Below, in pieces: positions 1-64,000 of a stretch of 64,000 nt of DNA. The notes under the pieces are model-generated. The model saw only the letters and a program-made list of their open reading frames with translations, was not told the origin of the DNA and ran no database searches. The translations under genes and the position numbers were made by a program. Origin of the DNA: an uncultured bacterium (GTDB taxonomy: Bacteria > Oederibacteriota > PGYV01 > CAWJRG01); assembly GCA_963845185.1 (NCBI GenBank), contig CAWJRG010000010.1:128001-192000 (forward strand). The letters are read 5' to 3'. Within the stretch, counting starts at the first letter, position 1, and each line of letters starts with the position of its first letter.

Positions 1-485
1 AAAATTCTTGATATTTCAGTGTTCCCCAATACAAGGACCCGCTGTACTATTATTTCCTTTTTTCTCAGTGTTTTGAACAATGCCCTGTATGAAAGCCTCC
101 ATATTCCCATTATGATAACTCCAAGCACCCACAGGTAAGCAATCACTATGCGCGAATATGAAAATTTTCTTACCATAAAAGTGGAAGACATAAGGATTAT
201 CACGCTTGCGGTTACGGCTGAAAACACCCCAAAAAACTCGTCAAGCCTTGATGCGCCCCTGTCCTGCCTGTAAAGACCGGCATAATTAAAAGCAAGCAGG
301 TAAACAAGGACAATAACAGGCAATGGATAAATGTAATATTTTAAAAGCGGTATTCCCTGCGTTACCGGTATCATTTTTGCGTAAAATCTCAGGTAATAGG
401 CAAGCAGGATGACCCCCGCAATCAATATTATATCGCCCATGATAAGCGCAGCTCTCAGAATTCTTTGCAAATTTTTTTTATCCAT
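1..485 (-). CDS. Sugar transferase of the undecaprenyl-phosphate glucose phosphotransferase (WcaJ/WbaP) family, N-terminal part (runs off window)
   Basis: Manual translation from ATG at 485: MDKKNLQRILRAALIMGDIILIA...AGLYR...FSYSRIV...QRVLVLG. Four TM helices followed by the start of a Rossmann-like domain; lies downstream of glycosyltransferases. Confidence 0.75.
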   Translation of the reverse strand, partial: MDKKNLQRILRAALIMGDIILIAGVILLAYYLRFYAKMIPVTQGIPLLKYYIYPLPVIVLVYLLAFNYAGLYRQDRGASRLDEFFGVFSAVTASVIILMSSTFMVRKFSYSRIVIAYLWVLGVIIMGIWRLSYRALFKTLRKKEIIVQRVLVLGNTEISRI

Positions 486-496
486 TATTCCCTTTT

Positions 497-1603
497 TTAT
501 CTGTTATTGACTTTATGCTCTGCCAGGAATTCCTTTACTTTATTTTTAAAATTTTCTTTTGAAAATTTTGCCGCATTATCAATCATATCTTTTAAATCAT
601 AACTCTTATTCTTGATTTTCTCAAGTTTTTTAATAAAACCTTCTTCCGTACCGTCAAAAAATTCTCCTGTAATACCCTCTTTAACAATTTCAAGCGCGCC
701 GCCTGCAAAAAATGCAAGAACCGGCGTTCCGCATGCCTGCGCTTCTACCATGGTTATCCCAAAGTCTTCCTCTCCGGGGAATATAAACGCCTTCGCGCGC
801 CTGTAATAATCCCTTATTTCCTCATCAGTTTTATAACCTGCCATTTCAATATTGCCGTATTTTATCAACTTCTTCAATTTTTTAAGCATCGGGCCTGTTC
901 CCGCTATTATAAGTTTTTCGTTCTGTAATTTATTGAAAAGGTTGATTGCAAAATCAACTTTTTTATACTCAGTTAGCGCGCTTACCATTAAAAAAAAATT
1001 TTCCTTTTTTGCCTGAGGGCTGCCGGGATTGTAAAAATCCGTGTCAACCGGCGGGTATATAACCTGGGCATCCCTGCCGTAGTGTTTTTTAATCCTTTCT
1101 TTGACATTTTCAGAGTTAGCTATAAAATAATTCACCCGGCCTGACGATTCGATATCCCATGTTCTTAAATAGGGCATAATCTTTGAGATTAAAAAAAATT
1201 TTATCCTGCCGCTTTTTCCCGGGGAAAAATACTGGTCGAACTGCTCCCATGCATATCTCATAGGCGTATGACAGTAGCAGGCATGAAAAGCGCCTTTAGC
1301 CGGTATTGCGCCCTTTGCAACGCAGTGGCTTGAAGATATTATAAAGTCGTATGTTTTTAAATTAAACCTTTCAACTGCAAAAGGAAAAACCGGCAGTAAA
1401 TTCCTGTAATATTTATAAATACCTGGAAACCTTTGCAAAAAGGAAGTCCTTATTTTGTGGGATTTTATTATTTCCGATATTTTTTTGCTGTCACAAATCA
1501 GTGTGTAAATATCCGCTTCGGGGAACATACCGCATAGGGCCTCAAGCACCTTTTCGCCGCCCCTCATTCCTGTGAGCCAGTCGTGTATTATCGCTGTTTT
1601 CAA
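497..1603 (-). CDS. Glycosyltransferase family 4 (GT-B)
   Basis: HDWLTGMRGGEKV N-terminus and EDFGITMVEAQACGTPV (EX7E) motif. Confidence 0.92.
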   Translation of the reverse strand: MKTAIIHDWLTGMRGGEKVLEALCGMFPEADIYTLICDSKKISEIIKSHKIRTSFLQRFPGIYKYYRNLLPVFPFAVERFNLKTYDFIISSSHCVAKGAIPAKGAFHACYCHTPMRYAWEQFDQYFSPGKSGRIKFFLISKIMPYLRTWDIESSGRVNYFIANSENVKERIKKHYGRDAQVIYPPVDTDFYNPGSPQAKKENFFLMVSALTEYKKVDFAINLFNKLQNEKLIIAGTGPMLKKLKKLIKYGNIEMAGYKTDEEIRDYYRRAKAFIFPGEEDFGITMVEAQACGTPVLAFFAGGALEIVKEGITGEFFDGTEEGFIKKLEKIKNKSYDLKDMIDNAAKFSKENFKNKVKEFLAEHKVNNR

Positions 1604-2685
1604 CTTTTACCGCCTTTTTCGAGTATCTCGTCAATTACAGCGTTGACTTCCTCCGGCGTTATTTGCTTCATGCAGATATTGTTTTTGCATTTTAAAAATT
1701 TCCTGTAATGCACGGTGCCCGGCTCGTAGCACGGCGAACAGTCAATCGCCTTAAAAATATTATAAACGTTCTTCCCTTTTGCCCCGAATATTTCCGGCGA
1801 TGACGGCCCAAAAATACCTATTGTCCTTATTCCCATCGCTGACACTATGTGCACCGGGCCTGTATCGCCTCCTACAAAAACGTCCATAAGCGACGCGTAA
1901 TGCATAAATTCCTTTATTGGCGTTATTATAAATTTTGCATTGGGCTTTGCTTTTTTTATCTGTTCTGTTACGTCGCCGTCTGTTTCCCCGCCGAAAATAT
2001 ATACGTCGTTTCCTTTTTTCTCGAGTATGTCTGCAAGCCTGATGAAATTTTCCACAGGCCATCTTTTTGTAGGCATCACGGTTCCCGGGTTTTTCCCGCC
2101 TCCCGGAAAAACGCCAATTTTTATCCTCTTTCCTTCAATCGTGTATTTTTCATCTCCAGCATCCGGCCTTTCGATATATGTGTAATCATCCGCTATCTTG
2201 AAACCCAGCTTGTCAATTATGCTCAGGTAACGCTCAACCTCGTGTATCTTCGGGTCATATTCAAACTTGCTTGTTAAAAAAATCCCCTCGCCTTTCCAGT
2301 TAAAGCCTGCCCTGTACCTGGCTCCGGCGAATAATATGAAAAGGTTTGATATCAGGTCTCTGTGAAAATTTATTATCAGGTCGTATTTTTCAGCCCTTAA
2401 CTCCGACAATACCTTTAAAACTCCTCCTATGTCCCTGAAATCGATGATATATTTTTTCTTTATGTACGGTATTGCGTCGACTACATCCTTCACCCAGGGG
2501 TTGCATAAAAAATGCACTTCCTTGCCTTCGTTGTATAATGCCCTTAATGAAGGCGTTATTTGTATTATGTCGCCCATGCAGCATAGTTTTACCACAAGCA
2601 CTTTCTTGATGTTTTCCCTGGTAAAAAATGCTTGCTTTACAAAATCTATCCTGTTTAAAAATTTCACAAAAAAATCTTTGAGCAT
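1600..2685 (-). CDS. Glycosyltransferase family 9 (LPS heptosyltransferase-like)
   Basis: MGD, KRWP and DTGPVH motifs and C-terminal CxPC. Likely ATG at 2685 overlaps the upstream stop (TAATG). Confidence 0.88.
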   Translation of the reverse strand: MLKDFFVKFLNRIDFVKQAFFTRENIKKVLVVKLCCMGDIIQITPSLRALYNEGKEVHFLCNPWVKDVVDAIPYIKKKYIIDFRDIGGVLKVLSELRAEKYDLIINFHRDLISNLFILFAGARYRAGFNWKGEGIFLTSKFEYDPKIHEVERYLSIIDKLGFKIADDYTYIERPDAGDEKYTIEGKRIKIGVFPGGGKNPGTVMPTKRWPVENFIRLADILEKKGNDVYIFGGETDGDVTEQIKKAKPNAKFIITPIKEFMHYASLMDVFVGGDTGPVHIVSAMGIRTIGIFGPSSPEIFGAKGKNVYNIFKAIDCSPCYEPGTVHYRKFLKCKNNICMKQITPEEVNAVIDEILEKGGKS

Positions 2686-3821
2686 TAAAACCACCTTTTT
2701 AATTTGTCGTACACTTCCTCAACCGTGATAATATCCATGCATACATGGCTTTTTTGGTTGCAATCCGGGAGCTCGCACGGCCCGCAATCTGTTTCCCTGC
2801 TTAACGCTATAAAATTTTCCTTTTTTACTTTTGGCTCCCATCTTTTGTAATTCAGGGTATTTCCGTATATTACCAGGCACTTGACTCCCGAATAAGCCGC
2901 AAAATGCTGTATTGACGAATCATTTCCTAGAAAAATATCCGTTTTTTTAATGAGTGCCAGCAATTCGCCGAACCCCATTCCTATGATGCTTATTATATTT
3001 TCGCCGAAAATAAATTGATCCTCATATTTTTTTTCCGCCTCGCTGCCGGTAACAAAAATCTTTGTGTTTTCATGTTCTACCGCTATCAGCTGGATTAATT
3101 CGCTGTACCTGGATAAAGGCCACATTTTTGCTTTTGAACCTGCAAATGGGTGGACTAGTATTATTTTATCACAGCCTGCAGATTTTTGCCGCAGGAACTC
3201 ATCGATACTCTTTTTATTTTCTTCCGTAACGAAAAAATCGAATTTTAAATCTTCGGTGGTCGGTGGCTCGCCGATTAATTTTAAATTTTTATCTATCTCG
3301 TGTTCTTCCCTGTCGTAATCCTTTTTGTAGTCGAGCAAAAATCCTCCGCCCGCGCAGCCGTAACCGCATATTTTTTTTGCGCCCGACAAAAACAGGAAAA
3401 ATATATTCCTTATATCTCCCCTTAACTCAAAAGCAAGGTCTATTTTTTCATTTTTTAATTCCCTGATTGCTCCAAGAACTTCCGGAATTTTTATTTTTTT
3501 GCCTTTATAAAACCAGCTTGATTCAAGGCTGAAAACCTTTTTAACATACGGGTTATTTTCGAGCAGGAACCTTGAAGCCTTTGCCGTAAGCGCGCATATT
3601 TCGGTTCCGGGGTATTTTTTTGCGAGTTTTTCAAAAAAAGGCAGTGTTTGTATCACATCGCCCATCTGGTCAATCCTCATTACAAGAATTTTCTTTATTG
3701 TATTTTCATTGGAGAATAATCTTCGGAAGAGTTTCAGCGGCGCGAATATAATGTAACCCATAATATCTATCAGCCGCATAAGAATTCTTTTATATCTTTT
3801 CTTAAAAACGTATCTGCCCAT
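2685..3821 (-). CDS. Glycosyltransferase family 9 (LPS heptosyltransferase-like)
   Basis: RIDQMGDV, HPFAGSKAKMWP, NDSSIQH and CGPC motifs. Confidence 0.88.
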   Translation of the reverse strand: MGRYVFKKRYKRILMRLIDIMGYIIFAPLKLFRRLFSNENTIKKILVMRIDQMGDVIQTLPFFEKLAKKYPGTEICALTAKASRFLLENNPYVKKVFSLESSWFYKGKKIKIPEVLGAIRELKNEKIDLAFELRGDIRNIFFLFLSGAKKICGYGCAGGGFLLDYKKDYDREEHEIDKNLKLIGEPPTTEDLKFDFFVTEENKKSIDEFLRQKSAGCDKIILVHPFAGSKAKMWPLSRYSELIQLIAVEHENTKIFVTGSEAEKKYEDQFIFGENIISIIGMGFGELLALIKKTDIFLGNDSSIQHFAAYSGVKCLVIYGNTLNYKRWEPKVKKENFIALSRETDCGPCELPDCNQKSHVCMDIITVEEVYDKLKRWF

Positions 3822-6205
3822 TTATTTTTTCTTTGCTTTACCCATGTTTATTCCCAGCGCTATCTTTACGACCTCATCCATGTCCTTGACAAAGTAAAAT
3901 TTGATGTCTTTCTTCACATAATCAGGCAGCTCGTCAAAATCTTTTTTGTTGTAATAAGGGATTATTATTTCTTTTATGCCGTTCCTGTGCGCAGCAAGAG
4001 TTTTTTCCTTTAAGCCTCCTATGGGCAGTACCCTGCCGCGCAGCGTGATTTCCCCGGTCATCGCAAGGCTCTTCTTTACTGGCCTGCCGCTGAATGCTGA
4101 AATTATGGCCGTAGCAATGGTGATCCCGGCTGACGGCCCGTCTTTTGGTATGGCGCCCTCAGGCACATGAATATGTATGTCGGTTTTTGCGAATTCGTCT
4201 TCCTTAATTCCGAGCCTTCTCGCCTTGGCACGCGTGTAACTTAAGGCGGCCTGCGCCGATTCTTTCATTACATCCCCGAGTTTGCCGGTCAACAGCAACT
4301 GTCCCTTGCCCTTAACTATGCTGACCTCGATTATCAGCACATCCCCGCCGAATTCGGTCCATGCAATGCCTGTCGTTATCCCTATGTCATTGACGTCCTT
4401 TGTCGGCATATCGAGGAATTTTGGCGCCCCCAGGTAAAAAGAAACATTGTCTTTATTAATGGCTTTCTTTGTGAATTTGCTGTTTTCCCTGACTTTTTCT
4501 TTTGCTATTTTCCTGCATATTGTTTTTATCTCGCGTTCCAGGCCCCTGACCCCTGCTTCCCTTGTATAATTCTGGACAATAATCATGAGCGCGTTATCGT
4601 CAAATAATACGTCCTTTTCCGTTAGGCCGTGAAATTTTGTCTGCTTGGGTATTATGAATTTTTCCGCAATTTTTATTTTTTCCAGTTCTGTATAGCTGTT
4701 GATCTCTATTATCTCCATCCTGTCCTGAAGCGGCAGGGGTATGCCGTAAAGGGTATTTGCCGTTGTTATAAACATGACGTCAGAAAGGTCAAATTCAACG
4801 TCAAGATAATGGTCCATAAACGTGTTGTTTTGCTCGGGTCCAGGACTTCAAGCAGGGCAGCCGCAGGGTCGCCCCTGAAATCCGCTGCCATTTTGTCGAC
4901 CTCGTCCATTAAAAATACCGGATTTTTTGTTTTTGCCTTTCTTATTGACTGTATTATCCTGCCCGGAAGCGCGCCTATATATGTCCGCCTGTGCCCCCTT
5001 ATTTCAGCCTCGTCCCTGACCCCGCCCAGCGACAGCCGGACGAAATTCCTGCCCAATGCCCTCGCGATTGATTTTGCAAGCGAAGTTTTGCCTACACCGG
5101 GCGGACCGACAAAACAGATTATCGGCACCTGCATTTTTTCTTTTACGAGTTTTTTTACAGCCAGGTATTCCAGTATCCTCTCCTTGACTTTGTCAAGCCC
5201 GTAATGGTCTTCTTCAAGTACTTCTTTGACTTTATCTATGTCTATTTTGTCTTTTGTTTTTTTGTCCCACGGAATGTCTATGAGCCAATCCAGGTATGTC
5301 CTGATTACCGTTGCTTCGGCGGACATCGGCATCATTTTTTCCATCCTGGAAAGCTCTTCCAGGGCTTTTTCCTCGGCTTCTTTCGACATATGCGCGGCTT
5401 TTATTTTTTTCTTTAAATCCGCCATTTCGTTATAGGAACTGTCAGCTTTCCCAAGCTCCTTCTGTATCGCTTTTAACTGCTCCGAGAGGTAATATTCTTT
5501 TTGCGACTTTTCAAGCTGGCCCTGCACCTTGCCCTGTATTGATTTTTCTATTTCAAGTATTTCATTTTCCCTCTGCAGGATTGCCGAAAGTTTTTGCAGC
5601 CTGAATTTCACGGATGTCATGGTTAAAAGTTCCTGCTTTTCCTCGTGCTTTAAAGGTATCTGTGCCGCTATTATATCCGCCACCCTGCCCGGCTGGTCTA
5701 TCTCTACAACAGACATCATGGTTTCAGGCGGTATCCTTTTGTTTAAATTGATGTACTTTTCAAATTCATCGAGCACAAACCTGCGCATGGCCTCGATTTC
5801 CTTGTCTTTTTCTTCAGTCTCTGTGACTTCTTCCACCAAAACTTCAAAATAAGGGTCTTCCTGTGTGTACTCATTTATTTTTACCCTGGTTAACCCTTCA
5901 ACAAGAATCCTTATTGCGCCGTCCGGCAGTTTCAATATCTGGAGTATTTCGGACAACGTGCCCATTTCGTAAATTTCATCTTTCGCAGGCTCATCAATCT
6001 TTGAGTTTTTCTGCGCGACTAAAAATATAATCCTGTCTTTGCCCATGGCCGCTTCAAGTGATTTTATGGATTTTTCCCTGCCGACAAACAAAGGTATTAC
6101 CATGTTCGGGAAAACAACAAGGTCCCTCAGCGGTAAAAGAGGTATCCTGTAACTTTTAGGCGGCTTCTCTGGCTGCTGGTCTGTTTTTATTGTTTCATCT
6201 GCCAT
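3822..6205 (-). CDS. lon: ATP-dependent Lon protease, split by a 1-nt frameshift near 4836 (probably a sequencing error)
   Basis: LON N-domain ([10 protein letters not shown]), Walker [10 protein letters not shown] and protease motif PKDGPSAG. The conserved [13 protein letters not shown] is restored by adding one base in the run at 4836-4838. Confidence 0.95.
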
Positions 6206-6217
6206 AATGGGTAACCC

Positions 6218-7426
6218 TCATGCTGTTTTATTTTTGATTATTGCTTCCATTTTGTCTTTCGTGCCTTTGACGATTTCCTCGTCGATAATGACCTCGTTTA
6301 TGTCCTTGCTGGACGGTATTTCGTACATAATATCGAGCATAATCGCCTCGATTATCGCCCTCAGGCCTCTTGCGCCGACTCCTTTTTCAATGGCAGCGCC
6401 TGCCACTGCCTTTTTCGCATTATCGGTAAATACCAGTTTCACGCCCTCGAGGTCGAGTATCTTTTTATACTGCTTGAGTATTGAATTTTTAGGCTTGTCC
6501 AGTATGTTTATCAGGTCGTTTTCCGTAAGCTCGGAAAGCGCCGTCACAATAGGCAACCTGCCGATAAACTCCGGTATCATGCCGTATTTTATCAGGTCCA
6601 CAGGCAGCGTCTCTGCGAGTATCTCATATTTTTCCGATTCTCTTTTTTCGTCTTCGTTTTTGTACCCGTAAACTTTTTTCCGTATACGCTTCGCCACTAT
6701 CTTGTCGAGTCCGACAAAAGCGCCCCCGGTAATAAACAGGATATTTTTTGTGTTTATCTTAATATATTCCTGGTACGGATGTTTCCTTCCGCCCTTTGGC
6801 GGCACATTTGCCGTTGTACCCTCGATAATTTTCAGAAGCGCCTGCTGCACCCCTTCGCCCGAAACATCCCTTGTTATTGACACATTCTCGCCTTTTTTTG
6901 CTATCTTGTCTATCTCGTCTATGTAAACAATGCCCCTCTCTGCCCTGGCCACGTCAAAATTGCAGTTTTCAAGCAGCCTCAGCAGGATATTCTCCACATC
7001 CTCGCCAACATATCCGGCTTCGGTCAGAGTGGTGGCGTCTGATATCGCGAAAGGCACGCGCAGGATCCGCGCCAGCGTCTCAGCCAGCAAAGTCTTGCCT
7101 GACCCGGTCGGCCCCACGAGAAGTATGTTGCTTTTCTGAAGCTCGACATCGTCGGCCCTTGGGTTGAGTATTCTTTTATAGTGGTTGTAGACTGCTACGG
7201 AAAGTACTTTTTTTGCTTTTTCCTGTGATATCACGTACTCGTCTAGTATCTTCTTAATCTCTTTCGGCGGAGGCAGGTCCTTTAAATCATTACCAGCGAA
7301 CTGTGCGTCCGCCTGCGTCATTTTATAAAAAGCATCTATGCATTCATCGCATATGGCGGCATTGTCGCCTATTATAAGCCTTCCTATTTCTTTCTCTTTT
7401 TTGCCGCAAAAATGGCATTTGTTCAT
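6218..7426 (-). CDS. clpX: ATP-dependent Clp protease ATP-binding subunit ClpX
   Basis: C4 zinc finger, [29 protein letters not shown] and RKH motifs; downstream of clpP. Confidence 0.97.
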
Positions 7427-7496
7427 ATTTCCTCCTCAAAATCCGATATGTAAAAAATGACAAGTTTATATATTATGATAAGAGCCTTCTAGTGAA

Positions 7497-8090
7497 TTAC
7501 TTTATTTCCTTCTTGCTCTCAATAACTTCATCAACTATGCCGTATACTTTGGCTTCTTCGGCGCTCATATAATAATCCCTGTCCGTGTCTTTTTCTATTT
7601 TTTTTAAGGTCTGCCCTGTATGTTTTGACAGTATCTTATTCAGCTGTTCCCGAAGTTTTACTATTTCTTTCGCGTGTATGTCAATATCGGAAGCCTGACC
7701 CTGCACTCCTCCCATGGGCTGGTGAATCAGGATTCTGGAATTAGGCAGCGCAAATCTTCTCCCCTTTGTTCCCGCAGCCATCAGAAGGGCGGCCATGCTC
7801 GCGGCCTGGCCCACGCATATCGTGCTGACCGGTGCCTTTATGTACTGAATGGTGTCATAGATAGCCATGCCTGCCGTAACCATTCCGCCCGGGCTGTTTA
7901 TATAAATTGCTATTTCTTTTTTTGAATCCTCGCCTTCCAAAAATAAAAGCTGCGCTATCGCGACATTGGCTACGTCATCGTCAATGGTCTCGCCTATAAA
8001 AACTATGCGTTCCTTAAGCAGGCGCGAATATATGTCATAAGACCTCTCGCCCCTGTCGCTTTGCTCAACAACAAAAGGAATCAGACTCAT
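7497..8090 (-). CDS. clpP: Clp protease proteolytic subunit
   Basis: [24 protein letters not shown] and IHQP motifs. Confidence 0.98.
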
Positions 8091-8112
8091 TAATACACCT
8101 CCGTATTTGTTT

Positions 8113-9390
8113 TTAACCGCTTATTTCAATCATCCTGTCTATTACCCTGTCTTCCTGCAGTTTTGCCTTCAATGCTTCCCAGTCGCCTTTTGCTTTTGCC
8201 TGTTTTATCATTGCATCAGTGTCCTGCCCGTTTTCCGTGGCTATCCTTTTGATTTCGTTCTCTACATCCTCATCCTTGATGTTTATGTTTTCTTTCTCAG
8301 CTATTTTCCTTAATATGTATATCAGCCTTATATTGTCTTCGGCCTGTTTTCTACTTGTTTTCCTTAACTCATCCAGTTTCATGCCTGCTTTTTCAATGGT
8401 TAAACCCTGCTGTTTTAAATATTCCTCATACCTGTATACTATGTTTTGAATTTCCTGTTCCACAAGTCCATCGGGTATTTCAAAATTATTTGCCTCAAGA
8501 AGCTTTTTGGTTATCTGTCCGACTGTAAAATCCTTGGCTTCTTCCGCGGCCTGTTTTGCCAGAGCCTGCTTTACCGTATTTTTAAACTCTTCGACTGTGC
8601 TGTATTTGCCGATGCTTTTTACAAATTCGTCGTTTAATTCCGGTAAATCAAGGATTTTTATATTTTTTACCTTAACTTTAAAAAGAGCTTTTTTGCCCGC
8701 AAATTTTTTATTCTGGTAATCTGGGGGGAATGCTATATCAATATCCTTTTCCTGCCCGAGTTTCATGCCTTTAATTTTTTCCTCTAAGTCGCCAACGGAA
8801 GTTTTTGACCCTATGCGTATAATCTGGTTGTCGGCCGCCAGCTCCGGCTGCGCCGAATTATCCACAAACCCAACAAGGCTGACTCCTACATAATCACCGT
8901 CTTTTACTTCATCCCTGTCCGCGTCTTTCAGGGTACCCCTGTACTGCCTTATCTTGTTGATTTCCCTGTCAATATCTGCGTCTTTTACTTCAACAGCCTT
9001 TTTACCCTTTATTTTAAAATTTTTATAATCGCCGATTTCAAACTCGGGGTTAATTTCTAAAATTATTTTATAACTGATGCTGTTTTCCCTGCTGTCTTCA
9101 TATTTTACGTCCCGCAGTGCCGGATAAGTAACTGCGTGCAGGTCCAGTTCTTTTATAACCTGCGAATATGTTGACGGTACGACTTCCTTCAGGACATCTT
9201 CCTTAATTGCTTCCTTAAATTGTGTCTTTATTACATCGCCCGGGACTTTGCCTTTTCTGAAACCGTCAATTCTTGCGTTGTTTTTATATTTTTCAAATAC
9301 TTTATCCTCGGCTTCTTTCACTTCTTTTTCTTCGACTATAACGCTTATAACTTTTTTGCAGTTCTTTTCGTCCTTTACTTCGTATTTCAT
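8113..9390 (-). CDS. tig: Trigger factor
   Basis: GFRKGKVP ribosome-binding signature, FKBP-like middle domain, tig-clpP-clpX-lon order. Confidence 0.96.
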
Positions 9391-9437
9391 TTGTATTCTC
9401 CTGTTTTTCCCGGTTTCCGGTTCACTTTTATTCGGTT

Positions 9438-9513
9438 TGGCGCGCCTGGAGGGAATCGAACCCCCGGCCCGCAGATTCGAAGTCTGACGCTCTATCCACT
9501 GAGCTACAGGCGC
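9438..9513 (-). tRNA. tRNA-Arg (anticodon TCG)
   Basis: Reverse complement GCGCCTGTAGCTCAGTGGATAGAGC...CTTCGAA...GGTTCGATTCC...GCGCGCCA; cloverleaf with encoded CCA. Confidence 0.93.
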
Positions 9514-9540
9514 TTTTTATGTCCCGCCATATAATATCTT

Positions 9541-9625
9541 TGGTGCGAGGAGAGGGACTTGAACCCCCACCCCTTACGGGACCAGATCCTAAGTCTGGCG
9601 TGTCTGCCAATTTCACCATCCTCGC
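9541..9625 (-). tRNA. tRNA-Leu (anticodon TAG)
   Basis: GCGAGGATGGTGAAATTGGCAGAC...CTTAGGA, long variable arm, GGTTCAAGTCC...ACCA. Confidence 0.95.
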
Positions 9626-9726
9626 AAAAAACAAGTCAAATGTTGAATGTTAAAAGTTTAAAGTTAATAACTTGTTTATTGTATTTAATTTTTAACATTA
9701 ACCTTTAAACGCGAAACTTTCAACTG

Positions 9727-10995
9727 CTATTTTATATTCAATTTTACATTATTTTTCGAATATTTCCATACATTTATAACCTTATTTCTTACTTTTTTCC
9801 CTTCGAGGAATTCCGCTATGTTATCTCCTGTTCCCGCATAATTAAGCTGAAAAATTGTTTTCTGGCCGTAAAATTCCTTCTCTGCTAATTCATTTAATCC
9901 AGGTAAATTATTTATATAAGCCTTTATCAGTTCCGTCTCTTCCTTGCCGGTATCTGCCAATTCTACTATAACCGCCCTGCCGCTGCCCGTAATATTATCG
10001 CGGAAAAAACTTATGTTTTGTATTGAGCTTTCAGCCGCCTTCATCAAGACTGCCTGAATGCTTTTTATAAGGAATTTGTTTTCTACCGAATTTAAAATAT
10101 TTTCAGAAAAATCCATTACGCCGATATTTTTGCCCGACGCCGATTCAACCACCGTGCCGCTCAATTGTATTTTACCTTCCTTGTCCGGATTTGTTTCCTT
10201 TAAAATTTGTAAATCTGCGCTTACAATTACATCGTAATCACCCATGCTTGCCGCGTCTTTTGTGCTGAAAACGGCTTTGCCTACGGAATAATCCATGGAA
10301 TACATGTTTTTAAAAACGCTTTGCGCCAAATCCTTGTACTCGTCAGGGGTTTTCAAATCAATCAGCACATTTAATTTGTCGCTGTTTATATTCGAACTGT
10401 CCCATCCCGCCGGAGGTTGTTTTTGATTTATTTTTTGTTTTTTGCCCCCGCCAAACATATTGCCCTGAAAAATTTCAATTTTATTTCCGTCTTTAATTAC
10501 CTGCGCCATGCCCTTATAAGTTTCCAGTACAGTATCGTTGATGCTGAAAATGCCATTTTTAAAAACTATGTCTCCCTGCCTAGTTTTTACTTTGACATTT
10601 TCGTTTGCTTTCATGGATTTTCCAGTCTCAGCCCAGATCCTGCCTTTTACAAGATTTAAGGTTGTTTCGCTGCCTGTAATTTTTTCCATTTCAATCCTGC
10701 TTGCTTCACCAACCCTTATGTCAATGCCGTTATTAAAAAGTATTGAGCATCCGCTTTTTTTGCCGGTTCTTATATATGTCCCCTGGCAAACCTGAATTCT
10801 CCCGCTGTTGTTTGGCACGGCCTTTTCGCCCAGCGAATACACATTACCTTTTATATAATAAATCCTCGCGCAGTTTGTGTTGGCAACAGAATCATCCGCA
10901 ATAACAGCACTGCCCGATATAAATACGGCGAATAAAATTACCATAAAAATAAATATTGGTTTTCCCGATGGTATTCCCATACATTTACTGCACAT
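9727..10995 (-). CDS. FecR-domain exported protein
   Basis: Hydrophobic N-terminal segment, then FecR-like IRTG..S...I.F.NG..IRVGE.S and LNLVKGRIW; start codon uncertain. Confidence 0.65.
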   Translation of the reverse strand: MCSKCMGIPSGKPIFIFMVILFAVFISGSAVIADDSVANTNCARIYYIKGNVYSLGEKAVPNNSGRIQVCQGTYIRTGKKSGCSILFNNGIDIRVGEASRIEMEKITGSETTLNLVKGRIWAETGKSMKANENVKVKTRQGDIVFKNGIFSINDTVLETYKGMAQVIKDGNKIEIFQGNMFGGGKKQKINQKQPPAGWDSSNINSDKLNVLIDLKTPDEYKDLAQSVFKNMYSMDYSVGKAVFSTKDAASMGDYDVIVSADLQILKETNPDKEGKIQLSGTVVESASGKNIGVMDFSENILNSVENKFLIKSIQAVLMKAAESSIQNISFFRDNITGSGRAVIVELADTGKEETELIKAYINNLPGLNELAEKEFYGQKTIFQLNYAGTGDNIAEFLEGKKVRNKVINVWKYSKNNVKLNIK

Positions 10996-12841
10996 ATTCT
11001 GTCGCCTCGTATACTGTAATATTTTTTTCCTTGCCTTTTATTTTTATATCCTTATATTCCTTTGCCCTGACATTGTCCTTTACCACGTTGTATGTTTCCT
11101 CGCTCATAAGTATTTCGGTATTCAGCTCTTTATTCAGGCTCTCAAGCCTGGAAGCAAGGTTCACGGTATCGCCTATTACGGTATATTCCATCCTGCGGAT
11201 TGAGCCCATATTGCCTGCTATTGCCTCTCCTGTATTTATACCCATTCCTATGGCAAGAGTCGGCCTTCCCTGCTTTTTCCATTTCTCGTTCAGCTCGTTT
11301 AATTTGCCCTTCATCATAAAAGCAGTCCTTACGGCGCACAGGGCATGGTCTTTGTAAAAAACAGGCGCGCCGAACACGGCCATGACCGCGTCTCCCATGA
11401 ATTTATCCAGTGTGCCACGGTTTTTAAAAATTATGTCGGTCATGGCTGAAAGAAACTCATTTAAAATTTTTACCACTTCTTCCGGCGGCAATTTTTCGGA
11501 CATGGACGTGAATCCCCTTATGTCTGAAAAAAGCACGGTCAGCTCCTGTTTTTCCCCACCAAGCTTTATTTCGCTCCTCCTCAGCATTTCATTGACTATT
11601 GCCTCGGAAACATATTTGGAAAACATGCTTTTTATCTCGTGCTTTTCCCGTTCTTCTACTCCGACTTTATATGCGCTTATGCTGAGGTAACAGAATAATA
11701 TTGTGGCTATCGGATTCACAAAATTAATGATGTAACTATGGCTGGTAAATAAGTAAACTGCTGCGGACGCGTACATGGCTATTTCCGCGAAAGCCACAAT
11801 AAGCCCCTGCCACGACTTTATGCCGAATATAGCAAAGCTCGTCAGGACTCCTATAGCAAGCAACAGTATAAATCCGGTAAAATCGCCCATATCTTTCAGG
11901 TAAATGCCGTTATAAATCGTATTGATGGCGTTGGCGTGTACCTCTACGCCCGGCATCATAAAAGTCGTTTGTTCAATTACTTTTTTGGTATGGAAAGGCG
12001 TCAAAAACACGTCATGTAATTCCTCGGACGTGGCGCCCACAAGCACAATTTTATTTTTAAATACTTCCTTTTGCGTTTTATTGCCATAGTACACGTCGTA
12101 AAAGGAAACTGTTTTAAAAGTCCCCGGGAACCCCGCGTAATTAATTATCATCTGATCGCCCTGGGTTAAGGGTATTTTGAATTTTCCCCATGATAATTGG
12201 TTCCCCTTTATTTTTAATTTGTTTTTATCCAGGCCATAATATTTCCCCAGCAGGCTTAATCCGAACGAAACATACCTTTTATCATTGTAATCCAAAAAAA
12301 CATAACTGTTTCTTATAGAAGAGTCCTCGTCCTCCGCGTGGTGTATTATACCCATGCCGTAAGCGTTGTTTTTAAGCTCATCTATCGGGAACAAAGGCGT
12401 GGTTTTGGCGTACCTTTTCCCCACCTCATAGGAAAAACCCGCGTCCAGTATGACATTGCCTGCTTTCCTTATTGCAGTTGCGAATGCCTTGTCTTCTTTA
12501 GGATTTTTTTCCGTGACTTCGGAAAAAAATAAATCAAACCCTATTGCCTTTGCGCCCCACTTTTTAAGGTTGTCGATTACTTTCGCGTAATAGCTCCTTG
12601 GCCACGCCCACCTTTCGGGCATGTGCCTTAGCGAATCATCGTCTATAGCGACGATTACCAGCGGAGCCGTAGGCTCAATCTGCCCCCTGATATTGAACCT
12701 CCAGTCAATGCTGCTTTTTTCCAGCCCTTTAAGCAGCCCCGTGGACGATATTACGGCGCATAATAAAGTGGCCAAAGTTCCTATGATTAAAATTTTTTTT
12801 CTGTGAAAATTTTTTCCTGCTGTTTTGTTTTTTTTCGCCAC
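10985..12841 (-). CDS. CHASE2-domain class III adenylate/guanylate cyclase
   Basis: VIVAIDD...WPR and PGVEVHAN (CHASE2), three TMs, then FSDIRGFT, DKFMGDAVM and GDTVNLASRLE. Confidence 0.95.
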   Translation of the reverse strand: MAKKNKTAGKNFHRKKILIIGTLATLLCAVISSTGLLKGLEKSSIDWRFNIRGQIEPTAPLVIVAIDDDSLRHMPERWAWPRSYYAKVIDNLKKWGAKAIGFDLFFSEVTEKNPKEDKAFATAIRKAGNVILDAGFSYEVGKRYAKTTPLFPIDELKNNAYGMGIIHHAEDEDSSIRNSYVFLDYNDKRYVSFGLSLLGKYYGLDKNKLKIKGNQLSWGKFKIPLTQGDQMIINYAGFPGTFKTVSFYDVYYGNKTQKEVFKNKIVLVGATSEELHDVFLTPFHTKKVIEQTTFMMPGVEVHANAINTIYNGIYLKDMGDFTGFILLLAIGVLTSFAIFGIKSWQGLIVAFAEIAMYASAAVYLFTSHSYIINFVNPIATILFCYLSISAYKVGVEEREKHEIKSMFSKYVSEAIVNEMLRRSEIKLGGEKQELTVLFSDIRGFTSMSEKLPPEEVVKILNEFLSAMTDIIFKNRGTLDKFMGDAVMAVFGAPVFYKDHALCAVRTAFMMKGKLNELNEKWKKQGRPTLAIGMGINTGEAIAGNMGSIRRMEYTVIGDTVNLASRLESLNKELNTEILMSEETYNVVKDNVRAKEYKDIKIKGKEKNITVYEATEYVQ

Positions 12842-12869
12842 GAAATCTCCTGAAAAATATCAAAAGGGA

Positions 12870-12945
12870 TGGTGGGTGATACAGGAGTCGAACCTGTGAC
12901 CAACTGATTAAGAGTCAGCTGCTCTGCCAACTGAGCTAATCACCC
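12870..12945 (-). tRNA. tRNA-Lys (anticodon CTT)
   Basis: GGGTGATTAGCTCAGTTGGCAGAGC...CTCTTAA...GGTTCGACTCC...ACCA. Confidence 0.95.
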
Positions 12946-13061
12946 TTTTTCCTGTTTTATCTTTAATTTGCGCATTCAGGCTCATTATTTATACAATAAT
13001 TTAAGGCTTTTATCAATAAAGATTTAACTGCGGATATTTGGATTTTACTGATATATAAAAT

Positions 13062-13091
13062 ATATAGGGCAGGTCTTTGCCTGCCCCATAT
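13062..13091 (-). terminator. Probable intrinsic terminator after the lipoprotein gene
   Basis: GGGCAGG-TCTTTG-CCTGCCC hairpin flanked by A/T runs. Confidence 0.55.
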
Positions 13092-13146
13092 TTGCTTTCT
13101 ATAATTATCATGCTGTGGCTAACTTTAATGTGCTAAATAATCAAAA

Positions 13147-14094
13147 TTAAAACAATTTATCGTCTTTTTTATTGCCTTTGCCTTTTTTCTTCGCCGGCTT
13201 GGCTTTAAAACCCGGCATTACAGGTTTCTGTTTTTTGCTGTTTTTGCCGAACTTTCCATATGCTTTATTATTATATTGGTTTGCTGCCATTCCTGGCTGT
13301 TGCCCCTGAGCCATCCCGAGCTTTTGGCCCTGAACCATCCCGGGCTGCTGCCCTTGAACATTGCCGGACTGCTGGCTCTGAACCATGCCGGGATGCTGGG
13401 CTATGCCTTGTGCCTGTACAACTCCTGCACCCGGATTACCCTGGTGCATGCCATTTGCGTTAAAATTTGCCGGTTGAGCAGGCGGAGGTGCTCCAAAAGA
13501 CCTTGTATAATTAGTTGGAACAGCGTGTGCTCTATTAAAAGCCTGCGTAACAGCAGCGCTTGGAGCGTAAGTAGTTTCTTTTTGCATTGCCTGGAAACCA
13601 ACCCTTGCGTTCGAATTTTGCGGCTGCGGAAAGTTTGAAGGCATGGTTGTCTCATTGCCGTGAAACTGGTATGAGGCCGTCACCCCGCCATTGACATCAT
13701 ATGACGACCAGTTACCCGACAGGTATCCCGCCCTGTAATAACCCGAATACATTACTGCGCCGCTGGGATAATAATATCTGCAGCCGCCATCCCTTATGCC
13801 GTTTGAATAATATGTTTCTGCGAATAAAACGCCCGGCTGGGAATAAACCCTGACCGGGCCGTTAATTACCACGCCCTCTTTTATGCATACGCCGTCTGCC
13901 CCGAATGTCCAGATAGCGACAGGCTCAGCCGCACTGTAAAACACATATCTGTTGTCGTAAACCCTCATTGTATAATAGTCAGGTACTGCCGTAACAGGCG
14001 GCGTATATGCCTCTTGTGTTTCATAAAATGTACAGGAAGGTATTAACGCTAAACACATAGTAATTACAAGCAGTGCTAAAAAGATTTTTTTCAT
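13147..14094 (-). CDS. Putative lipoprotein with MORN-variant-like repeats, Gln/Gly-rich repeats and a Lys-rich tail
   Basis: Signal peptide ending IPSC; Y.NG.RDG..RYYY.SG repeats; QGQQPGM repeats. Confidence 0.65.
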   Translation of the reverse strand: MKKIFLALLVITMCLALIPSCTFYETQEAYTPPVTAVPDYYTMRVYDNRYVFYSAAEPVAIWTFGADGVCIKEGVVINGPVRVYSQPGVLFAETYYSNGIRDGGCRYYYPSGAVMYSGYYRAGYLSGNWSSYDVNGGVTASYQFHGNETTMPSNFPQPQNSNARVGFQAMQKETTYAPSAAVTQAFNRAHAVPTNYTRSFGAPPPAQPANFNANGMHQGNPGAGVVQAQGIAQHPGMVQSQQSGNVQGQQPGMVQGQKLGMAQGQQPGMAANQYNNKAYGKFGKNSKKQKPVMPGFKAKPAKKKGKGNKKDDKLF

Positions 14095-14161
14095 TTCATT
14101 GCCTCCTTTTATAATTTTCTGTAATATACCATATTTTATTTTTTTTTACAATGTACTTCAT

Positions 14162-14262
14162 AAAAGGGGCAGACCCTAAGGGGGGAAATTGGAGGGGAAT
14201 GGGATAAAGGCCTGCCCCGGTTTTTCATTATCTATAAACTTCTTTTGTCTCTTATTTTTCAA
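14162..14262 (-). ncRNA. Candidate small RNA with C-rich loop and terminator hairpin
   Basis: Minus strand: GGGGCAGGCC stem, loop containing CCCAUUCCCCUCC and UUCCCCCC, GGUCUGCCCC-UUUU; ECF-like promoter directly upstream. Confidence 0.35.
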
Positions 14263-14270
14263 TTATTAAA

Positions 14271-14300
14271 TTAGACGTTAATTAAATAAAAAAAGTTGCA
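14271..14300 (-). promoter_or_regulatory. ECF sigma factor-like promoter
   Basis: TGCAAC-N17-CGTCTAA; similar motifs at 32829 and 39161. Confidence 0.5.
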
Positions 14301-14313
14301 TTTTTTTTACAGT

Positions 14314-15051
14314 TTACACTTTTATTCTGTCTCTTACTTTCTGCCACGCCTTAAAAAAAAGAAAACTTCCCGGCGCGTCTTCTTCCATATCCATGAACAT
14401 CTTAATGGGCATTGAAAACGACAGCAGGTCTGGGTCTATCTCAGACCTGGCACTGACGTCAAGTACGCCTATTACTGCCTTTGGCTTTCCTTTTTTCGCT
14501 TGCATATACGGCAGCAGGCATACGCTGTGGCAGCCTGCACCAAAAGGCACTATTACATTATCATTTTTCGGGTGCCTGTAATTCGCCAGCACAGTCAGCG
14601 CAGAAAGCTGGTCGGGGTTTGCGTAAAAGACCACCAGCACTATGTTATCCTTTGAAAGGTCAGCTTCTTTTAATGGTTTAAACACCACGTACTCAAAAGG
14701 TATTTTTGTAACCGGTAAAGTTTTGAAAGCCTTCTTCGCTACTTCCGGGTTTTTCTTGTAATGCTCTCCCTGCCTGTAACCCTCTCCCCTTCCTGTGGAC
14801 AGGAAATATTCAATGCCTCCGGGAAAGCCCTCATAGCTTCCCAAGCCCAGGCCCGTGCCTCCGCCGGTACAGCCTTTTGTGGCGCTGCTGAAAACCGCTG
14901 TTTTTCCTTTTGCCGCCTGCGTAAGCATTGTTATCGCGCATCCCCACTTGCTTTCTTTATACTCAAGAGCATCTGCGGGCTTCTGGTTTGTAAATATTAT
15001 AGCTATCGGTTCATACCTGAGTTTTATTTCTTTTGCAATAATGCTGTCCAT
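14314..15051 (-). CDS. DUF169 family protein
   Basis: Conserved Cys motifs (WGC, GCTGG..GLG), NPDQLSAL and GCHS; likely start MDSII at 15051 after GAAAGGG. Confidence 0.75.
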   Translation of the reverse strand: MDSIIAKEIKLRYEPIAIIFTNQKPADALEYKESKWGCAITMLTQAAKGKTAVFSSATKGCTGGGTGLGLGSYEGFPGGIEYFLSTGRGEGYRQGEHYKKNPEVAKKAFKTLPVTKIPFEYVVFKPLKEADLSKDNIVLVVFYANPDQLSALTVLANYRHPKNDNVIVPFGAGCHSVCLLPYMQAKKGKPKAVIGVLDVSARSEIDPDLLSFSMPIKMFMDMEEDAPGSFLFFKAWQKVRDRIKV

Positions 15052-15119
15052 GTTTTTCCCCTTTCTTATTGATGTTTTAGCAAATATTTCCCACCATAAA
15101 ACGGAGCCCCTGTCCATCA

Positions 15120-15245
15120 TGGCGCGCCCGGAGAGATTTGGTCACCTCGCGAAACGCTCCTGCGTTTCGCTCCTCGACCCCCTCACTTGCTGACGCTATC
15201 CCGCTTTTCACCCTTTCAGGGTGCGCTCGTTCGTTTCAAATCTCT
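15120..15245 (-). repeat. Structured element ending in a duplicate of the tRNA-Arg(TCT) 3' end plus CCA
   Basis: 15122-15140 identical to 15299-15317; AGAGATTTG/CAAATCTCT inverted repeat encloses internal hairpins. Confidence 0.75.
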
Positions 15246-15299
15246 TTTGCTGATAATTAATTTATTTTGTTTCCAATTTGCAATTTCTTCTGTTTTATG

Positions 15300-15373
15300 C
15301 GCGCCCGGAGAGATTTGAACTCCCGACCCACGGATTAGAAATCCGTTGCTCTATCCAACTGAGCTACGGGCGC
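15300..15373 (-). tRNA. tRNA-Arg (anticodon TCT), CCA not encoded
   Basis: GCGCCCGTAGCTCAGTTGGATAGAGC...TTTCTAA...AGTTCAAATC...CGGGCGCG, followed by CAT. Confidence 0.93.
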
Positions 15374-15466
15374 ATATGTGATTTTGAATATTGGAATTAA
15401 GGTTGCGAAACTAAAACCGGCAAGCTAAAGCAGTATTTAATAATCAACTTTATGTATTATTACTTT

Positions 15467-16453
15467 TTATTGGCCCCACCAGACATCATTTTTCCAGCTG
15501 TCCGACGAATCATAACCTGCTATAACCCACATTTTGCCGTTAAATAATAAACTTGCGTGCCCTTGTCTTGAACTGAAAGACGCGTTTGTTGTTGACCGTG
15601 TCCAGGTTGCGCCGTCTGAAGAATACCAGATATCGTTATAAAGGGACCCCCCAAGGTGTTCCCCTCCTATTATCCACATTTGACCATTATATACCAGGCT
15701 CGTATGGTACTCTCTCGGGCTAAAAGCCGCGTTTCCTGTGGCGCATGACCAGTTCATGCCGTTTGAAGAATACCAGACATCATTTGTGTCTCCATTACCA
15801 TCAACATTTATCCCGGCCATAACCCACATCATATTATTATAAAAAACACTTGTGTGCCCCATCCTTGCGCTGAATGCCGCGTTTGTTGTCGCGCATGTCC
15901 AGTCTGCTCCGTCTGTTGATTTCCAGACTTCATTTCCTCCGGAAGACCCTCCTATGACCCACATTGCATTGTTGCATGACAGACTTGTATGCCCTGTCCT
16001 CGGGCTAAAAGCCGCGGTTCCAGTAACATATGTCCAATTTGCTCCGTCTGTTGACTGCCACACGTCATTTAAATTATCCCATCCGCCGCCAGAAGGATAT
16101 GCTCCTGCTATGACCCACATTGCATTATTATACACAATGCCGGTATGGCCGCTTCTCTGGCTGAATGCCCCTGCAGTTATGGTGCATCCTGTCCAGTTTA
16201 TTCCGTCACTAGAAAACCATACATCATTGTCTGCCGCAGCCGGCAATGTATTGCCTTCATATCCGCCCATAACCCACATTTCATTATTGTATACCACGCT
16301 TGCGAATTCATTCCTTGGGCTGAATGCCGCCGCTGATGTTGCCTGTGTCCATTGAGAGCCCGCGGCAGGAGAAGGTGCCGACGGGCTGCTTTTTTTCTTG
16401 CATGAATAAAACAGTACCGTTGCTAAAAGAATTAAAATTATTATTTTTTTCAT
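15467..16453 (-). CDS. Kelch-like beta-propeller lipoprotein
   Basis: Lipobox LFYSC; six repeats of AAFS.R.GH.S.V.N..MWV.GG...NDVW.S.DG..W; paralog at 41410. Confidence 0.8.
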   Translation of the reverse strand: MKKIIILILLATVLFYSCKKKSSPSAPSPAAGSQWTQATSAAAFSPRNEFASVVYNNEMWVMGGYEGNTLPAAADNDVWFSSDGINWTGCTITAGAFSQRSGHTGIVYNNAMWVIAGAYPSGGGWDNLNDVWQSTDGANWTYVTGTAAFSPRTGHTSLSCNNAMWVIGGSSGGNEVWKSTDGADWTCATTNAAFSARMGHTSVFYNNMMWVMAGINVDGNGDTNDVWYSSNGMNWSCATGNAAFSPREYHTSLVYNGQMWIIGGEHLGGSLYNDIWYSSDGATWTRSTTNASFSSRQGHASLLFNGKMWVIAGYDSSDSWKNDVWWGQ

Positions 16454-16466
16454 TTAAAAATCCTCC

Positions 16467-16565
16467 TATGTCGATGTTTTTAAGACAAACCCGCAGGGTG
16501 CAGTCGAAAATTACATCGACATATACCCGATCCAGTCCGAGGCATTAGCCGAAGACGAGCGGTAT
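16467..16565. repeat. Two-hairpin structured repeat, copy 1
   Basis: Homologous to 22241-22339 and 61552-61652, with compensatory changes. Confidence 0.7.
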
Positions 16566-16832
16566 AATTTTTCGAAATAAATTTTTTATTCCCACAAATT
16601 ATACCCTATTGCGCTTTTTCGTCAAGGTAAAATGTCATCTGGACCTTTCTGTCATCGTTGGTTTAAATTACTGCTGTTTCCGGAAAAATCGCAAAGGTGT
16701 ATCCTTCAGTCCCACAAACCTACTGTCTACAAAAGTCAATGAATTTGTTAAAATTTCTTATTCATTTCTGATTTATGCTTCATCTTTGCCATATTTTGAT
16801 TATAAAACTCTTAACCAAAATAGCCAATGTTT

Positions 16833-16879
16833 TGATTATCATTTAATCATTTATCCAAATAGTGATTAAATTTTAATCA
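16833..16879. promoter_or_regulatory. Pair of 17-bp palindromes TGATTA-N5-TAATCA, 30 bp apart (putative sigma54 activator sites)
   Basis: TGATTATCATTTAATCA (16833) and TGATTAAATTTTAATCA (16863); same arrangement at 20279/20309. Confidence 0.65.
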
Positions 16880-16920
16880 ATTGTTTAAAAAATAATCGAT
16901 ATTTATAAGATTTTCAATTG

Positions 16921-16937
16921 TTGGCACGGGGTTTGCT
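16921..16937 (+). promoter_or_regulatory. Sigma54 (-24/-12) promoter
   Basis: TTGGCACGGGGTTTGCT matches the YTGGCACG-N4-TTGCW consensus. Confidence 0.85.
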
Positions 16938-17022
16938 AATATATCGTATGCAATAAAAAGTAATCGAAGATGACATGAGATATTACCTCTCCGGTTGCTA
17001 AAAAAATAAAAGGAGAAGAAAA

Positions 17023-17802
17023 ATGAAAACCCAGAGAAATGTAATGAGCAAGGTAACAAGAACGTGTTTTGTGCTTGTGTTTTCGTTGTTTGTTGTTATT
17101 TCATTATTTGCTACACCTACGACAGTGGACTGGACCCCGTGTACAACTTCCATTGAACCTTTTTTAAAGGGTCATATTGACAATGACATGTATACGCGAG
17201 ACACAAGCGCGCTTCCTGTGGACTATGGGTTCCTGGTCGGCATACTGCCGTTTAGCATGGTTCAGGCAGAGATAGGCTATGACACGCTTCTGCCTGTTTT
17301 TTCACCGCAGACATTCAAAGACTCCAATTATTTTAATGGTAAAATCGGAACTCCGGAAAACAGTTTATTGCCAGTAGGTATTTCAGTCGGAATATTCAAT
17401 GTAGGCATCGACACAAATGTAACAAATTATAATGTCGTACATGCTGAAATAGGAAAAACATTTGATTATGTCGGCAACATTTGCGTCGGCGGATATACAG
17501 GCAACGACAAGCTTCTTATAAATGACAACGGCAAGGTTGACAATTCAGGTTTTATGGCAAGCTGGACATCGCCCCAATTTTCAAAATTCAATATTATCGC
17601 GGATTACATGAGCGGCAATAATGCGCTTTCAGCAGGAGGTGTGGCAGTAACGGCATATTTAGCCGATAACGTAGGTATTATAATCGGGCCGGTATTCCCT
17701 CTTTCAAAACAGTTTGCAGGCAATTCAAAAGTTCTAATGACGTTTCAGCTTGACGCGGATTTTGACCTGGTTCCGCCAGCGCCTGCGCCGGCAACAAAGT
17801 AA
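17023..17802 (+). CDS. Secreted protein, possibly an outer-membrane beta-barrel
   Basis: Signal peptide, amphipathic beta-strand pattern, near-terminal FQLDADF; first gene of the sigma54 operon. Confidence 0.5.
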   Translation: MKTQRNVMSKVTRTCFVLVFSLFVVISLFATPTTVDWTPCTTSIEPFLKGHIDNDMYTRDTSALPVDYGFLVGILPFSMVQAEIGYDTLLPVFSPQTFKDSNYFNGKIGTPENSLLPVGISVGIFNVGIDTNVTNYNVVHAEIGKTFDYVGNICVGGYTGNDKLLINDNGKVDNSGFMASWTSPQFSKFNIIADYMSGNNALSAGGVAVTAYLADNVGIIIGPVFPLSKQFAGNSKVLMTFQLDADFDLVPPAPAPATK

Positions 17803-17862
17803 GTAGCATTATGATACCATTCCACAGTTTAGCCGGAACAAAAATTTTCAGGAGGTGCTCAA

Positions 17863-19761
17863 ATGGCTAACAATGATTCTCGGGTAAAGATTGTCCCGAC
17901 GCTCGGTTTGATGGGAGCTGCCATGAACGCCATGGCATTGATTGCTCCCGGGGCTTTTTTATGGATAACATACCAGCTCCAGTCAGCAGCCACGGACCCA
18001 AGCGGCGCGTCAGCTGCTCTGGATATGTGGCCGGGCATACTTGTCGCCCTGGTCCTTGCTTTTTTGACAGCCTTTTCATACGCTGCGCTGGCAAGGATAT
18101 ATCCCGAGGCCGGTTTTGCGAGCTGCGTGTACTTTGCGGAGAAAGCTTTCCTTGACTCAAGAAAAGAAAAACGCGCAGGCCCAACTTCCCTTGCCAGGAT
18201 TTCAAAACTGGTGACCGGCTGGGCCGCGCACCTGTTCTACTGGGTCTATCCCGGCGTCATGGTGGCAATGATGGCGACCATGATAGGTTACATTTACACT
18301 TCCTTTACCGGGCATACGTTTTCCAACACGACCCTTACAGTAATAGGCGTAATATTTGCCTTTGTGGTCGGATATATCGCATATAAAGGCGTAACCGGAT
18401 CCACATTGACGAATATCTGGATCAATATAATACAGTGGGTCGCGCTTGTGGTTTTCAGCGTGCTTGCAATATGGTACAGGATAGCAAACCCGGAACATGC
18501 GACAAACTGGGCTTTTTCCGGAGGCTTCGATATAGTCCGGCTTCACAGCATAAAAGCAGTTCTTGTCCAGGCCACAATAGCCATATTAATACTTGTGGGT
18601 TTTGAAAGCGCGACTGCCATGTCTGCTGAAACAAAACAACCTGAAAAAAACATACCAAAGGCCATTATTATTGCCCTTTTTGTCCAGGGCCTGCTGGCTT
18701 ATCTTTTCGAATACTTTGCCGCAAACCTGGTTGTCAGCGAAAAACTTACAGGCACGGTCACGACCGCCGCGACTGCTACGGTTGCGGCAGTGACAAAGAC
18801 AGTCACAGGCATGGACGCGATGGTGGCTTCGGCTGCGCCAATAGGCGACATGAGCAAGCTGATAGGCGACCACCTTCTTGGCGGCATTGGCACAGGGTTA
18901 ATGATAACCATGGCAATCACGGTCGCAATTGCCATAATTGGAACTACCTTAAGCTGCATGAATACTGCTGTGCGCGTCACGAATGGTATGGCAACCGACA
19001 GGGAACTTCCGGATTTCTTAAGTTTTCTGCATCCTGACAACAAGACACCGCATACGACCATCTGGCTTCTTGTTGTCGTATCCTGCGTGATCGCCGCAAT
19101 AGGAGTGCAGTCTGTTGTGGGCCTGACCGGCATTACCCTTGCCTCGAACTTCGGCACCTTTGTCCTGTATGGTCTTGTGTGCGTGTGGACAATAATCGCT
19201 TTCAAGGACAGAAAAGATTTCAATATCTTCAGGCACGGAATTGTCCCCGGCCTTGGCCTAGTTTTAAACGTCCTGATGTTGGCAGGTATTATTTACCTGA
19301 ACCTGACCGGCACTGCGGATAATAAAACAGAAGCGAGAATATGTTTTTACATTGCCGGTGGTTTCGCGCTTGTAAGTTTCCTGTATGTGATGGTAACAAC
19401 CGTGAAAAAGAACTACTCCATGAAGATGATATCGGCAATGATACGGCCTGAAAAGTTTGGGATACTCTTAGCCGTGTTAAAGGATGAAGCCCTTGTTCAG
19501 GGTATGACAGTCACTAAGGTAAAGGGTTTTGGCCGCACATACGGCAAAATAGACCCTGTTAAGGATACCAGCACCAAGATAAGGCTGCTCCCCAAGACCC
19601 GCGTCGATATCGTTGTTAATGACTGGGATGTCCCCCACATCCTTGACATAATGAAAGAAGTGTTAAAGACCGGTAAAGCGGGTGACGGAAAAATATTCGT
19701 GCTTGACGCCATGGAAGCCTTGAGAGTGTCCACAGGTGAAACCGGCGTCAATGCCGTATAA
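17863..19761 (+). CDS. APC-family amino acid/amine permease fused to a C-terminal P-II domain
   Basis: About 12 TMs with IAPGA and VGFESA...AETKQP motifs. From 19420: MKMISAMIRPEK...VKGFGR...GKAGDGKIFV...RVSTGETG. Confidence 0.88.
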   Translation: MANNDSRVKIVPTLGLMGAAMNAMALIAPGAFLWITYQLQSAATDPSGASAALDMWPGILVALVLAFLTAFSYAALARIYPEAGFASCVYFAEKAFLDSRKEKRAGPTSLARISKLVTGWAAHLFYWVYPGVMVAMMATMIGYIYTSFTGHTFSNTTLTVIGVIFAFVVGYIAYKGVTGSTLTNIWINIIQWVALVVFSVLAIWYRIANPEHATNWAFSGGFDIVRLHSIKAVLVQATIAILILVGFESATAMSAETKQPEKNIPKAIIIALFVQGLLAYLFEYFAANLVVSEKLTGTVTTAATATVAAVTKTVTGMDAMVASAAPIGDMSKLIGDHLLGGIGTGLMITMAITVAIAIIGTTLSCMNTAVRVTNGMATDRELPDFLSFLHPDNKTPHTTIWLLVVVSCVIAAIGVQSVVGLTGITLASNFGTFVLYGLVCVWTIIAFKDRKDFNIFRHGIVPGLGLVLNVLMLAGIIYLNLTGTADNKTEARICFYIAGGFALVSFLYVMVTTVKKNYSMKMISAMIRPEKFGILLAVLKDEALVQGMTVTKVKGFGRTYGKIDPVKDTSTKIRLLPKTRVDIVVNDWDVPHILDIMKEVLKTGKAGDGKIFVLDAMEALRVSTGETGVNAV

Positions 19762-19776
19762 AAAAGGAGGAATACC

Positions 19777-20118
19777 ATGAAAAGAATAGAAGCGATAGTG
19801 AGGCCTGAAAAAACCGACGATGTAATAAACGCCCTGGATGATATCGGACATCCGGGCATGATGATAAGCGAAATCGAAGGTTACGGGAAACAGCATGGCA
19901 GAGAAGACAAAGTACTGGGCAAGAAATACCATGTGGACCTTATCACCAAAACCCGCATAGAGATAATAGTAAAAGACAGCGAAGTAAAAAAGATTGCAAA
20001 TGCCATACGGGATGCGTCGTTTACAGGCGGTATCGGCGACGGGAAAATCTTTATTTACCCCGTTGATGACGTCTTACGGGTAAGGACAGGAGAAAAAGGA
20101 GAAGCTGCTATTTACTAA
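19777..20118 (+). CDS. P-II family nitrogen regulator with divergent T-loop
   Basis: MKRIEAIVRP, GYGKQ, TGGIGDGKIF and RVRTGE motifs. Confidence 0.93.
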   Translation: MKRIEAIVRPEKTDDVINALDDIGHPGMMISEIEGYGKQHGREDKVLGKKYHVDLITKTRIEIIVKDSEVKKIANAIRDASFTGGIGDGKIFIYPVDDVLRVRTGEKGEAAIY

Positions 20119-20151
20119 TAAATCTCTTTAATACAATTTACTTCAAAAAAT

Positions 20152-20237
20152 GAAAAGGTATCCTGCCCTTTTCGTTTTATCCGTCTCCAGCAGGTTTTTG
20201 ACCACGGGATGCGTCGGAAGCCGCATCCCGTTTTTTA
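20152..20237 (+). ncRNA. Conserved 3'-UTR element / candidate sRNA with terminator, copy 1
   Basis: CCTGC-[CU-rich loop]-GCAGG, TTGACCAC, GGGATGCG..CGCATCCC-T6; near-identical copy at 22345. Confidence 0.6.
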
Positions 20238-20278
20238 CTTCTTTAATCGCTGTCTGGAGATTTATTCAGGCTTAAAAT

Positions 20279-20325
20279 TGATTATTTTTTAATCATTAAT
20301 AGTTTATTTGGCTATTTTTTGACCA
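20279..20325. promoter_or_regulatory. Pair of 17-bp putative activator sites, 30 bp apart
   Basis: TGATTATTTTTTAATCA (20279) and TGGCTATTTTTTGACCA (20309). Confidence 0.6.
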
Positions 20326-20397
20326 TATTTATGGGATCAAACTATTGCCAAATACGATTTCCCCTTTAAAACATTGTATTTTTAAAGCATATGCCGT

Positions 20398-20414
20398 TTG
20401 GCATGTCTATTGCT
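20398..20414 (+). promoter_or_regulatory. Sigma54 (-24/-12) promoter of amtB-glnK
   Basis: TTGGCATGTCTATTGCT with correct GG-N10-GC spacing. Confidence 0.82.
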
Positions 20415-20549
20415 CTGTAAGATTATGTATTTTATAAATTATAAAAATGAAAGGAGGCTTTTATACAGGCAAAGGAAAACTGCTTAAAATTGATTTTGAT
20501 ACTGTGCTTCCAAAAGCAAAATAAAACTATAGAAAGGAGACGGATTAAG

Positions 20550-21881
20550 ATGAAAAAATTATTATTATTGTTGGTTGTTTTTTCCGCAATGGCAGGCGTC
20601 CTGCTTGCCGACAATACCCCTGTTGCAGCTGCTGCTTCGCCTGTCCTGAAGGTTGATTCCGGCGACACAGCATGGGTGCTCATTTCTTCCGCGCTGGTGC
20701 TTCTCATGACAGCGCCGGGCCTTGCGCTCTTCTACGGCGGCCTCGTCCGCCGCAAAAACATGCTCAGCGTACTTATGCAGTGCATGATAATGCTCGGGCT
20801 CGTAAGCGTGCAGTGGGTAATCTACGGTTACTCGCTTGCTTTCCACCCGGGCAGTGGTTTCTGGGGCGGTTTTGGCTGGTCTTTTTTAAAGGGGGTGGGT
20901 TTTACGCCTAACGCCGATTATGCCCCTACAATTCCCCACCAGGCTTTCATGATATTCCAGGCAATGTTCGCTGTTATCACCCCCGCGCTTATTATAGGCG
21001 CTTTCGCGGAAAGGATGAAGTTTTCCGCGTTTTTGCTTTTCAGCCTTGTATGGGCCACTTTTGTTTATGACCCTGTCGCTCACTGGGTATGGGGAACCGG
21101 CGGCTGGCTGAAAAACCTCGGCACGCTTGATTTTGCCGGCGGCACTGTGGTGCATATAAATGCCGGCATAGCCGCACTTGCTTCCGCGCTTGTGATAGGC
21201 AGGAGAAAATATTATGACAATAAACCCACTCCACCGCATAACATGGCGTTTTCGGTAACCGGCGCCGCGCTTTTGTGGTTCGGTTGGTTCGGCTTTAACG
21301 CAGGCAGCGCCCTGCAGGCAAACGGGCTCGCGACCAGCGCCTTTGTCGTGACAAACACTGCCACGGCAATGGCTGCGCTGACATGGGCGTTTCTCGATAA
21401 AATTTTCAACGGCAAATCCACTGTGCTCGGCACAATATCCGGCGCTGTCGCAGGGCTTGTCGCAATAACCCCCGCGTCCGGTTTCGTCGATGTCCTGGGC
21501 GCGCTTGCAATAGGAATACTTGTAAGTATATTCTGCTTTTCTGCGGTAAGCTTCCTCAAGCCGAAATTAGGCTATGATGATGCGCTTGACGCTTTCGGTG
21601 TGCACTGTGTAGGCGGCGTGGTTGGCGCTCTGGCAACCGGCTTATTCGCGACTATAGTGATCAATCCGGCAGGCGCAAACGGCCTCTTCTACGGCAACCC
21701 GAAACAATTTTTAATACAGCTTGCTGCCGTGGGCGTAACGCTCGTGTATTCTTTTGTCGGGACAATCGTTATATTAAAACTTATAGATGTGACGATTGGC
21801 ATCAGGGCCGGCGAAAAAGAAGAAGTCATAGGACTTGATTTGACCCAGCACCATGAAAATGCCTATACTCTGATAGAATAA
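20550..21881 (+). CDS. amtB: Ammonium transporter
   Basis: GDTAWVL, PGLALFYGG, DFAGGTVVH, WFGWFGFNAGS and DDALDAFGVH motifs; ATG at 20550 after GAAAGGAG. Confidence 0.97.
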   Translation: MKKLLLLLVVFSAMAGVLLADNTPVAAAASPVLKVDSGDTAWVLISSALVLLMTAPGLALFYGGLVRRKNMLSVLMQCMIMLGLVSVQWVIYGYSLAFHPGSGFWGGFGWSFLKGVGFTPNADYAPTIPHQAFMIFQAMFAVITPALIIGAFAERMKFSAFLLFSLVWATFVYDPVAHWVWGTGGWLKNLGTLDFAGGTVVHINAGIAALASALVIGRRKYYDNKPTPPHNMAFSVTGAALLWFGWFGFNAGSALQANGLATSAFVVTNTATAMAALTWAFLDKIFNGKSTVLGTISGAVAGLVAITPASGFVDVLGALAIGILVSIFCFSAVSFLKPKLGYDDALDAFGVHCVGGVVGALATGLFATIVINPAGANGLFYGNPKQFLIQLAAVGVTLVYSFVGTIVILKLIDVTIGIRAGEKEEVIGLDLTQHHENAYTLIE

Positions 21882-21898
21882 AGAAAGGAGCTGACAAC

Positions 21899-22240
21899 AT
21901 GAAACTAATAATCGCGATAATCCAGCCGAGCAGGCTGGAAGAAGTTAAACAGGAACTCTACAAGGCGGAAGTAAACCTGCTGTCTGTAAATGAAGTCCTT
22001 GGCCACGGCAGGCAAAAAGGCATAACCGAGGTTTACAGGGGCATAAAAGAATCAGGCAACCTGCTGCATAAAATACGGCTCGAGATAGCCGTGAACGACA
22101 ATTTTGTCGAGCCGACCGTGAAAGCGATAATGAAAGGCGCGCAGACAGGAGAAACAGGCGACGGCAAGATTTTCGTTCTGCCGCTTGAAGATTGCATAAG
22201 GATAAGGACAGGAGAAAAAGGAAAAGTAGCTATAGGCTAA
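21899..22240 (+). CDS. glnK: P-II family nitrogen regulator linked to amtB
   Basis: GHGRQKG, TGETGDGKIF and RIRTGE motifs; directly after amtB. Confidence 0.9.
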   Translation: MKLIIAIIQPSRLEEVKQELYKAEVNLLSVNEVLGHGRQKGITEVYRGIKESGNLLHKIRLEIAVNDNFVEPTVKAIMKGAQTGETGDGKIFVLPLEDCIRIRTGEKGKVAIG

Positions 22241-22339
22241 TTCTGCTGTTTTCCAGACGAACCCATCAGGGTGAGTCCTGGAATTACAGCGAATTGTACC
22301 CTATCAAGTCCGAGACCTTAAGTCGAGGACAAGTGGTAT
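22241..22339. repeat. Two-hairpin structured repeat, copy 2
   Basis: Homologous to 16467-16565 and 61552-61652. Confidence 0.7.
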
Positions 22340-22344
22340 TACCG

Positions 22345-22430
22345 GAAAGGCTTCCTGCCCTTTTCGTTTTATACGTCTCCGCAGGAATTGACCACAGGAT
22401 GCGGCGCAAGCCGCATCCTGCTTTTTATTT
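22345..22430 (+). ncRNA. Conserved 3'-UTR element / candidate sRNA with terminator, copy 2
   Basis: TCCTGCCCTTTTCGTTTTATACGTCTCCGCAGGA..TTGACCAC-AGGATGCGGC..GCCGCATCCT-T5. Confidence 0.6.
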
Positions 22431-22508
22431 TTCGAATATGCCGACTTTGCCAAAGCCGTCAGTGACATAGACCATACAGCCCTGAAAACGGTTATGAACT
22501 GCGCGGCC

Positions 22509-24842
22509 TTATTTGACTTCCTTCTCTATCCGGTTATATAGATTCATCAGCTTTGGCTCATTGCCGAAAGCAGCCATGCCGGTCTTAAGCACGGCCATGG
22601 CCTTGTCCTTCTGTTTCAGCTTATAGTAGGTATCCGCGATATACGCGTCTATCTCAGCGCTGTCGCCCGCTTCTTTTGTTTTTTGAAAATATTCCAGTGC
22701 TTCCTCAAAGTCTTCTTTTTTATAATCATACATTCCTATTTTCTTATAAATATCTGCCGTCCTGTAACGGCATTCAAGCAGGAAATCAAACAAATCCATT
22801 GCCCTTATGTATTTGCCGGTATCCAACAATGCGCCTGCCTGTTTGAACATTTCCCAGTATTGCGCCTGTGCATCCGCGTTTCCGATATTATCTGTATATT
22901 GCTGCAGGCTGGCTTTATTCGGGCTGCCGAATTTTATCGCATTTTCAAGCATTTTTTTTGCTATGATCCGCAGATTGTTGTGAAGGTATATCATCCCCAA
23001 GTTTTCGTATGCCACCCAGAGATTTCCCTCTTCCTTTATGATTTTTATCAGGTATTTCATTTGATTGTCTTCGTCGTTGAGCGCTTTGTAAGCAAGAGAC
23101 AAATCGTAATATATATCCGCCCTGTAGCGGTTCTCCGGGAAAAGCAAAGAATACTCAAGGCACCTTATTCCCTGCATATATTTTTTCTGGTTAAGGCACA
23201 CAATTGCCTGCTTTGCAAGTTTCTTGCTGTAGTTTGAAATTATGACCCTGTCGTAGGGGTTGTTCACCTCGAATATGCCGCGGTATGAGTATTCCCTGAA
23301 AATATAATCGGGCATTGCCCCGTTTTCCGGCATGATTTTATATAGCAAGCCCTTTCCCATAAAATTGCATTTCACAGGATAGCTCGCCAAATACATGGAG
23401 TCGTCGTGCGCAAAATAAAGATTTTTGTTGCCGCAGTATTTGTTGATTATATTGCTTATGTTCATTGGCATATTGTCCGGATCCAGACTGATCTGGCCGT
23501 ATTTATCAATAAAATCTTTAATGCCCCATTTGTTTTTGAGGTTATGCAGCATAAAAACATCAATATTATTCGCCTTGTGTTCTATCATCCGCTCGTAGCT
23601 GATGGGCATAACAAAATCACCCTCGGCTATATAAAAGCTGTGCGGCTCCAGGGTCATAAGCGCGTTGTTCCCGAAATCATAAGTAATATAATTATATCTG
23701 TTGTAGTTTGCCCTGAAATGCCCGGCCCCCGAATACAATATTGCCACTGCAAGAACAATTGCAAAAAAATATCCGTATATTCTCTTATCAAGGATATTCA
23801 TGGTATGGAATATTCCCGCCAGGATAAAAATAAAAAGGATATATTGCGATGGGATCAGGAAATTTTTCATTACCCAGATACTGTCTGAATTGGTTTTGTT
23901 GAAAAAAACAACCATAAACACCGTGATAAAAAAAGCACTTAAGTAAAAAACCGGGATTTTCCTGTTTTTCCTGAATAAAATATAACCGCCGATAAATGCC
24001 AGGACCCATAAAAACGAGAAATCATCTAAAAAAAGCCTTAAAAATTCTTTTGCCTGGTCCGCAAAGAGCTGCAATGAAAGCGTCTCATCGTTGTTGTATA
24101 TGTTTCTTAATATGGTCCACCAAAAACTTTCCCACGTGTTTGCCTTTGCCATGAAAATAAAAACCCCGTCCTGACTGGACCTTATGGGCAGGTAAATATA
24201 TGGGCTTACCCCTATCGCAAACAACAATAACAACCAGGCCGTATTTTTGCGGTTGATTTTTCCCCTGTATCTGTAGAAAAAATATCCGAATACCGGCAGT
24301 AATATTATCATGCTCGGCCAGTGGTTGGCAAGCGAAAGTCCGTAAATAAAGGCCATCATGTAAAGGTGCTTAATGCTGAATTTCTCGAAAAGCCGCGTGC
24401 CCATAAATATCATTATCGCGAAAAACAAGAGATTAAGTATGTATATGCCGCCTTTTGCGTCTATTGCCTGGTTCCAGAAAACATATGAAAAGGCAAGGAT
24501 AAAAACCCCTGAATAACCTGCTGTTTTATTCCCAAATCCGAAAAAATTATTTGCAATTTGCCCGGCAATAAAATAAGAGAGCAATAAAACCAGCATGGCC
24601 AGGAACACGGAAAACGAGCTGACCCTGAATGCAGGCGAGCCCACAGGCAGTAAAGAAAATACCTTGCCAGCGAGCGAAAAAAGCGGATAGCCGGGCGGGT
24701 GATTTATTCCAAGGGTATAAGCGGACGTTGAAATTTCCGGCGAATCGTCGCTTTTAAACGCAGGAGACATTGTATAAAGATAAACCTGGGATATGGCAAG
24801 CAGGCATATTAACAATATTGTATAGTTTACATATTTTTTCAT
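22509..24842 (-). CDS. DUF2723 (TMEM260-like, GT-C) membrane glycosyltransferase with C-terminal TPRs
   Basis: DDSPE...LGINHPPGYPL, LSLANH and YLPIRS motifs; multiple TMs; TPR-like helices. Confidence 0.85.
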   Translation of the reverse strand: MKKYVNYTILLICLLAISQVYLYTMSPAFKSDDSPEISTSAYTLGINHPPGYPLFSLAGKVFSLLPVGSPAFRVSSFSVFLAMLVLLLSYFIAGQIANNFFGFGNKTAGYSGVFILAFSYVFWNQAIDAKGGIYILNLLFFAIMIFMGTRLFEKFSIKHLYMMAFIYGLSLANHWPSMIILLPVFGYFFYRYRGKINRKNTAWLLLLFAIGVSPYIYLPIRSSQDGVFIFMAKANTWESFWWTILRNIYNNDETLSLQLFADQAKEFLRLFLDDFSFLWVLAFIGGYILFRKNRKIPVFYLSAFFITVFMVVFFNKTNSDSIWVMKNFLIPSQYILFIFILAGIFHTMNILDKRIYGYFFAIVLAVAILYSGAGHFRANYNRYNYITYDFGNNALMTLEPHSFYIAEGDFVMPISYERMIEHKANNIDVFMLHNLKNKWGIKDFIDKYGQISLDPDNMPMNISNIINKYCGNKNLYFAHDDSMYLASYPVKCNFMGKGLLYKIMPENGAMPDYIFREYSYRGIFEVNNPYDRVIISNYSKKLAKQAIVCLNQKKYMQGIRCLEYSLLFPENRYRADIYYDLSLAYKALNDEDNQMKYLIKIIKEEGNLWVAYENLGMIYLHNNLRIIAKKMLENAIKFGSPNKASLQQYTDNIGNADAQAQYWEMFKQAGALLDTGKYIRAMDLFDFLLECRYRTADIYKKIGMYDYKKEDFEEALEYFQKTKEAGDSAEIDAYIADTYYKLKQKDKAMAVLKTGMAAFGNEPKLMNLYNRIEKEVK

Positions 24843-24990
24843 TTTTCAACCTCTTGCTGCAATTTTAACACGAAGGCGGGTTTTTTTTCATTAAAATTTT
24901 AGCCGGATAAGAAATTAGGTTGGCAGCATTCAGGAAGCATCACAAATCCACGTGCAAATGCGTGGAACTCCGCCCTCCGGGTTTGGATTT

Positions 24991-26502
24991 TTATCTTACA
25001 GATTTTTTTGTGATAACCCTTATTATCCTTGATATTATTTTGATTAATCCTTCTACGTTCCATTTCCAGTCAAAAGGCCTGAGCTTGCGCAGCAAATACA
25101 TTGGCCTAAGCAGCAATTTCATATAAGCCTGTCTTCTCAATTCCTTTAACTGCTCAGCGGTGAGCGCCTCTGTCCGCGAGACCGGCTCCTCGGACAGCGG
25201 AAAATATTTTGACCAGTCCTTTGTAATAAGTAAATTGTTCTTTTCGTAATATTCATACATTTCCGTGTTTGGAAACGGCGTCGAAAAACAAATCTGGGTA
25301 TAAAAAGGGTCTATTTTTTTTATAAATTTTACTGACTCTTCTATTGTTTCTTTTGTCTCGCCCGGCAGGCCTATTATCACCAGTCCGTAAAACATCACGC
25401 CCAACTCATGGCACCACTTCGCTACTTTCCTGATGTCGTCCAGGCTGACTCCCTTTTTTATGCTTTTTAATATTTCCTCCGACCCTGTTTCTATGCCTAT
25501 GGCTATTTCCTTCATGCCTGCTTTTTTCATAAGCTTCATCGTATCGTAATTCACAAGGTTTGCCCTTGTGCAGCACACCCACTCAAGGCTGTCGAGTTTT
25601 TCGTCTATCATTGCCTGTGCTATTTTTTCAGTCCTGCCTGACAAAAGCGAGATTGTGTCGTCAAAAAACAGGAATGACTTTATCCTGAATCTTTCCTTTA
25701 AATATTTTATTTCATTTATTACATTTTCCACGCTCCTCACCCTGTATTTGCTCTTGCCGAAAGCGCAAAATGTACACATAAACGGGCATCCCCGAGATGT
25801 CTGCACGAGCGCAAACGGCGGCGACAGCACGCCTGTGTGGTATACGTTGAGGTTCGGCAGCAAATGGTACGCGGGAAAAGGTATTTCATCAAGGTTGGTT
25901 ATGGGCTGCGGGCAGTCAGTAGTTATTACTTGTTTATTTTTATAAAAGGAAATACCTGCAATACCACCGAGAAAATCAAGCTCATCAGCTCCTTTGCAGC
26001 CTTCCGGGTCAACTGCGCATTCTTTCCCTGCCAGACCCTTTTCTTTTTTGTACTCTAGTATCTTTTTCATTAATTCCGCTGTAACTGCTTCCGGCTCTAC
26101 GTTTAGAAACACGTCCACTTTTTCATTCTTAAGTATTTCATCCCTTATAAACGGCGTGTCCCCAATTATCTTGTTCCTCAATATGGTTATCGCGCCTGCG
26201 TCTTTCGCGTAATTTAATACCTTGATGTCTTCCTTATATGTATCAAAGCCAGCCCTTATAAAAACAACGTCAGGCCCAAATTCGTTTATTGCGTTTTCAA
26301 TTGCCAAAAACTTCATGTCAAATCCGTTCGCGTCTATCAGTTTTATCTCAAAATCAGGGTTTTTCTCAAGCATTGCCGCAGTATATAACAATGAAAGCGG
26401 CGGGTAGACAGAACCAATATCCTTGTGCTCAAACCTCTCTTCCCTGACCACCGGGTATCCGTCAACTCTGGGAGGGTTAACTAACAATATTCTCAGTTTC
26501 AT
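24991..26502 (-). CDS. B12-binding-domain radical SAM protein
   Basis: LLVNPP..PPLSL N-domain; TSRGCPFMCTFC; GIETGS. Confidence 0.92.
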   Translation of the reverse strand: MKLRILLVNPPRVDGYPVVREERFEHKDIGSVYPPLSLLYTAAMLEKNPDFEIKLIDANGFDMKFLAIENAINEFGPDVVFIRAGFDTYKEDIKVLNYAKDAGAITILRNKIIGDTPFIRDEILKNEKVDVFLNVEPEAVTAELMKKILEYKKEKGLAGKECAVDPEGCKGADELDFLGGIAGISFYKNKQVITTDCPQPITNLDEIPFPAYHLLPNLNVYHTGVLSPPFALVQTSRGCPFMCTFCAFGKSKYRVRSVENVINEIKYLKERFRIKSFLFFDDTISLLSGRTEKIAQAMIDEKLDSLEWVCCTRANLVNYDTMKLMKKAGMKEIAIGIETGSEEILKSIKKGVSLDDIRKVAKWCHELGVMFYGLVIIGLPGETKETIEESVKFIKKIDPFYTQICFSTPFPNTEMYEYYEKNNLLITKDWSKYFPLSEEPVSRTEALTAEQLKELRRQAYMKLLLRPMYLLRKLRPFDWKWNVEGLIKIISRIIRVITKKSVR

Positions 26503-26610
26503 TTTTTCCTTTCATGTTGTTGTTTCAATTCTTAGTCTGATTACATTATACATTAAAACAGCTTTATTTTTAAAGTGTTTCTTGCCAAATTCGTGCAATT
26601 CAATCTGCCT

Positions 26611-27144
26611 TCACCTTCGCTGGCGGCGGCTCGAGCCGGAATCGCCTGTATTCATAATATATCTTTTATATGGCCCGAGCAAATCGTTTATATGCTTTTC
26701 TTTTCCGCTGTCAAGGAACACGGCGCCGCACTCATCGCAGATATCAACCTGCATCTGGCCTATTTTTTTCGAAGGCATTTTCTTTCCGCAAAAAGGGCAT
26801 ATCAAAAAAGGCGGCTTTTCCCTTTTCTCAAAATACGGAGGAGTGACGTGGTCCCTTTCAAGCTCGCCTGTCTCAATCTTTTTTGGGTCCATGGCCTGCA
26901 TTTTCATTAGTATCTCTTTTTTATATGCAGTACCTTCACACTCGGCGCAGTGAAGGATCTCGTATTTCCCCATTTTTGCCGGGTATATGGAAAGCTTGCA
27001 TATGGGACAATTAGTGAGTTTTTGGCCGATCCCGGCAGGCTCGGCAGCTGCCGCAAGGACATGCCTGCAGTTCGGGCAGAATTTTTCCTCTCCAATAAGT
27101 TCGTTATCGCACCTCGGGCACCTGCTTAATCCATGGCCTGTCAT
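26611..27144 (-). CDS. Multi-zinc-ribbon (zf-TFIIB-like) protein
   Basis: Six CxxC motifs, including CPFC...VDICDECGAVFLD.G. Confidence 0.75.
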   Translation of the reverse strand: MTGHGLSRCPRCDNELIGEEKFCPNCRHVLAAAAEPAGIGQKLTNCPICKLSIYPAKMGKYEILHCAECEGTAYKKEILMKMQAMDPKKIETGELERDHVTPPYFEKREKPPFLICPFCGKKMPSKKIGQMQVDICDECGAVFLDSGKEKHINDLLGPYKRYIMNTGDSGSSRRQRR

Positions 27145-27254
27145 AAACCCACCCGCTTTATATTTACTCCGATTTTTAAACTTTCAGGCATTTTTCACCA
27201 ATAATTTATTAGCATTTTCAATTAGGGTCCCCTGTGTTTCCCCATATCACTTGC

Positions 27255-28049
27255 TTAACCTTTATCCGGCACAAGCTCGCTTTTCAAAATCCTGAAGAAT
27301 TCCTCACGCGCTTCTTTTTCTATCCATGGTGTATGCCCGCAATTTTTTAAAAGCATGAATTTAAAATTTTTTAAGGCTCCTGATAACGGCTTTTCCACAC
27401 CCTCTGCCGGATGCGGATCATATGTCCCGTGAATGGCAACAACCGGGCAATTGACTTTTTTTACCGCATCCATAAGATTGCCGTCGCTGCGCATCCTTTC
27501 CGCTTCTTTCCATACACTGCTGTATATTTTAGCGTTTATCTCTGTCTTTTCGTTTTCATCTTCTATGGGCCTGTATACATCTGCTTTTGACATGAGCTCG
27601 CCTATCCTTATAAATATCTTATCCTTATTCCTCGCGGCCTTTTTTTCCATGGCATCCATAAGAAAATTAATCTCGTCTATCTCTCTTGTACTCAAACGTT
27701 TCATCCTCAACGCCTGGATTCCTCTCGCGTAACGCTCCTCAAAAGGCCCGCTGGATACAAGTATTATTTTTTTGACAAGCAAAGGGTTTCGCGACGCAAA
27801 TATCATTGACAGCCATGCACCCCAGGAATAGCCGATAAGGGTTATTGGAGGCGTGGAATTTTTTTCGATTATAAGCTTAAGTTCTTCTGCCTGCCCGGCC
27901 ACAGACAAGGCTGTCTGAAAAGGTTCCAGTACGCCGGTTTTTTTCGACAGCATACGCGCCACAGGCGCCATTTCACCGGCTGCGCCCGGCCCTCCGTGAA
28001 TAACCGCGACATTGTAGGGAGCATTTCCATATTTTCTAGGATTCTGCAT
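27255..28049 (-). CDS. Alpha/beta hydrolase
   Basis: HGGPG, GYSWG nucleophile elbow, HGTYD and CGHTPW motifs. Confidence 0.9.
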   Translation of the reverse strand: MQNPRKYGNAPYNVAVIHGGPGAAGEMAPVARMLSKKTGVLEPFQTALSVAGQAEELKLIIEKNSTPPITLIGYSWGAWLSMIFASRNPLLVKKIILVSSGPFEERYARGIQALRMKRLSTREIDEINFLMDAMEKKAARNKDKIFIRIGELMSKADVYRPIEDENEKTEINAKIYSSVWKEAERMRSDGNLMDAVKKVNCPVVAIHGTYDPHPAEGVEKPLSGALKNFKFMLLKNCGHTPWIEKEAREEFFRILKSELVPDKG

Positions 28050-28155
28050 ATATTCCCTCACATGCAATAGATAGAACAACAGCTGACTAAGTTTACCTTG
28101 CCTTATGACTTATATTATAATCCACTTTACATCAATATTATAACTATTTTATTTA

Positions 28156-29295
28156 TTAATATTGATAAATTTGTGTCCATGTATTTCTGTCATCGTTATC
28201 ATCTGTGCCGAGTTCTCCCCAGCCATTAAATCCGGTTGCCCACAGGCTCCCGTCGCTTTTTAACGCCAGGCTGTGATAACCCCCTCCAGCTATCGCGCGC
28301 ACCCTGGTCAGTACTTTTGTAAATGTATTCCTGCCGTCATTGTCTCCTGTGCCAAGCTGCCCGTCATCATTCTTGCCCGTGTCCCACAGGCTCCCGTCGT
28401 TTTTCAGGGCCAAGCTGTGATATAATCCTCCTGCCAATATCTCTCTTACTCCAGACAATACCTGCACAAATTTATTACTATCTTCGTTGTTACCCGTGCC
28501 TAGCTCGCCTTCATCATTCCTCCCCGCTACCCACAAACTTCCGTCGCTTTTTAAAACCAGGCTGTCCCATTCGCCTGCCGCTGTCATGCTTACTCCTGTC
28601 ATTACCTGCACAAATTTATTCCTATTTTTATTGCCTCGGGCCCAGCCACGTCCGTAATAATTATTATACCCTGTTACCAATAAACTTCCATCGTTTTTCA
28701 AGGCAAGGCTGTAATCGCCGCTCCCTGCTATCGCGCTAACCCCGGTCAGTACTTTTGTGAATATATATCTGTCATTGTCATCCCCTGTCCCAAGCTGTCC
28801 ATAATAATTTTTACCCGCAGCCCACAGGCTGCCGTCACTTTTCAGCGCCAGGCTGTGATATTCGCCTGCCGCTATTGCAATAACACCTGTCAGTACTTTA
28901 ATAAATTTATTCCTGTCCGTATTATTGCCTATGCCGAAATTGCCCCAGCTGTTATCCCCGGTCGCCCATAGACTTCCGTCTTTCTTTAAGGCCAAGCTAA
29001 ACCATCCTCCGCATGCCATCGCGGTTACATCTGTCAGTACTTTGACAAATGTATTCCTGTGATCGTTATTATCCCCTGTTCCAAGCTGGCCGTCGTCATT
29101 TTTTCCTGCTGCCCATAGACTGCCGTCTTTCTTCAGCGCCAGGCTGTGGTACAACCCTGCAGCTATTTTTATAGCTGTAAAAGGGGCTTTTTTTTCGGTA
29201 ACCTTATCCCCGGATAATTCCGCCGTTTTTATAGTTTTGCCACATATAAAAAACAAAGCTAAAATTATTGCCAGCATGACTGTAATTTTTTTCAT
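28156..29295 (-). CDS. Secreted RCC1/BLIP-II-repeat beta-propeller protein
   Basis: Seven repeats of A.G.YHSLALK.DGSLW..G.N..GQLG.G; signal peptide. Confidence 0.9.
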   Translation of the reverse strand: MKKITVMLAIILALFFICGKTIKTAELSGDKVTEKKAPFTAIKIAAGLYHSLALKKDGSLWAAGKNDDGQLGTGDNNDHRNTFVKVLTDVTAMACGGWFSLALKKDGSLWATGDNSWGNFGIGNNTDRNKFIKVLTGVIAIAAGEYHSLALKSDGSLWAAGKNYYGQLGTGDDNDRYIFTKVLTGVSAIAGSGDYSLALKNDGSLLVTGYNNYYGRGWARGNKNRNKFVQVMTGVSMTAAGEWDSLVLKSDGSLWVAGRNDEGELGTGNNEDSNKFVQVLSGVREILAGGLYHSLALKNDGSLWDTGKNDDGQLGTGDNDGRNTFTKVLTRVRAIAGGGYHSLALKSDGSLWATGFNGWGELGTDDNDDRNTWTQIYQY

Positions 29296-29387
29296 TTTCT
29301 TTCCCCGGGGATAAATTTTTAATCTTTTAAAAATATAATATTTATTTTAAAAACTTTAATTTATAAAAATAAACCCAAACACCGCGA

Positions 29388-32300
29388 TTATTTTTTCTTT
29401 TCCTTCTTATTTATTTGTTGAACAGTAGTTTCCCCTGCTTCTGCAAGTTCTTTTATAACATCTTTTACTTCCTGCATATGCTTGCGGTTCTCAAAAACAG
29501 ACATCAGGCTGTATGCGCAGGGTATAACAAAAAGAGTAAGCATTGTCGAGAATATAACCCCGCCTATTACGACGATTGCCATTGGTACCCTTGTTTCCGC
29601 TCCGTGACCTACGGCAAGCGCGGATGGTATTGCGGCTGCTACTGTAGCTGTGGATGTCATAATAATCGGCCTTAACCTGATGGGACATGCGTTCAGAAGC
29701 GCTTCCTTCAGGCTCATGCCTGCTTCCCTGCGCTGGTTGGTGAAATCAACAAGCAAAATTGAATTCTTTTTCACTATGCCCATTAGCAGTATTATACCTA
29801 TCGCGCTGTATAAGTTAAGGGTCTTGCCTGAAACAGTAAGCGCCACAATGGCGCCGGATACGGAAAAAGGCAGGGCAAGCAATACAATAACCGGATGAAG
29901 AAAGCTGTTGAACTGCGAGCCGAGCACCATGTACGCCACAAATATTCCCAGTATAAGGGCAATTCCAAGGCTGGTGAAAGCTTCATTGAAAGTCTGCGAA
30001 CCTCCGGTAAAAGATATCCTGTAACCTTCTGGTAATTTTTTCGCCAACTCCTGCACGGCTTTCATTGCCTCTCCCTGCGAACTGCCCGGCGCGATATTTG
30101 CGAACATCCTTATTGCCCTTTCCCGGTTTTCCCTTGTTATGGAAAACACGGCTGGATTGACCTCGACTTTCGCGACATCAGACAGCTTCACAAGGTCCCC
30201 CTGCATGTTCCTGATCCATTGTTTATTTAAAAATTCAACGGCATTTCTCTTGTTGTCTTCCAGCTCCACTTCGACATAATATCTTTTGCCGTTCTTTGTC
30301 CATTTTGCCACCTGATATTCGCCGAAAAGGTAATTGATTGTATTACCTATATTGGCCACGGTTACTCCGTGCGCTGCTGCTTTTTTCATGTCAGGGACAA
30401 CAACAGCCTCCAGAGCGCCTTTCTTATAATCCGTATCCGCGTCCACCATTGTCCCTGTCTTTTCCATATCGTTTTTCATTGATGCTGCAATATCCGCCAG
30501 CTTATCCCAGTCCTCTCCTATTAAAACGAATTCAACCGGGGATCCCCTTTTTGCTGTGAACCCCGCAAGGGAATTGTCAAACATGCTTACCACCAGAACA
30601 CCAGGAATCTTTTTTATATCCTGCCTCATGGCGTTCATGATTTCCCCCTGTTTCATCCGCCTGTGCAGCTTTTTATCTATGGGCCTGTCCATTAATTGCT
30701 TCAGTGTTACGGACATCATCCCGCCACCCATCCATAAGTACGAATAATAACCCACAACATCCGGCCTTTCAGATATTATTTTCTCAGCTTTTTTCATGAC
30801 TTCGTCGGTAAATTCTATTGATGTACCGACAGGAGTCTGTATCCTGACCATTACAAGGGACTGGTCCTGCGAAGGCACAAATTCCTTTTTTACAACAGTA
30901 AATAAAAACAATGATACCGCGAATAGCGTGAATGCCGTGATAATAACTTTCCATCTGTTGCCAAAGCACCATGTCAGCGCTTTTACATACCATTTCCTGA
31001 ATCCGTCCATAAAAACATCCATAAACGGCTTTTTACCGGTCTCATGGTGCGATGGCAGGTATTGAGAACAGAACATCGGGGTTATTGTTAGCGCGCCGAG
31101 TAGCGATATAGCCACAGCCGACGATATTGTTATGCCAAACTGGAAAAAATACCTTCCAACAACCCCTTGCATAAATAGTACCGGTACAAAAATAGCCAGG
31201 ATTGCCAGAGTGGCTGCCAGCGCAGCGAATGTTATCTCCTTTGAGCCTTTTATGGCCGCGCCTATGCGCGTTTCGCCTCCCTCCCTGTGCCTTGATATAT
31301 TCTCCAGCACCATTATGGCGTCATCTACAACTATGCCTATGACAAGCGACAATCCGAGAAAAGTAAATGTATTCAGGGTAAAACCGCATAATTTAATCAC
31401 AAACAATGCGCCGAAAAGCGACATAGGTATGGTTAAAAATATGTTTACAGCCGAAATAAACGAGCCGAGGAACAGCCAGCATACAAGTGCCGTTAGCACC
31501 ATAGATATTATAAGCACAAACCTCATGTCGCTTGCGTTATCCTCGATAAACCTGGTAGTGTCGAATCTCACGGCTAATTTTAAGCCTTTGGGCATGTATT
31601 TCTGAATATCATCCACTCTTTTTTTTATGGCATGCGCCACTTCGACTGCGTTTACACCCGGTTGTTTGACTATGCCGAGCCCGACGGCAAACTGGCCGTT
31701 TGCCCTGCTGATATTTACATTATCCTGCAGCCCGTCCTCTTCCCTTGATATATCGCGCAGGAATATTTTGTTCCATATCGGAGCCCCGCCCCTGTTTGGT
31801 ATGGTTATTTCTTCGAATTGCTTTGTGCTGGTAGCTTCGCCCGGCACGCGTATTGTTATCTGCTTTTCCCCCGTGTCTATAAAACCCGCAGGCACTTCCT
31901 GGTGTTCCTGTGTTACGGCTGATACAACGTCGTTTGCTGTTATCTCTTTTTTTTGCATTTTGTCCGGGTCCAGCCATATACGGAAAGCCGGCGCAAGATA
32001 GCCGCCGAGTACTACCTGGGAAACTCCGGATATGGTAGTGAACTTGTCGACTATATGGTTATTGGTGTATTCCATTATAAAATTCCTGTCCATATCGCCT
32101 GTCACGGCGAGCCATACTATTGGCATGGAATCAGGGTTGCTTTTTGATATTACCGGAGGGTATATGTCATGGGGCAGAAATCTCTGCGCCTGGGATAATT
32201 TGCTTTGAACTTCAAGCATTGAGACATCCACGTTCTTGCTCAGGTCAAAGTAAACGGTCACGCTGGAATTTCCCCTGGTAGAAGACGAGGTCATTTCTAT

Positions 32301-32531
32301 AACACCCTCAACACCCATCACCGCTGCCTCTATAGGATCTGTTACGCTGGTTTCAATTACGTCGGGAGCAGCTCCGGGCCAGTCAGTAGATATGGTCAAT
32401 ACAGGAAAATCCACATCAGGCAAATTGCTTATTCCAAGCCCGGCATATGATATGCATCCGAACACAACAAGACCTATAAGCAGCATCCATGCAAGTACCG
32501 GATTTTTTATAGTTAAGTCTGATAATGTCAT
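29388..32531 (-). CDS. RND efflux transporter permease (AcrB/AcrD/AcrF family)
   Basis: 1047 aa; P.VDFP, GIVVDDAI, VKKNSIL and RLRPIIMT motifs. Confidence 0.95.
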   Translation of the reverse strand: MTLSDLTIKNPVLAWMLLIGLVVFGCISYAGLGISNLPDVDFPVLTISTDWPGAAPDVIETSVTDPIEAAVMGVEGVIEMTSSSTRGNSSVTVYFDLSKNVDVSMLEVQSKLSQAQRFLPHDIYPPVISKSNPDSMPIVWLAVTGDMDRNFIMEYTNNHIVDKFTTISGVSQVVLGGYLAPAFRIWLDPDKMQKKEITANDVVSAVTQEHQEVPAGFIDTGEKQITIRVPGEATSTKQFEEITIPNRGGAPIWNKIFLRDISREEDGLQDNVNISRANGQFAVGLGIVKQPGVNAVEVAHAIKKRVDDIQKYMPKGLKLAVRFDTTRFIEDNASDMRFVLIISMVLTALVCWLFLGSFISAVNIFLTIPMSLFGALFVIKLCGFTLNTFTFLGLSLVIGIVVDDAIMVLENISRHREGGETRIGAAIKGSKEITFAALAATLAILAIFVPVLFMQGVVGRYFFQFGITISSAVAISLLGALTITPMFCSQYLPSHHETGKKPFMDVFMDGFRKWYVKALTWCFGNRWKVIITAFTLFAVSLFLFTVVKKEFVPSQDQSLVMVRIQTPVGTSIEFTDEVMKKAEKIISERPDVVGYYSYLWMGGGMMSVTLKQLMDRPIDKKLHRRMKQGEIMNAMRQDIKKIPGVLVVSMFDNSLAGFTAKRGSPVEFVLIGEDWDKLADIAASMKNDMEKTGTMVDADTDYKKGALEAVVVPDMKKAAAHGVTVANIGNTINYLFGEYQVAKWTKNGKRYYVEVELEDNKRNAVEFLNKQWIRNMQGDLVKLSDVAKVEVNPAVFSITRENRERAIRMFANIAPGSSQGEAMKAVQELAKKLPEGYRISFTGGSQTFNEAFTSLGIALILGIFVAYMVLGSQFNSFLHPVIVLLALPFSVSGAIVALTVSGKTLNLYSAIGIILLMGIVKKNSILLVDFTNQRREAGMSLKEALLNACPIRLRPIIMTSTATVAAAIPSALAVGHGAETRVPMAIVVIGGVIFSTMLTLFVIPCAYSLMSVFENRKHMQEVKDVIKELAEAGETTVQQINKKEKKK

Positions 32532-32828
32532 TATTTGTTACCTTCCCTTTCTTCGCTTTAATAATTCAGCTGATATTGTGGAGCCCCTCCGCCTTACAGG
32601 CGGAGCACCTTTAAAAAATTTTCTAATATGCTCCCTCCCCGGAGCGCCATCATATCCTGCCTTTACGAAGGATGGGTTTTCCGCGCAGCGGGATTAAGAA
32701 AAATTTTATTTTTTCTCAAGTTTTTCCCGGTATCGGGTTTTATCCTGACATTTACCATGTCACGCCTCGCCGGGTTTGTTGGCCGCGACTATTTTCTTTT
32801 AAATTTTGACAGTCGGGTAATTGCATAT

Positions 32829-32857
32829 TTAGACGAATTATATATGTCAATCGTTCC
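32829..32857 (-). promoter_or_regulatory. ECF sigma factor-like promoter upstream of the RND gene
   Basis: GGAAC-N17-CGTCTAA. Confidence 0.45.
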
Positions 32858-32957
32858 GGTTATTAAGGTTCAAATTAACTGAACTACATTTGTAATAAAA
32901 TACACTATACATGGGGTAAAATCAAGAAAATTCATATTGCCATTTTCCGGGCTGCCC

Positions 32958-33143
32958 TTACTTACGCTCAGATAATGGTATGCCGCCCACTCCTATACTG
33001 TCGTGGTCATACTCATTAATATATACCACAAATGATTCCGCGGGAATATTGGTTATTTCAAACATTGTCTGCGTTAATTTTTCGATTATCTCCTTTTTCT
33101 TTTCCTTCGTTCTATGTGTAATTTCCACTTTAATAACCGGCAT
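32958..33143 (-). CDS. 4-oxalocrotonate tautomerase family protein
   Basis: N-terminal catalytic Pro (MPVI), about 61 aa, GVGG near the C-terminus, GGAGG RBS. Confidence 0.9.
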   Translation of the reverse strand: MPVIKVEITHRTKEKKKEIIEKLTQTMFEITNIPAESFVVYINEYDHDSIGVGGIPLSERK

Positions 33144-33198
33144 AAACACACCTCCTTATTTTTAGTTTGACTCCCTGTTTTTAATATAAGAATTTAAA

Positions 33199-34098
33199 TT
33201 ATTGTATGCCCAGTTCTTTCATCCTTATAGCGCAGTTGCGCTGGGTCTTCCTGTCCTGGAAATAATTTATGTCATGCCTGGGTTCAGCGTTAATGACGTC
33301 TTTGTAATACGCTATAGCTTTGTCTTTTTCACCGAGCGAATAAAGGGTTTCGGCCAGGAAAAACTTTACGAGCGGTGAATCAGGGTTGGATTTGAGCGTT
33401 TCTTCAAGGTATTGCCTGGACAGGTTCTTATCAGGCCACCCTATCAAAAACGGGATATTCGGCGCAAGAAAGTTGAGCCTGCCGAGTGCACCCGCGGCGC
33501 TGTAATTCTCAAAACTCCTGTCTTCTTTGTAAATTCTTTCGCAAAGTTCGTGTATCCTGTTGACGGTCCCAATCACCTGAAAAATTATATAATACTGTGC
33601 ATTCAATATCAGCAGGAGAGCTATGTCGTAATCTGCATAAACCGAGTTATTTTCGCCGGGATGAAGCTGCTCCAGCAGGGCAAGCGTATCCGAGTAAACT
33701 TTTTGTTTGTCGCTTTCCAGTTCCCCGTCGGGTATTATGAGGTTGTACTTTAACTGAATTGCCAAGCAGTATTTATGCACAAGAGCGTCATTGCTTTTAT
33801 TAAGATCAACGGCTTTTTTATAATAATCAATTGCGCTGCCTGCCAGTTCCAGCGCAACTTTAGGGTCTGTGGTTCCGGCCAGCTGGTTATATATCATGTC
33901 TGCCTGTTTTTCATATTCAAGGGATTGAGCTTTGGCGGCAGAATCCGCAGAAATTACAGTGTTGGAAACGGGAGACGCAGACGTTACAGGCGTCGCCAGT
34001 GCTTGCTCCTGTGTATACGCTGTTGTGGTTGCAGCAAACAGGCTATGACCTATTAACGAAAAGCATGCAACCATATACAATGTGTATTTTAATTTCAT
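33199..34098 (-). CDS. Secreted TPR-like protein
   Basis: Signal peptide, helical repeats, ALGRL...AP...IGW motif. Confidence 0.6.
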   Translation of the reverse strand: MKLKYTLYMVACFSLIGHSLFAATTTAYTQEQALATPVTSASPVSNTVISADSAAKAQSLEYEKQADMIYNQLAGTTDPKVALELAGSAIDYYKKAVDLNKSNDALVHKYCLAIQLKYNLIIPDGELESDKQKVYSDTLALLEQLHPGENNSVYADYDIALLLILNAQYYIIFQVIGTVNRIHELCERIYKEDRSFENYSAAGALGRLNFLAPNIPFLIGWPDKNLSRQYLEETLKSNPDSPLVKFFLAETLYSLGEKDKAIAYYKDVINAEPRHDINYFQDRKTQRNCAIRMKELGIQ

Positions 34099-34137
34099 GC
34101 AAACCTCTGCGAATGCTTTGCTTTATGGGTTCCCTGC

Positions 34138-34305
34138 TTACAGCCCGTATTTTTTCTTTATGTCTTTCTCTGCCTGCAGCCAGTCGGACAGAGCGTCGCC
34201 CGGCTTGTTTGACGCTATTCTTTTCTTGTAGATTTCACCGGCTAGCTTGCGGATTTCGTCCTGAAACGCTTCTAAACTTGGTTTCTTTTTTGGTTCTTGA
34301 GCCAT
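34138..34305 (-). CDS. Small DUF2934-like protein (55 aa; absent from the ORF track)
   Basis: Manual translation MAQEPKKKPSLEAFQDEIRKLAGEIYKKRIASNKPGDALSDWLQAEKDIKKKYGL; AAGGTG RBS; G..L.DWL.AE motif. Confidence 0.75.
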   Translation of the reverse strand: MAQEPKKKPSLEAFQDEIRKLAGEIYKKRIASNKPGDALSDWLQAEKDIKKKYGL

Positions 34306-34409
34306 TTTCTTCACCTTCTTTGTTTAATTTTTTACACTCTTAATTTTAATCCTTTCCCATTACAAGCGCAATCTTAAAATCAGCCCTATTTTTAGCAAGC
34401 GCCAAATTT

Positions 34410-35051
34410 TCAGTATTGTTTTAAATTTACTTTTCTCATGCCCCTTACTGAATTGCATATATATATTTCATCAGCCGAATATAAGTCTTTTTTATAAAGG
34501 AGTTTTTCTTTGTATATGCCCGGATTTCTATCTATCAGGTAATTCCTGTAAGTGCCTGGCAATAGCCCGCACGAAACCGGCGGAGTGTAGAAATATTCGC
34601 CTTTTTTTATAAAAATATTCGAACTGTGCGCTTCGGTTAATTGATTTTTTTTGTTGAAAAAAATTACGTCATAAAACCCTTTTTTTGTGTATTTTTTATA
34701 TTCGCTGTCGTAAAATCCCCGGTTTGTGGTCTTATGCCTTAAAAAAACATTACTTGAAACTGTTTTCTTCGATGAAATACCTATCAGCCTGTTTTCTTTC
34801 GGGGCATGTTTGATTATAGAATCTTTTATTTTTGCTTTTCCCTTAAAATCTAAAATCATTTTTACTTTATAGGATTTATCTTTTTTTAAACCTTCCGAAT
34901 ATTTTTTCAGCGTCTTTGTTATTTTACCGGTTTCATGTTCGAACCCGAAAAAATTCATGGATTTTTTTAAACGTTTGATATGCCTTGACAGCAAAAAATA
35001 TTTCCCGTTCTTATACAGTATGGACTCAACAAGCCCGAAACCTTTAACCAT
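34410..35051 (-). CDS. Aminotransferase class IV (PabC-like)
   Basis: RHIKRL, HKTTNR, E...SNIF, GLLPGTYR and NSVRG motifs. Confidence 0.88.
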   Translation of the reverse strand: MVKGFGLVESILYKNGKYFLLSRHIKRLKKSMNFFGFEHETGKITKTLKKYSEGLKKDKSYKVKMILDFKGKAKIKDSIIKHAPKENRLIGISSKKTVSSNVFLRHKTTNRGFYDSEYKKYTKKGFYDVIFFNKKNQLTEAHSSNIFIKKGEYFYTPPVSCGLLPGTYRNYLIDRNPGIYKEKLLYKKDLYSADEIYICNSVRGMRKVNLKQY

Positions 35052-35104
35052 ACTTTTAAAACTCCTTTATGCCTGTGCATACATATGCAGTTCAGCCGAT
35101 CTTC

Positions 35105-36238
35105 TTATTTATACATCTTGTCAAAATATTGCTGGGCTTTTACCACGGCGTGGCGCATTATGTCCTCTGCCTTTGCTGTTTCCCTGAGTTCAAGATGCGT
35201 TGCAAGCCTTTTATAATCTATTTCCTTCGCTGCTTTTTCGCAGGCATCCCAGCTTAAAATGCTCCTTATCACCCTGTCTATTGCCTGGTCCTCGTTGTCA
35301 TATGCGCGCGGCTGCATGTCATGGCCCTTCCAGCGCGAATATTTTGCCTGCTGGATAAGTCCTGCCACGGCTATGTTCATACCATTTATCCTTACACCGT
35401 TGTCTATATCGAATTTTCCCGGCCCGCCAAGCAGAATACCGTCGTTATAACCCTGGCTGTTTACGTGCATGTGCACGGTCATGTTGTTGTCCAGTTCCTC
35501 AACCGTATCGTAAACAAGGTCAAGTCCAATCATCTCAGAATGCCCGAACTCCTTGTTGATACCTTTTTTTTCTATATTGATGCCAAACTCTTCAGCAAGT
35601 TTTTTCCAGAATACTATGGCACTTGCCACGGTTGGCAAAAGCATTGCCGGGTGCCCCTCGTTTGGCTTTGGCTCTATTGCCATATAAAGTTTGCCGCCGA
35701 GCTTTTCCTCAATCTTACAAAGAGCAGCTACGCCTCTTTTTAAATTCCTGTACATGTCGCTGATTCCCACGGTCGCGACATCGTAGCCGAATGAGCCGTT
35801 CCATAATATAAATGAAGGCGCTTTTTTCGGGTCCTTGTGCCATGCTTTCCTTAAAGGGCCGTATGCCAGCTCCAGCGCCCTTTTTCCGTACTCGTTTGCT
35901 TCATCCCTTTCTTTTGGGTCCTGTGATGCTATTCCGCCGTACGCAAAATGTTTGTGCGCGCCGGGCGTTGCCATGGCAAGCGGGATTTTCGCATCAACAA
36001 GTGCGTCTGCTATCTCAGCAGCTGTACCTTCGTCATATTCGTAATCGTAATGCGCCTCCAAACCGACTTCGATGTTTTTCGGAAGCCGCGGTATTATTTT
36101 CCCCTTTATTATCTTGATAATGCCCACTGTATTGAGCAAATCTCCTGCCCATCCCGGCCTTTCATCGTCCGGCGTGAATCCGCCTTTGCCTGCGTTGAAA
36201 GTCCACCTGCAAATACTGTGCAATGATTTCTCTTCCAT
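35105..36238 (-). CDS. Xylose isomerase-like TIM-barrel enzyme (divergent)
   Basis: EPKPNE, N.E.GH and FDxD motifs; follows xylulokinase. Confidence 0.8.
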   Translation of the reverse strand: MEEKSLHSICRWTFNAGKGGFTPDDERPGWAGDLLNTVGIIKIIKGKIIPRLPKNIEVGLEAHYDYEYDEGTAAEIADALVDAKIPLAMATPGAHKHFAYGGIASQDPKERDEANEYGKRALELAYGPLRKAWHKDPKKAPSFILWNGSFGYDVATVGISDMYRNLKRGVAALCKIEEKLGGKLYMAIEPKPNEGHPAMLLPTVASAIVFWKKLAEEFGINIEKKGINKEFGHSEMIGLDLVYDTVEELDNNMTVHMHVNSQGYNDGILLGGPGKFDIDNGVRINGMNIAVAGLIQQAKYSRWKGHDMQPRAYDNEDQAIDRVIRSILSWDACEKAAKEIDYKRLATHLELRETAKAEDIMRHAVVKAQQYFDKMYK

Positions 36239-36283
36239 AATTTTCCTCCTTGTTTTAATAATTTACAATTTTCAATTGATAAT

Positions 36284-37780
36284 TTACTTTTTATCTAATT
36301 CTTTCTCAAGTATCTTTTTCCATTTTTCATATACTTCTTTATATACGCTTTTTAATTTTGCCGTTGGCTCGACCGTGGTTATCTTTTTCAGCCCTACAAA
36401 TGCTTCTTTATAATTTTTATATACGCCCGCGCCCAGGCCAGCGCCTCTTGCCGCGCCGCCTGAGCCGTCGGTCTCGTATAACTCCAGTACACTGCCGGTT
36501 GTATTTACAAAAATCTCCCTGAATACCGGCGATAAAAACATATTGGCATAGCCCGCCCTTATTTTCTTTATCTTCATGCCCATTTCCTTCATTACTTCAA
36601 AACCATAATTTAGCGCGAAAACTATGCCCTCCTGCCCGGCCCGGAAAACATGGCGCCTCTTATGCATGTTGAAATTCAGGCCATGAATGGAAGCTCCTAT
36701 GTTCCTGTTCTGCAAAGTACGCTCAGCGCCGTTGCCGAAAGGCAGTACGATTACACCCCCGCTTCCAGGCGGAATTATGGATGCCTTCTTATTCATTACC
36801 TCATAACTCATACCGTCTGTGGTATTCCGCCTCAGCCAGCTGTTCAATATGCCTGTGCCATTTATGCATACCATGATCCCGTTCCTCTTTTGCTTTTCAG
36901 TATTGCTTACATGCACAAATGTGTTCACCCTGCAGCATCCGGGATCGTATAAATCCTTGTCCGTTATGCCGAAAATGACGCCTGACGTGCCTGCCGTGGC
37001 GGCAACCTCGCCCGGGTTTATTACGTTCAGGGAAAACGCGTTGTTCGGCTGGTCGCCTGCCCTGTATGAAATCTTGATTCCGGGCCGTAGGCCCAGTTCT
37101 TTTGCAGCGTTGCTTGTCATTTCCCCCTGTATTGAAAATGTGGGCAAGACATCCGGTATTAATTCTTCTTTTATTTGCATGGCACGCAGCACGTCCCACG
37201 ATACACTTTTCTTTTTGTAATCCCAGAGTATTTCCTCTGCAAGTCCCGGCACGGTTGTCGTGATTTTGTCAGTCATTTTCATGGCTATATACTCGCCCGG
37301 CAGCATGAATTTGTATATTTTTTTATAAACGCTAGGCTCGTTTTCCATTACCCAGCGCAGCTTGGAAGCAGTGAAATTGCCCGGGTAATTAAGCAAATGC
37401 TCCATGCATTTTTTTCTGCCTATTTTTTCCGCTACCTTTTCTCCCTGGCCTACCGCCCTGCTGTCGCACCATATTATGGAAGGCCTGAGCAATTTTTTAT
37501 TTTTATCCACGAGCACGAGCCCGTGCATCTGGTATGATATGCCAATCGCGATTATGTCATCAGGCTTGATTTTCGATTTTGATTTAATCTCGGCAACTGC
37601 GAACTTTAAGTTATCCCACCAGGCCTGCGGCTCCTGCTCTGCCCAACCCGGTTTCTTTGCTATCATGCCCATTTCCTGTTTTGGCGAGGCCGCAGTCGCG
37701 ATGGTTTTGCCTGTCTCAGCGTCAATCAAAGACGCCTTTATAGCCGAGCTGCCTATGTCAAAGCCGAGTAAATAACTCAT
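36284..37780 (-). CDS. xylB: Xylulokinase (FGGY family)
   Basis: GFDIGSS, SYQMHG, IIWCDSR, AGDQPNNA and GTSG motifs. Confidence 0.85.
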   Translation of the reverse strand: MSYLLGFDIGSSAIKASLIDAETGKTIATAASPKQEMGMIAKKPGWAEQEPQAWWDNLKFAVAEIKSKSKIKPDDIIAIGISYQMHGLVLVDKNKKLLRPSIIWCDSRAVGQGEKVAEKIGRKKCMEHLLNYPGNFTASKLRWVMENEPSVYKKIYKFMLPGEYIAMKMTDKITTTVPGLAEEILWDYKKKSVSWDVLRAMQIKEELIPDVLPTFSIQGEMTSNAAKELGLRPGIKISYRAGDQPNNAFSLNVINPGEVAATAGTSGVIFGITDKDLYDPGCCRVNTFVHVSNTEKQKRNGIMVCINGTGILNSWLRRNTTDGMSYEVMNKKASIIPPGSGGVIVLPFGNGAERTLQNRNIGASIHGLNFNMHKRRHVFRAGQEGIVFALNYGFEVMKEMGMKIKKIRAGYANMFLSPVFREIFVNTTGSVLELYETDGSGGAARGAGLGAGVYKNYKEAFVGLKKITTVEPTAKLKSVYKEVYEKWKKILEKELDKK

Positions 37781-37956
37781 GCCTGCCTCCGATATTAGAG
37801 TTTTATTGAAGAAAATTGCATCATTGAAATAAAATTATACTATATTTTTGATTTAAAACAATAAATTTAATAAAATTCGATGACCCATTTAATTACTTGA
37901 AAGGATTTATTAATCGGCGGACTATATGCTATATTATCTTTCTTTAAAAAATTAAT

Positions 37957-37991
37957 AAAAAAGCCTGAAGGATATACCCTTCAGGCTTTTT
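37957..37991. terminator. Intrinsic terminator (potentially bidirectional)
   Basis: AAAAAGCCTGAAGG-ATATAC-CCTTCAGGCTTTTT. Confidence 0.8.
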
Positions 37992-38011
37992 AATATAAAA
38001 TGGCTTGGTTT

Positions 38012-39133
38012 TTATGGCCCGAACTTTTCTATTCTGGAGTTGCTGAAATCCACAACATACACAAATCCGCTGCTATCCGCAGCTATTCCAATTGGCCCGT
38101 TAAACTGCCCGTTGCCGCTGCCCGAGCTTCCCCATGCTGTAATAAATGCACCTGACGAAGTGAATTCTTGCACCCTATTATTCGCGGTATCGGTCACATA
38201 TACATTGCCTTTGTTGTCTGTAGCTATTCCTGTAGGGCCTTCAAATTGCCCGAAGGCTGTACCGGCTATACCCCAGGCCGTGATAAACGTGCCTGTTGAC
38301 GTGAATTCCTGTATCCTGTTATTATTCTGGTCCACCACATACACATTATTGCTGCTGTTTATTGCAATTCCCCACGGCCAATTAAACTGCCCGTTTCCGC
38401 TGCCTGAGCCTCCCCATCGTGCCAGCGCATTTCCATTTGAATCGAATTCTTGTACCCAGTTTGCACTGCTGCCGTTTTGTGTTACATATACATTTCCCAG
38501 GCTGTCAACCGCCACGCCGTTTCCGGCTCCTGTCCATGATGTAATAAATACCCCCGAAGAAGTAAATTTCTCTATCAAATTTGCGTCATAATCCGAGATA
38601 TAAATATTTCCGCTGCTTTTATCTATGGCTATAGCATGCGGGTAGTCAAACTGTCCGGCACCGGTCCCGGGGCTGCCCCATGTAGCCAAAAACGCACCCA
38701 ATGATGTAAATTCCTGCACCCTCTGGTTTCCTGTATCCACGACATACAGATTGCCGCCGGCGTCTACGGCTATATCTGTAGGAAGATAAAATTGCCCGCC
38801 GCTGCACGCGCCTATATTGCAATCGCCGTAAGTACCCCACTGCATCACATAAGGAAGCGCATAGGTTGCAACGACTGTTGCAGTCATGGTTGCTATTACC
38901 TGTGCTGTTTGTGTTTCTATTGCTATTGCTGTGCGTGTAGCAGCTGGCGGAGTAGGTGAAGGAAGGATATAACCGCCGATAATATGAATAGGGCCAATTA
39001 GAATTACAGGTGTGCTTGTCAAAGTAGGAGCCGGTGCATTTACGATTATGGCAGAAGGCGATGCCCTGTTGCAGGATAATATAAATATAAAGGTCATAAT
39101 TACAAGGGTGGCAAAAACTGTATATTTTTTCAT
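38012..39133 (-). CDS. NHL-repeat beta-propeller lipoprotein
   Basis: Lipobox ILSC, T/P-rich stalk, repeats of GQF..P.GIA.D..GNVYV.D..N.R.Q.F. Confidence 0.9.
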   Translation of the reverse strand: MKKYTVFATLVIMTFIFILSCNRASPSAIIVNAPAPTLTSTPVILIGPIHIIGGYILPSPTPPAATRTAIAIETQTAQVIATMTATVVATYALPYVMQWGTYGDCNIGACSGGQFYLPTDIAVDAGGNLYVVDTGNQRVQEFTSLGAFLATWGSPGTGAGQFDYPHAIAIDKSSGNIYISDYDANLIEKFTSSGVFITSWTGAGNGVAVDSLGNVYVTQNGSSANWVQEFDSNGNALARWGGSGSGNGQFNWPWGIAINSSNNVYVVDQNNNRIQEFTSTGTFITAWGIAGTAFGQFEGPTGIATDNKGNVYVTDTANNRVQEFTSSGAFITAWGSSGSGNGQFNGPIGIAADSSGFVYVVDFSNSRIEKFGP

Positions 39134-39160
39134 TATTTAAACCTCCGTATTGCCTTTAAT

Positions 39161-39191
39161 TATTAGACAGTTTATTTGCTAAAAAGTTGCA
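39161..39191 (-). promoter_or_regulatory. ECF sigma factor-like promoter
   Basis: TGCAAC-N16-TGTCTAATA about 28 nt before the ATG. Confidence 0.5.
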
Positions 39192-39288
39192 TATAATTTT
39201 CATAATAATATAATTATGATCAATATCTTAACTCTGCCGGCTGTTGACTTTACGTGCGGTTTCTTCTATAAGAACAGTCAATGCCGTG

Positions 39289-40506
39289 TTAATTGAAACC
39301 CATTAGTCTTAATATATTTTCAATTCTCTCATATATTTCCATGCATGCCCTGACAGTATGGTACGGACATTTCCATGGGCCTGCCAGGTCCCGCTTTTTG
39401 TCCGGATTGCCGTTTTCATCCAGGTTGGAATACCACTCTCCGCCTTGCCGCATAAACTTCCTTTTGCAGTATTCCCATATTGACAGTGACTTTTCGATAA
39501 AAATTTCTTTGCCTGTAATTTCATAAGCGTTAAAAAAGCCAACCATGGCTTCTACCTGCATCCACCATTCTTTGCCTTTATGAATATGCCCATCTGCGTC
39601 TTTTTCGCTCAGGAGCCCGCCATCAGCGTCTATGCCCTCGCGCAGAATAACATCAGCCATTTCCATCGCTGCCGAAGAAACTCTTTTTATAATGTCCTGC
39701 TTGCCTGTGACTTTCGCCGCTTCTGTCAGCAGCCAGCTTCCCTCTATGTCATGGCCAAAGGATATTTTTCCCGACACTTCGTTCCAGTCCATGTCGAAAA
39801 ACAGCCCGAAATGCCTGTCTTTTAGAATAATTTTTGAAAGGAATACTTCCACGAGGTTTTCCAGCGACTCTTTCACTTTACTGTCGCCGTAATACCCTGC
39901 AAGAGTGGAAAAAGCTTCCATAACATGAAGGTTTGTGTTCATTGTCTTTGGTGTATTCATATCCCTGCTTGAAAGCCTGGTATCCTTTATCTCTTCCCAT
40001 TTGCTTCCGAGCGCGTCTATATACCCGCCTTTTTCTTTGTCTCTGCCATATTTTTCAACCAGCTCGAATAGTTCATTTGCCGCGGCCAGTGCGTTGCTGT
40101 CACCCGTGGCTTTTGCGAACTCCGCAAAACCATATATGGCAAAAGCCTGCCCGTAGAATTTCTTTGAGCTGTCCACCGGCTTGCCCTTGTGGTCAAGGAT
40201 CCAAAAAACGCCTCCGTTCTTTTTATCCACAAAATGTTCAGTGATATATTTATACATTATTTCCGCTGTCTTTAAATATTGCCCGTCTTTCAGTTTCATA
40301 TATGCCCGTGAAAAAGTCCACAAAATGCGCGTTGCCATGATTACGCCTTTGTCTGCCCCTGGTTTTACTTTGCCATTTCCACCAACAGCTCCAAAAAATC
40401 CGCCATCGTCATAGTCAATGACGTTCTTCATCCAGAACTCAAGTATATCTTCCTTTAGTTCCTTCAGTAATTCTTCTTTGTATTTTTCAAGTTTTGCTTT
40501 CTCCAT
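39289..40506 (-). CDS. Cellobiose 2-epimerase / AGE-family epimerase
   Basis: RILWTFS, YGQAFAIY, MNTNLH..EA, SFGHDIE, WW.Q.E and WKCPYH motifs. Confidence 0.9.
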   Translation of the reverse strand: MEKAKLEKYKEELLKELKEDILEFWMKNVIDYDDGGFFGAVGGNGKVKPGADKGVIMATRILWTFSRAYMKLKDGQYLKTAEIMYKYITEHFVDKKNGGVFWILDHKGKPVDSSKKFYGQAFAIYGFAEFAKATGDSNALAAANELFELVEKYGRDKEKGGYIDALGSKWEEIKDTRLSSRDMNTPKTMNTNLHVMEAFSTLAGYYGDSKVKESLENLVEVFLSKIILKDRHFGLFFDMDWNEVSGKISFGHDIEGSWLLTEAAKVTGKQDIIKRVSSAAMEMADVILREGIDADGGLLSEKDADGHIHKGKEWWMQVEAMVGFFNAYEITGKEIFIEKSLSIWEYCKRKFMRQGGEWYSNLDENGNPDKKRDLAGPWKCPYHTVRACMEIYERIENILRLMGFN

Positions 40507-40533
40507 AATAAAATCACCCTTTTATCTAATTTA

Positions 40534-41337
40534 TTACTTTACTTCCACCCTTATTTCTTCATATTCGGCATGCTTCTGGAAACCTATTTTTTCATACGCT
40601 TTGATTGCAGGGATGTTGTCTGCCCTCACGTTTAATCCAATAAGTTTAACCTCATCATCCCATATATCCCTGCAAAGGCTTGCTGTAACTGACGTGGCAT
40701 AACCTTTTCCCCTGTGTTTCTCTGCAGTGGCAACATTTCCTATCACCGCTATGCCGAATTCTTTTGTGTATAAATGCACTCCTGCCATTGATAGTATTTC
40801 ATTGTTTTTCCGTATACAAAAGTATTTTTCGCTGTTCAGCATTGCGTTATTAAAAAACGCATCTGGGTTGACTGATTTTAAAAATCCATTGATACCCTCG
40901 AAATCATTTTTATTGATACGGAAAGTATATTCCGGGTATTTTATATGCATGTCGGCAAGAATGTCTCCTGCCAGCTTCATTTTAATAAAATCGAACCGCG
41001 TCCCGAAATAATATCTTTGCTTTAAAATGTCGCTTATGCTTTTTGAAACATGGCAATACATTTTTATTGGGAGTTTCGGCAGCAGTTCCCGTGCCATTTG
41101 CCTTGCCGCTTCAGTGTTTTTATTTTCCAGTAGGAAAAATATCGGGTCTTTGCTTCCGTAAAGGTTCCCGTAAAGCATGGCTATCGATAATATCTTCCCT
41201 GATTCGGTTGCCGCATGCCAGTTTATATGCTTAAATAATTGTTCCTGCAAGTCGCCTATTTCGTACAAATGCAGGTACGGGTCCTCAAGCAAGAATTTGT
41301 GGATTTTGCCCTTGTCTTTTGTTTCAATTATTTCCAT
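40534..41337 (-). CDS. GNAT acetyltransferase (FR47-like C-terminal domain)
   Basis: V.T...HRGKGYA and N.PAIKAYEKIGF motifs. Confidence 0.9.
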   Translation of the reverse strand: MEIIETKDKGKIHKFLLEDPYLHLYEIGDLQEQLFKHINWHAATESGKILSIAMLYGNLYGSKDPIFFLLENKNTEAARQMARELLPKLPIKMYCHVSKSISDILKQRYYFGTRFDFIKMKLAGDILADMHIKYPEYTFRINKNDFEGINGFLKSVNPDAFFNNAMLNSEKYFCIRKNNEILSMAGVHLYTKEFGIAVIGNVATAEKHRGKGYATSVTASLCRDIWDDEVKLIGLNVRADNIPAIKAYEKIGFQKHAEYEEIRVEVK

Positions 41338-41409
41338 TTATACTTCCATATTTAGGGCTTTATCGATAGTAACCTTGCAGACAATCTATTCCGGCAACAA
41401 TTTATTATC

Positions 41410-42438
41410 CTAATTTGATTCCCAGACATCCTCATAATATGTGGAAATTGCAAGGTCTGCGCCGCCCATAATGAAAGCCTTTCCGTTGAAAACAAGGGCG
41501 CAGTGGTACCATCTTGCCGGGCTGCATACGGCAACAGGCGTTGAATTAAAAGTTGCCTGTGTCCATGTCGCGCCGTCCGTGGAATACCATGCATCATTTT
41601 GTACGGTCCCATTGCTTCCGCAGACCAGCCACATTTTATTGTCATACACAAAACTCTTATGGTCGACCCTTAATCCGAAAGCCGCATTTGAGGTTGCCTG
41701 TGTCCATGCAATGCCGTTGGATGAATACCACACGTCTGCCATTGTTCCCGAGCCGCCATTGCCTGCTATAACCCACATCTTATTGTTATATACCACGCTT
41801 GTATGCCTGTACCTGACCCCAAACTCCGCATTCTGCGTTGCAGCTGTCCAATCAATGCCGTTTATGGAATACCAGGCGTCCTTATAAGCAGGGATGTTAA
41901 AACCTCCGATAACCCAGATCGCTGAAGTAGTCGTGCCTGGCACATCAAAAACAACGGAAGTCTGCCCTATCCTTTGCCCAAATTGCGCTGCACCTGTAAG
42001 CGACGAAAAATCAGCGCCGTTTGAAGATACCCATACATCCTGCAGGAAAGACCCGTTGGATCCAGCTATGACATACACCTTATCACCTGTGCCGTCGTTA
42101 TATACGACTGCCGTATGGGCATACCTTGCGCCAAAATCCGCTGTTGTTTTTCTTAACTGCCAGCTTGAGCCGTTTGTAGAGGAATATATTGATGCCACAT
42201 TTCCTGATCCATTTAAACCTCCATAAACATATATTCCACCGTTAAAAGAAACAGCGGAAAAATCAGCTCTTCCGCCAAAAGATGTTGTCGTAAGGTTTCC
42301 CCATACTGTGCCCGACGTAAACGGCGTTGCCGTAGGGCCAGGTGTCGATTGTGTCGGCGAGCTTGTTTTTTTACAGCCTAAAGCAAAAAAACATAAAGCC
42401 AAAACCAGGCAAAGCAGAACTAAAAATACCTTTTTCAT
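41410..42438 (-). CDS. Kelch-like beta-propeller lipoprotein (paralog of 15467-16453)
   Basis: Lipobox ALGC; FG.R..H.SVVY.NKMWV..G...DVW.S.NG..W repeats. Confidence 0.8.
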   Translation of the reverse strand: MKKVFLVLLCLVLALCFFALGCKKTSSPTQSTPGPTATPFTSGTVWGNLTTTSFGGRADFSAVSFNGGIYVYGGLNGSGNVASIYSSTNGSSWQLRKTTADFGARYAHTAVVYNDGTGDKVYVIAGSNGSFLQDVWVSSNGADFSSLTGAAQFGQRIGQTSVVFDVPGTTTSAIWVIGGFNIPAYKDAWYSINGIDWTAATQNAEFGVRYRHTSVVYNNKMWVIAGNGGSGTMADVWYSSNGIAWTQATSNAAFGLRVDHKSFVYDNKMWLVCGSNGTVQNDAWYSTDGATWTQATFNSTPVAVCSPARWYHCALVFNGKAFIMGGADLAISTYYEDVWESN

Positions 42439-42812
42439 TGCAATACCTCCTATGATGCTGTTTTAAGACTGGATTCCCACGCTCTTTTCTTTATATTGTA
42501 ATTATACTGCACTAAAACAGTTAAATCAATATCATAAATGGTAGGGGTTCACCGCTTTTTTTGCCGTACCAGGTTGCCAATTTTCTGAAGCTCATTTTTG
42601 TATCAACTTCTTTTTGCATATTTTCATGACAAATTGTATAATATTAACGAGGTCAAAAACATTCAAGGAGTTTGCAATGAACAAGGAAAAATTCCGGAAT
42701 ATTACTGGAGCCCCACGCGCATGCGCGTGTCACCAATTAATTATACACGGCTCGAATACAACTCGTCGTAAATTACGAATTAAACACACTGCCGCACTCG
42801 AGCACATATAAT

Positions 42813-44048
42813 ATGCGACTTCCATCGAAGCAGGACACATTCAATTACAGGTATGCCTTTGGTGTTCTGCGTAAGTGGATAAATAAGTGCTTCCCGTGGG
42901 TTATTCTCGCAATCTCGCTGGTTTTTGGATACAGATGCGCCAAAGGAAATGATTTCCTTTCCTATTATGACGCAGGAATGAATTTCCGCATGCTTTTGGA
43001 CAATATTTACGCCGCAGGCAAATATTCCGGCATGATGAACCATTACCCTCCTGTTTTTGCCATGCTTATGGTACCCCTGACCTTACTGCCTCCTATTGTT
43101 GCAGGCTATGTTTTTTTCCTCGCGAAGCTGGCGTGTGTTATCTGCGTCCTGAGGATTCTCCCTGAATTTTTTGAGGATAAAAAAGTCTCTGCCGCAGCTT
43201 TCTGGCTGGCTTTTTTTATGTCTTTCAGGTTTATCATCGACGATTTCAGGCTCGGCCAGGTCAATATTTTTCTCGCGGCTTTCCTGGTATTCGCGGTGTA
43301 TTTTAAGGCAAAAAACAAATTCTGGCTTTCCGCTTTGTTTCTGTCCCTTGCTGTTTCAATAAAAATTTTCCCCGTGCTTTTTATTGTGTATTATCTTTTC
43401 AAAAAGGAATTCAAATACACCGGCATAACCATCCTTATGCTTGTTGTTTTGAATCTTATCCCGGGCATTTTCTATACTGCAAAATATCCCGCGCTGCTGG
43501 GTTATTTCGTAAACGAATCCATACTGAACGCCGCCTCGGGCCCGAACTCCGGAATTGCAAATCAATCCATATACGGGATGCTGATGAGGTATCTGGGACC
43601 GAACAGTACTGATACAGGCGAAATACATTTTGTCAATTTCGCCTCACTTCAGTTTGCAGGCATTAAACTGGTTTATTATATTCTGTCACTGCTTTTCATT
43701 GTCCTGGCACTTCTCCCGGCCCTAAAAAAGGATAAATCACCGGACATTTACGCGCTGGGCAATGTTTTTCTAATTTGCCTGATCCTGCCCATGGTTGCAA
43801 GAAAATCCAATTTTGTTTTTGTTTACTTCCCTGCCCTCATGCTTTTCGCCGGCATGCACAGGGAACGTGTGTACAAATCCGCGTATTCTTTGCTGGTTTG
43901 GATTCCGTTCGCGTTGCTGTGTTTTACCGCCGATGGGCTGATAGGGCGGAAAGCAAGCAATGTATTCGAGGCATTCTCCGCCCTTACAATAGGCGCCATA
44001 TTCCTGATAGCAGCCTGCAGCGTAAAAATATTTTATCCCAAAAAATAG
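42813..44048 (+). CDS. GT87 (DUF2029) membrane glycosyltransferase
   Basis: DF..YY, YPP.F, GQVN, IKIFP and NQSI motifs; start uncertain. Confidence 0.85.
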   Translation: MRLPSKQDTFNYRYAFGVLRKWINKCFPWVILAISLVFGYRCAKGNDFLSYYDAGMNFRMLLDNIYAAGKYSGMMNHYPPVFAMLMVPLTLLPPIVAGYVFFLAKLACVICVLRILPEFFEDKKVSAAAFWLAFFMSFRFIIDDFRLGQVNIFLAAFLVFAVYFKAKNKFWLSALFLSLAVSIKIFPVLFIVYYLFKKEFKYTGITILMLVVLNLIPGIFYTAKYPALLGYFVNESILNAASGPNSGIANQSIYGMLMRYLGPNSTDTGEIHFVNFASLQFAGIKLVYYILSLLFIVLALLPALKKDKSPDIYALGNVFLICLILPMVARKSNFVFVYFPALMLFAGMHRERVYKSAYSLLVWIPFALLCFTADGLIGRKASNVFEAFSALTIGAIFLIAACSVKIFYPKK

Positions 44049-44190
44049 TTCTGTTTTTAACATTGCTGCCATAAAACTCATCCAATACCGGAAAAAATTA
44101 CAGTCACAATCGCATACCGGTACTGTTTGACACGCCTTCAGGAATTATATATAATTAATCATATAACGGGTGCTGAAAACTCGTATTCTT

Positions 44191-44281
44191 TGTCATTGCG
44201 AGCGACCAAAGGGGAGCGAAGCAATCTCGTTTTCCACTTTAAATACTGGATTGCCTCGTCGCTTCGCTCCTCGCAATGACA
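44191..44281. repeat. REP-like palindromic element
   Basis: TGTCATTGCGAG...GCAATCT...GGATTGC...CTCGCAATGACA long inverted repeat. Confidence 0.8.
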
Positions 44282-44297
44282 CCGCAATACAAGGCTG

Positions 44298-45149
44298 GTG
44301 CAAATAATGGCTGTTTATTTTCTCTTAATATGGACTTTCTTTATAATGGTGCATAACATTTTGGACGGTGTCTTTAAAAGCATAAAAGACGGTTTCTGGG
44401 GCTATTACGAAAAGCTCTCCGTCAGGATACGCAGATACAGCGCCGAAACCAACCTTGACGAGGAAAGCCGGCTAATTTTAAAAAGCCTATCAAAACAGCA
44501 GAAAGAAATAGAAGACACCATGTCTTTGTATGTTTTCTTCAGGTTCTGCGAAAAACTTTCGCTTTACATGACACAGATAGACATGGTGGTGCTCTTCTGC
44601 CTTTCTTTGATTGCCGCCGTATTTGTGCATTCTGCACTGCTGGCGCGGGACTATTTCTGGCTGGTTATTTTCCTGCTGTTTTATATCGTATACATGTGGA
44701 ATGAAATTTCCGGCGAATTTTTGCAATTCGAATTTTGGGCGATAAATGTATTCTTAAAACAGTATAAAATCCTGGAAAAAATCGGCAACACCGGGAAAAT
44801 GATAGAAGATAAAAAGGGAAATAAAAAAATCATCCGCAAATTGTATGCATTTTTTATATTGCCTGTGTCGCTTCTGGCCTTTTTCTTCCTGTTCTTCCGC
44901 TTTACTTATCCTCTTTTCCCTCCGCTTTCACCTGATTTGCAGGGTTACATAGCTGTTTTATGGGGGATTTTTATTTTATCCGGCGGGCTTATTGTTGTCT
45001 GCATGCCTGCAGCCTTAAACAGGTTATTCAACGCTTACCTGCACCTTTCGGGCGTGCAGTTTAAGGATTCTTATTATTCCGCGCCGATTTATATTTTCCT
45101 GTCCCTTTTACTCGCCATGGTAATCGCGATCGCGCGCTATACCATATGA
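44298..45149 (+). CDS. Hypothetical membrane protein
   Basis: Long ORF with several TM segments; overlaps the next gene (ATGA). Confidence 0.6.
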   Translation: MQIMAVYFLLIWTFFIMVHNILDGVFKSIKDGFWGYYEKLSVRIRRYSAETNLDEESRLILKSLSKQQKEIEDTMSLYVFFRFCEKLSLYMTQIDMVVLFCLSLIAAVFVHSALLARDYFWLVIFLLFYIVYMWNEISGEFLQFEFWAINVFLKQYKILEKIGNTGKMIEDKKGNKKIIRKLYAFFILPVSLLAFFFLFFRFTYPLFPPLSPDLQGYIAVLWGIFILSGGLIVVCMPAALNRLFNAYLHLSGVQFKDSYYSAPIYIFLSLLLAMVIAIARYTI

Positions 45150-47020
45150 TAATGATTCTTTTATCAAATATTGCAGTAATCCTGCTTATGCTCCTGCTTT
45201 TAGCCCTGGCCTGCGGCACAGGCATAACTTTGTTTGGATTGTTAAAAATGGAATTTGACGAAGGCGCGGAAACTCTTGTTCTATCTTTTGCAACTGGCAC
45301 TGTATTTTTCTCGCTTGTGTTGCTTGCTATGGGCAAAGCCGGCTTTTTTTCCGGCCAGTATATTATAGCTGCTTCAGTAGCCGTTGCCGCGATATCCCTG
45401 ACCGGCCAAAAAAAACTGGCCTTGTCATTAAAAACTTTTTTTAATCAGGTTAAAACAGCCGGCGGGCTTTTCATGCTGATAATATGGCTTATACTGCTGG
45501 CAAGGCTGGCAATTGTTTTTTTCAGCATTTTTATCCCGATAACCGGCTGGGACACCACGGCCTACCATTACGCCATCCCGCGGTTTTACCTGAACGCAGG
45601 AAAAATTTTTTATATCCCGTTTATGTACCACAGCAACTGGCCCGAGCTCATGGAAATGATTTATGCCTGGGCCATGGTGCTTCACTCAGATTTGCTTGCA
45701 AACGGGACCGCGTTTTTGTATGCTTTCTTTTTGCTCACCGCGCTGTTCCTTTTCGGTTTTTCTGCTTTTAATCCCCGCGCCGGGTTGATTGCCGCGGTAG
45801 TAATATCCGCGTTTTATTTATTTCAATCCGACTCGGCAAACGGATACGTGGATACCGCTCTTGCCTTTTTTGAGCTTGCCTGTGTTTATGCAATATTCCG
45901 GCTTACCGTGACCGGGCAAAAAAAATACCTCATTGCCGGAGCCGTATGCGCTGCAGGCGCCGCATCAATAAAGATACTCGGTTTGTTTCCGGTTGCAGCC
46001 CTGCCTTTATTTTTGCTGTTCAGGGATTATTTTCCCGGCAACAAGGAAAAAAAGATACATATAATGGAAGCGCTCATTTTTGTATTCCTGGCCCTGCTTA
46101 TCGCCTCCCCCTGGTATATTAAAAGCTTTGTTGATACCGGAAACCCCGTCTGGCCGTTTGCTTACGGTATTTTCGGGGGCAGGAACTGGTCAAAAGAGCT
46201 TTCTGATTACCGCAATTTTTATTATGCCCTTAAAGGCACGGGCATTGGCATAGTACAGTTATTAAAACTTCCGATTGCCATGGCATCTTCAGCAGGCATG
46301 GACGGTTTTATGGGTAATAATATTGTTTATTTTTACCTGAGCCTGCCTTTTATAATATATACTATTGCCAGGAAAAAGAGTGCGGCGCAAATATTCCTGC
46401 TTTTATATTCTTTTTGTTTTATATGTTTCTGGGCAATTAATGCCCAGATGACAAGGTTCTTTTTCCCCGGGCTTGCTGTTATTACCGTAATGTGCGCCGG
46501 CGAAACCGAACGCATACTGTACGGCACTTATAATAAAGCCTTAAAAGTCATTTTTGCCGCAGTATTATTTTACCTTCTTTTATATTCTTTCTCGTTAAAG
46601 AATGTGGGGCTGGGAATAAAATGCTTTACCGGAATTACAAACAGGCAAAATTATCTTGAATCCTCGCTTGATTATTACAAATTATTTGAAAAAGTGAACA
46701 AAGATGATTCGGTAATTGGAAAAATAGCTTTTTTCAGGGAAATTAGGGGCTATTATCTGAAGAAGGATTATATCTGGGCAGACCCTGTGAATCAGGGTTT
46801 AATTTCTTATAAAAACACGCAGCAAACCTTAAAGCAACTCAATGATAACATGGTTAAGTTTATAATTTATAATAATAATGCCTACGGGGACGGCAAAGAT
46901 GGTTACAGCAGCACGGTTTATGGCATTATGAACGAGATAATAAGCAAATATTCGGAACAAATGTACTGTTTCAATAACGTTTGCCTTTATAGATTAAAAA
47001 GCCAAGATGTTCCCCGATAA
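45146..47020 (+). CDS. GT-C fold membrane glycosyltransferase (GT39/ArnT-like)
   Basis: P..GWD..AYH, WP, YVD and PWY.K....TGNP.WP motifs; about 14 TMs. Confidence 0.78.
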   Translation: MIMILLSNIAVILLMLLLLALACGTGITLFGLLKMEFDEGAETLVLSFATGTVFFSLVLLAMGKAGFFSGQYIIAASVAVAAISLTGQKKLALSLKTFFNQVKTAGGLFMLIIWLILLARLAIVFFSIFIPITGWDTTAYHYAIPRFYLNAGKIFYIPFMYHSNWPELMEMIYAWAMVLHSDLLANGTAFLYAFFLLTALFLFGFSAFNPRAGLIAAVVISAFYLFQSDSANGYVDTALAFFELACVYAIFRLTVTGQKKYLIAGAVCAAGAASIKILGLFPVAALPLFLLFRDYFPGNKEKKIHIMEALIFVFLALLIASPWYIKSFVDTGNPVWPFAYGIFGGRNWSKELSDYRNFYYALKGTGIGIVQLLKLPIAMASSAGMDGFMGNNIVYFYLSLPFIIYTIARKKSAAQIFLLLYSFCFICFWAINAQMTRFFFPGLAVITVMCAGETERILYGTYNKALKVIFAAVLFYLLLYSFSLKNVGLGIKCFTGITNRQNYLESSLDYYKLFEKVNKDDSVIGKIAFFREIRGYYLKKDYIWADPVNQGLISYKNTQQTLKQLNDNMVKFIIYNNNAYGDGKDGYSSTVYGIMNEIISKYSEQMYCFNNVCLYRLKSQDVPR

Positions 47021-47136
47021 ACTGCTTGTGATAAAAATATTCAGCAGTGTGTCATTTACGAATTAAAAGCAGACACCCCTTTTAGCCGTATAATTAAGCC
47101 AAAAACTCCAAGAAATCCTGAACCGTTACATATGTT

Positions 47137-49030
47137 TTATCTCAAAACCGCCAGTTTGCTCCATGCTTTTGCTTTATTGCTGCCTGACACTGCTTCAATC
47201 CTATATATAAATACCCCGCTTGCTACATCCTTGCCTGCGAAATTTTTGCAATCCCATCGTATGCTGTTTCTTCCCTGCAGAGCCTTGTTGATCAAGCGTA
47301 GTTACTTTTTCTCCACTTATTGTGTATATATTTACTTTTACTTCAGCTTCCATGCCGAGCTCGTAGATAATATAAGTATAGTCTTTCGCAGGATTTGGAG
47401 AGTTTGTTATGAGCTTAAAATAAAAGGAGGCTGGAATCTCTGTTACTGTCGGAGTTATAGTATATGTAACAGTCTGCGTCAATGTTTGGGTTATTGTTAA
47501 TGTCATCGTCACTGTCGGTGAAATTGTTGATGTAAAAGACGGGGTGATTGTCTGACTCTCAGTAATTGTGACTGTTATTGTATAAGTACCAGTAAAAGTA
47601 AACGTGCTTGTGTAAGTCATGGTAGGCGTTATGGTTTCCGTTTCAGTTATAGTCGGCGGCGTTCCGGTTATGGTGGGTGAGACTGTCGGCGAGGCCGTGG
47701 GCGATGGCATGCAGTATACTACTAATCCATTTGCCGAGGGATAAGCCATTACTATTTCATTCTGTCCTATGGTTGCTGATGGATAATTATATTCAAACGA
47801 CACCCCTCCTCCATATGTCCAGACAGGATTGCCTTGCCATAAAACATTATTTCCGTTATTAGCGTCAACTGCGTATCCATATACATTAGCGCTATATACA
47901 ACTCCATTGGCTGTACTTATTGGTCCGTCCCCTCCTAAACTTAATGAGTAATTAGTAGGAAAACCTGAAACAAACGTACCATTTGCTTTATAAAGACCAT
48001 ATAACATTCCTGTATGAGTCCCGAAATATACTTTATCATTCCATATACTCGCAGTGCTTATTATTTGGTCATTTCCTCCTAAATACGGGTGAGGTGTTGT
48101 AATTGACCAGTTTATATTCCCTGTTGTCGCATCTATTGAATAAAAATATCCTGATTCATCACCAATATATATTATACCGTTTTCTATTACAGGCATTGCC
48201 CTCATTGTTCCAGTTACACTTACTGGAAAATTTGCGCAGTCAGCTCCCGTATTCGCGTCCCAGCAATGAATTTGCTGGTCTGTCCTTCCTGCTACATATA
48301 CACGACCATTCCATATTGCAGGAGTCTGCCCCCCCCCCATGCTTAATTGTTTCCTCCATAATTCACTTCCATTATTCGCGTCTTTTACGAATAAATAACT
48401 TCTCATATCCGCTGTATTTCCTCTCAGATCACCAATTACAAAATATAATTTATTTTGCCAATATATTATTCCATCTTCAGGCACTACCTGTTCGGTTTGT
48501 CCAGCTGTTTCTGTTATATCTATAGGAAATCCTGATATTAAATTTAGTGTATTTATATCCCATCCATAAACCATATGTTGTGTTATTGCATACACATCAT
48601 TATTTCCTATTACTAATCCACCCATTGATATTATTCCGCTGTCAGTTGGACCAAGTGGATAACCTGTTTTTGTCACTCCTGTTTGTATATCCCATGCCCA
48701 AACATAGCCAGGGTCGTCCCAATATACCTTTCCTGTGCCTTGATTTCCTTGTCCAAAATACACATAACCATTATAAATTAAAGCGAAATTTAGGCTGGGT
48801 ACAACATTTGCGCTTGGTGTGCTCCACTCGTATTTTTCCCATCTTTTCACATACGGCGGATATATTGTTGTCAGGGTATCCGACCTTATGCCGCTATTCC
48901 ACGTCCCTGCTGTGCTGCTTGTCCCATAGTTATCTATCCAGATATTACCTGCTTTCACATTCATAAATAAAAACAAGCCCATTATGATTAAGCAAATTCT
49001 GATTACTAATTTTTTATTACAACTTATCAA
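47137..49030 (-). CDS. Secreted PQQ-like beta-propeller + Thr-rich linker + FlgD-like C-terminal domain, copy A (frameshift near 47279)
   Basis: IDA.TG.I.W repeats and SPNP. One extra base versus copies B/C (CCCTGCAGAGCC vs CCCTGCGAGCC); the corrected frame ends KAWSKLAVLR at TAA 47137. Confidence 0.8.
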
Positions 49031-49059
49031 ATTTATACCCCTTTTTCTTTTTCAATAAT

Positions 49060-49091
49060 GCAAAGGGAACGGCTAAACCCGTTCCCTTTGC
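49060..49091. terminator. Hairpin/terminator after orphan C-terminal-domain cassette
   Basis: GCAAAGGGAACGG-CTAAAC-CCGTTCCCTTTGC. Confidence 0.65.
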
Positions 49092-49108
49092 TAATCGCAC
49101 AAAATCTA

Positions 49109-49552
49109 TCAGCGGATAACAGCTATTTTTTTTGTTATTGTTATGCCCCTGAAAACCACCCTGCAAAAATATATGCCGTTCGCTGTTTCCTGTCCCAAGT
49201 CGTTTTCTCCGTTCCAGCTTACGCTGTTTATTCCCTGTATTGTTTCAGCAGGGCTTAATTCTTTCCGCCATATTATCCTTCCATTCATGTCATAAATCGC
49301 TATTTTTACTTGCTGCTGCTCAGGCAAAGGGAATCTTATGCTTGTCTGTCCCTTACAAGGATTGGGATAATTATATACGTTTTTCTCGTTGGGTTCAATT
49401 GATATTTCCGGGGGCGTTGTTTTTATATTGTCTTCGCATATCTGCGCCCGTGTCGGCGTGATTGTAGCCGTTGCGGTTAACGTTGAGCCTTGAGCATTGA
49501 ACTTTGAGCTTTGAACGTTGAGCCTCACCGCACCACCGCCAGTTTGCTCCAT
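49109..49552 (-). CDS. Orphan linker + FlgD-like (T9SS-CTD-like) domain cassette, no signal peptide
   Basis: YNYPNP...IYD.NGR...W.G.N..G...ANG.Y...KKIAVIR; overlaps the stop of copy B. Confidence 0.65.
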   Translation of the reverse strand: MEQTGGGAVRLNVQSSKFNAQGSTLTATATITPTRAQICEDNIKTTPPEISIEPNEKNVYNYPNPCKGQTSIRFPLPEQQQVKIAIYDMNGRIIWRKELSPAETIQGINSVSWNGENDLGQETANGIYFCRVVFRGITITKKIAVIR

Positions 49553-51371
49553 GCTTTTGCTTTATTGCTGCCTGACACTGCTTCAATCCTATATATGTAT
49601 ACTCCGCTGGCGACATCTTTATTCACAAAATTTTTGCAGTTCCATCGTATGCTGTTTCTTCCCTGCGAGCCTTGTTGATCAAGCGTAGTTACTTTTTCTC
49701 CACTTATTGTGTATATATTTACTTTTACATCAGCTTCTATTCCGAGCTCATAGATAATATAAGTATAGTTATTCGCAGGATTTGGAGAGTTTGTTATGAG
49801 CTTAAAATAAAAAGACGCAGGAATCTCTGTCTTTGTCGGCGTCATGGTTGGCGTGTCGGACACTGAGCTTGTCGAAGTGACCGTTGCTGTTGACGTTGAA
49901 CTTTGAACATTGAACGTTGAACTGGGTGTTATGGTACACGTAGCACTTACCGTAGGCGTAACAGTGAGCGTAGTCGAATCTGTCGCCGAAGGCGTATTTG
50001 TCGGTGGCGTTCCGGTTATGGTGGGTGAGACTGTCGGCGAGGCCGTGGGCGATGGCATGCAGTATACTACTAATCCATTTGCCGAGGGATAAGCCATTAC
50101 TATTTCATTCTGTCCTATGGTTGCTGATGGATAATTATATTCAAACGACACCCCTCCTCCATATGTCCAGACAGGATTGCCTTGCCATAAAACATTATTT
50201 CCGTTATTAGCGTCAACTGCGTATCCATATACATTAGCGCTATATACAACTCCATTGGCTGTACTTATTGGTCCGTCCCCTCCTAAACTTAATGAGTAAT
50301 TAGTAGGAAAACCTGAAACAAACGTACCATTTGCTTTATAAAGACCATATAACATTCCTGTATGAGTCCCGAAATATACTTTATCATTCCATATACTCGC
50401 AGTGCTTATTATTTGGTCATTTCCTCCTAAATACGGGTGAGGTGTTGTAATTGACCAGTTTATATTCCCTGTTGTCGCGTCAATCGAGTAAAAATATCCC
50501 GATTCTGTTCCGATGTATATTGTCCCATTTTCTATTACAGGGCTTGCCCTTATCCCTGCGGTTATAGTTACGGGAAAATTCGCGCACACAGCCCCCGTAT
50601 TCGCGTCCCAACAATAGATTTGTCCCGAGCCCGAATCGGCAACATATACCCTGCCGTTCCATATACATGGCAGGGTGCCTCCCCACGAAGGGATTTGTTT
50701 CCTAAATACCTCGGTTCCATTATTCGCGTCTTTTACGAATAAATAACTTCTCATATCCGCTGTATTTCCCCTAAAATCACCAACTACGAAATATAATTTA
50801 TTTTGCCAATATATTATTCCATCTTCAGGTAATACCCACAATGTTTGTCCAACTGTTTCTGTTATATCTACAGGAAATCCGGATATTAAATTTAAAGTAT
50901 TCAAACTCCAACCATATACTTTATGCTGTGTTATCGCATATATATTATTATTTCCAATTACGAGCCCCCCCCTACTGAGATTATTCCACTATCTAACGGT
51001 CCTAAAGAATATCCTGTTTTAGTCACCCCTGTTTGTATATCCCATGCCCAAACATAGCCCGGGTCGTCCCAATGCACTCCTCCGGTATCTTGATCTCCTT
51101 GACCAAAGTATACATATCCATTATAAATTAAAGAAAAATTATCTGTTGGTACTACATTTGCACTGGGTGTTACGCTCCACGCATATTTTTCCCATCTTTT
51201 CACATACGGCGGATATATTGTTGTCAGGGTATCCGACCTTATGCCGCTATTCCACGTCCCGCTTGTATCGCTTGTGCCATGCGCATCTATCCATATGTTT
51301 CCAGCTTTTATTTGTATTGATAAAGATATTAACGATATAAAAAGTATATAAATAGATTTTATTTTTTTCAC
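49525..51371 (-). CDS. Secreted PQQ-like beta-propeller protein, copy B (frameshifted in a G8 tract at 50965-50972)
   Basis: ORFs 50958-51401 and 49525-50904 join to match copy A (GGLVIGNN) if the tract is G6 or G9; likely GTG start at 51371. Confidence 0.8.
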
Positions 51372-51391
51372 ACCTACTCCTTCAAAAAAAT

Positions 51392-51430
51392 AAAAAGGCA
51401 AAAGAATTTTTCATCGTTCCTTTGCCTTTT
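51392..51430. terminator. Hairpin/terminator
   Basis: AAAAGGCAAA...TTTGCCTTTT. Confidence 0.5.
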
Positions 51431-51440
51431 GTATGTTTTA

Positions 51441-51884
51441 TCAGCGAATTACCGCTATTTTTTTAGTTATTGTTATGTCCCTAAAAACCACCCTGCAAAA
51501 ATATACGCCGTTCGCCGTTTCCTGTCCCAAGTCGTTTTCTCCGTTCCAGCTTACGCTGTTTATTCCCTGTATTGTCTCCGCAGGGCTTAATTCTTTCCGC
51601 CATATTATCCTTCCGTTAATGTCATAAATAACTATCTTTACTTGCTGCTGCTCAGGCAAAGGGAATCTTATGCTTGTCTGTCCCTTACAAGGATTGGGAT
51701 AATTATATACGTTTTTCTCATTTGGTTCAATTGAAAATTCCGATGGCGTTGTTTTTGCATTGTCTTCGCATATCTGCGCCCGTGTCGGCGTGATTGTAGC
51801 CGTTGCGGTTAACGTTGAGCCTTGAGCATTGAACTTTGAGCTTTGAACGTTGAGCCTCACCGCACCACCGCCAGTTTGCTCCAT
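51441..51884 (-). CDS. Orphan linker + FlgD-like domain cassette, second copy
   Basis: Near-identical protein to 49109-49552, offset 2332 bp. Confidence 0.65.
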   Translation of the reverse strand: MEQTGGGAVRLNVQSSKFNAQGSTLTATATITPTRAQICEDNAKTTPSEFSIEPNEKNVYNYPNPCKGQTSIRFPLPEQQQVKIVIYDINGRIIWRKELSPAETIQGINSVSWNGENDLGQETANGVYFCRVVFRDITITKKIAVIR

Positions 51885-53671
51885 GCTTTTGCTTTATTGC
51901 TGCCTGACACTGCTTCAATCCTATATATGTATACTCCGCTGGCGACATCTTTATTCACAAAATTTTTGCAGTTCCATCGTATGCTGTTTCTTCCCTGCGA
52001 GCCTTGTTGTTCAAACGCAGTTACTTTTTCCCCGCTTATTGTGTATATCGTTACTTTTACTTCAGCTTCCATGCCGAGCTCGTAGATAATATAAGTATAG
52101 TCTTTCGCAGGATTTGGAGAGTTTGCTATGAGCTTAAAATAAAAGGAGGCTGGAATCTCTGTCTTTGTCGGCGTCATGGTTGGCGTGTCGGACACTGAGC
52201 TTGTCGAAGTGACCGTTGCTGTTGACGTTGAACTTTGAACATTGAACGTTGAACTGGGTGTTATGGTACACGTAGCACTTACCGTAGGCGTAACAGTGAG
52301 CGTAGTCGAATCTGTCGCCGAAGGCGTATTTGTCGGTGGTGTTCCGGTTATGGTGGGCGAGGTAGTCGGCGAAGCCGTCGGCGACGGCATGCAATATACC
52401 ACGATTCCATTATACGCCGGGTAAACTGTCACAATTTCATTCTGTCCTATTGTAGTTGATTGATAATTATATTGAAAAGATACTCCACCACCATGCGTTG
52501 CATCTGGATTTCCAGTCCATAATAAAGCACCGTTATTTGCGTTAATTGCCAGGCCTCCATAACCAGCGTTGTATATTACGCCATTCGCGGTGCTCATTGG
52601 CCCAGAACCACCGGCATTGCTGACTGGAAACCCGCTCACAAGATTCCCTGTCGCTTTATACAGTCCATACAAGTTTCCATTTTCTCCGCCGAAATATACC
52701 TTATCCTGCCATATGCTTGCTGTGCTGTCTATGTGCTCGCTGCCAACGGTCGCATATGACCAGTTTATATTCCCTGTTGTCGCGTCAATCGAGTAAAAAT
52801 ATCCCGATTCTGTTCCGATGTATATTGTCCCATTTTCTATTACAGGGCTTGCCCTTATCCCTGCGGTTATAGTTACGGGAAAATTCGCGCACACAGCCCC
52901 CGTATTCGCGTCCCAACAATAGATTTGTCCCGAGCCCGAATCGGCAACATATACCCTGCCGTTCCATATACATGGCAGGGTGCCTCCCCACGAAGGGATT
53001 TGTTTCCTAAATACCTCGGTTCCATTATTCGCGTCTTTCACATATAAATAATATGGCGCATTTGGGTACATCATATTTTGCGAGGTGCAAAAATATAATT
53101 TATTGTTATAATATATTATGCCGGTTTCGGGAAGAACAACATTTGTCCCGCCATCTGTTGTTTCTGTTATATTTATAGGGAATCCCGATATTAAATTCAA
53201 AGTATTTAAATCCCATCCATATACTTCATTCGCGCTTAAAGCGTATATTTTATTATTTGCTATCGCAAGTCCTAATGAAATTATCCCGCCATTTGTAGGC
53301 CCAAGCGGAAATCCTGTCTTTGTCACTCCTGTCTGTATGTCCCACGCCCATATATATCCCGGATCATTCCAATGCAATAATCCTGTATCACTATCCCCCT
53401 GGCCAAAATATACATAGCCATTATATATCAATGTTGAATTAGTAAAAGGAACTACATTTGCACCGGGTGTTACGCTCCACGCATATCTTTCCCACCTCTT
53501 TACATAAGGCGGTTGTATTGTAGTTGTTGTATCTGACCTTATACCGCTGTCCCATGTTCCTGCTGTCGAACTCGTCCCGTAATAGTCAGCCCAGGGATCG
53601 CCAGCATAAATAGTTATATTTAATGATACAAAGATTAATATTTGTAATGCAGCCTTAATAATTTGTTTCAA
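51857..53671 (-). CDS. Secreted PQQ-like beta-propeller + Thr-rich linker + FlgD-like domain, copy C (intact)
   Basis: Signal peptide, propeller repeats, SPT/TPT linker, SPNP...KAWSKLAVVR. Confidence 0.85.
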   Translation of the reverse strand: MKQIIKAALQILIFVSLNITIYAGDPWADYYGTSSTAGTWDSGIRSDTTTTIQPPYVKRWERYAWSVTPGANVVPFTNSTLIYNGYVYFGQGDSDTGLLHWNDPGYIWAWDIQTGVTKTGFPLGPTNGGIISLGLAIANNKIYALSANEVYGWDLNTLNLISGFPINITETTDGGTNVVLPETGIIYYNNKLYFCTSQNMMYPNAPYYLYVKDANNGTEVFRKQIPSWGGTLPCIWNGRVYVADSGSGQIYCWDANTGAVCANFPVTITAGIRASPVIENGTIYIGTESGYFYSIDATTGNINWSYATVGSEHIDSTASIWQDKVYFGGENGNLYGLYKATGNLVSGFPVSNAGGSGPMSTANGVIYNAGYGGLAINANNGALLWTGNPDATHGGGVSFQYNYQSTTIGQNEIVTVYPAYNGIVVYCMPSPTASPTTSPTITGTPPTNTPSATDSTTLTVTPTVSATCTITPSSTFNVQSSTSTATVTSTSSVSDTPTMTPTKTEIPASFYFKLIANSPNPAKDYTYIIYELGMEAEVKVTIYTISGEKVTAFEQQGSQGRNSIRWNCKNFVNKDVASGVYIYRIEAVSGSNKAKAWSKLAVVR

Positions 53672-53735
53672 TCCTATACCCTCTTTCCGTCATTATTGTC
53701 GTTATTTTAATTATACAACTTCTTTAACAAAAAAT

Positions 53736-53770
53736 AAAGGGCGATGCAATACACCGCGCACCGCCCTTTT
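53736..53770 (-). terminator. Probable terminator
   Basis: AAAGGGCG...CGCCCTTT hairpin with an adjacent T-run on the minus strand. Confidence 0.55.
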
Positions 53771-53795
53771 ACACCAAATTACAAGCACTCAACGC

Positions 53796-56700
53796 TTATC
53801 TTACTATTGCTATCTTCTTGGTAACTGTTTTGTCTATGGTTGCCACCTTTAGAATATACACGCCGTTTGCCGCGTATATCCCGTAATCATTTACGGCATT
53901 CCAGACAACGCAATTAATACCTGCAATTGTTTCGCCGGCGTCAAGATTTTTTTGCCAGACTATCCTTCCATTGATGTCGTAAATTGCTATGTTGACATCT
54001 TCAGGCGACGCGAGGGAAAACCTTATGGTTGTCCTGTCTTTGCACGGGTTCGGGAAGTTAAACGTGTTCTTTTCGCTCAGCGGCTCTGCAGGGCTGTATT
54101 CAGGCGTTTTTTCGACATTTAATTTGCATACCATAATCGCCGTCGGCGTGATGGTGGGAGTTACAGTTATACACGCAGGCTCGACGCCCCAGATAAGGTA
54201 ACCCTCGTCATATACGCATATCTTTTCCCATTCTTTCCATGCTTCGCATTTTTCAAATGAATAATCATTTGACTGGTCATACAAACTGCCGTCTTTTCTT
54301 TTCACATATACGCTCAACGATATTTTACCGTCGCGCTCTAATTCACCGGCGCAATCTTTAAAACTTATTTCAAGTATCCTGTCCTGGCAACTGCCGGGAA
54401 CTTTTATTATGTTCACATTTACGCAGCCTGATATGTCATGCTTCCCCTTTTCTTTATCTATGTCAAATCCCATGTTCTCATCCTTTTCAAAATCCTCATC
54501 ATCCAATAACTCTACTGCCTCATCCCCCTGTCTCATCCCCCTGTCTTTATTATCCCTGCCGTAGGTATTTCCTGTCTTAAACGCCCATATAACCCCTGTT
54601 ATCTCATCGCCGCTGTATCCGTCTGAACTGTAGAAATACCTGATTGCCACACTGCTTAAATCAACGTCTTTTTTCGAGCAATTTTTCACAACAATTTCCG
54701 GATTAATTGTATTTGTGTGGATTTTTTCAATCCCTGGCCTATATTTTAGTTTATAACACAAACCCGGTATTTCCGTGTTTGTCACTGTCGGTGTCACGGT
54801 GCATGTAGCCGTAGCTGTCGGCGTATTTGTGTATGTTGGAGTTGTAGTATTTGTAAATGTAGGCGACGGCGTTATTGTAAATGTCGGGCTTGCGGTCAAT
54901 GTGGATGTAGCAGTTATTGTAGGCGTCGCTGTATTTGTCGGCGTTAACGCGCTTATTCCGTGGGCAAAACTGCATGACAGAGTCAATGGCCAGAATACGT
55001 TGCCTACGCTCATGCGGTACTCAATGGTTTGCCCTGCCGTCATTGTAATGCCTTTTGAATATTCGCTCATTGTATTGCCGTAAAATATTGTCCCTGCTTT
55101 TAAGGTAACATACGCGTTACTAAGGGCTTTTATTTTCACCCTGTATACGCCGCCCGGTCTGTTTACTTCTATTCTCTGCGGCTCGGTCCCGCAGCCCGTG
55201 AACGCTGAATTCGGTATCTGTGTATAATTTGCCCCGTTTTGACAACCTGTTTGCTGGTTATTTTCATCAATCGCGAGCAGCTCGCCCGGGCTCATCAGCT
55301 CGATATATAGCCTGTTAACAGGCAATGTGCCGGCTATATTATATGGAGCCGGGCCAAGCGCTGTCTCTATGCCGAGTATCGCGCATATTGTCCCGAACAC
55401 GTCTTTTTCGGTCTGGCCATAACCACTGGGGAAATTCACGCCCACATCGTGCCAGTAAAACTTCGCGACGCAATTCGAGGGGTCGGGCCATGGCACGTTT
55501 ACCGACTTAGCAATCGGTAATAATGCGCTTAAAAAATCAGCATACCAGTCAGAACCCCAATCTATAGTAGTTACATTACTCATTAAAAATGCTTTTGTCA
55601 TAGTCATCACATAATAAAAATAAAATTGGTTGGTCAGGCCGGGATTATTGTTATACATATTGGCATTTTCCAGCCATAAAAATTCATCCCACGCGACAGG
55701 GTCTGAAGCATTTAGACTCAACCGGCAAATTCGGAGTCCACGGATAATTCACGCAATACTGTGACCATATGCCTGCCGCTGTTATGGAGCCATAAGGCGG
55801 GTTTTGCGTATGTATTGTGTATTGGCCGGCGCATGGGCCGTAATACCCGCCCTCAGGGCCTGGCACAGGCGTGGGCATGGCGCTGAACAACGGCCAGTTT
55901 TGCGAGAGTATGTAATTTAAATAAGCCTGGTTATCCCTGCTTATAAAAATATGCGCCTTGTCGCGCCGGGGCTGGTAAAATTCCAGTGTAGTATAAGGAA
56001 CGCTTGCGGTTAACGGCGCTGCCTCGGCATCAGGCACGATGCCACCGGAGCTTGGATAAGTTCTCGTTTCTGTATCAAGCACTTCCAGCGCCCAGACCGC
56101 AAACTGGGTATTGCTCATATCTGCCCAGTTAATTATTGGGTATCCCCAACCACCGTAAAAGCATGTTGTTTCTGTAAAAGTACCTGTCCCGAAAAGGTCA
56201 ATTTCCCTGGACGTATTAAGGCTGGTTCCGAGTTCTATCATCTGCACGTTCATCAAATACCTCCAGCCTTGAAACATGGCCTTTTCTATCCGGTCAAAGA
56301 AATCATTCGGCAAATCCGAATCTATGGCCTGGAAATGCGCAATATTGCCCCACAGTCCCGTATTCCTTGCCACTCTTCTGAATGCCGCCAGCGCGACCAG
56401 GGCGCCTGATGTGTCGTACACGTCGGTTACCCCCTCTACTGTTGGCACTTTTCTGTCTGTTATAGGACCTTCTGCGCTTCCATCAGGAAAAACATTTGTT
56501 ATTTGCACATTGCTGAGTATGTACCCTATGCCCCTGAGCACGGCAGGGTCGTTCACGCTCAGGCCGATTACAGGCGTAGTATTGGCCGCAGGCGGAATGG
56601 TCGTAAAATAATAATAAGCGCCTTCGTTGAGCAGGGCAAGCACGGCAAGCCCTGTTACGCCCACTTCCGCGGTCCATGACGTGTTCTCGCCGTTTGTCTG

Positions 56701-58674
56701 GCAGTTGGCTGCTGAAATAGGAGGCGGTATGACATAACCCGGGTTCGGTCCCCACTGGTTGTTGGTAAAACCCCATGCCCCGTCAACCTGTGCAGGATAT
56801 ACAGGCGTAAGCATCTGCATTGTGTGCAACCAGTCTATGGCGCTGTCTTTTATGGATATAGCCGTTATTGACGGCGTCACTATGGGCGTGTTTGTCGGCG
56901 TCGGAGTATATGTATAAGTCGGGGTATCTGTAGATGTAGGAGTATCCGTAAAAGTTTCTGTTATTGTCGGCGTTGATGTGCTTGTATACGTCGGCGTTGC
57001 TGTCTGCGTATACGTATATGTATCTGTTACCGTATACGTATATGTAAGGGTTGATGTATCTGTCGGGCTTGAAGTAGGCGTGGCGGTCGGCGTCCATGTA
57101 GGTGTACTCGTTGGTGTCCATGTCGGAGTGCTAGTCGGTGTATCTGTCTGTGTATTTGTTGGCGTATCTGTCGGCGTTGACGTGGGTGTGTCCGTCGGCG
57201 TAGAGGTATAAGTATATGTATAAGTAGGGCTTGGCGGACATTGTTCATAAGCGCATAAAATACCGTTTTGAACGCCGTCACAATATATATCGTAAGTTGC
57301 CCCAGATAATAGAAATACTTTATTATTTGCTACTACAACATTTCCCTTATCCCAATGTCTCCATTGTGATGCAAATGCAATAGTATTAATTATATTTCCC
57401 GACAAATTCATTACATACAATATTCCATCTGATCCTTGTGCATATATAAAATTATTTGCCGCAGTTGCAGGTAAAGCGCTCCACGCTGGTATCCCTGGTC
57501 TAGACGGAGTAATGACGGAAGCGGAGTTTCCATTGTCTTTAATCACATTAATATTTGTAGACGCTATATTTCCATTTACGTATAAATATATTGTGCCCGA
57601 ACTATCATTTAATGTAATATACGTAGGATATATTCCTAATGAACTCACGTTTAGTGCCCATATCAAGCTAAAAGTTCTTATAATAGGATCAAAAAAATAT
57701 TTATAAATTGTATCGCCTCCTCCATTGCTGGGATCATCATCGCCTACAAAATAAAGAAAATATCCAAGTACTGTAATTGGAGAACAAATTGAATGGCCTA
57801 TATTAGTTGATATTAATGGCGTAGTAAAATTTATGTTTTCCGCATAGAGATTATCATTTAAAGTCCCAAAAAAAACCCACTGATTTGTTAAATCACTGCT
57901 GATAATATTATTCCGCATTGATAAAGCCGGACCACCACCATATGCCGGCGGAGCAACCAATCCTAAAGTGCTTAAATTTATTTGATATAGACTGCCATTT
58001 GATGAAATAAAATATAAGCCATTACCATTATTCCTTCCGGCATTTGTTATTGGATTATTATTAATTAGTAATGGAGTAACACTATTAGGAGTAAGTATAC
58101 TGAGATAGGTAGGAGGAGTATACGATGTATCAATTTCAGTTATGGCATTGCTTGAAATAGTTGCGGATGTTCCATTATCTTTTATCCTGAATATTTGTAT
58201 ACCTAAAGGATTGCCTAAACTGTCGGTAATTCCAATTGCCAAATATAAATTCGGAATATTTGTGCCATCCTCTGGATTTATAGTTGTTCCAACCATTTTT
58301 CCTACAAAAGGGTCGCGACAAAGCGAAGAGCAAGATGCCCCCGTGGCGAATTGAGATGATAATGATACTGCCCAGATAGTTGCGCCTGTTATCTGGTCGA
58401 CACATATTACTTTTTGATTTTCACAATCAAAAACATATAAACGATCGTCTAAAGCAACAATTCCTCGTTCCGCACCTCTGGGGGTGATATTTGATATTTC
58501 ACTATCTGATGAGCACCATAACTGGCAAAGCGGACTCAGCCCGTTTACGCGATTATATCCGTCATTTTGGTTGTCGTTCATCCATCTGGGCCAATTTTCA
58601 GCAGAGATAGATATTACTAACGATAATAGCAATAAAACCGAAAAAGTAATTGTTTTAAAAATTGTATTATCCAT
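53796..58674 (-). CDS. Giant secreted multidomain protein: PQQ-like propeller, Thr-rich linker, prenyltransferase/squalene-cyclase-like barrel, CBM3-like domain, FlgD-like CTD (frameshift near 55720)
   Basis: WP...N...N.G start; [26 protein letters not shown]...KA and DWY repeats span both ORFs; NTINP.I...N.....DLS...IRYFY and YDQSNDYSF (CBM3); FPNP...KKIAIVR. Confidence 0.7.
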
Positions 58675-58686
58675 GTTTTGCCTCCC

Positions 58687-59418
58687 TTATTTTGTTAAAA
58701 TAAATTCGGTATCGGGAATATTTCTATTTATAACCAAATTTTCATAGTCGTAATTTTCATTATAAATACCTTGTTGGGTATAAATTATTTTTTTTATGAA
58801 CGTCGGCATCCATATTCCGTTAAATATATGATAATCATCAATTTTTATTTCCACATTCTTTATAGTGCTATAATATTGAATTATCGACGTAATTTGCATG
58901 ATTAAACCATCTATAATTATTTTATAATTTTCACCTATTCCAGCGGCTGTAATTGTTATGTTTTTCCCATCGGATATTAAAGATAATGAAAAATTTGTAA
59001 AATATATCGGCTCAAATACAATGCTGTTTTCAAGTATTTTTATTGGATCTGAAGAATTTATGCTGACTGCCGTAGATGTCACACCTAAATTAGGGAAAAC
59101 ATTTATATTATTTTGGCTTCTAACATACTCATTTATCCCATCGTAAGAACTTCCATAGTTACATCCCCAGATACAATTTACTAAAAATTTGTCCGGCCTT
59201 TTTAATTTAAATTCAGTTTGAATAGTTTTATTGTTTTGTGAATAGTAAATTTTCATTCTTCCTTTGGCAGTTTTGATGCTGTCAAAATTCTTTTGAATTT
59301 CCTTTAATAACTGATATGGATCTATTGCGGTAGCTGGTTGATACGGCTGAGATGCCGCAAAAAGGAAAGCTGGAACAAAAATGATAAAAAGCAAAAGAAA
59401 ACCAAAAAGTTTTTTCAT
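58687..59418 (-). CDS. Secreted LolA-like / outer-membrane lipoprotein-sorting-like protein
   Basis: Signal peptide, KRPDK...YDG, G.WMP and N..IPD..F C-terminus. Confidence 0.6.
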   Translation of the reverse strand: MKKLFGFLLLFIIFVPAFLFAASQPYQPATAIDPYQLLKEIQKNFDSIKTAKGRMKIYYSQNNKTIQTEFKLKRPDKFLVNCIWGCNYGSSYDGINEYVRSQNNINVFPNLGVTSTAVSINSSDPIKILENSIVFEPIYFTNFSLSLISDGKNITITAAGIGENYKIIIDGLIMQITSIIQYYSTIKNVEIKIDDYHIFNGIWMPTFIKKIIYTQQGIYNENYDYENLVINRNIPDTEFILTK

Positions 59419-59781
59419 AATGCCCTCCCGTGTTTAATTTATATTTTTATAAAAATGAGTTATTTTTTCACTCAAGTTTTCCCAAGCATAATATTTTAAT
59501 ATACGGTGGTTTATTTGAATTGTTTGATTCAGAAAGGACTTCCCAAACCCTATTTTCCTTTTTTAACAACCTCATCATAAAAACCATCTCCTCTTTCCCC
59601 GGTTTTCTTAGATGAGTGCGCGTTTTTAAATCAGTATATATAAGTATAATTTATGATTTGAGTTTTGTCAAATATTTTGTTTATTTTCTTCAGAAATTTA
59701 CCGTCAATTCCAAGGGGAATATATTAAAAAAATGGGGGAAAGTGGACTAATAAATACCTGAGTTGGGGGATTTCTTTCAAA

Positions 59782-60780
59782 TTAAAATTTCAACCACGGC
59801 AATGCGCTTAAGATAAGTCCCAGTATGAAAAATCCTCCTGCCATCTTATTGAACCAGAATGCCCATGCCACGTACCACAGCGGCCATATGGAAAAGTTTT
59901 CAGGCTGCTTATCCGGCTTTTTTTCCTTTAATATTTTTACAAATTTCACAAACCTCCATAATGATAAAAGGACTATCAAAGTTACAGGATTTAAAAACCT
60001 TAATATCACCAGTACTATAATCGCCACGTAAAAAAGCGCCGTGTTTATTATTGTAAAATTTATCGCATTTTCAAACCCGAGCACTACCGACAGGGTTTTG
60101 ACTCCCTTTTCCTTATCTTTTTCATATTTATCAAGGTGCTTGCCCAGCAGAACGTTAGTGACTACAAGCCCGTATGGTATTGACGCCAGCCAGATTTTCA
60201 GCGGCATGCTGCCTGCCATGACATAATAAGTGCCCACGGTGATAAGCGGACCCCAAATTAGAAAAATCGCCAGTTCCCCCAGTCCGCGGTATTTCAATTT
60301 CAGCGGCGGCGCTACATAAAAGATACTCAGGAGAAACCCTGCCGCAGCGAAAATAATCGCCCAGATTCCGCATTTTACCGTAAAAAATATCGCGACAGCC
60401 AATTCAATGGCGCTGAAGCCAAAAAACGCGCCTAACAGCTGTTTTTCCGTTATCAGTTTTGACGCTATTGGGTGCGGAGAATACTGCGTCCTCGGATAAT
60501 CCTCGGTATCGAGCCCCTGCTTATAGTCAAAATAATCGTTTATCAGGTTGTTTGAGGCATGCGCCAGCGCCAGCGCAACAAGCGCGAGCACCGCGTATAT
60601 AAGGTTAAACTTCCTGTCTATCAGCCCCAGCAACGCGCCCACAAGAACGGATGTCATGGTCATGGAAAAAACGCACGCGCGTGTTGCTATCATCCACTTG
60701 CTTAAAAAATCCATTTTTCTTTCCTTGCACAAATTGCAAGTATCAATTACTTCTTTCCAGTTTTTTAAAAGCTGAAACAT
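59782..60780 (-). CDS. menA: 1,4-dihydroxy-2-naphthoate prenyltransferase (UbiA family)
   Basis: NLINDYFDY..GLD, PLKLKYRGLGE and D...GVKTL motifs; multi-TM. Confidence 0.8.
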   Translation of the reverse strand: MFQLLKNWKEVIDTCNLCKERKMDFLSKWMIATRACVFSMTMTSVLVGALLGLIDRKFNLIYAVLALVALALAHASNNLINDYFDYKQGLDTEDYPRTQYSPHPIASKLITEKQLLGAFFGFSAIELAVAIFFTVKCGIWAIIFAAAGFLLSIFYVAPPLKLKYRGLGELAIFLIWGPLITVGTYYVMAGSMPLKIWLASIPYGLVVTNVLLGKHLDKYEKDKEKGVKTLSVVLGFENAINFTIINTALFYVAIIVLVILRFLNPVTLIVLLSLWRFVKFVKILKEKKPDKQPENFSIWPLWYVAWAFWFNKMAGGFFILGLILSALPWLKF

Positions 60781-60826
60781 ATTTTTACTGCTCCTTTTAT
60801 AGTTCCATATTTTGCTCTTGCTACTA

Positions 60827-60859
60827 CCTCACCCTACCCTCTCACGTCGAGGGAGAGGG
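60827..60859. repeat. BoxC/REP-like palindrome
   Basis: CCTCACCCTACCCTCTC..GAGAGGG pattern. Confidence 0.6.
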
Positions 60860-60884
60860 ATATCTAATTATTTTAGTTTTATGT

Positions 60885-61538
60885 TTATTCTATCCACTTT
60901 GAATATACTTTTGTATCTATATCCTCCCTTCTTGGCGGGTTTTGAGCCGGATATCCAACAGCACAGCCGTCAATTTCATACTCGCCCATTTTTAATCCCA
61001 GAATATCCATAAATTCCTTGTTTTTTGACATCGTGCCTGTTGCTGATATGAGCTGGAATCCCAAACCCAGCGCAGTTGCCTTAAGCCACATGTTCTCCAG
61101 TGCGTGAGCCATTGATTGTTTTTCCGAGGCCGGGATGCCTTTTCTTTCGGCTATTACTATATAATATGGAGCTGTTTCCAGAGTCGGCATTCCCTTTTCA
61201 GAAGCCATTGCCAGCCTTTCTATGAAAGTTTTTGATTTTTCCTTAAGTTTCGCGTTGAATGAAGCTGCAAATTTTAATTTCTTTAAGTTCTTCTTTGTAT
61301 TTAAAATTATCATTTCTTTGGCTTTGGTATGCGCGTCTGAACCTCTTTTCATTACTACAAATTTCCTTGTCTGTTCCAGGGGAATCCCTGTTGCGCCTGT
61401 GTAAGGCCCTGCAAATCCTGCCTTTATTATGTTTTCGATATTCTCCCTGCTTACGTCATCCGTCTTAAAGTTCCTTATGGACCTTCTTTTCTGGATGATT
61501 TCGTCCAGAATTGCATTCTCTTCCTGGTTTGTTGCCAT
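60885..61538 (-). CDS. Nitroreductase family protein
   Basis: RRSIR.F, ENMWL.ATALGLG and VGYP motifs. Confidence 0.9.
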   Translation of the reverse strand: MATNQEENAILDEIIQKRRSIRNFKTDDVSRENIENIIKAGFAGPYTGATGIPLEQTRKFVVMKRGSDAHTKAKEMIILNTKKNLKKLKFAASFNAKLKEKSKTFIERLAMASEKGMPTLETAPYYIVIAERKGIPASEKQSMAHALENMWLKATALGLGFQLISATGTMSKNKEFMDILGLKMGEYEIDGCAVGYPAQNPPRREDIDTKVYSKWIE

Positions 61539-61551
61539 TTTGTTTCTCCTT

Positions 61552-61652
61552 TGATATCGTTTGTTTTGCCAAGCTGTTATAGAGCAGGCAAAACATTACG
61601 ATATCATGTACCCGTTCCAGTCTAAGGCCGCCAGGCCGAAGACAAGCGGTAC
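61552..61652. repeat. Two-hairpin structured repeat, copy 3
   Basis: GTACCCGTTCCAGTC..GGCC..GGCCGAAGACAAGCGGTAC, preceded by a long hairpin. Confidence 0.68.
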
Positions 61653-61680
61653 TTTGATATCATTTATTTTGCCAAGCTGG

Positions 61681-62826
61681 CTATTTCAATTCAAATGTTG
61701 CCACGGATTCCACATGCTTTGTCTGCGGAAACATGTCGAATACAGCAAGGTCTTTCATCTCGTAATGTTCTCTCAGTGCTTCCGCGTCATTTGCCAGCTG
61801 CTCCGGGTTGCATGAGACATATATGATGGTTTCAGGCTTTATTTCTGCAATAAACGACGCTGTTTTTTTGTGCAGCCCTGAGCGCGGCGGGTCAAGTACA
61901 AACGCGCTTTTTTTGTTTATAAAATAATAATTTATCTGATTCATGTCTTCGGCGTTTATTTCGTGAATCCTGATATTGCCAACCTTGTTTTCTTCCACAT
62001 TTTTTCTCGCGCATGCTATATTGACTTTGCTGTTGTCAACTATATGGACTTCCTGCGCAACCCCGGACAAAAATATCCCGAAGGTGCCTATCCCGCCGAA
62101 TAAATCCAGCAAAGCATCGTATTTGCCTGATAATTTTTCTTTTATGTAATAAAGCATGTCCACTGATACCGCTGAGTTGCTCTGAAAAAAACCCTGGGTA
62201 TGGTAATAATATTTCATGCCAGCCAGTGTCTCGTAAATTACGTCGCTGCCTTTTATTATTTCGTAATTATCTGTCACACTTACGTCGGTGTTGTGCGCCA
62301 CAAGGCCGGCAAGCATGTTTTTTATGCTGGAACCAGGCGCAAAATCCCTGATTAATTTTTTATGCTCCGGCGCTTTGTCCGAATCCTTGTTTAAAATAAA
62401 AGTCACGGATGCTTCTTTTGAAAAATAAGGGCTCCGTATGACTGCGTATCGCAGAGTGCCTTTATTTTCCCTGTTTTTAAAAACCTCTATTTTCTCCTTA
62501 TTTGCCATATACCACGCATTTATTTCAGAAAATATCCTGTTTATTTCCTCGTTTGCAATATAGCATTCTTCAAAATTTACTATTTTGGAAAATTTCCCCT
62601 TTTCCCTCAGGCCCATTCCCTGTTCTGAAAAAATAAAATCCATGCGGTTCCTGTAATAATATTCGCCCTTAAAAAAGACCTTTATATTGCCCGGTGGTTC
62701 AATGTGGTGCATGCGCAGCCTGTCCAGGACTTCCTTTTTCTTTATTTCAAGCTGCTGGGAGTATTCCATGTCCTGGTATGTGCAGCCACCGCATTTCTTA
62801 AAAACCGGGCATATAGCTTCTCTCAA
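61681..62826 (-). CDS. RNA (uracil-5)-methyltransferase, RlmD/TrmA family (no TRAM domain)
   Basis: C....CGGC Fe-S motif, YRNR, FFQ, DPPRSG, YVSCNP and DMFPQT.HVE motifs. Confidence 0.92.
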   Translation of the reverse strand: MREAICPVFKKCGGCTYQDMEYSQQLEIKKKEVLDRLRMHHIEPPGNIKVFFKGEYYYRNRMDFIFSEQGMGLREKGKFSKIVNFEECYIANEEINRIFSEINAWYMANKEKIEVFKNRENKGTLRYAVIRSPYFSKEASVTFILNKDSDKAPEHKKLIRDFAPGSSIKNMLAGLVAHNTDVSVTDNYEIIKGSDVIYETLAGMKYYYHTQGFFQSNSAVSVDMLYYIKEKLSGKYDALLDLFGGIGTFGIFLSGVAQEVHIVDNSKVNIACARKNVEENKVGNIRIHEINAEDMNQINYYFINKKSAFVLDPPRSGLHKKTASFIAEIKPETIIYVSCNPEQLANDAEALREHYEMKDLAVFDMFPQTKHVESVATFELK

Positions 62827-62863
62827 ATTATCTCCTATTTGGAAAATTAGTACAAAAAATAAA

Positions 62864-62924
62864 CCCCCCTTAATCCCCCTTTGTTAAAGGGGGAAACCCG
62901 ATCCCCCTCCTTAATAAGGAGGGG
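62864..62924. repeat. C/G-rich double-hairpin dispersed repeat
   Basis: CCCCCTTAATCCCCCTTT..AAAGGGGGA...CCCCTCCTT..AAGGAGGGG. Confidence 0.6.
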
Positions 62925-63026
62925 TTGAATATTCCAGTGGAATATTCAACGTTGAGAGTCCCAAAAACTTATCATAAGTATTTCTCAACAGGAACAGTGG
63001 AGGTTTGCCTTATATTTTTAAAATTA

Positions 63027-63371
63027 TCACCCTGGTGGCCAGTTAAACACACGGCCGCCGAGCAGATGCAAATGCAAATGGTCTACTGCCATGCCTGCGT
63101 CTTTATTTGTATTAAAAACCGTCCTGTATCCGCTTTCCGCTATCCCTTTTTGTTTTGCCAGCGTCTTTGCCGCCAAAAAAAGTTTACCAACAATATCCTT
63201 GTCTCCTTCGCCCAACGCATTAATTGACAGTATGTGCCTTTTCGGCACAATAAGAATGTGCACTGGCGCAGCTGGATTGATATCCTCAAAAGCAACCAAA
63301 TCCGCGTCTTCGAAAACTATTTTCGAAGGAATCTTTTTCTCGGCTATTTTACAAAAAAGGCAGTCAGGCAT
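63027..63371 (-). CDS. Histidine triad (HIT) nucleotide-binding protein
   Basis: DCLFCKI, HLHLHLLGG and C-terminal WPPG. Confidence 0.95.
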   Translation of the reverse strand: MPDCLFCKIAEKKIPSKIVFEDADLVAFEDINPAAPVHILIVPKRHILSINALGEGDKDIVGKLFLAAKTLAKQKGIAESGYRTVFNTNKDAGMAVDHLHLHLLGGRVFNWPPG

Positions 63372-63384
63372 ATTAAACCTCCAA

Positions 63385-63520
63385 GTAAAAAAGTTTCTAG
63401 TTTCTAATATATGGTTTCTAGTTTAAAGCAGTGGTTAAATGTTGAATGTTGCCTGTTAAATGTAAAAAAATCTCTTCTGTTTCATATCCAACCTTAAACT
63501 TCAAACCTTAAACCCTAAAC
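63385..63520. repeat. Degenerate 7-nt tandem repeats, partly in inverted arrangement
   Basis: GTTTCTA, GTTAAAT/GTTGAAT and CTTAAAC/CTTCAAA units; similar tract at 9635-9725. Confidence 0.55.
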
Positions 63521-64000
63521 TGTAATTTCTGCATACACCTTGCCGTTTTTAACTTCTGTTATCATAACCGGCACAAGCCGTCTTACAAGTTTCTTTGATT
63601 TATCTGTTTCTTTTATATTAACCCTTATATAGTTTTCAGTATAGCCGGCAAAATATCCTGCCTTTGGGTTGTCTTCAACAAGCACAGTCAAGTTTTTGCC
63701 CTTATTTTTTTCTGCGAATTCTTTTTCTTTCATCTTTCCAATACCTATTAGAATCTTCACCCTGTGTTTTTTTTCCCGTTCCGTTATTTTGTCTTTCATT
63801 TTTTCGGCTTTTGTTCCAGGCCTGTCCGAATAAGGAAAAACATGCAGCCTGGTAATAGGCGCTTGCCTGATAAACTCGCAGGTATTTTCAAACTCACCTA
63901 TGCCTTCGCCCGGGAACCCTGCTATTATATCCGTTGTTATTGCCGCTCCCGGAATCCTGCTTATAATATATGCTGCTTTTCCCATGTATTCATTGGAAGT
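63515..64000 (-). CDS. mtaB: tRNA methylthiotransferase MtaB, C-terminal part (runs off window)
   Basis: TTDIIAGFPGE, LHVFPYS.RPGT.A and GYTENY motifs; mtaB-HIT order. Confidence 0.85.
   Translation of the reverse strand, partial: TSNEYMGKAAYIISRIPGAAITTDIIAGFPGEGIGEFENTCEFIRQAPITRLHVFPYSDRPGTKAEKMKDKITEREKKHRVKILIGIGKMKEKEFAEKNKGKNLTVLVEDNPKAGYFAGYTENYIRVNIKETDKSKKLVRRLVPVMITEVKNGKVYAEITV

Follow-up and report, generated by a model that had tools for sequence, protein, structure and literature searches.

The ammonium transporter AmtB is controlled at the level of transcription, through NtrC and sigma-54, and at the level of the channel itself, onto which GlnK docks as a plug. Among regulatory RNAs, RsaE/RoxS of the Firmicutes and the CcsR/alpha-r14 "cuckoo" RNAs of the Alphaproteobacteria present C/U-rich hairpin loops that occlude Shine-Dalgarno (SD) sequences, and they do so through short, generic C-rich motifs that serve many targets. 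OppZ and CarZ of Vibrio cholerae are outlined as autoregulatory small RNAs (sRNAs) derived from 3' untranslated regions (3'UTRs), in a paper that lists Hfq among its keywords (Hoyos et al. 2020, PMC7398697). The enterobacterial glnA transcript is the source of GlnZ, also a 3'UTR-derived sRNA, whose targets as summarized in the source records lie in carbon metabolism (for example sucA) and do not include amtB (PMC9731577; bioRxiv 10.1101/2022.04.01.486790). In Staphylococcus aureus, a C-rich anti-SD motif in the icaR 3'UTR is described as pairing with the SD region and blocking translation (PMC3868564).

Here we describe an RNA element from an uncultured bacterium, found in two copies in a 64-kb stretch of DNA (the window, by which we mean the whole stretch analysed), which is best read as resembling OppZ and CarZ in logic while representing a new family. 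As in the outline given for OppZ and CarZ, the element forms the 3'-terminal part of an operon mRNA with which it has the terminator in common, is predicted in silico to pair where translation of a gene in its own operon starts (copy 2 with amtB1), is proposed to exert post-transcriptional negative feedback, and has an RNase E-family enzyme available for its processing. Unlike those sRNAs as outlined, it has no sequence or Rfam relation to them, it belongs to a genome in which no Hfq gene was found, its pairing, predicted from sequence alone, extends over 20-22 bp instead of a short seed, and it exists as two sibling copies on two operons, with a paralogue encoded far away as their main target. 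As with GlnZ in its summarized form, the candidate regulatory RNA would come from the 3'UTR of a nitrogen-limitation-induced (NtrC/sigma-54) mRNA; however, its parent gene is P-II/glnK and not glnA, it belongs to a different lineage, and the two RNAs are not homologous. Identity with GlnZ was rejected on the grounds that the elements follow P-II genes and that glnA, which adjoins the second ammonium-transporter gene amtB2, is followed by a plain terminator. The same-mRNA anti-SD pairing reported in outline for icaR is possible for copy 2 and amtB1, but the icaR interaction lies within one mRNA, whereas the best target of the element, amtB2, is encoded elsewhere and the copy 1 mRNA carries no amtB. 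Finally, unlike RsaE/RoxS and CcsR/alpha-r14, the element has a loop that copies the whole amtB start region, which implies very high specificity, and it has no Rfam match.

A two-copy element ending two nitrogen operons

The first-pass annotation had proposed an ~85-nt element after two P-II genes, at 20152-20237 and 22345-22430, and both copies are indeed present there (Table 1). Copy 1 closes a permease/P-II operon and copy 2 closes amtB-glnK, two nitrogen operons that appear to be driven by sigma-54. Exactly two sigma-54-type sites were recovered from the 64-kb window by a regular-expression scan, one ahead of each operon, and the amtB-glnK promoter is kept in the relative L215 and in family f10 (see below). 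The copies begin 28-103 nt past the P-II stop codon and share the intrinsic terminator of the protein-coding operon. The two-hairpin repeat that separates glnK from copy 2 is an insertion and no part of the regulator; L215 is without it and has a 35-nt spacer at the same place.

Table 1. Features of the two operons and of the two element copies in the window
Feature	Position	Strand	Evidence or remark
Sigma-54-type promoter TGGCAC-N5-TTGC, operon 1	16922..16936	+	regex scan
259-aa ORF, first gene of operon 1	17023..17802	+	no Pfam match
Amino-acid/amine permease with fused C-terminal P-II domain	17863..19761	+	Pfam AA_permease_2 1e-17, P-II 2e-16
P-II gene a, last gene of operon 1	19777..20118	+	Pfam P-II 1e-28
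Copy 1 of element	20147..20237	+	sequence, BLAST, fold, terminator scan
Copy 1, P0 helix 5' arm	20147-20158	+	
Copy 1, CCUGC	20162-20166	+	
Copy 1, 23-nt loop (anti-start-site sequence)	20167-20189	+	
Copy 1, always-unpaired seed AUCCGUCUCC	20179-20188	+	
Copy 1, GCAGG	20190-20194	+	
Copy 1, invariant linker containing UUGACCAC	20195-20205	+	
Copy 1, terminator plus U tail	20204-20231	+	
Sigma-54-type promoter TGGCAT-N5-TTGC, amtB-glnK	20399..20413	+	regex scan
amtB1 Shine-Dalgarno to codon 3, in-window target site	20536..20556	+	20 bp with copy-1 loop
amtB1, ammonium transporter	20550..21881	+	Pfam Ammonium_transp 2e-128
glnK-type P-II gene	21899..22240	+	Pfam P-II 4e-27
Diverged copy of dispersed ~105-nt two-hairpin repeat	22241..22343	.	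between glnK and copy 2
Copy 2 of element	22343..22430	+	sequence, BLAST, fold, terminator scan
Copy 2, P0 5' arm	22343-22350	+	
Copy 2, CCUGC	22354-22358	+	
Copy 2, 22-nt loop	22359-22380	+	
Copy 2, GCAGG	22381-22385	+	
Copy 2, linker containing UUGACCAC	22386-22395	+	
Copy 2, terminator plus U tail	22395-22420	+	

When copy 1 was compared by BLAST with the whole 3.5-Mb genome, exactly two full-length matches were returned, one of 100% identity (E 3e-39) and one of 86% (E 9e-20). Eight further matches, making 10 in all at E<=10, span only 14-28 nt and have E values of at least 0.26. A 19-mer common to both copies occurs twice in the window against an expectation of 0.07, a count reached in none of 100 shuffles. 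The copies are far more alike than the P-II proteins encoded just upstream of them, which are only 39% identical (44/112 residues), and the 86% identity of the UTRs is therefore not a legacy of gene duplication. At gathering thresholds, Rfam release 15 identified four tRNAs in the window and no family covering the element. Below threshold, the best scores of the element were 23.4 bits with BjrC1505 (threshold 50) and 26.9 bits with antisense_SR1 (threshold 45), and both arise mostly through its terminator.

The structural features ascribed to the element beforehand, namely a CCTGC/GCAGG stem, an invariant TTGACCAC and a terminator, are all present in both copies, and comparison of the two sequences bears out a compensatory G-C to A-U change in the terminator stem. 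The two terminators are the best-scoring of 11 terminator-like sites in 16500-22800, and the copies fold with z-scores of -3.8 and -5.9, with 0 of 200 shuffles folding as well. An additional conserved helix, P0, pairs the 5' flank with the 5' half of the loop and covaries in copy 2 of L215; P0 and the GCAGG arm were misaligned by MAFFT when it was run on the four copies. P0 is predicted to compete, or to form a pseudoknot, with the CCUGC/GCAGG stem. Whether or not the 5' flank is included, the seed AUCCGUCUCC has an unpaired probability that is mostly at least 0.8 across the four copies and drops to ~0.5 at a few positions of a long L215 copy-1 construct. The RNA of the f1 lineage may be self-masked: the 5' flank resembles that half of the target which lies nearest the AUG, and it occupies the 5' half of the loop by base pairing. 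In such a form only a 10-nt toehold would be free, and binding would proceed by strand displacement, as in a natural toehold switch.

Complementarity to the amtB start sites

The 22-23-nt C/U-rich loop is antisense to the start region, from the SD and spacer through the AUG and the first 2-3 codons, of both amtB mRNAs. Its earlier description as complementary to amtB1 holds for copy 1, which can form 20 bp with 20536-20556, including 10 contiguous Watson-Crick pairs and one bulged target base, and for the single change (C to A) by which the copy-2 loop breaks the helix with amtB1; this change weakens the pairing with both amtB mRNAs. Duplex energies, which ignore intramolecular structure, were compared over a set of 6144 candidate start regions delimited by a crude ORF caller. 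For the copy-1 loop, amtB2 ranked first (-37.3 kcal/mol, 22 contiguous pairs) and amtB1 second (-27.7 kcal/mol), followed by a next-best site at -25.9, on a background with a mean of -9.2 and a standard deviation of 4.5 kcal/mol. The copy-2 loop placed amtB2 first (-30.5) and amtB1 eighth (-22.8 kcal/mol). By these rankings, amtB stands above generic SD-AUG-AAA sites. Across the whole genome, in 349,598 50-nt segments from both strands (85,130 scored), only the antisense strands of the elements themselves surpass amtB2; amtB1 is merely the 19th distinct site once the search extends beyond start regions.

The strongest predicted target is amtB2, which lies outside the window, instead of the amtB1 gene within it. 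All three non-Watson-Crick positions in the predicted copy-1/amtB2 helix are G-U wobbles, a restriction that fits pairing at the RNA level, and because amtB2 is located 112 kb from both copies, pairing with its start site cannot be intramolecular. The further suggestion that the element pairs with the start of the 17023 gene stands only in part: partial pairing exists, but it is non-specific, since this site ranks 625th of the 6144 start regions. The genes at ranks 3, 4, 6 and 11 for the copy-1 loop encode TPR, UPF0164-like, GH30/CBM and NHL proteins and have no nitrogen link. Rank 12 is the gene for glutamyl-tRNA synthetase, with 13 Watson-Crick pairs, a weak lead.

Co-variation of loop and leader in relatives

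The loop and the amtB leader co-vary, as seen in a close relative and in a sister family, f10, that has another loop/leader pair. The close relative, L215, is a metagenome contig whose encoded proteins are 91% (amtB), 89% (glnK) and 85% (P-IIa) identical in amino-acid sequence to those described here. Copy 1 and the amtB1 start region of L215 are unchanged relative to the genome under study (G000). The copy-2 loop differs from that of G000 and forms 18 contiguous Watson-Crick pairs (-34.7) with the amtB2 start region of G000. Of eight loci recovered by a pattern scan of metagenomes, L215 alone is syntenic, the other seven having neither amtB nor P-II nearby. A BLAST search of 23 other genomes of the order with the element returned one 27-nt match, inside a coding region and attributable to chance, and an exact-pattern scan of genome contigs gave no matches.

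In f10, the orthologous amtB operon carries in its glnK 3'UTR a CUCAC/GUGAG hairpin with the loop UUCCUCCCCGAA(A), and these loops match amtB leaders within their own genomes over 12-14 contiguous Watson-Crick pairs. The stem sequence is different and the loop-in-hairpin architecture is kept; the relatives have an architecture in common, not a sequence. The 11-mer TCGGGGAGGAA occurs three times in the genome of G018, once at each of the two amtB start sites and once, in antisense, in the glnK 3'UTR loop, and G023 displays a compensatory A/U swap between its loop (...CCCCGAU) and its leader (AUCGGGG...). Cross-lineage duplexes are weak, at -10 to -21 for f1 loops on f10 leaders and -8 to -16 for f10 loops on f1 leaders, against roughly -19 to -37 where a loop is paired with a matching leader from its own lineage.

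Conserved hairpins with C/U-rich loops also follow glnK in f9, where the loop matches amtB over the 7-nt SD core only, and in f17, of a second order, where the loop is UGGACCCCCAU (6 UTRs in 5 genomes). In the order of G000, half of the genomes with amtB have plain terminators instead, as read by eye, and the independent lineages are few: f1, f10 and perhaps f9. Among 54 genomes of the phylum, screened for a P-II 3'UTR able to form at least 10 contiguous Watson-Crick pairs with an amtB start region of that genome, six qualified (G000, G016, G017, G018, G023 and G049); among non-cognate genome pairs, 105 of 2862 qualified, a null inflated by cross-matches among relatives. Over 77 amtB-glnK operons from many phyla, pairing of the 3'UTR with its own leader was not enriched (7 of the 77 in the top 5 vs ~5 expected). 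The use of different loop/leader pairs by f1 and f10, together with the f9 and f17 hairpins, leads us to raise, tentatively, the possibility that anti-start-site RNAs at the ends of amtB/glnK operons are a recurrent and possibly ancient form of ammonium-uptake control that co-evolves with amtB leaders.

Alternative readings and the proposed feedback

A 3'UTR of this kind might act only in cis, by folding back onto the 5' leader of its own amtB-glnK mRNA and closing the SD, with no separate sRNA. Copy 2 and the amtB1 start site do lie on one predicted transcript, the loops of g12 genomes match the leader of their own operon over 13-14 nt, and the f10 hairpin begins 1-2 nt downstream of the stop codon of glnK and so is a true part of the UTR; icaR of S. 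aureus, as outlined in its source, offers a precedent (PMC3868564). We nevertheless consider an exclusively cis-acting device unlikely, given that amtB2, the best target of both copies, is distant, that copy 1 belongs to a permease operon devoid of amtB, and that the loop of G016 matches only the leader of the other amtB operon and not its own.

It is improbable, too, that the elements are ordinary terminators whose antisense likeness plays no part in regulation and was left behind when the amtB2 5' region underwent an inverted duplication. The reverse likeness to the amtB2 leader does exceed the loop, with UUGACC of the element facing GGUCAA of the leader and the 5' flank AUGAAAAGG resembling the amtB2 start, and the mismatch in copy 2 of G000 is a weakening one. 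A relic, however, would not have kept 86% identity beside genes that diverged to 39%, nor would its differences all have stayed wobble-compatible, its covarying helices been retained, or its like recurred in another family with a changed sequence that fits other amtB leaders.

The shared ~22-bp sequence could alternatively serve as double-stranded DNA to which a nitrogen regulator protein binds, as all four of its genomic occurrences belong to sigma-54 nitrogen loci, two of them at the amtB start regions and two, in the opposite orientation, where the operons end. We judge this highly improbable: the sites fall downstream of promoters or where transcripts end, each 3' copy is invariably presented in a hairpin loop beside a terminator, copies differ by transitions that are compatible with G-U pairing, and f10 has changed the stem yet kept the loop in its hairpin. 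Scarcely credible is a small protein encoded by copy 1, where an ATG at 20150 opens a 43-codon frame through the element and the 5' flanks of three of the four copies hold an ATG, for that ATG has no SD upstream, copy 2 of G000 has no start codon, and copy 2 of L215 has its conserved nucleotides in another frame with a stop after 22 codons; we rejected this reading because nucleotides and not amino acids are conserved and the frame differs between copies.

We regard as probable that the elements are 3'UTR-borne, Hfq-independent antisense regulators that provide negative feedback on AmtB translation, and the proposal of sibling feedback sRNAs made in the first-pass annotation is supported in that sense. 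The sequence data show the elements themselves, that they are unique in the genome, how they fold, how specific their complementarity is genome-wide and that it co-varies among relatives; we infer a stable RNA species, action in trans and repression as the effect. Transcription of the nitrogen operons would lead to accumulation of their 3' ends, either after cleavage by an enzyme of the RNase E/G type or while remaining joined to the mRNA. These ends would nucleate on the amtB SD through the single-stranded 10-nt seed and zip into a duplex of 20-22 bp across the SD and the AUG, which would block binding of the 30S subunit and whose length could also permit cutting by RNase III. Homologs of RNase E/G (290 bits) and RNase III (95 bits) are present. 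Hfq (PF17209) had no match in the 99.4%-complete genome, and the same search was positive in 5 of 14 control genomes. The outcome would be negative feedback on AmtB synthesis with no need for Hfq, and through copy 1 the alternative permease operon would additionally engage in cross-talk to ammonium uptake.

If this reading is correct, a translational brake residing in the operon's own 3' end would add a third layer to the control of AmtB, and the element would be the first amtB-directed RNA of its kind, none being described in the literature found by full-text search. The pair is unusually testable by virtue of its long, specific predicted duplex and the natural compensatory variants in relatives, and would constitute a rare well-supported example of an sRNA and its target from an uncultured phylum without Hfq.

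The two nitrogen operons and their sibling elements

The two nitrogen operons adjoin one another. TGGCAY-N5-TTGC occurs just twice in the 64 kb, once ahead of each operon; a TPR/glycosyltransferase-like gene lies downstream of operon 2 in convergent orientation. The permease of operon 1 belongs to the APC family, carries a C-terminal P-II domain and is followed by a separate P-II gene, an arrangement also encountered upstream of amtB in genus g12. By eye, the word AAAATAGCCAA recurs in the AT-rich stretches ahead of the two sigma-54 promoters, oppositely oriented in each, and is a possible activator or IHF site.

Coordinates of the features discussed (window positions unless prefixed by G000, the source genome, or L143, a locus within it)
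Feature	Position	Strand	Content
Operon 1		+	259-aa ORF (no Pfam match), amino-acid/amine permease-P-II fusion, free-standing P-II gene (P-IIa)
Operon 2		+	amtB (amtB1), glnK-type P-II gene
TGGCAY-N5-TTGC sites	16922; 20399		one ahead of each operon
AT-rich stretches	16800-16900; 20260-20330		AAAATAGCCAA
Permease-P-II fusion	17863-19761	+	APC family
Copy 1	20147..20237		after P-IIa
amtB1	20550..21881	+
Repeat	22241-22343		glnK-copy 2 spacer
Copy 2	22343..22430		after glnK
amtB2 start region	G000:C10:36336		outside window
Split glutamine synthetase gene	L143 1759-3203 = G000:C10:34759-36203		upstream of amtB2
Sigma-54-type site	L143:1487		TGGCATACCGATTGC
gltX-like gene	G000:C6:38901		outside window

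Both elements lie where the first-pass annotation, which proposed sibling 3'-UTR sRNAs, had placed them, and each displays the architecture it described: a CCUGC/GCAGG stem enclosing a C/U-rich loop of 22-23 nt, then UUGACCAC, which is invariant, and a strong terminator. Within 16500-22800 these two terminators outrank every other terminator-like site, and the compensatory change in their stems is confirmed (G-C vs A-U), the corresponding pair being C-G in L215, a metagenome contig from a syntenic close relative. The copies are 86% identical over 84 nt by BLAST, and no further full-length copy exists in the 3.5-Mb genome: of 10 BLAST matches, the remaining 8 span 14-28 nt with E values of at least 0.26; a 19-mer common to both occurs twice vs 0.07 times expected. 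Folding is far above that of shuffled sequences for both (z -3.8 and -5.9). Since the upstream P-II proteins are just 39% identical, the UTRs are more than the passive remains of a gene duplication. An Rfam search of the elements returned no family at threshold, and a small ORF was excluded because its reading frame is not conserved.

A dispersed repeat, represented by a diverged but full-length copy, fills the spacer that separates glnK from copy 2. The repeat is ~105 nt long and forms two hairpins with strongly covarying stems, and its core GAGGACAAGTGGT has 13 copies in the genome. From 9 of these 13, the opposite strand reaches an unrelated gene's SD and ATG after 108-175 nt (products resembling, by eye, argG, ilvD, gatC and PPi-PFK), whereas the spacer copy faces into glnK instead. 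It is missing from L215, which marks it as a recent insertion. Rfam gave no hit for five other full copies.

Complementarity to amtB start regions

In a whole-genome scan, the 25-nt copy-1 loop was compared with 349,598 windows of 50 nt on both strands, and the 85,130 with a 6-nt seed were scored. The elements' own antisense strands aside, no site in the genome pairs better than the start region of another amtB gene (amtB2), 112 kb from the elements. There the loop forms 22 contiguous pairs (3 G-U; -37.3 kcal/mol) that reach from the SD past the AUG as far as codon 3; the start region of amtB1 comes 19th among the distinct sites (-27.7). Among 6144 start regions called by a crude ORF finder, which prefers SD-bearing starts and therefore favours competitors, the copy-1 loop ranks amtB2 first and amtB1 second (next best -25.9; mean -9.2, sd 4.5), and the copy-2 loop ranks them first (-30.5) and eighth (-22.8). 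The remaining operon genes are at background (17023 ORF 625, P-IIa 792, glnK 2131, permease 2301), and the partial pairing with the 17023 gene proposed earlier thus fails as a specific one. Other top-ranked regions belong to proteins without a link to nitrogen, apart from a glutamyl-tRNA synthetase gene; this gltX-like gene ranks 12 of 6144, its start region pairs with the copy-1 seed over 13 contiguous Watson-Crick positions (GGAGACGGAUAAA), and it is a possible additional target. Purely intramolecular pairing of the icaR type cannot explain this whole pattern, as it leaves amtB2 and copy 1 unaccounted for.

The amtB2 gene resides in a glnA-amtB2-glnK2 cluster in which glnA has its own sigma-54-type site and a plain terminator follows glnK2. 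The glutamine synthetase gene is split over two frames near ...PYSR/DPRY..., which points to a frameshift or to an error in the assembly.

A further helix, P0, of 8-12 bp forms between the 5' flank (AUGAAAAGG; CGGAAAGG; AUGAAAGGCG) and the 5' half of the loop in all four copies of family f1, that of the source genome, with covariation in L215 copy 2; it is the MFE fold of copy 1 and of L215 copy 2. With P0 formed, CCUGC would fall within its loop, where pairing to GCAGG could create an H-type pseudoknot. Alternatively, the RNA could switch between the two helices. The seed AUCCGUCUCC is mostly unpaired under either fold (probability mostly at least 0.8, and ~0.5 at a few positions of a long L215 copy-1 construct). 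Because the flank resembles the target's AUG-proximal half, the loop may bind by toehold-like strand displacement. The invariant linker UUGACC is complementary to two GGUCAA motifs of the amtB2 leader and may provide a second contact.

Co-variation among relatives and its extent

L215 encodes AmtB, GlnK and P-IIa proteins of 91%, 89% and 85% identity. Its copy-1 loop and amtB1 start region are identical to those of the source genome; its copy-2 loop differs and forms 18 contiguous Watson-Crick pairs (-34.7) with the amtB2 start region, using the source genome's leader. The siblings therefore look specialised, copy 1 toward amtB1 and copy 2 toward amtB2, and it seems that copy 1 has replaced the copy-2 loop in the source genome, with gene conversion the probable route.

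Over longer range, the orthologous amtB operon of family f10 (AmtB identity 72-74%) ends in a CUCAC/GUGAG hairpin 1-2 nt past the glnK stop, followed by a terminator. Its loop, UUCCUCCCCGAA(A), forms 12-14 contiguous Watson-Crick pairs with amtB leaders (UUCGGGGAGGAA) of the same genomes. The 11-mer TCGGGGAGGAA occurs three times in genome G018, at both amtB start sites and antisense to the loop; such sites make up 2 of 3 occurrences in G016 and 3 of 6 in G017. Genome G023 carries a compensatory swap relative to g12 (leader AUCGGGGAGG, loop CCUCCCCGAU), G019 has terminator loop UCCUCCCCG vs leader ACGGGGAGGA, and in G016 the loop matches the leader of the other amtB operon rather than that of the operon carrying it. 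The match is lost when lineages are exchanged: cross-lineage duplexes have energies of -8 to -21 kcal/mol, and loops paired with matching leaders of their own lineage have about -19 to -37. That the elements are a relic of an inverted duplication likewise cannot explain all of the data, being at odds with their conservation, the wobble-only differences and the independent f10 loop/leader pair.

The pattern has limits. Family f1 is represented by one species among the genomes compared, its order and class by 24. Plain terminators are found, by eye, in about half of the order's amtB-bearing genomes; in 6 of 54 genomes of the phylum, a P-II 3'UTR can form at least 10 contiguous Watson-Crick pairs with an amtB start region of that genome, and 77 amtB-glnK operons of many phyla show no general complementarity of 3'UTR to own leader. 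In family f9 (L020, L021, L034, L035), two or three sibling hairpins per genome follow amtB-glnK operons; their stems differ and covary, the copies share one 22-nt loop (AAGCUUCUCCUGCUUCACUGCC), and the complementarity of this loop to amtB is confined to a 7-nt SD core, with no further occurrence of its exact 12-mer complement in those genomes. In family f17, which belongs to this phylum too, six glnK 3'UTRs from five genomes (L150, L151, L157, L158, L178) carry a hairpin with covarying stems and conserved loop UGGACCC(C/U)CAU, with a CUUCUC...GAGAAG hairpin ahead of it. In G049 an amtB start region pairs with this loop over 10 Watson-Crick positions, and the glnK 3'UTRs of f17 may harbour a second RNA family.

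Predicted regulation of AmtB translation

A DNA operator is an unlikely source of the shared sequence because the latter is displayed as a hairpin loop. As RNA, the loop would pair over the amtB SD and AUG, a duplex that implies repression of translation. No Hfq gene is detectable in the genome, and RNase E/G and RNase III homologues are present, which fits a long-duplex, Hfq-independent regulator. OppZ/CarZ (PMC7398697) follow the same logic, as autoregulatory 3'UTR sRNAs, and GlnZ resembles the elements by regulon; the elements have no homology to either, and differ from both in the absence of Hfq and in having a paralogue in trans as main target. A term search of a 2022 review of 3'-end-derived sRNAs did not return amtB, glnK or GlnZ, and a full-text literature search found no paper on an amtB or glnK 3'UTR regulator.

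As judged from sequence comparison, the RNA-RNA complementarity of the elements and amtB starts is real, specific and evolutionarily maintained, and the elements most likely constitute a new, predicted family of 3'UTR-borne regulators of AmtB translation.
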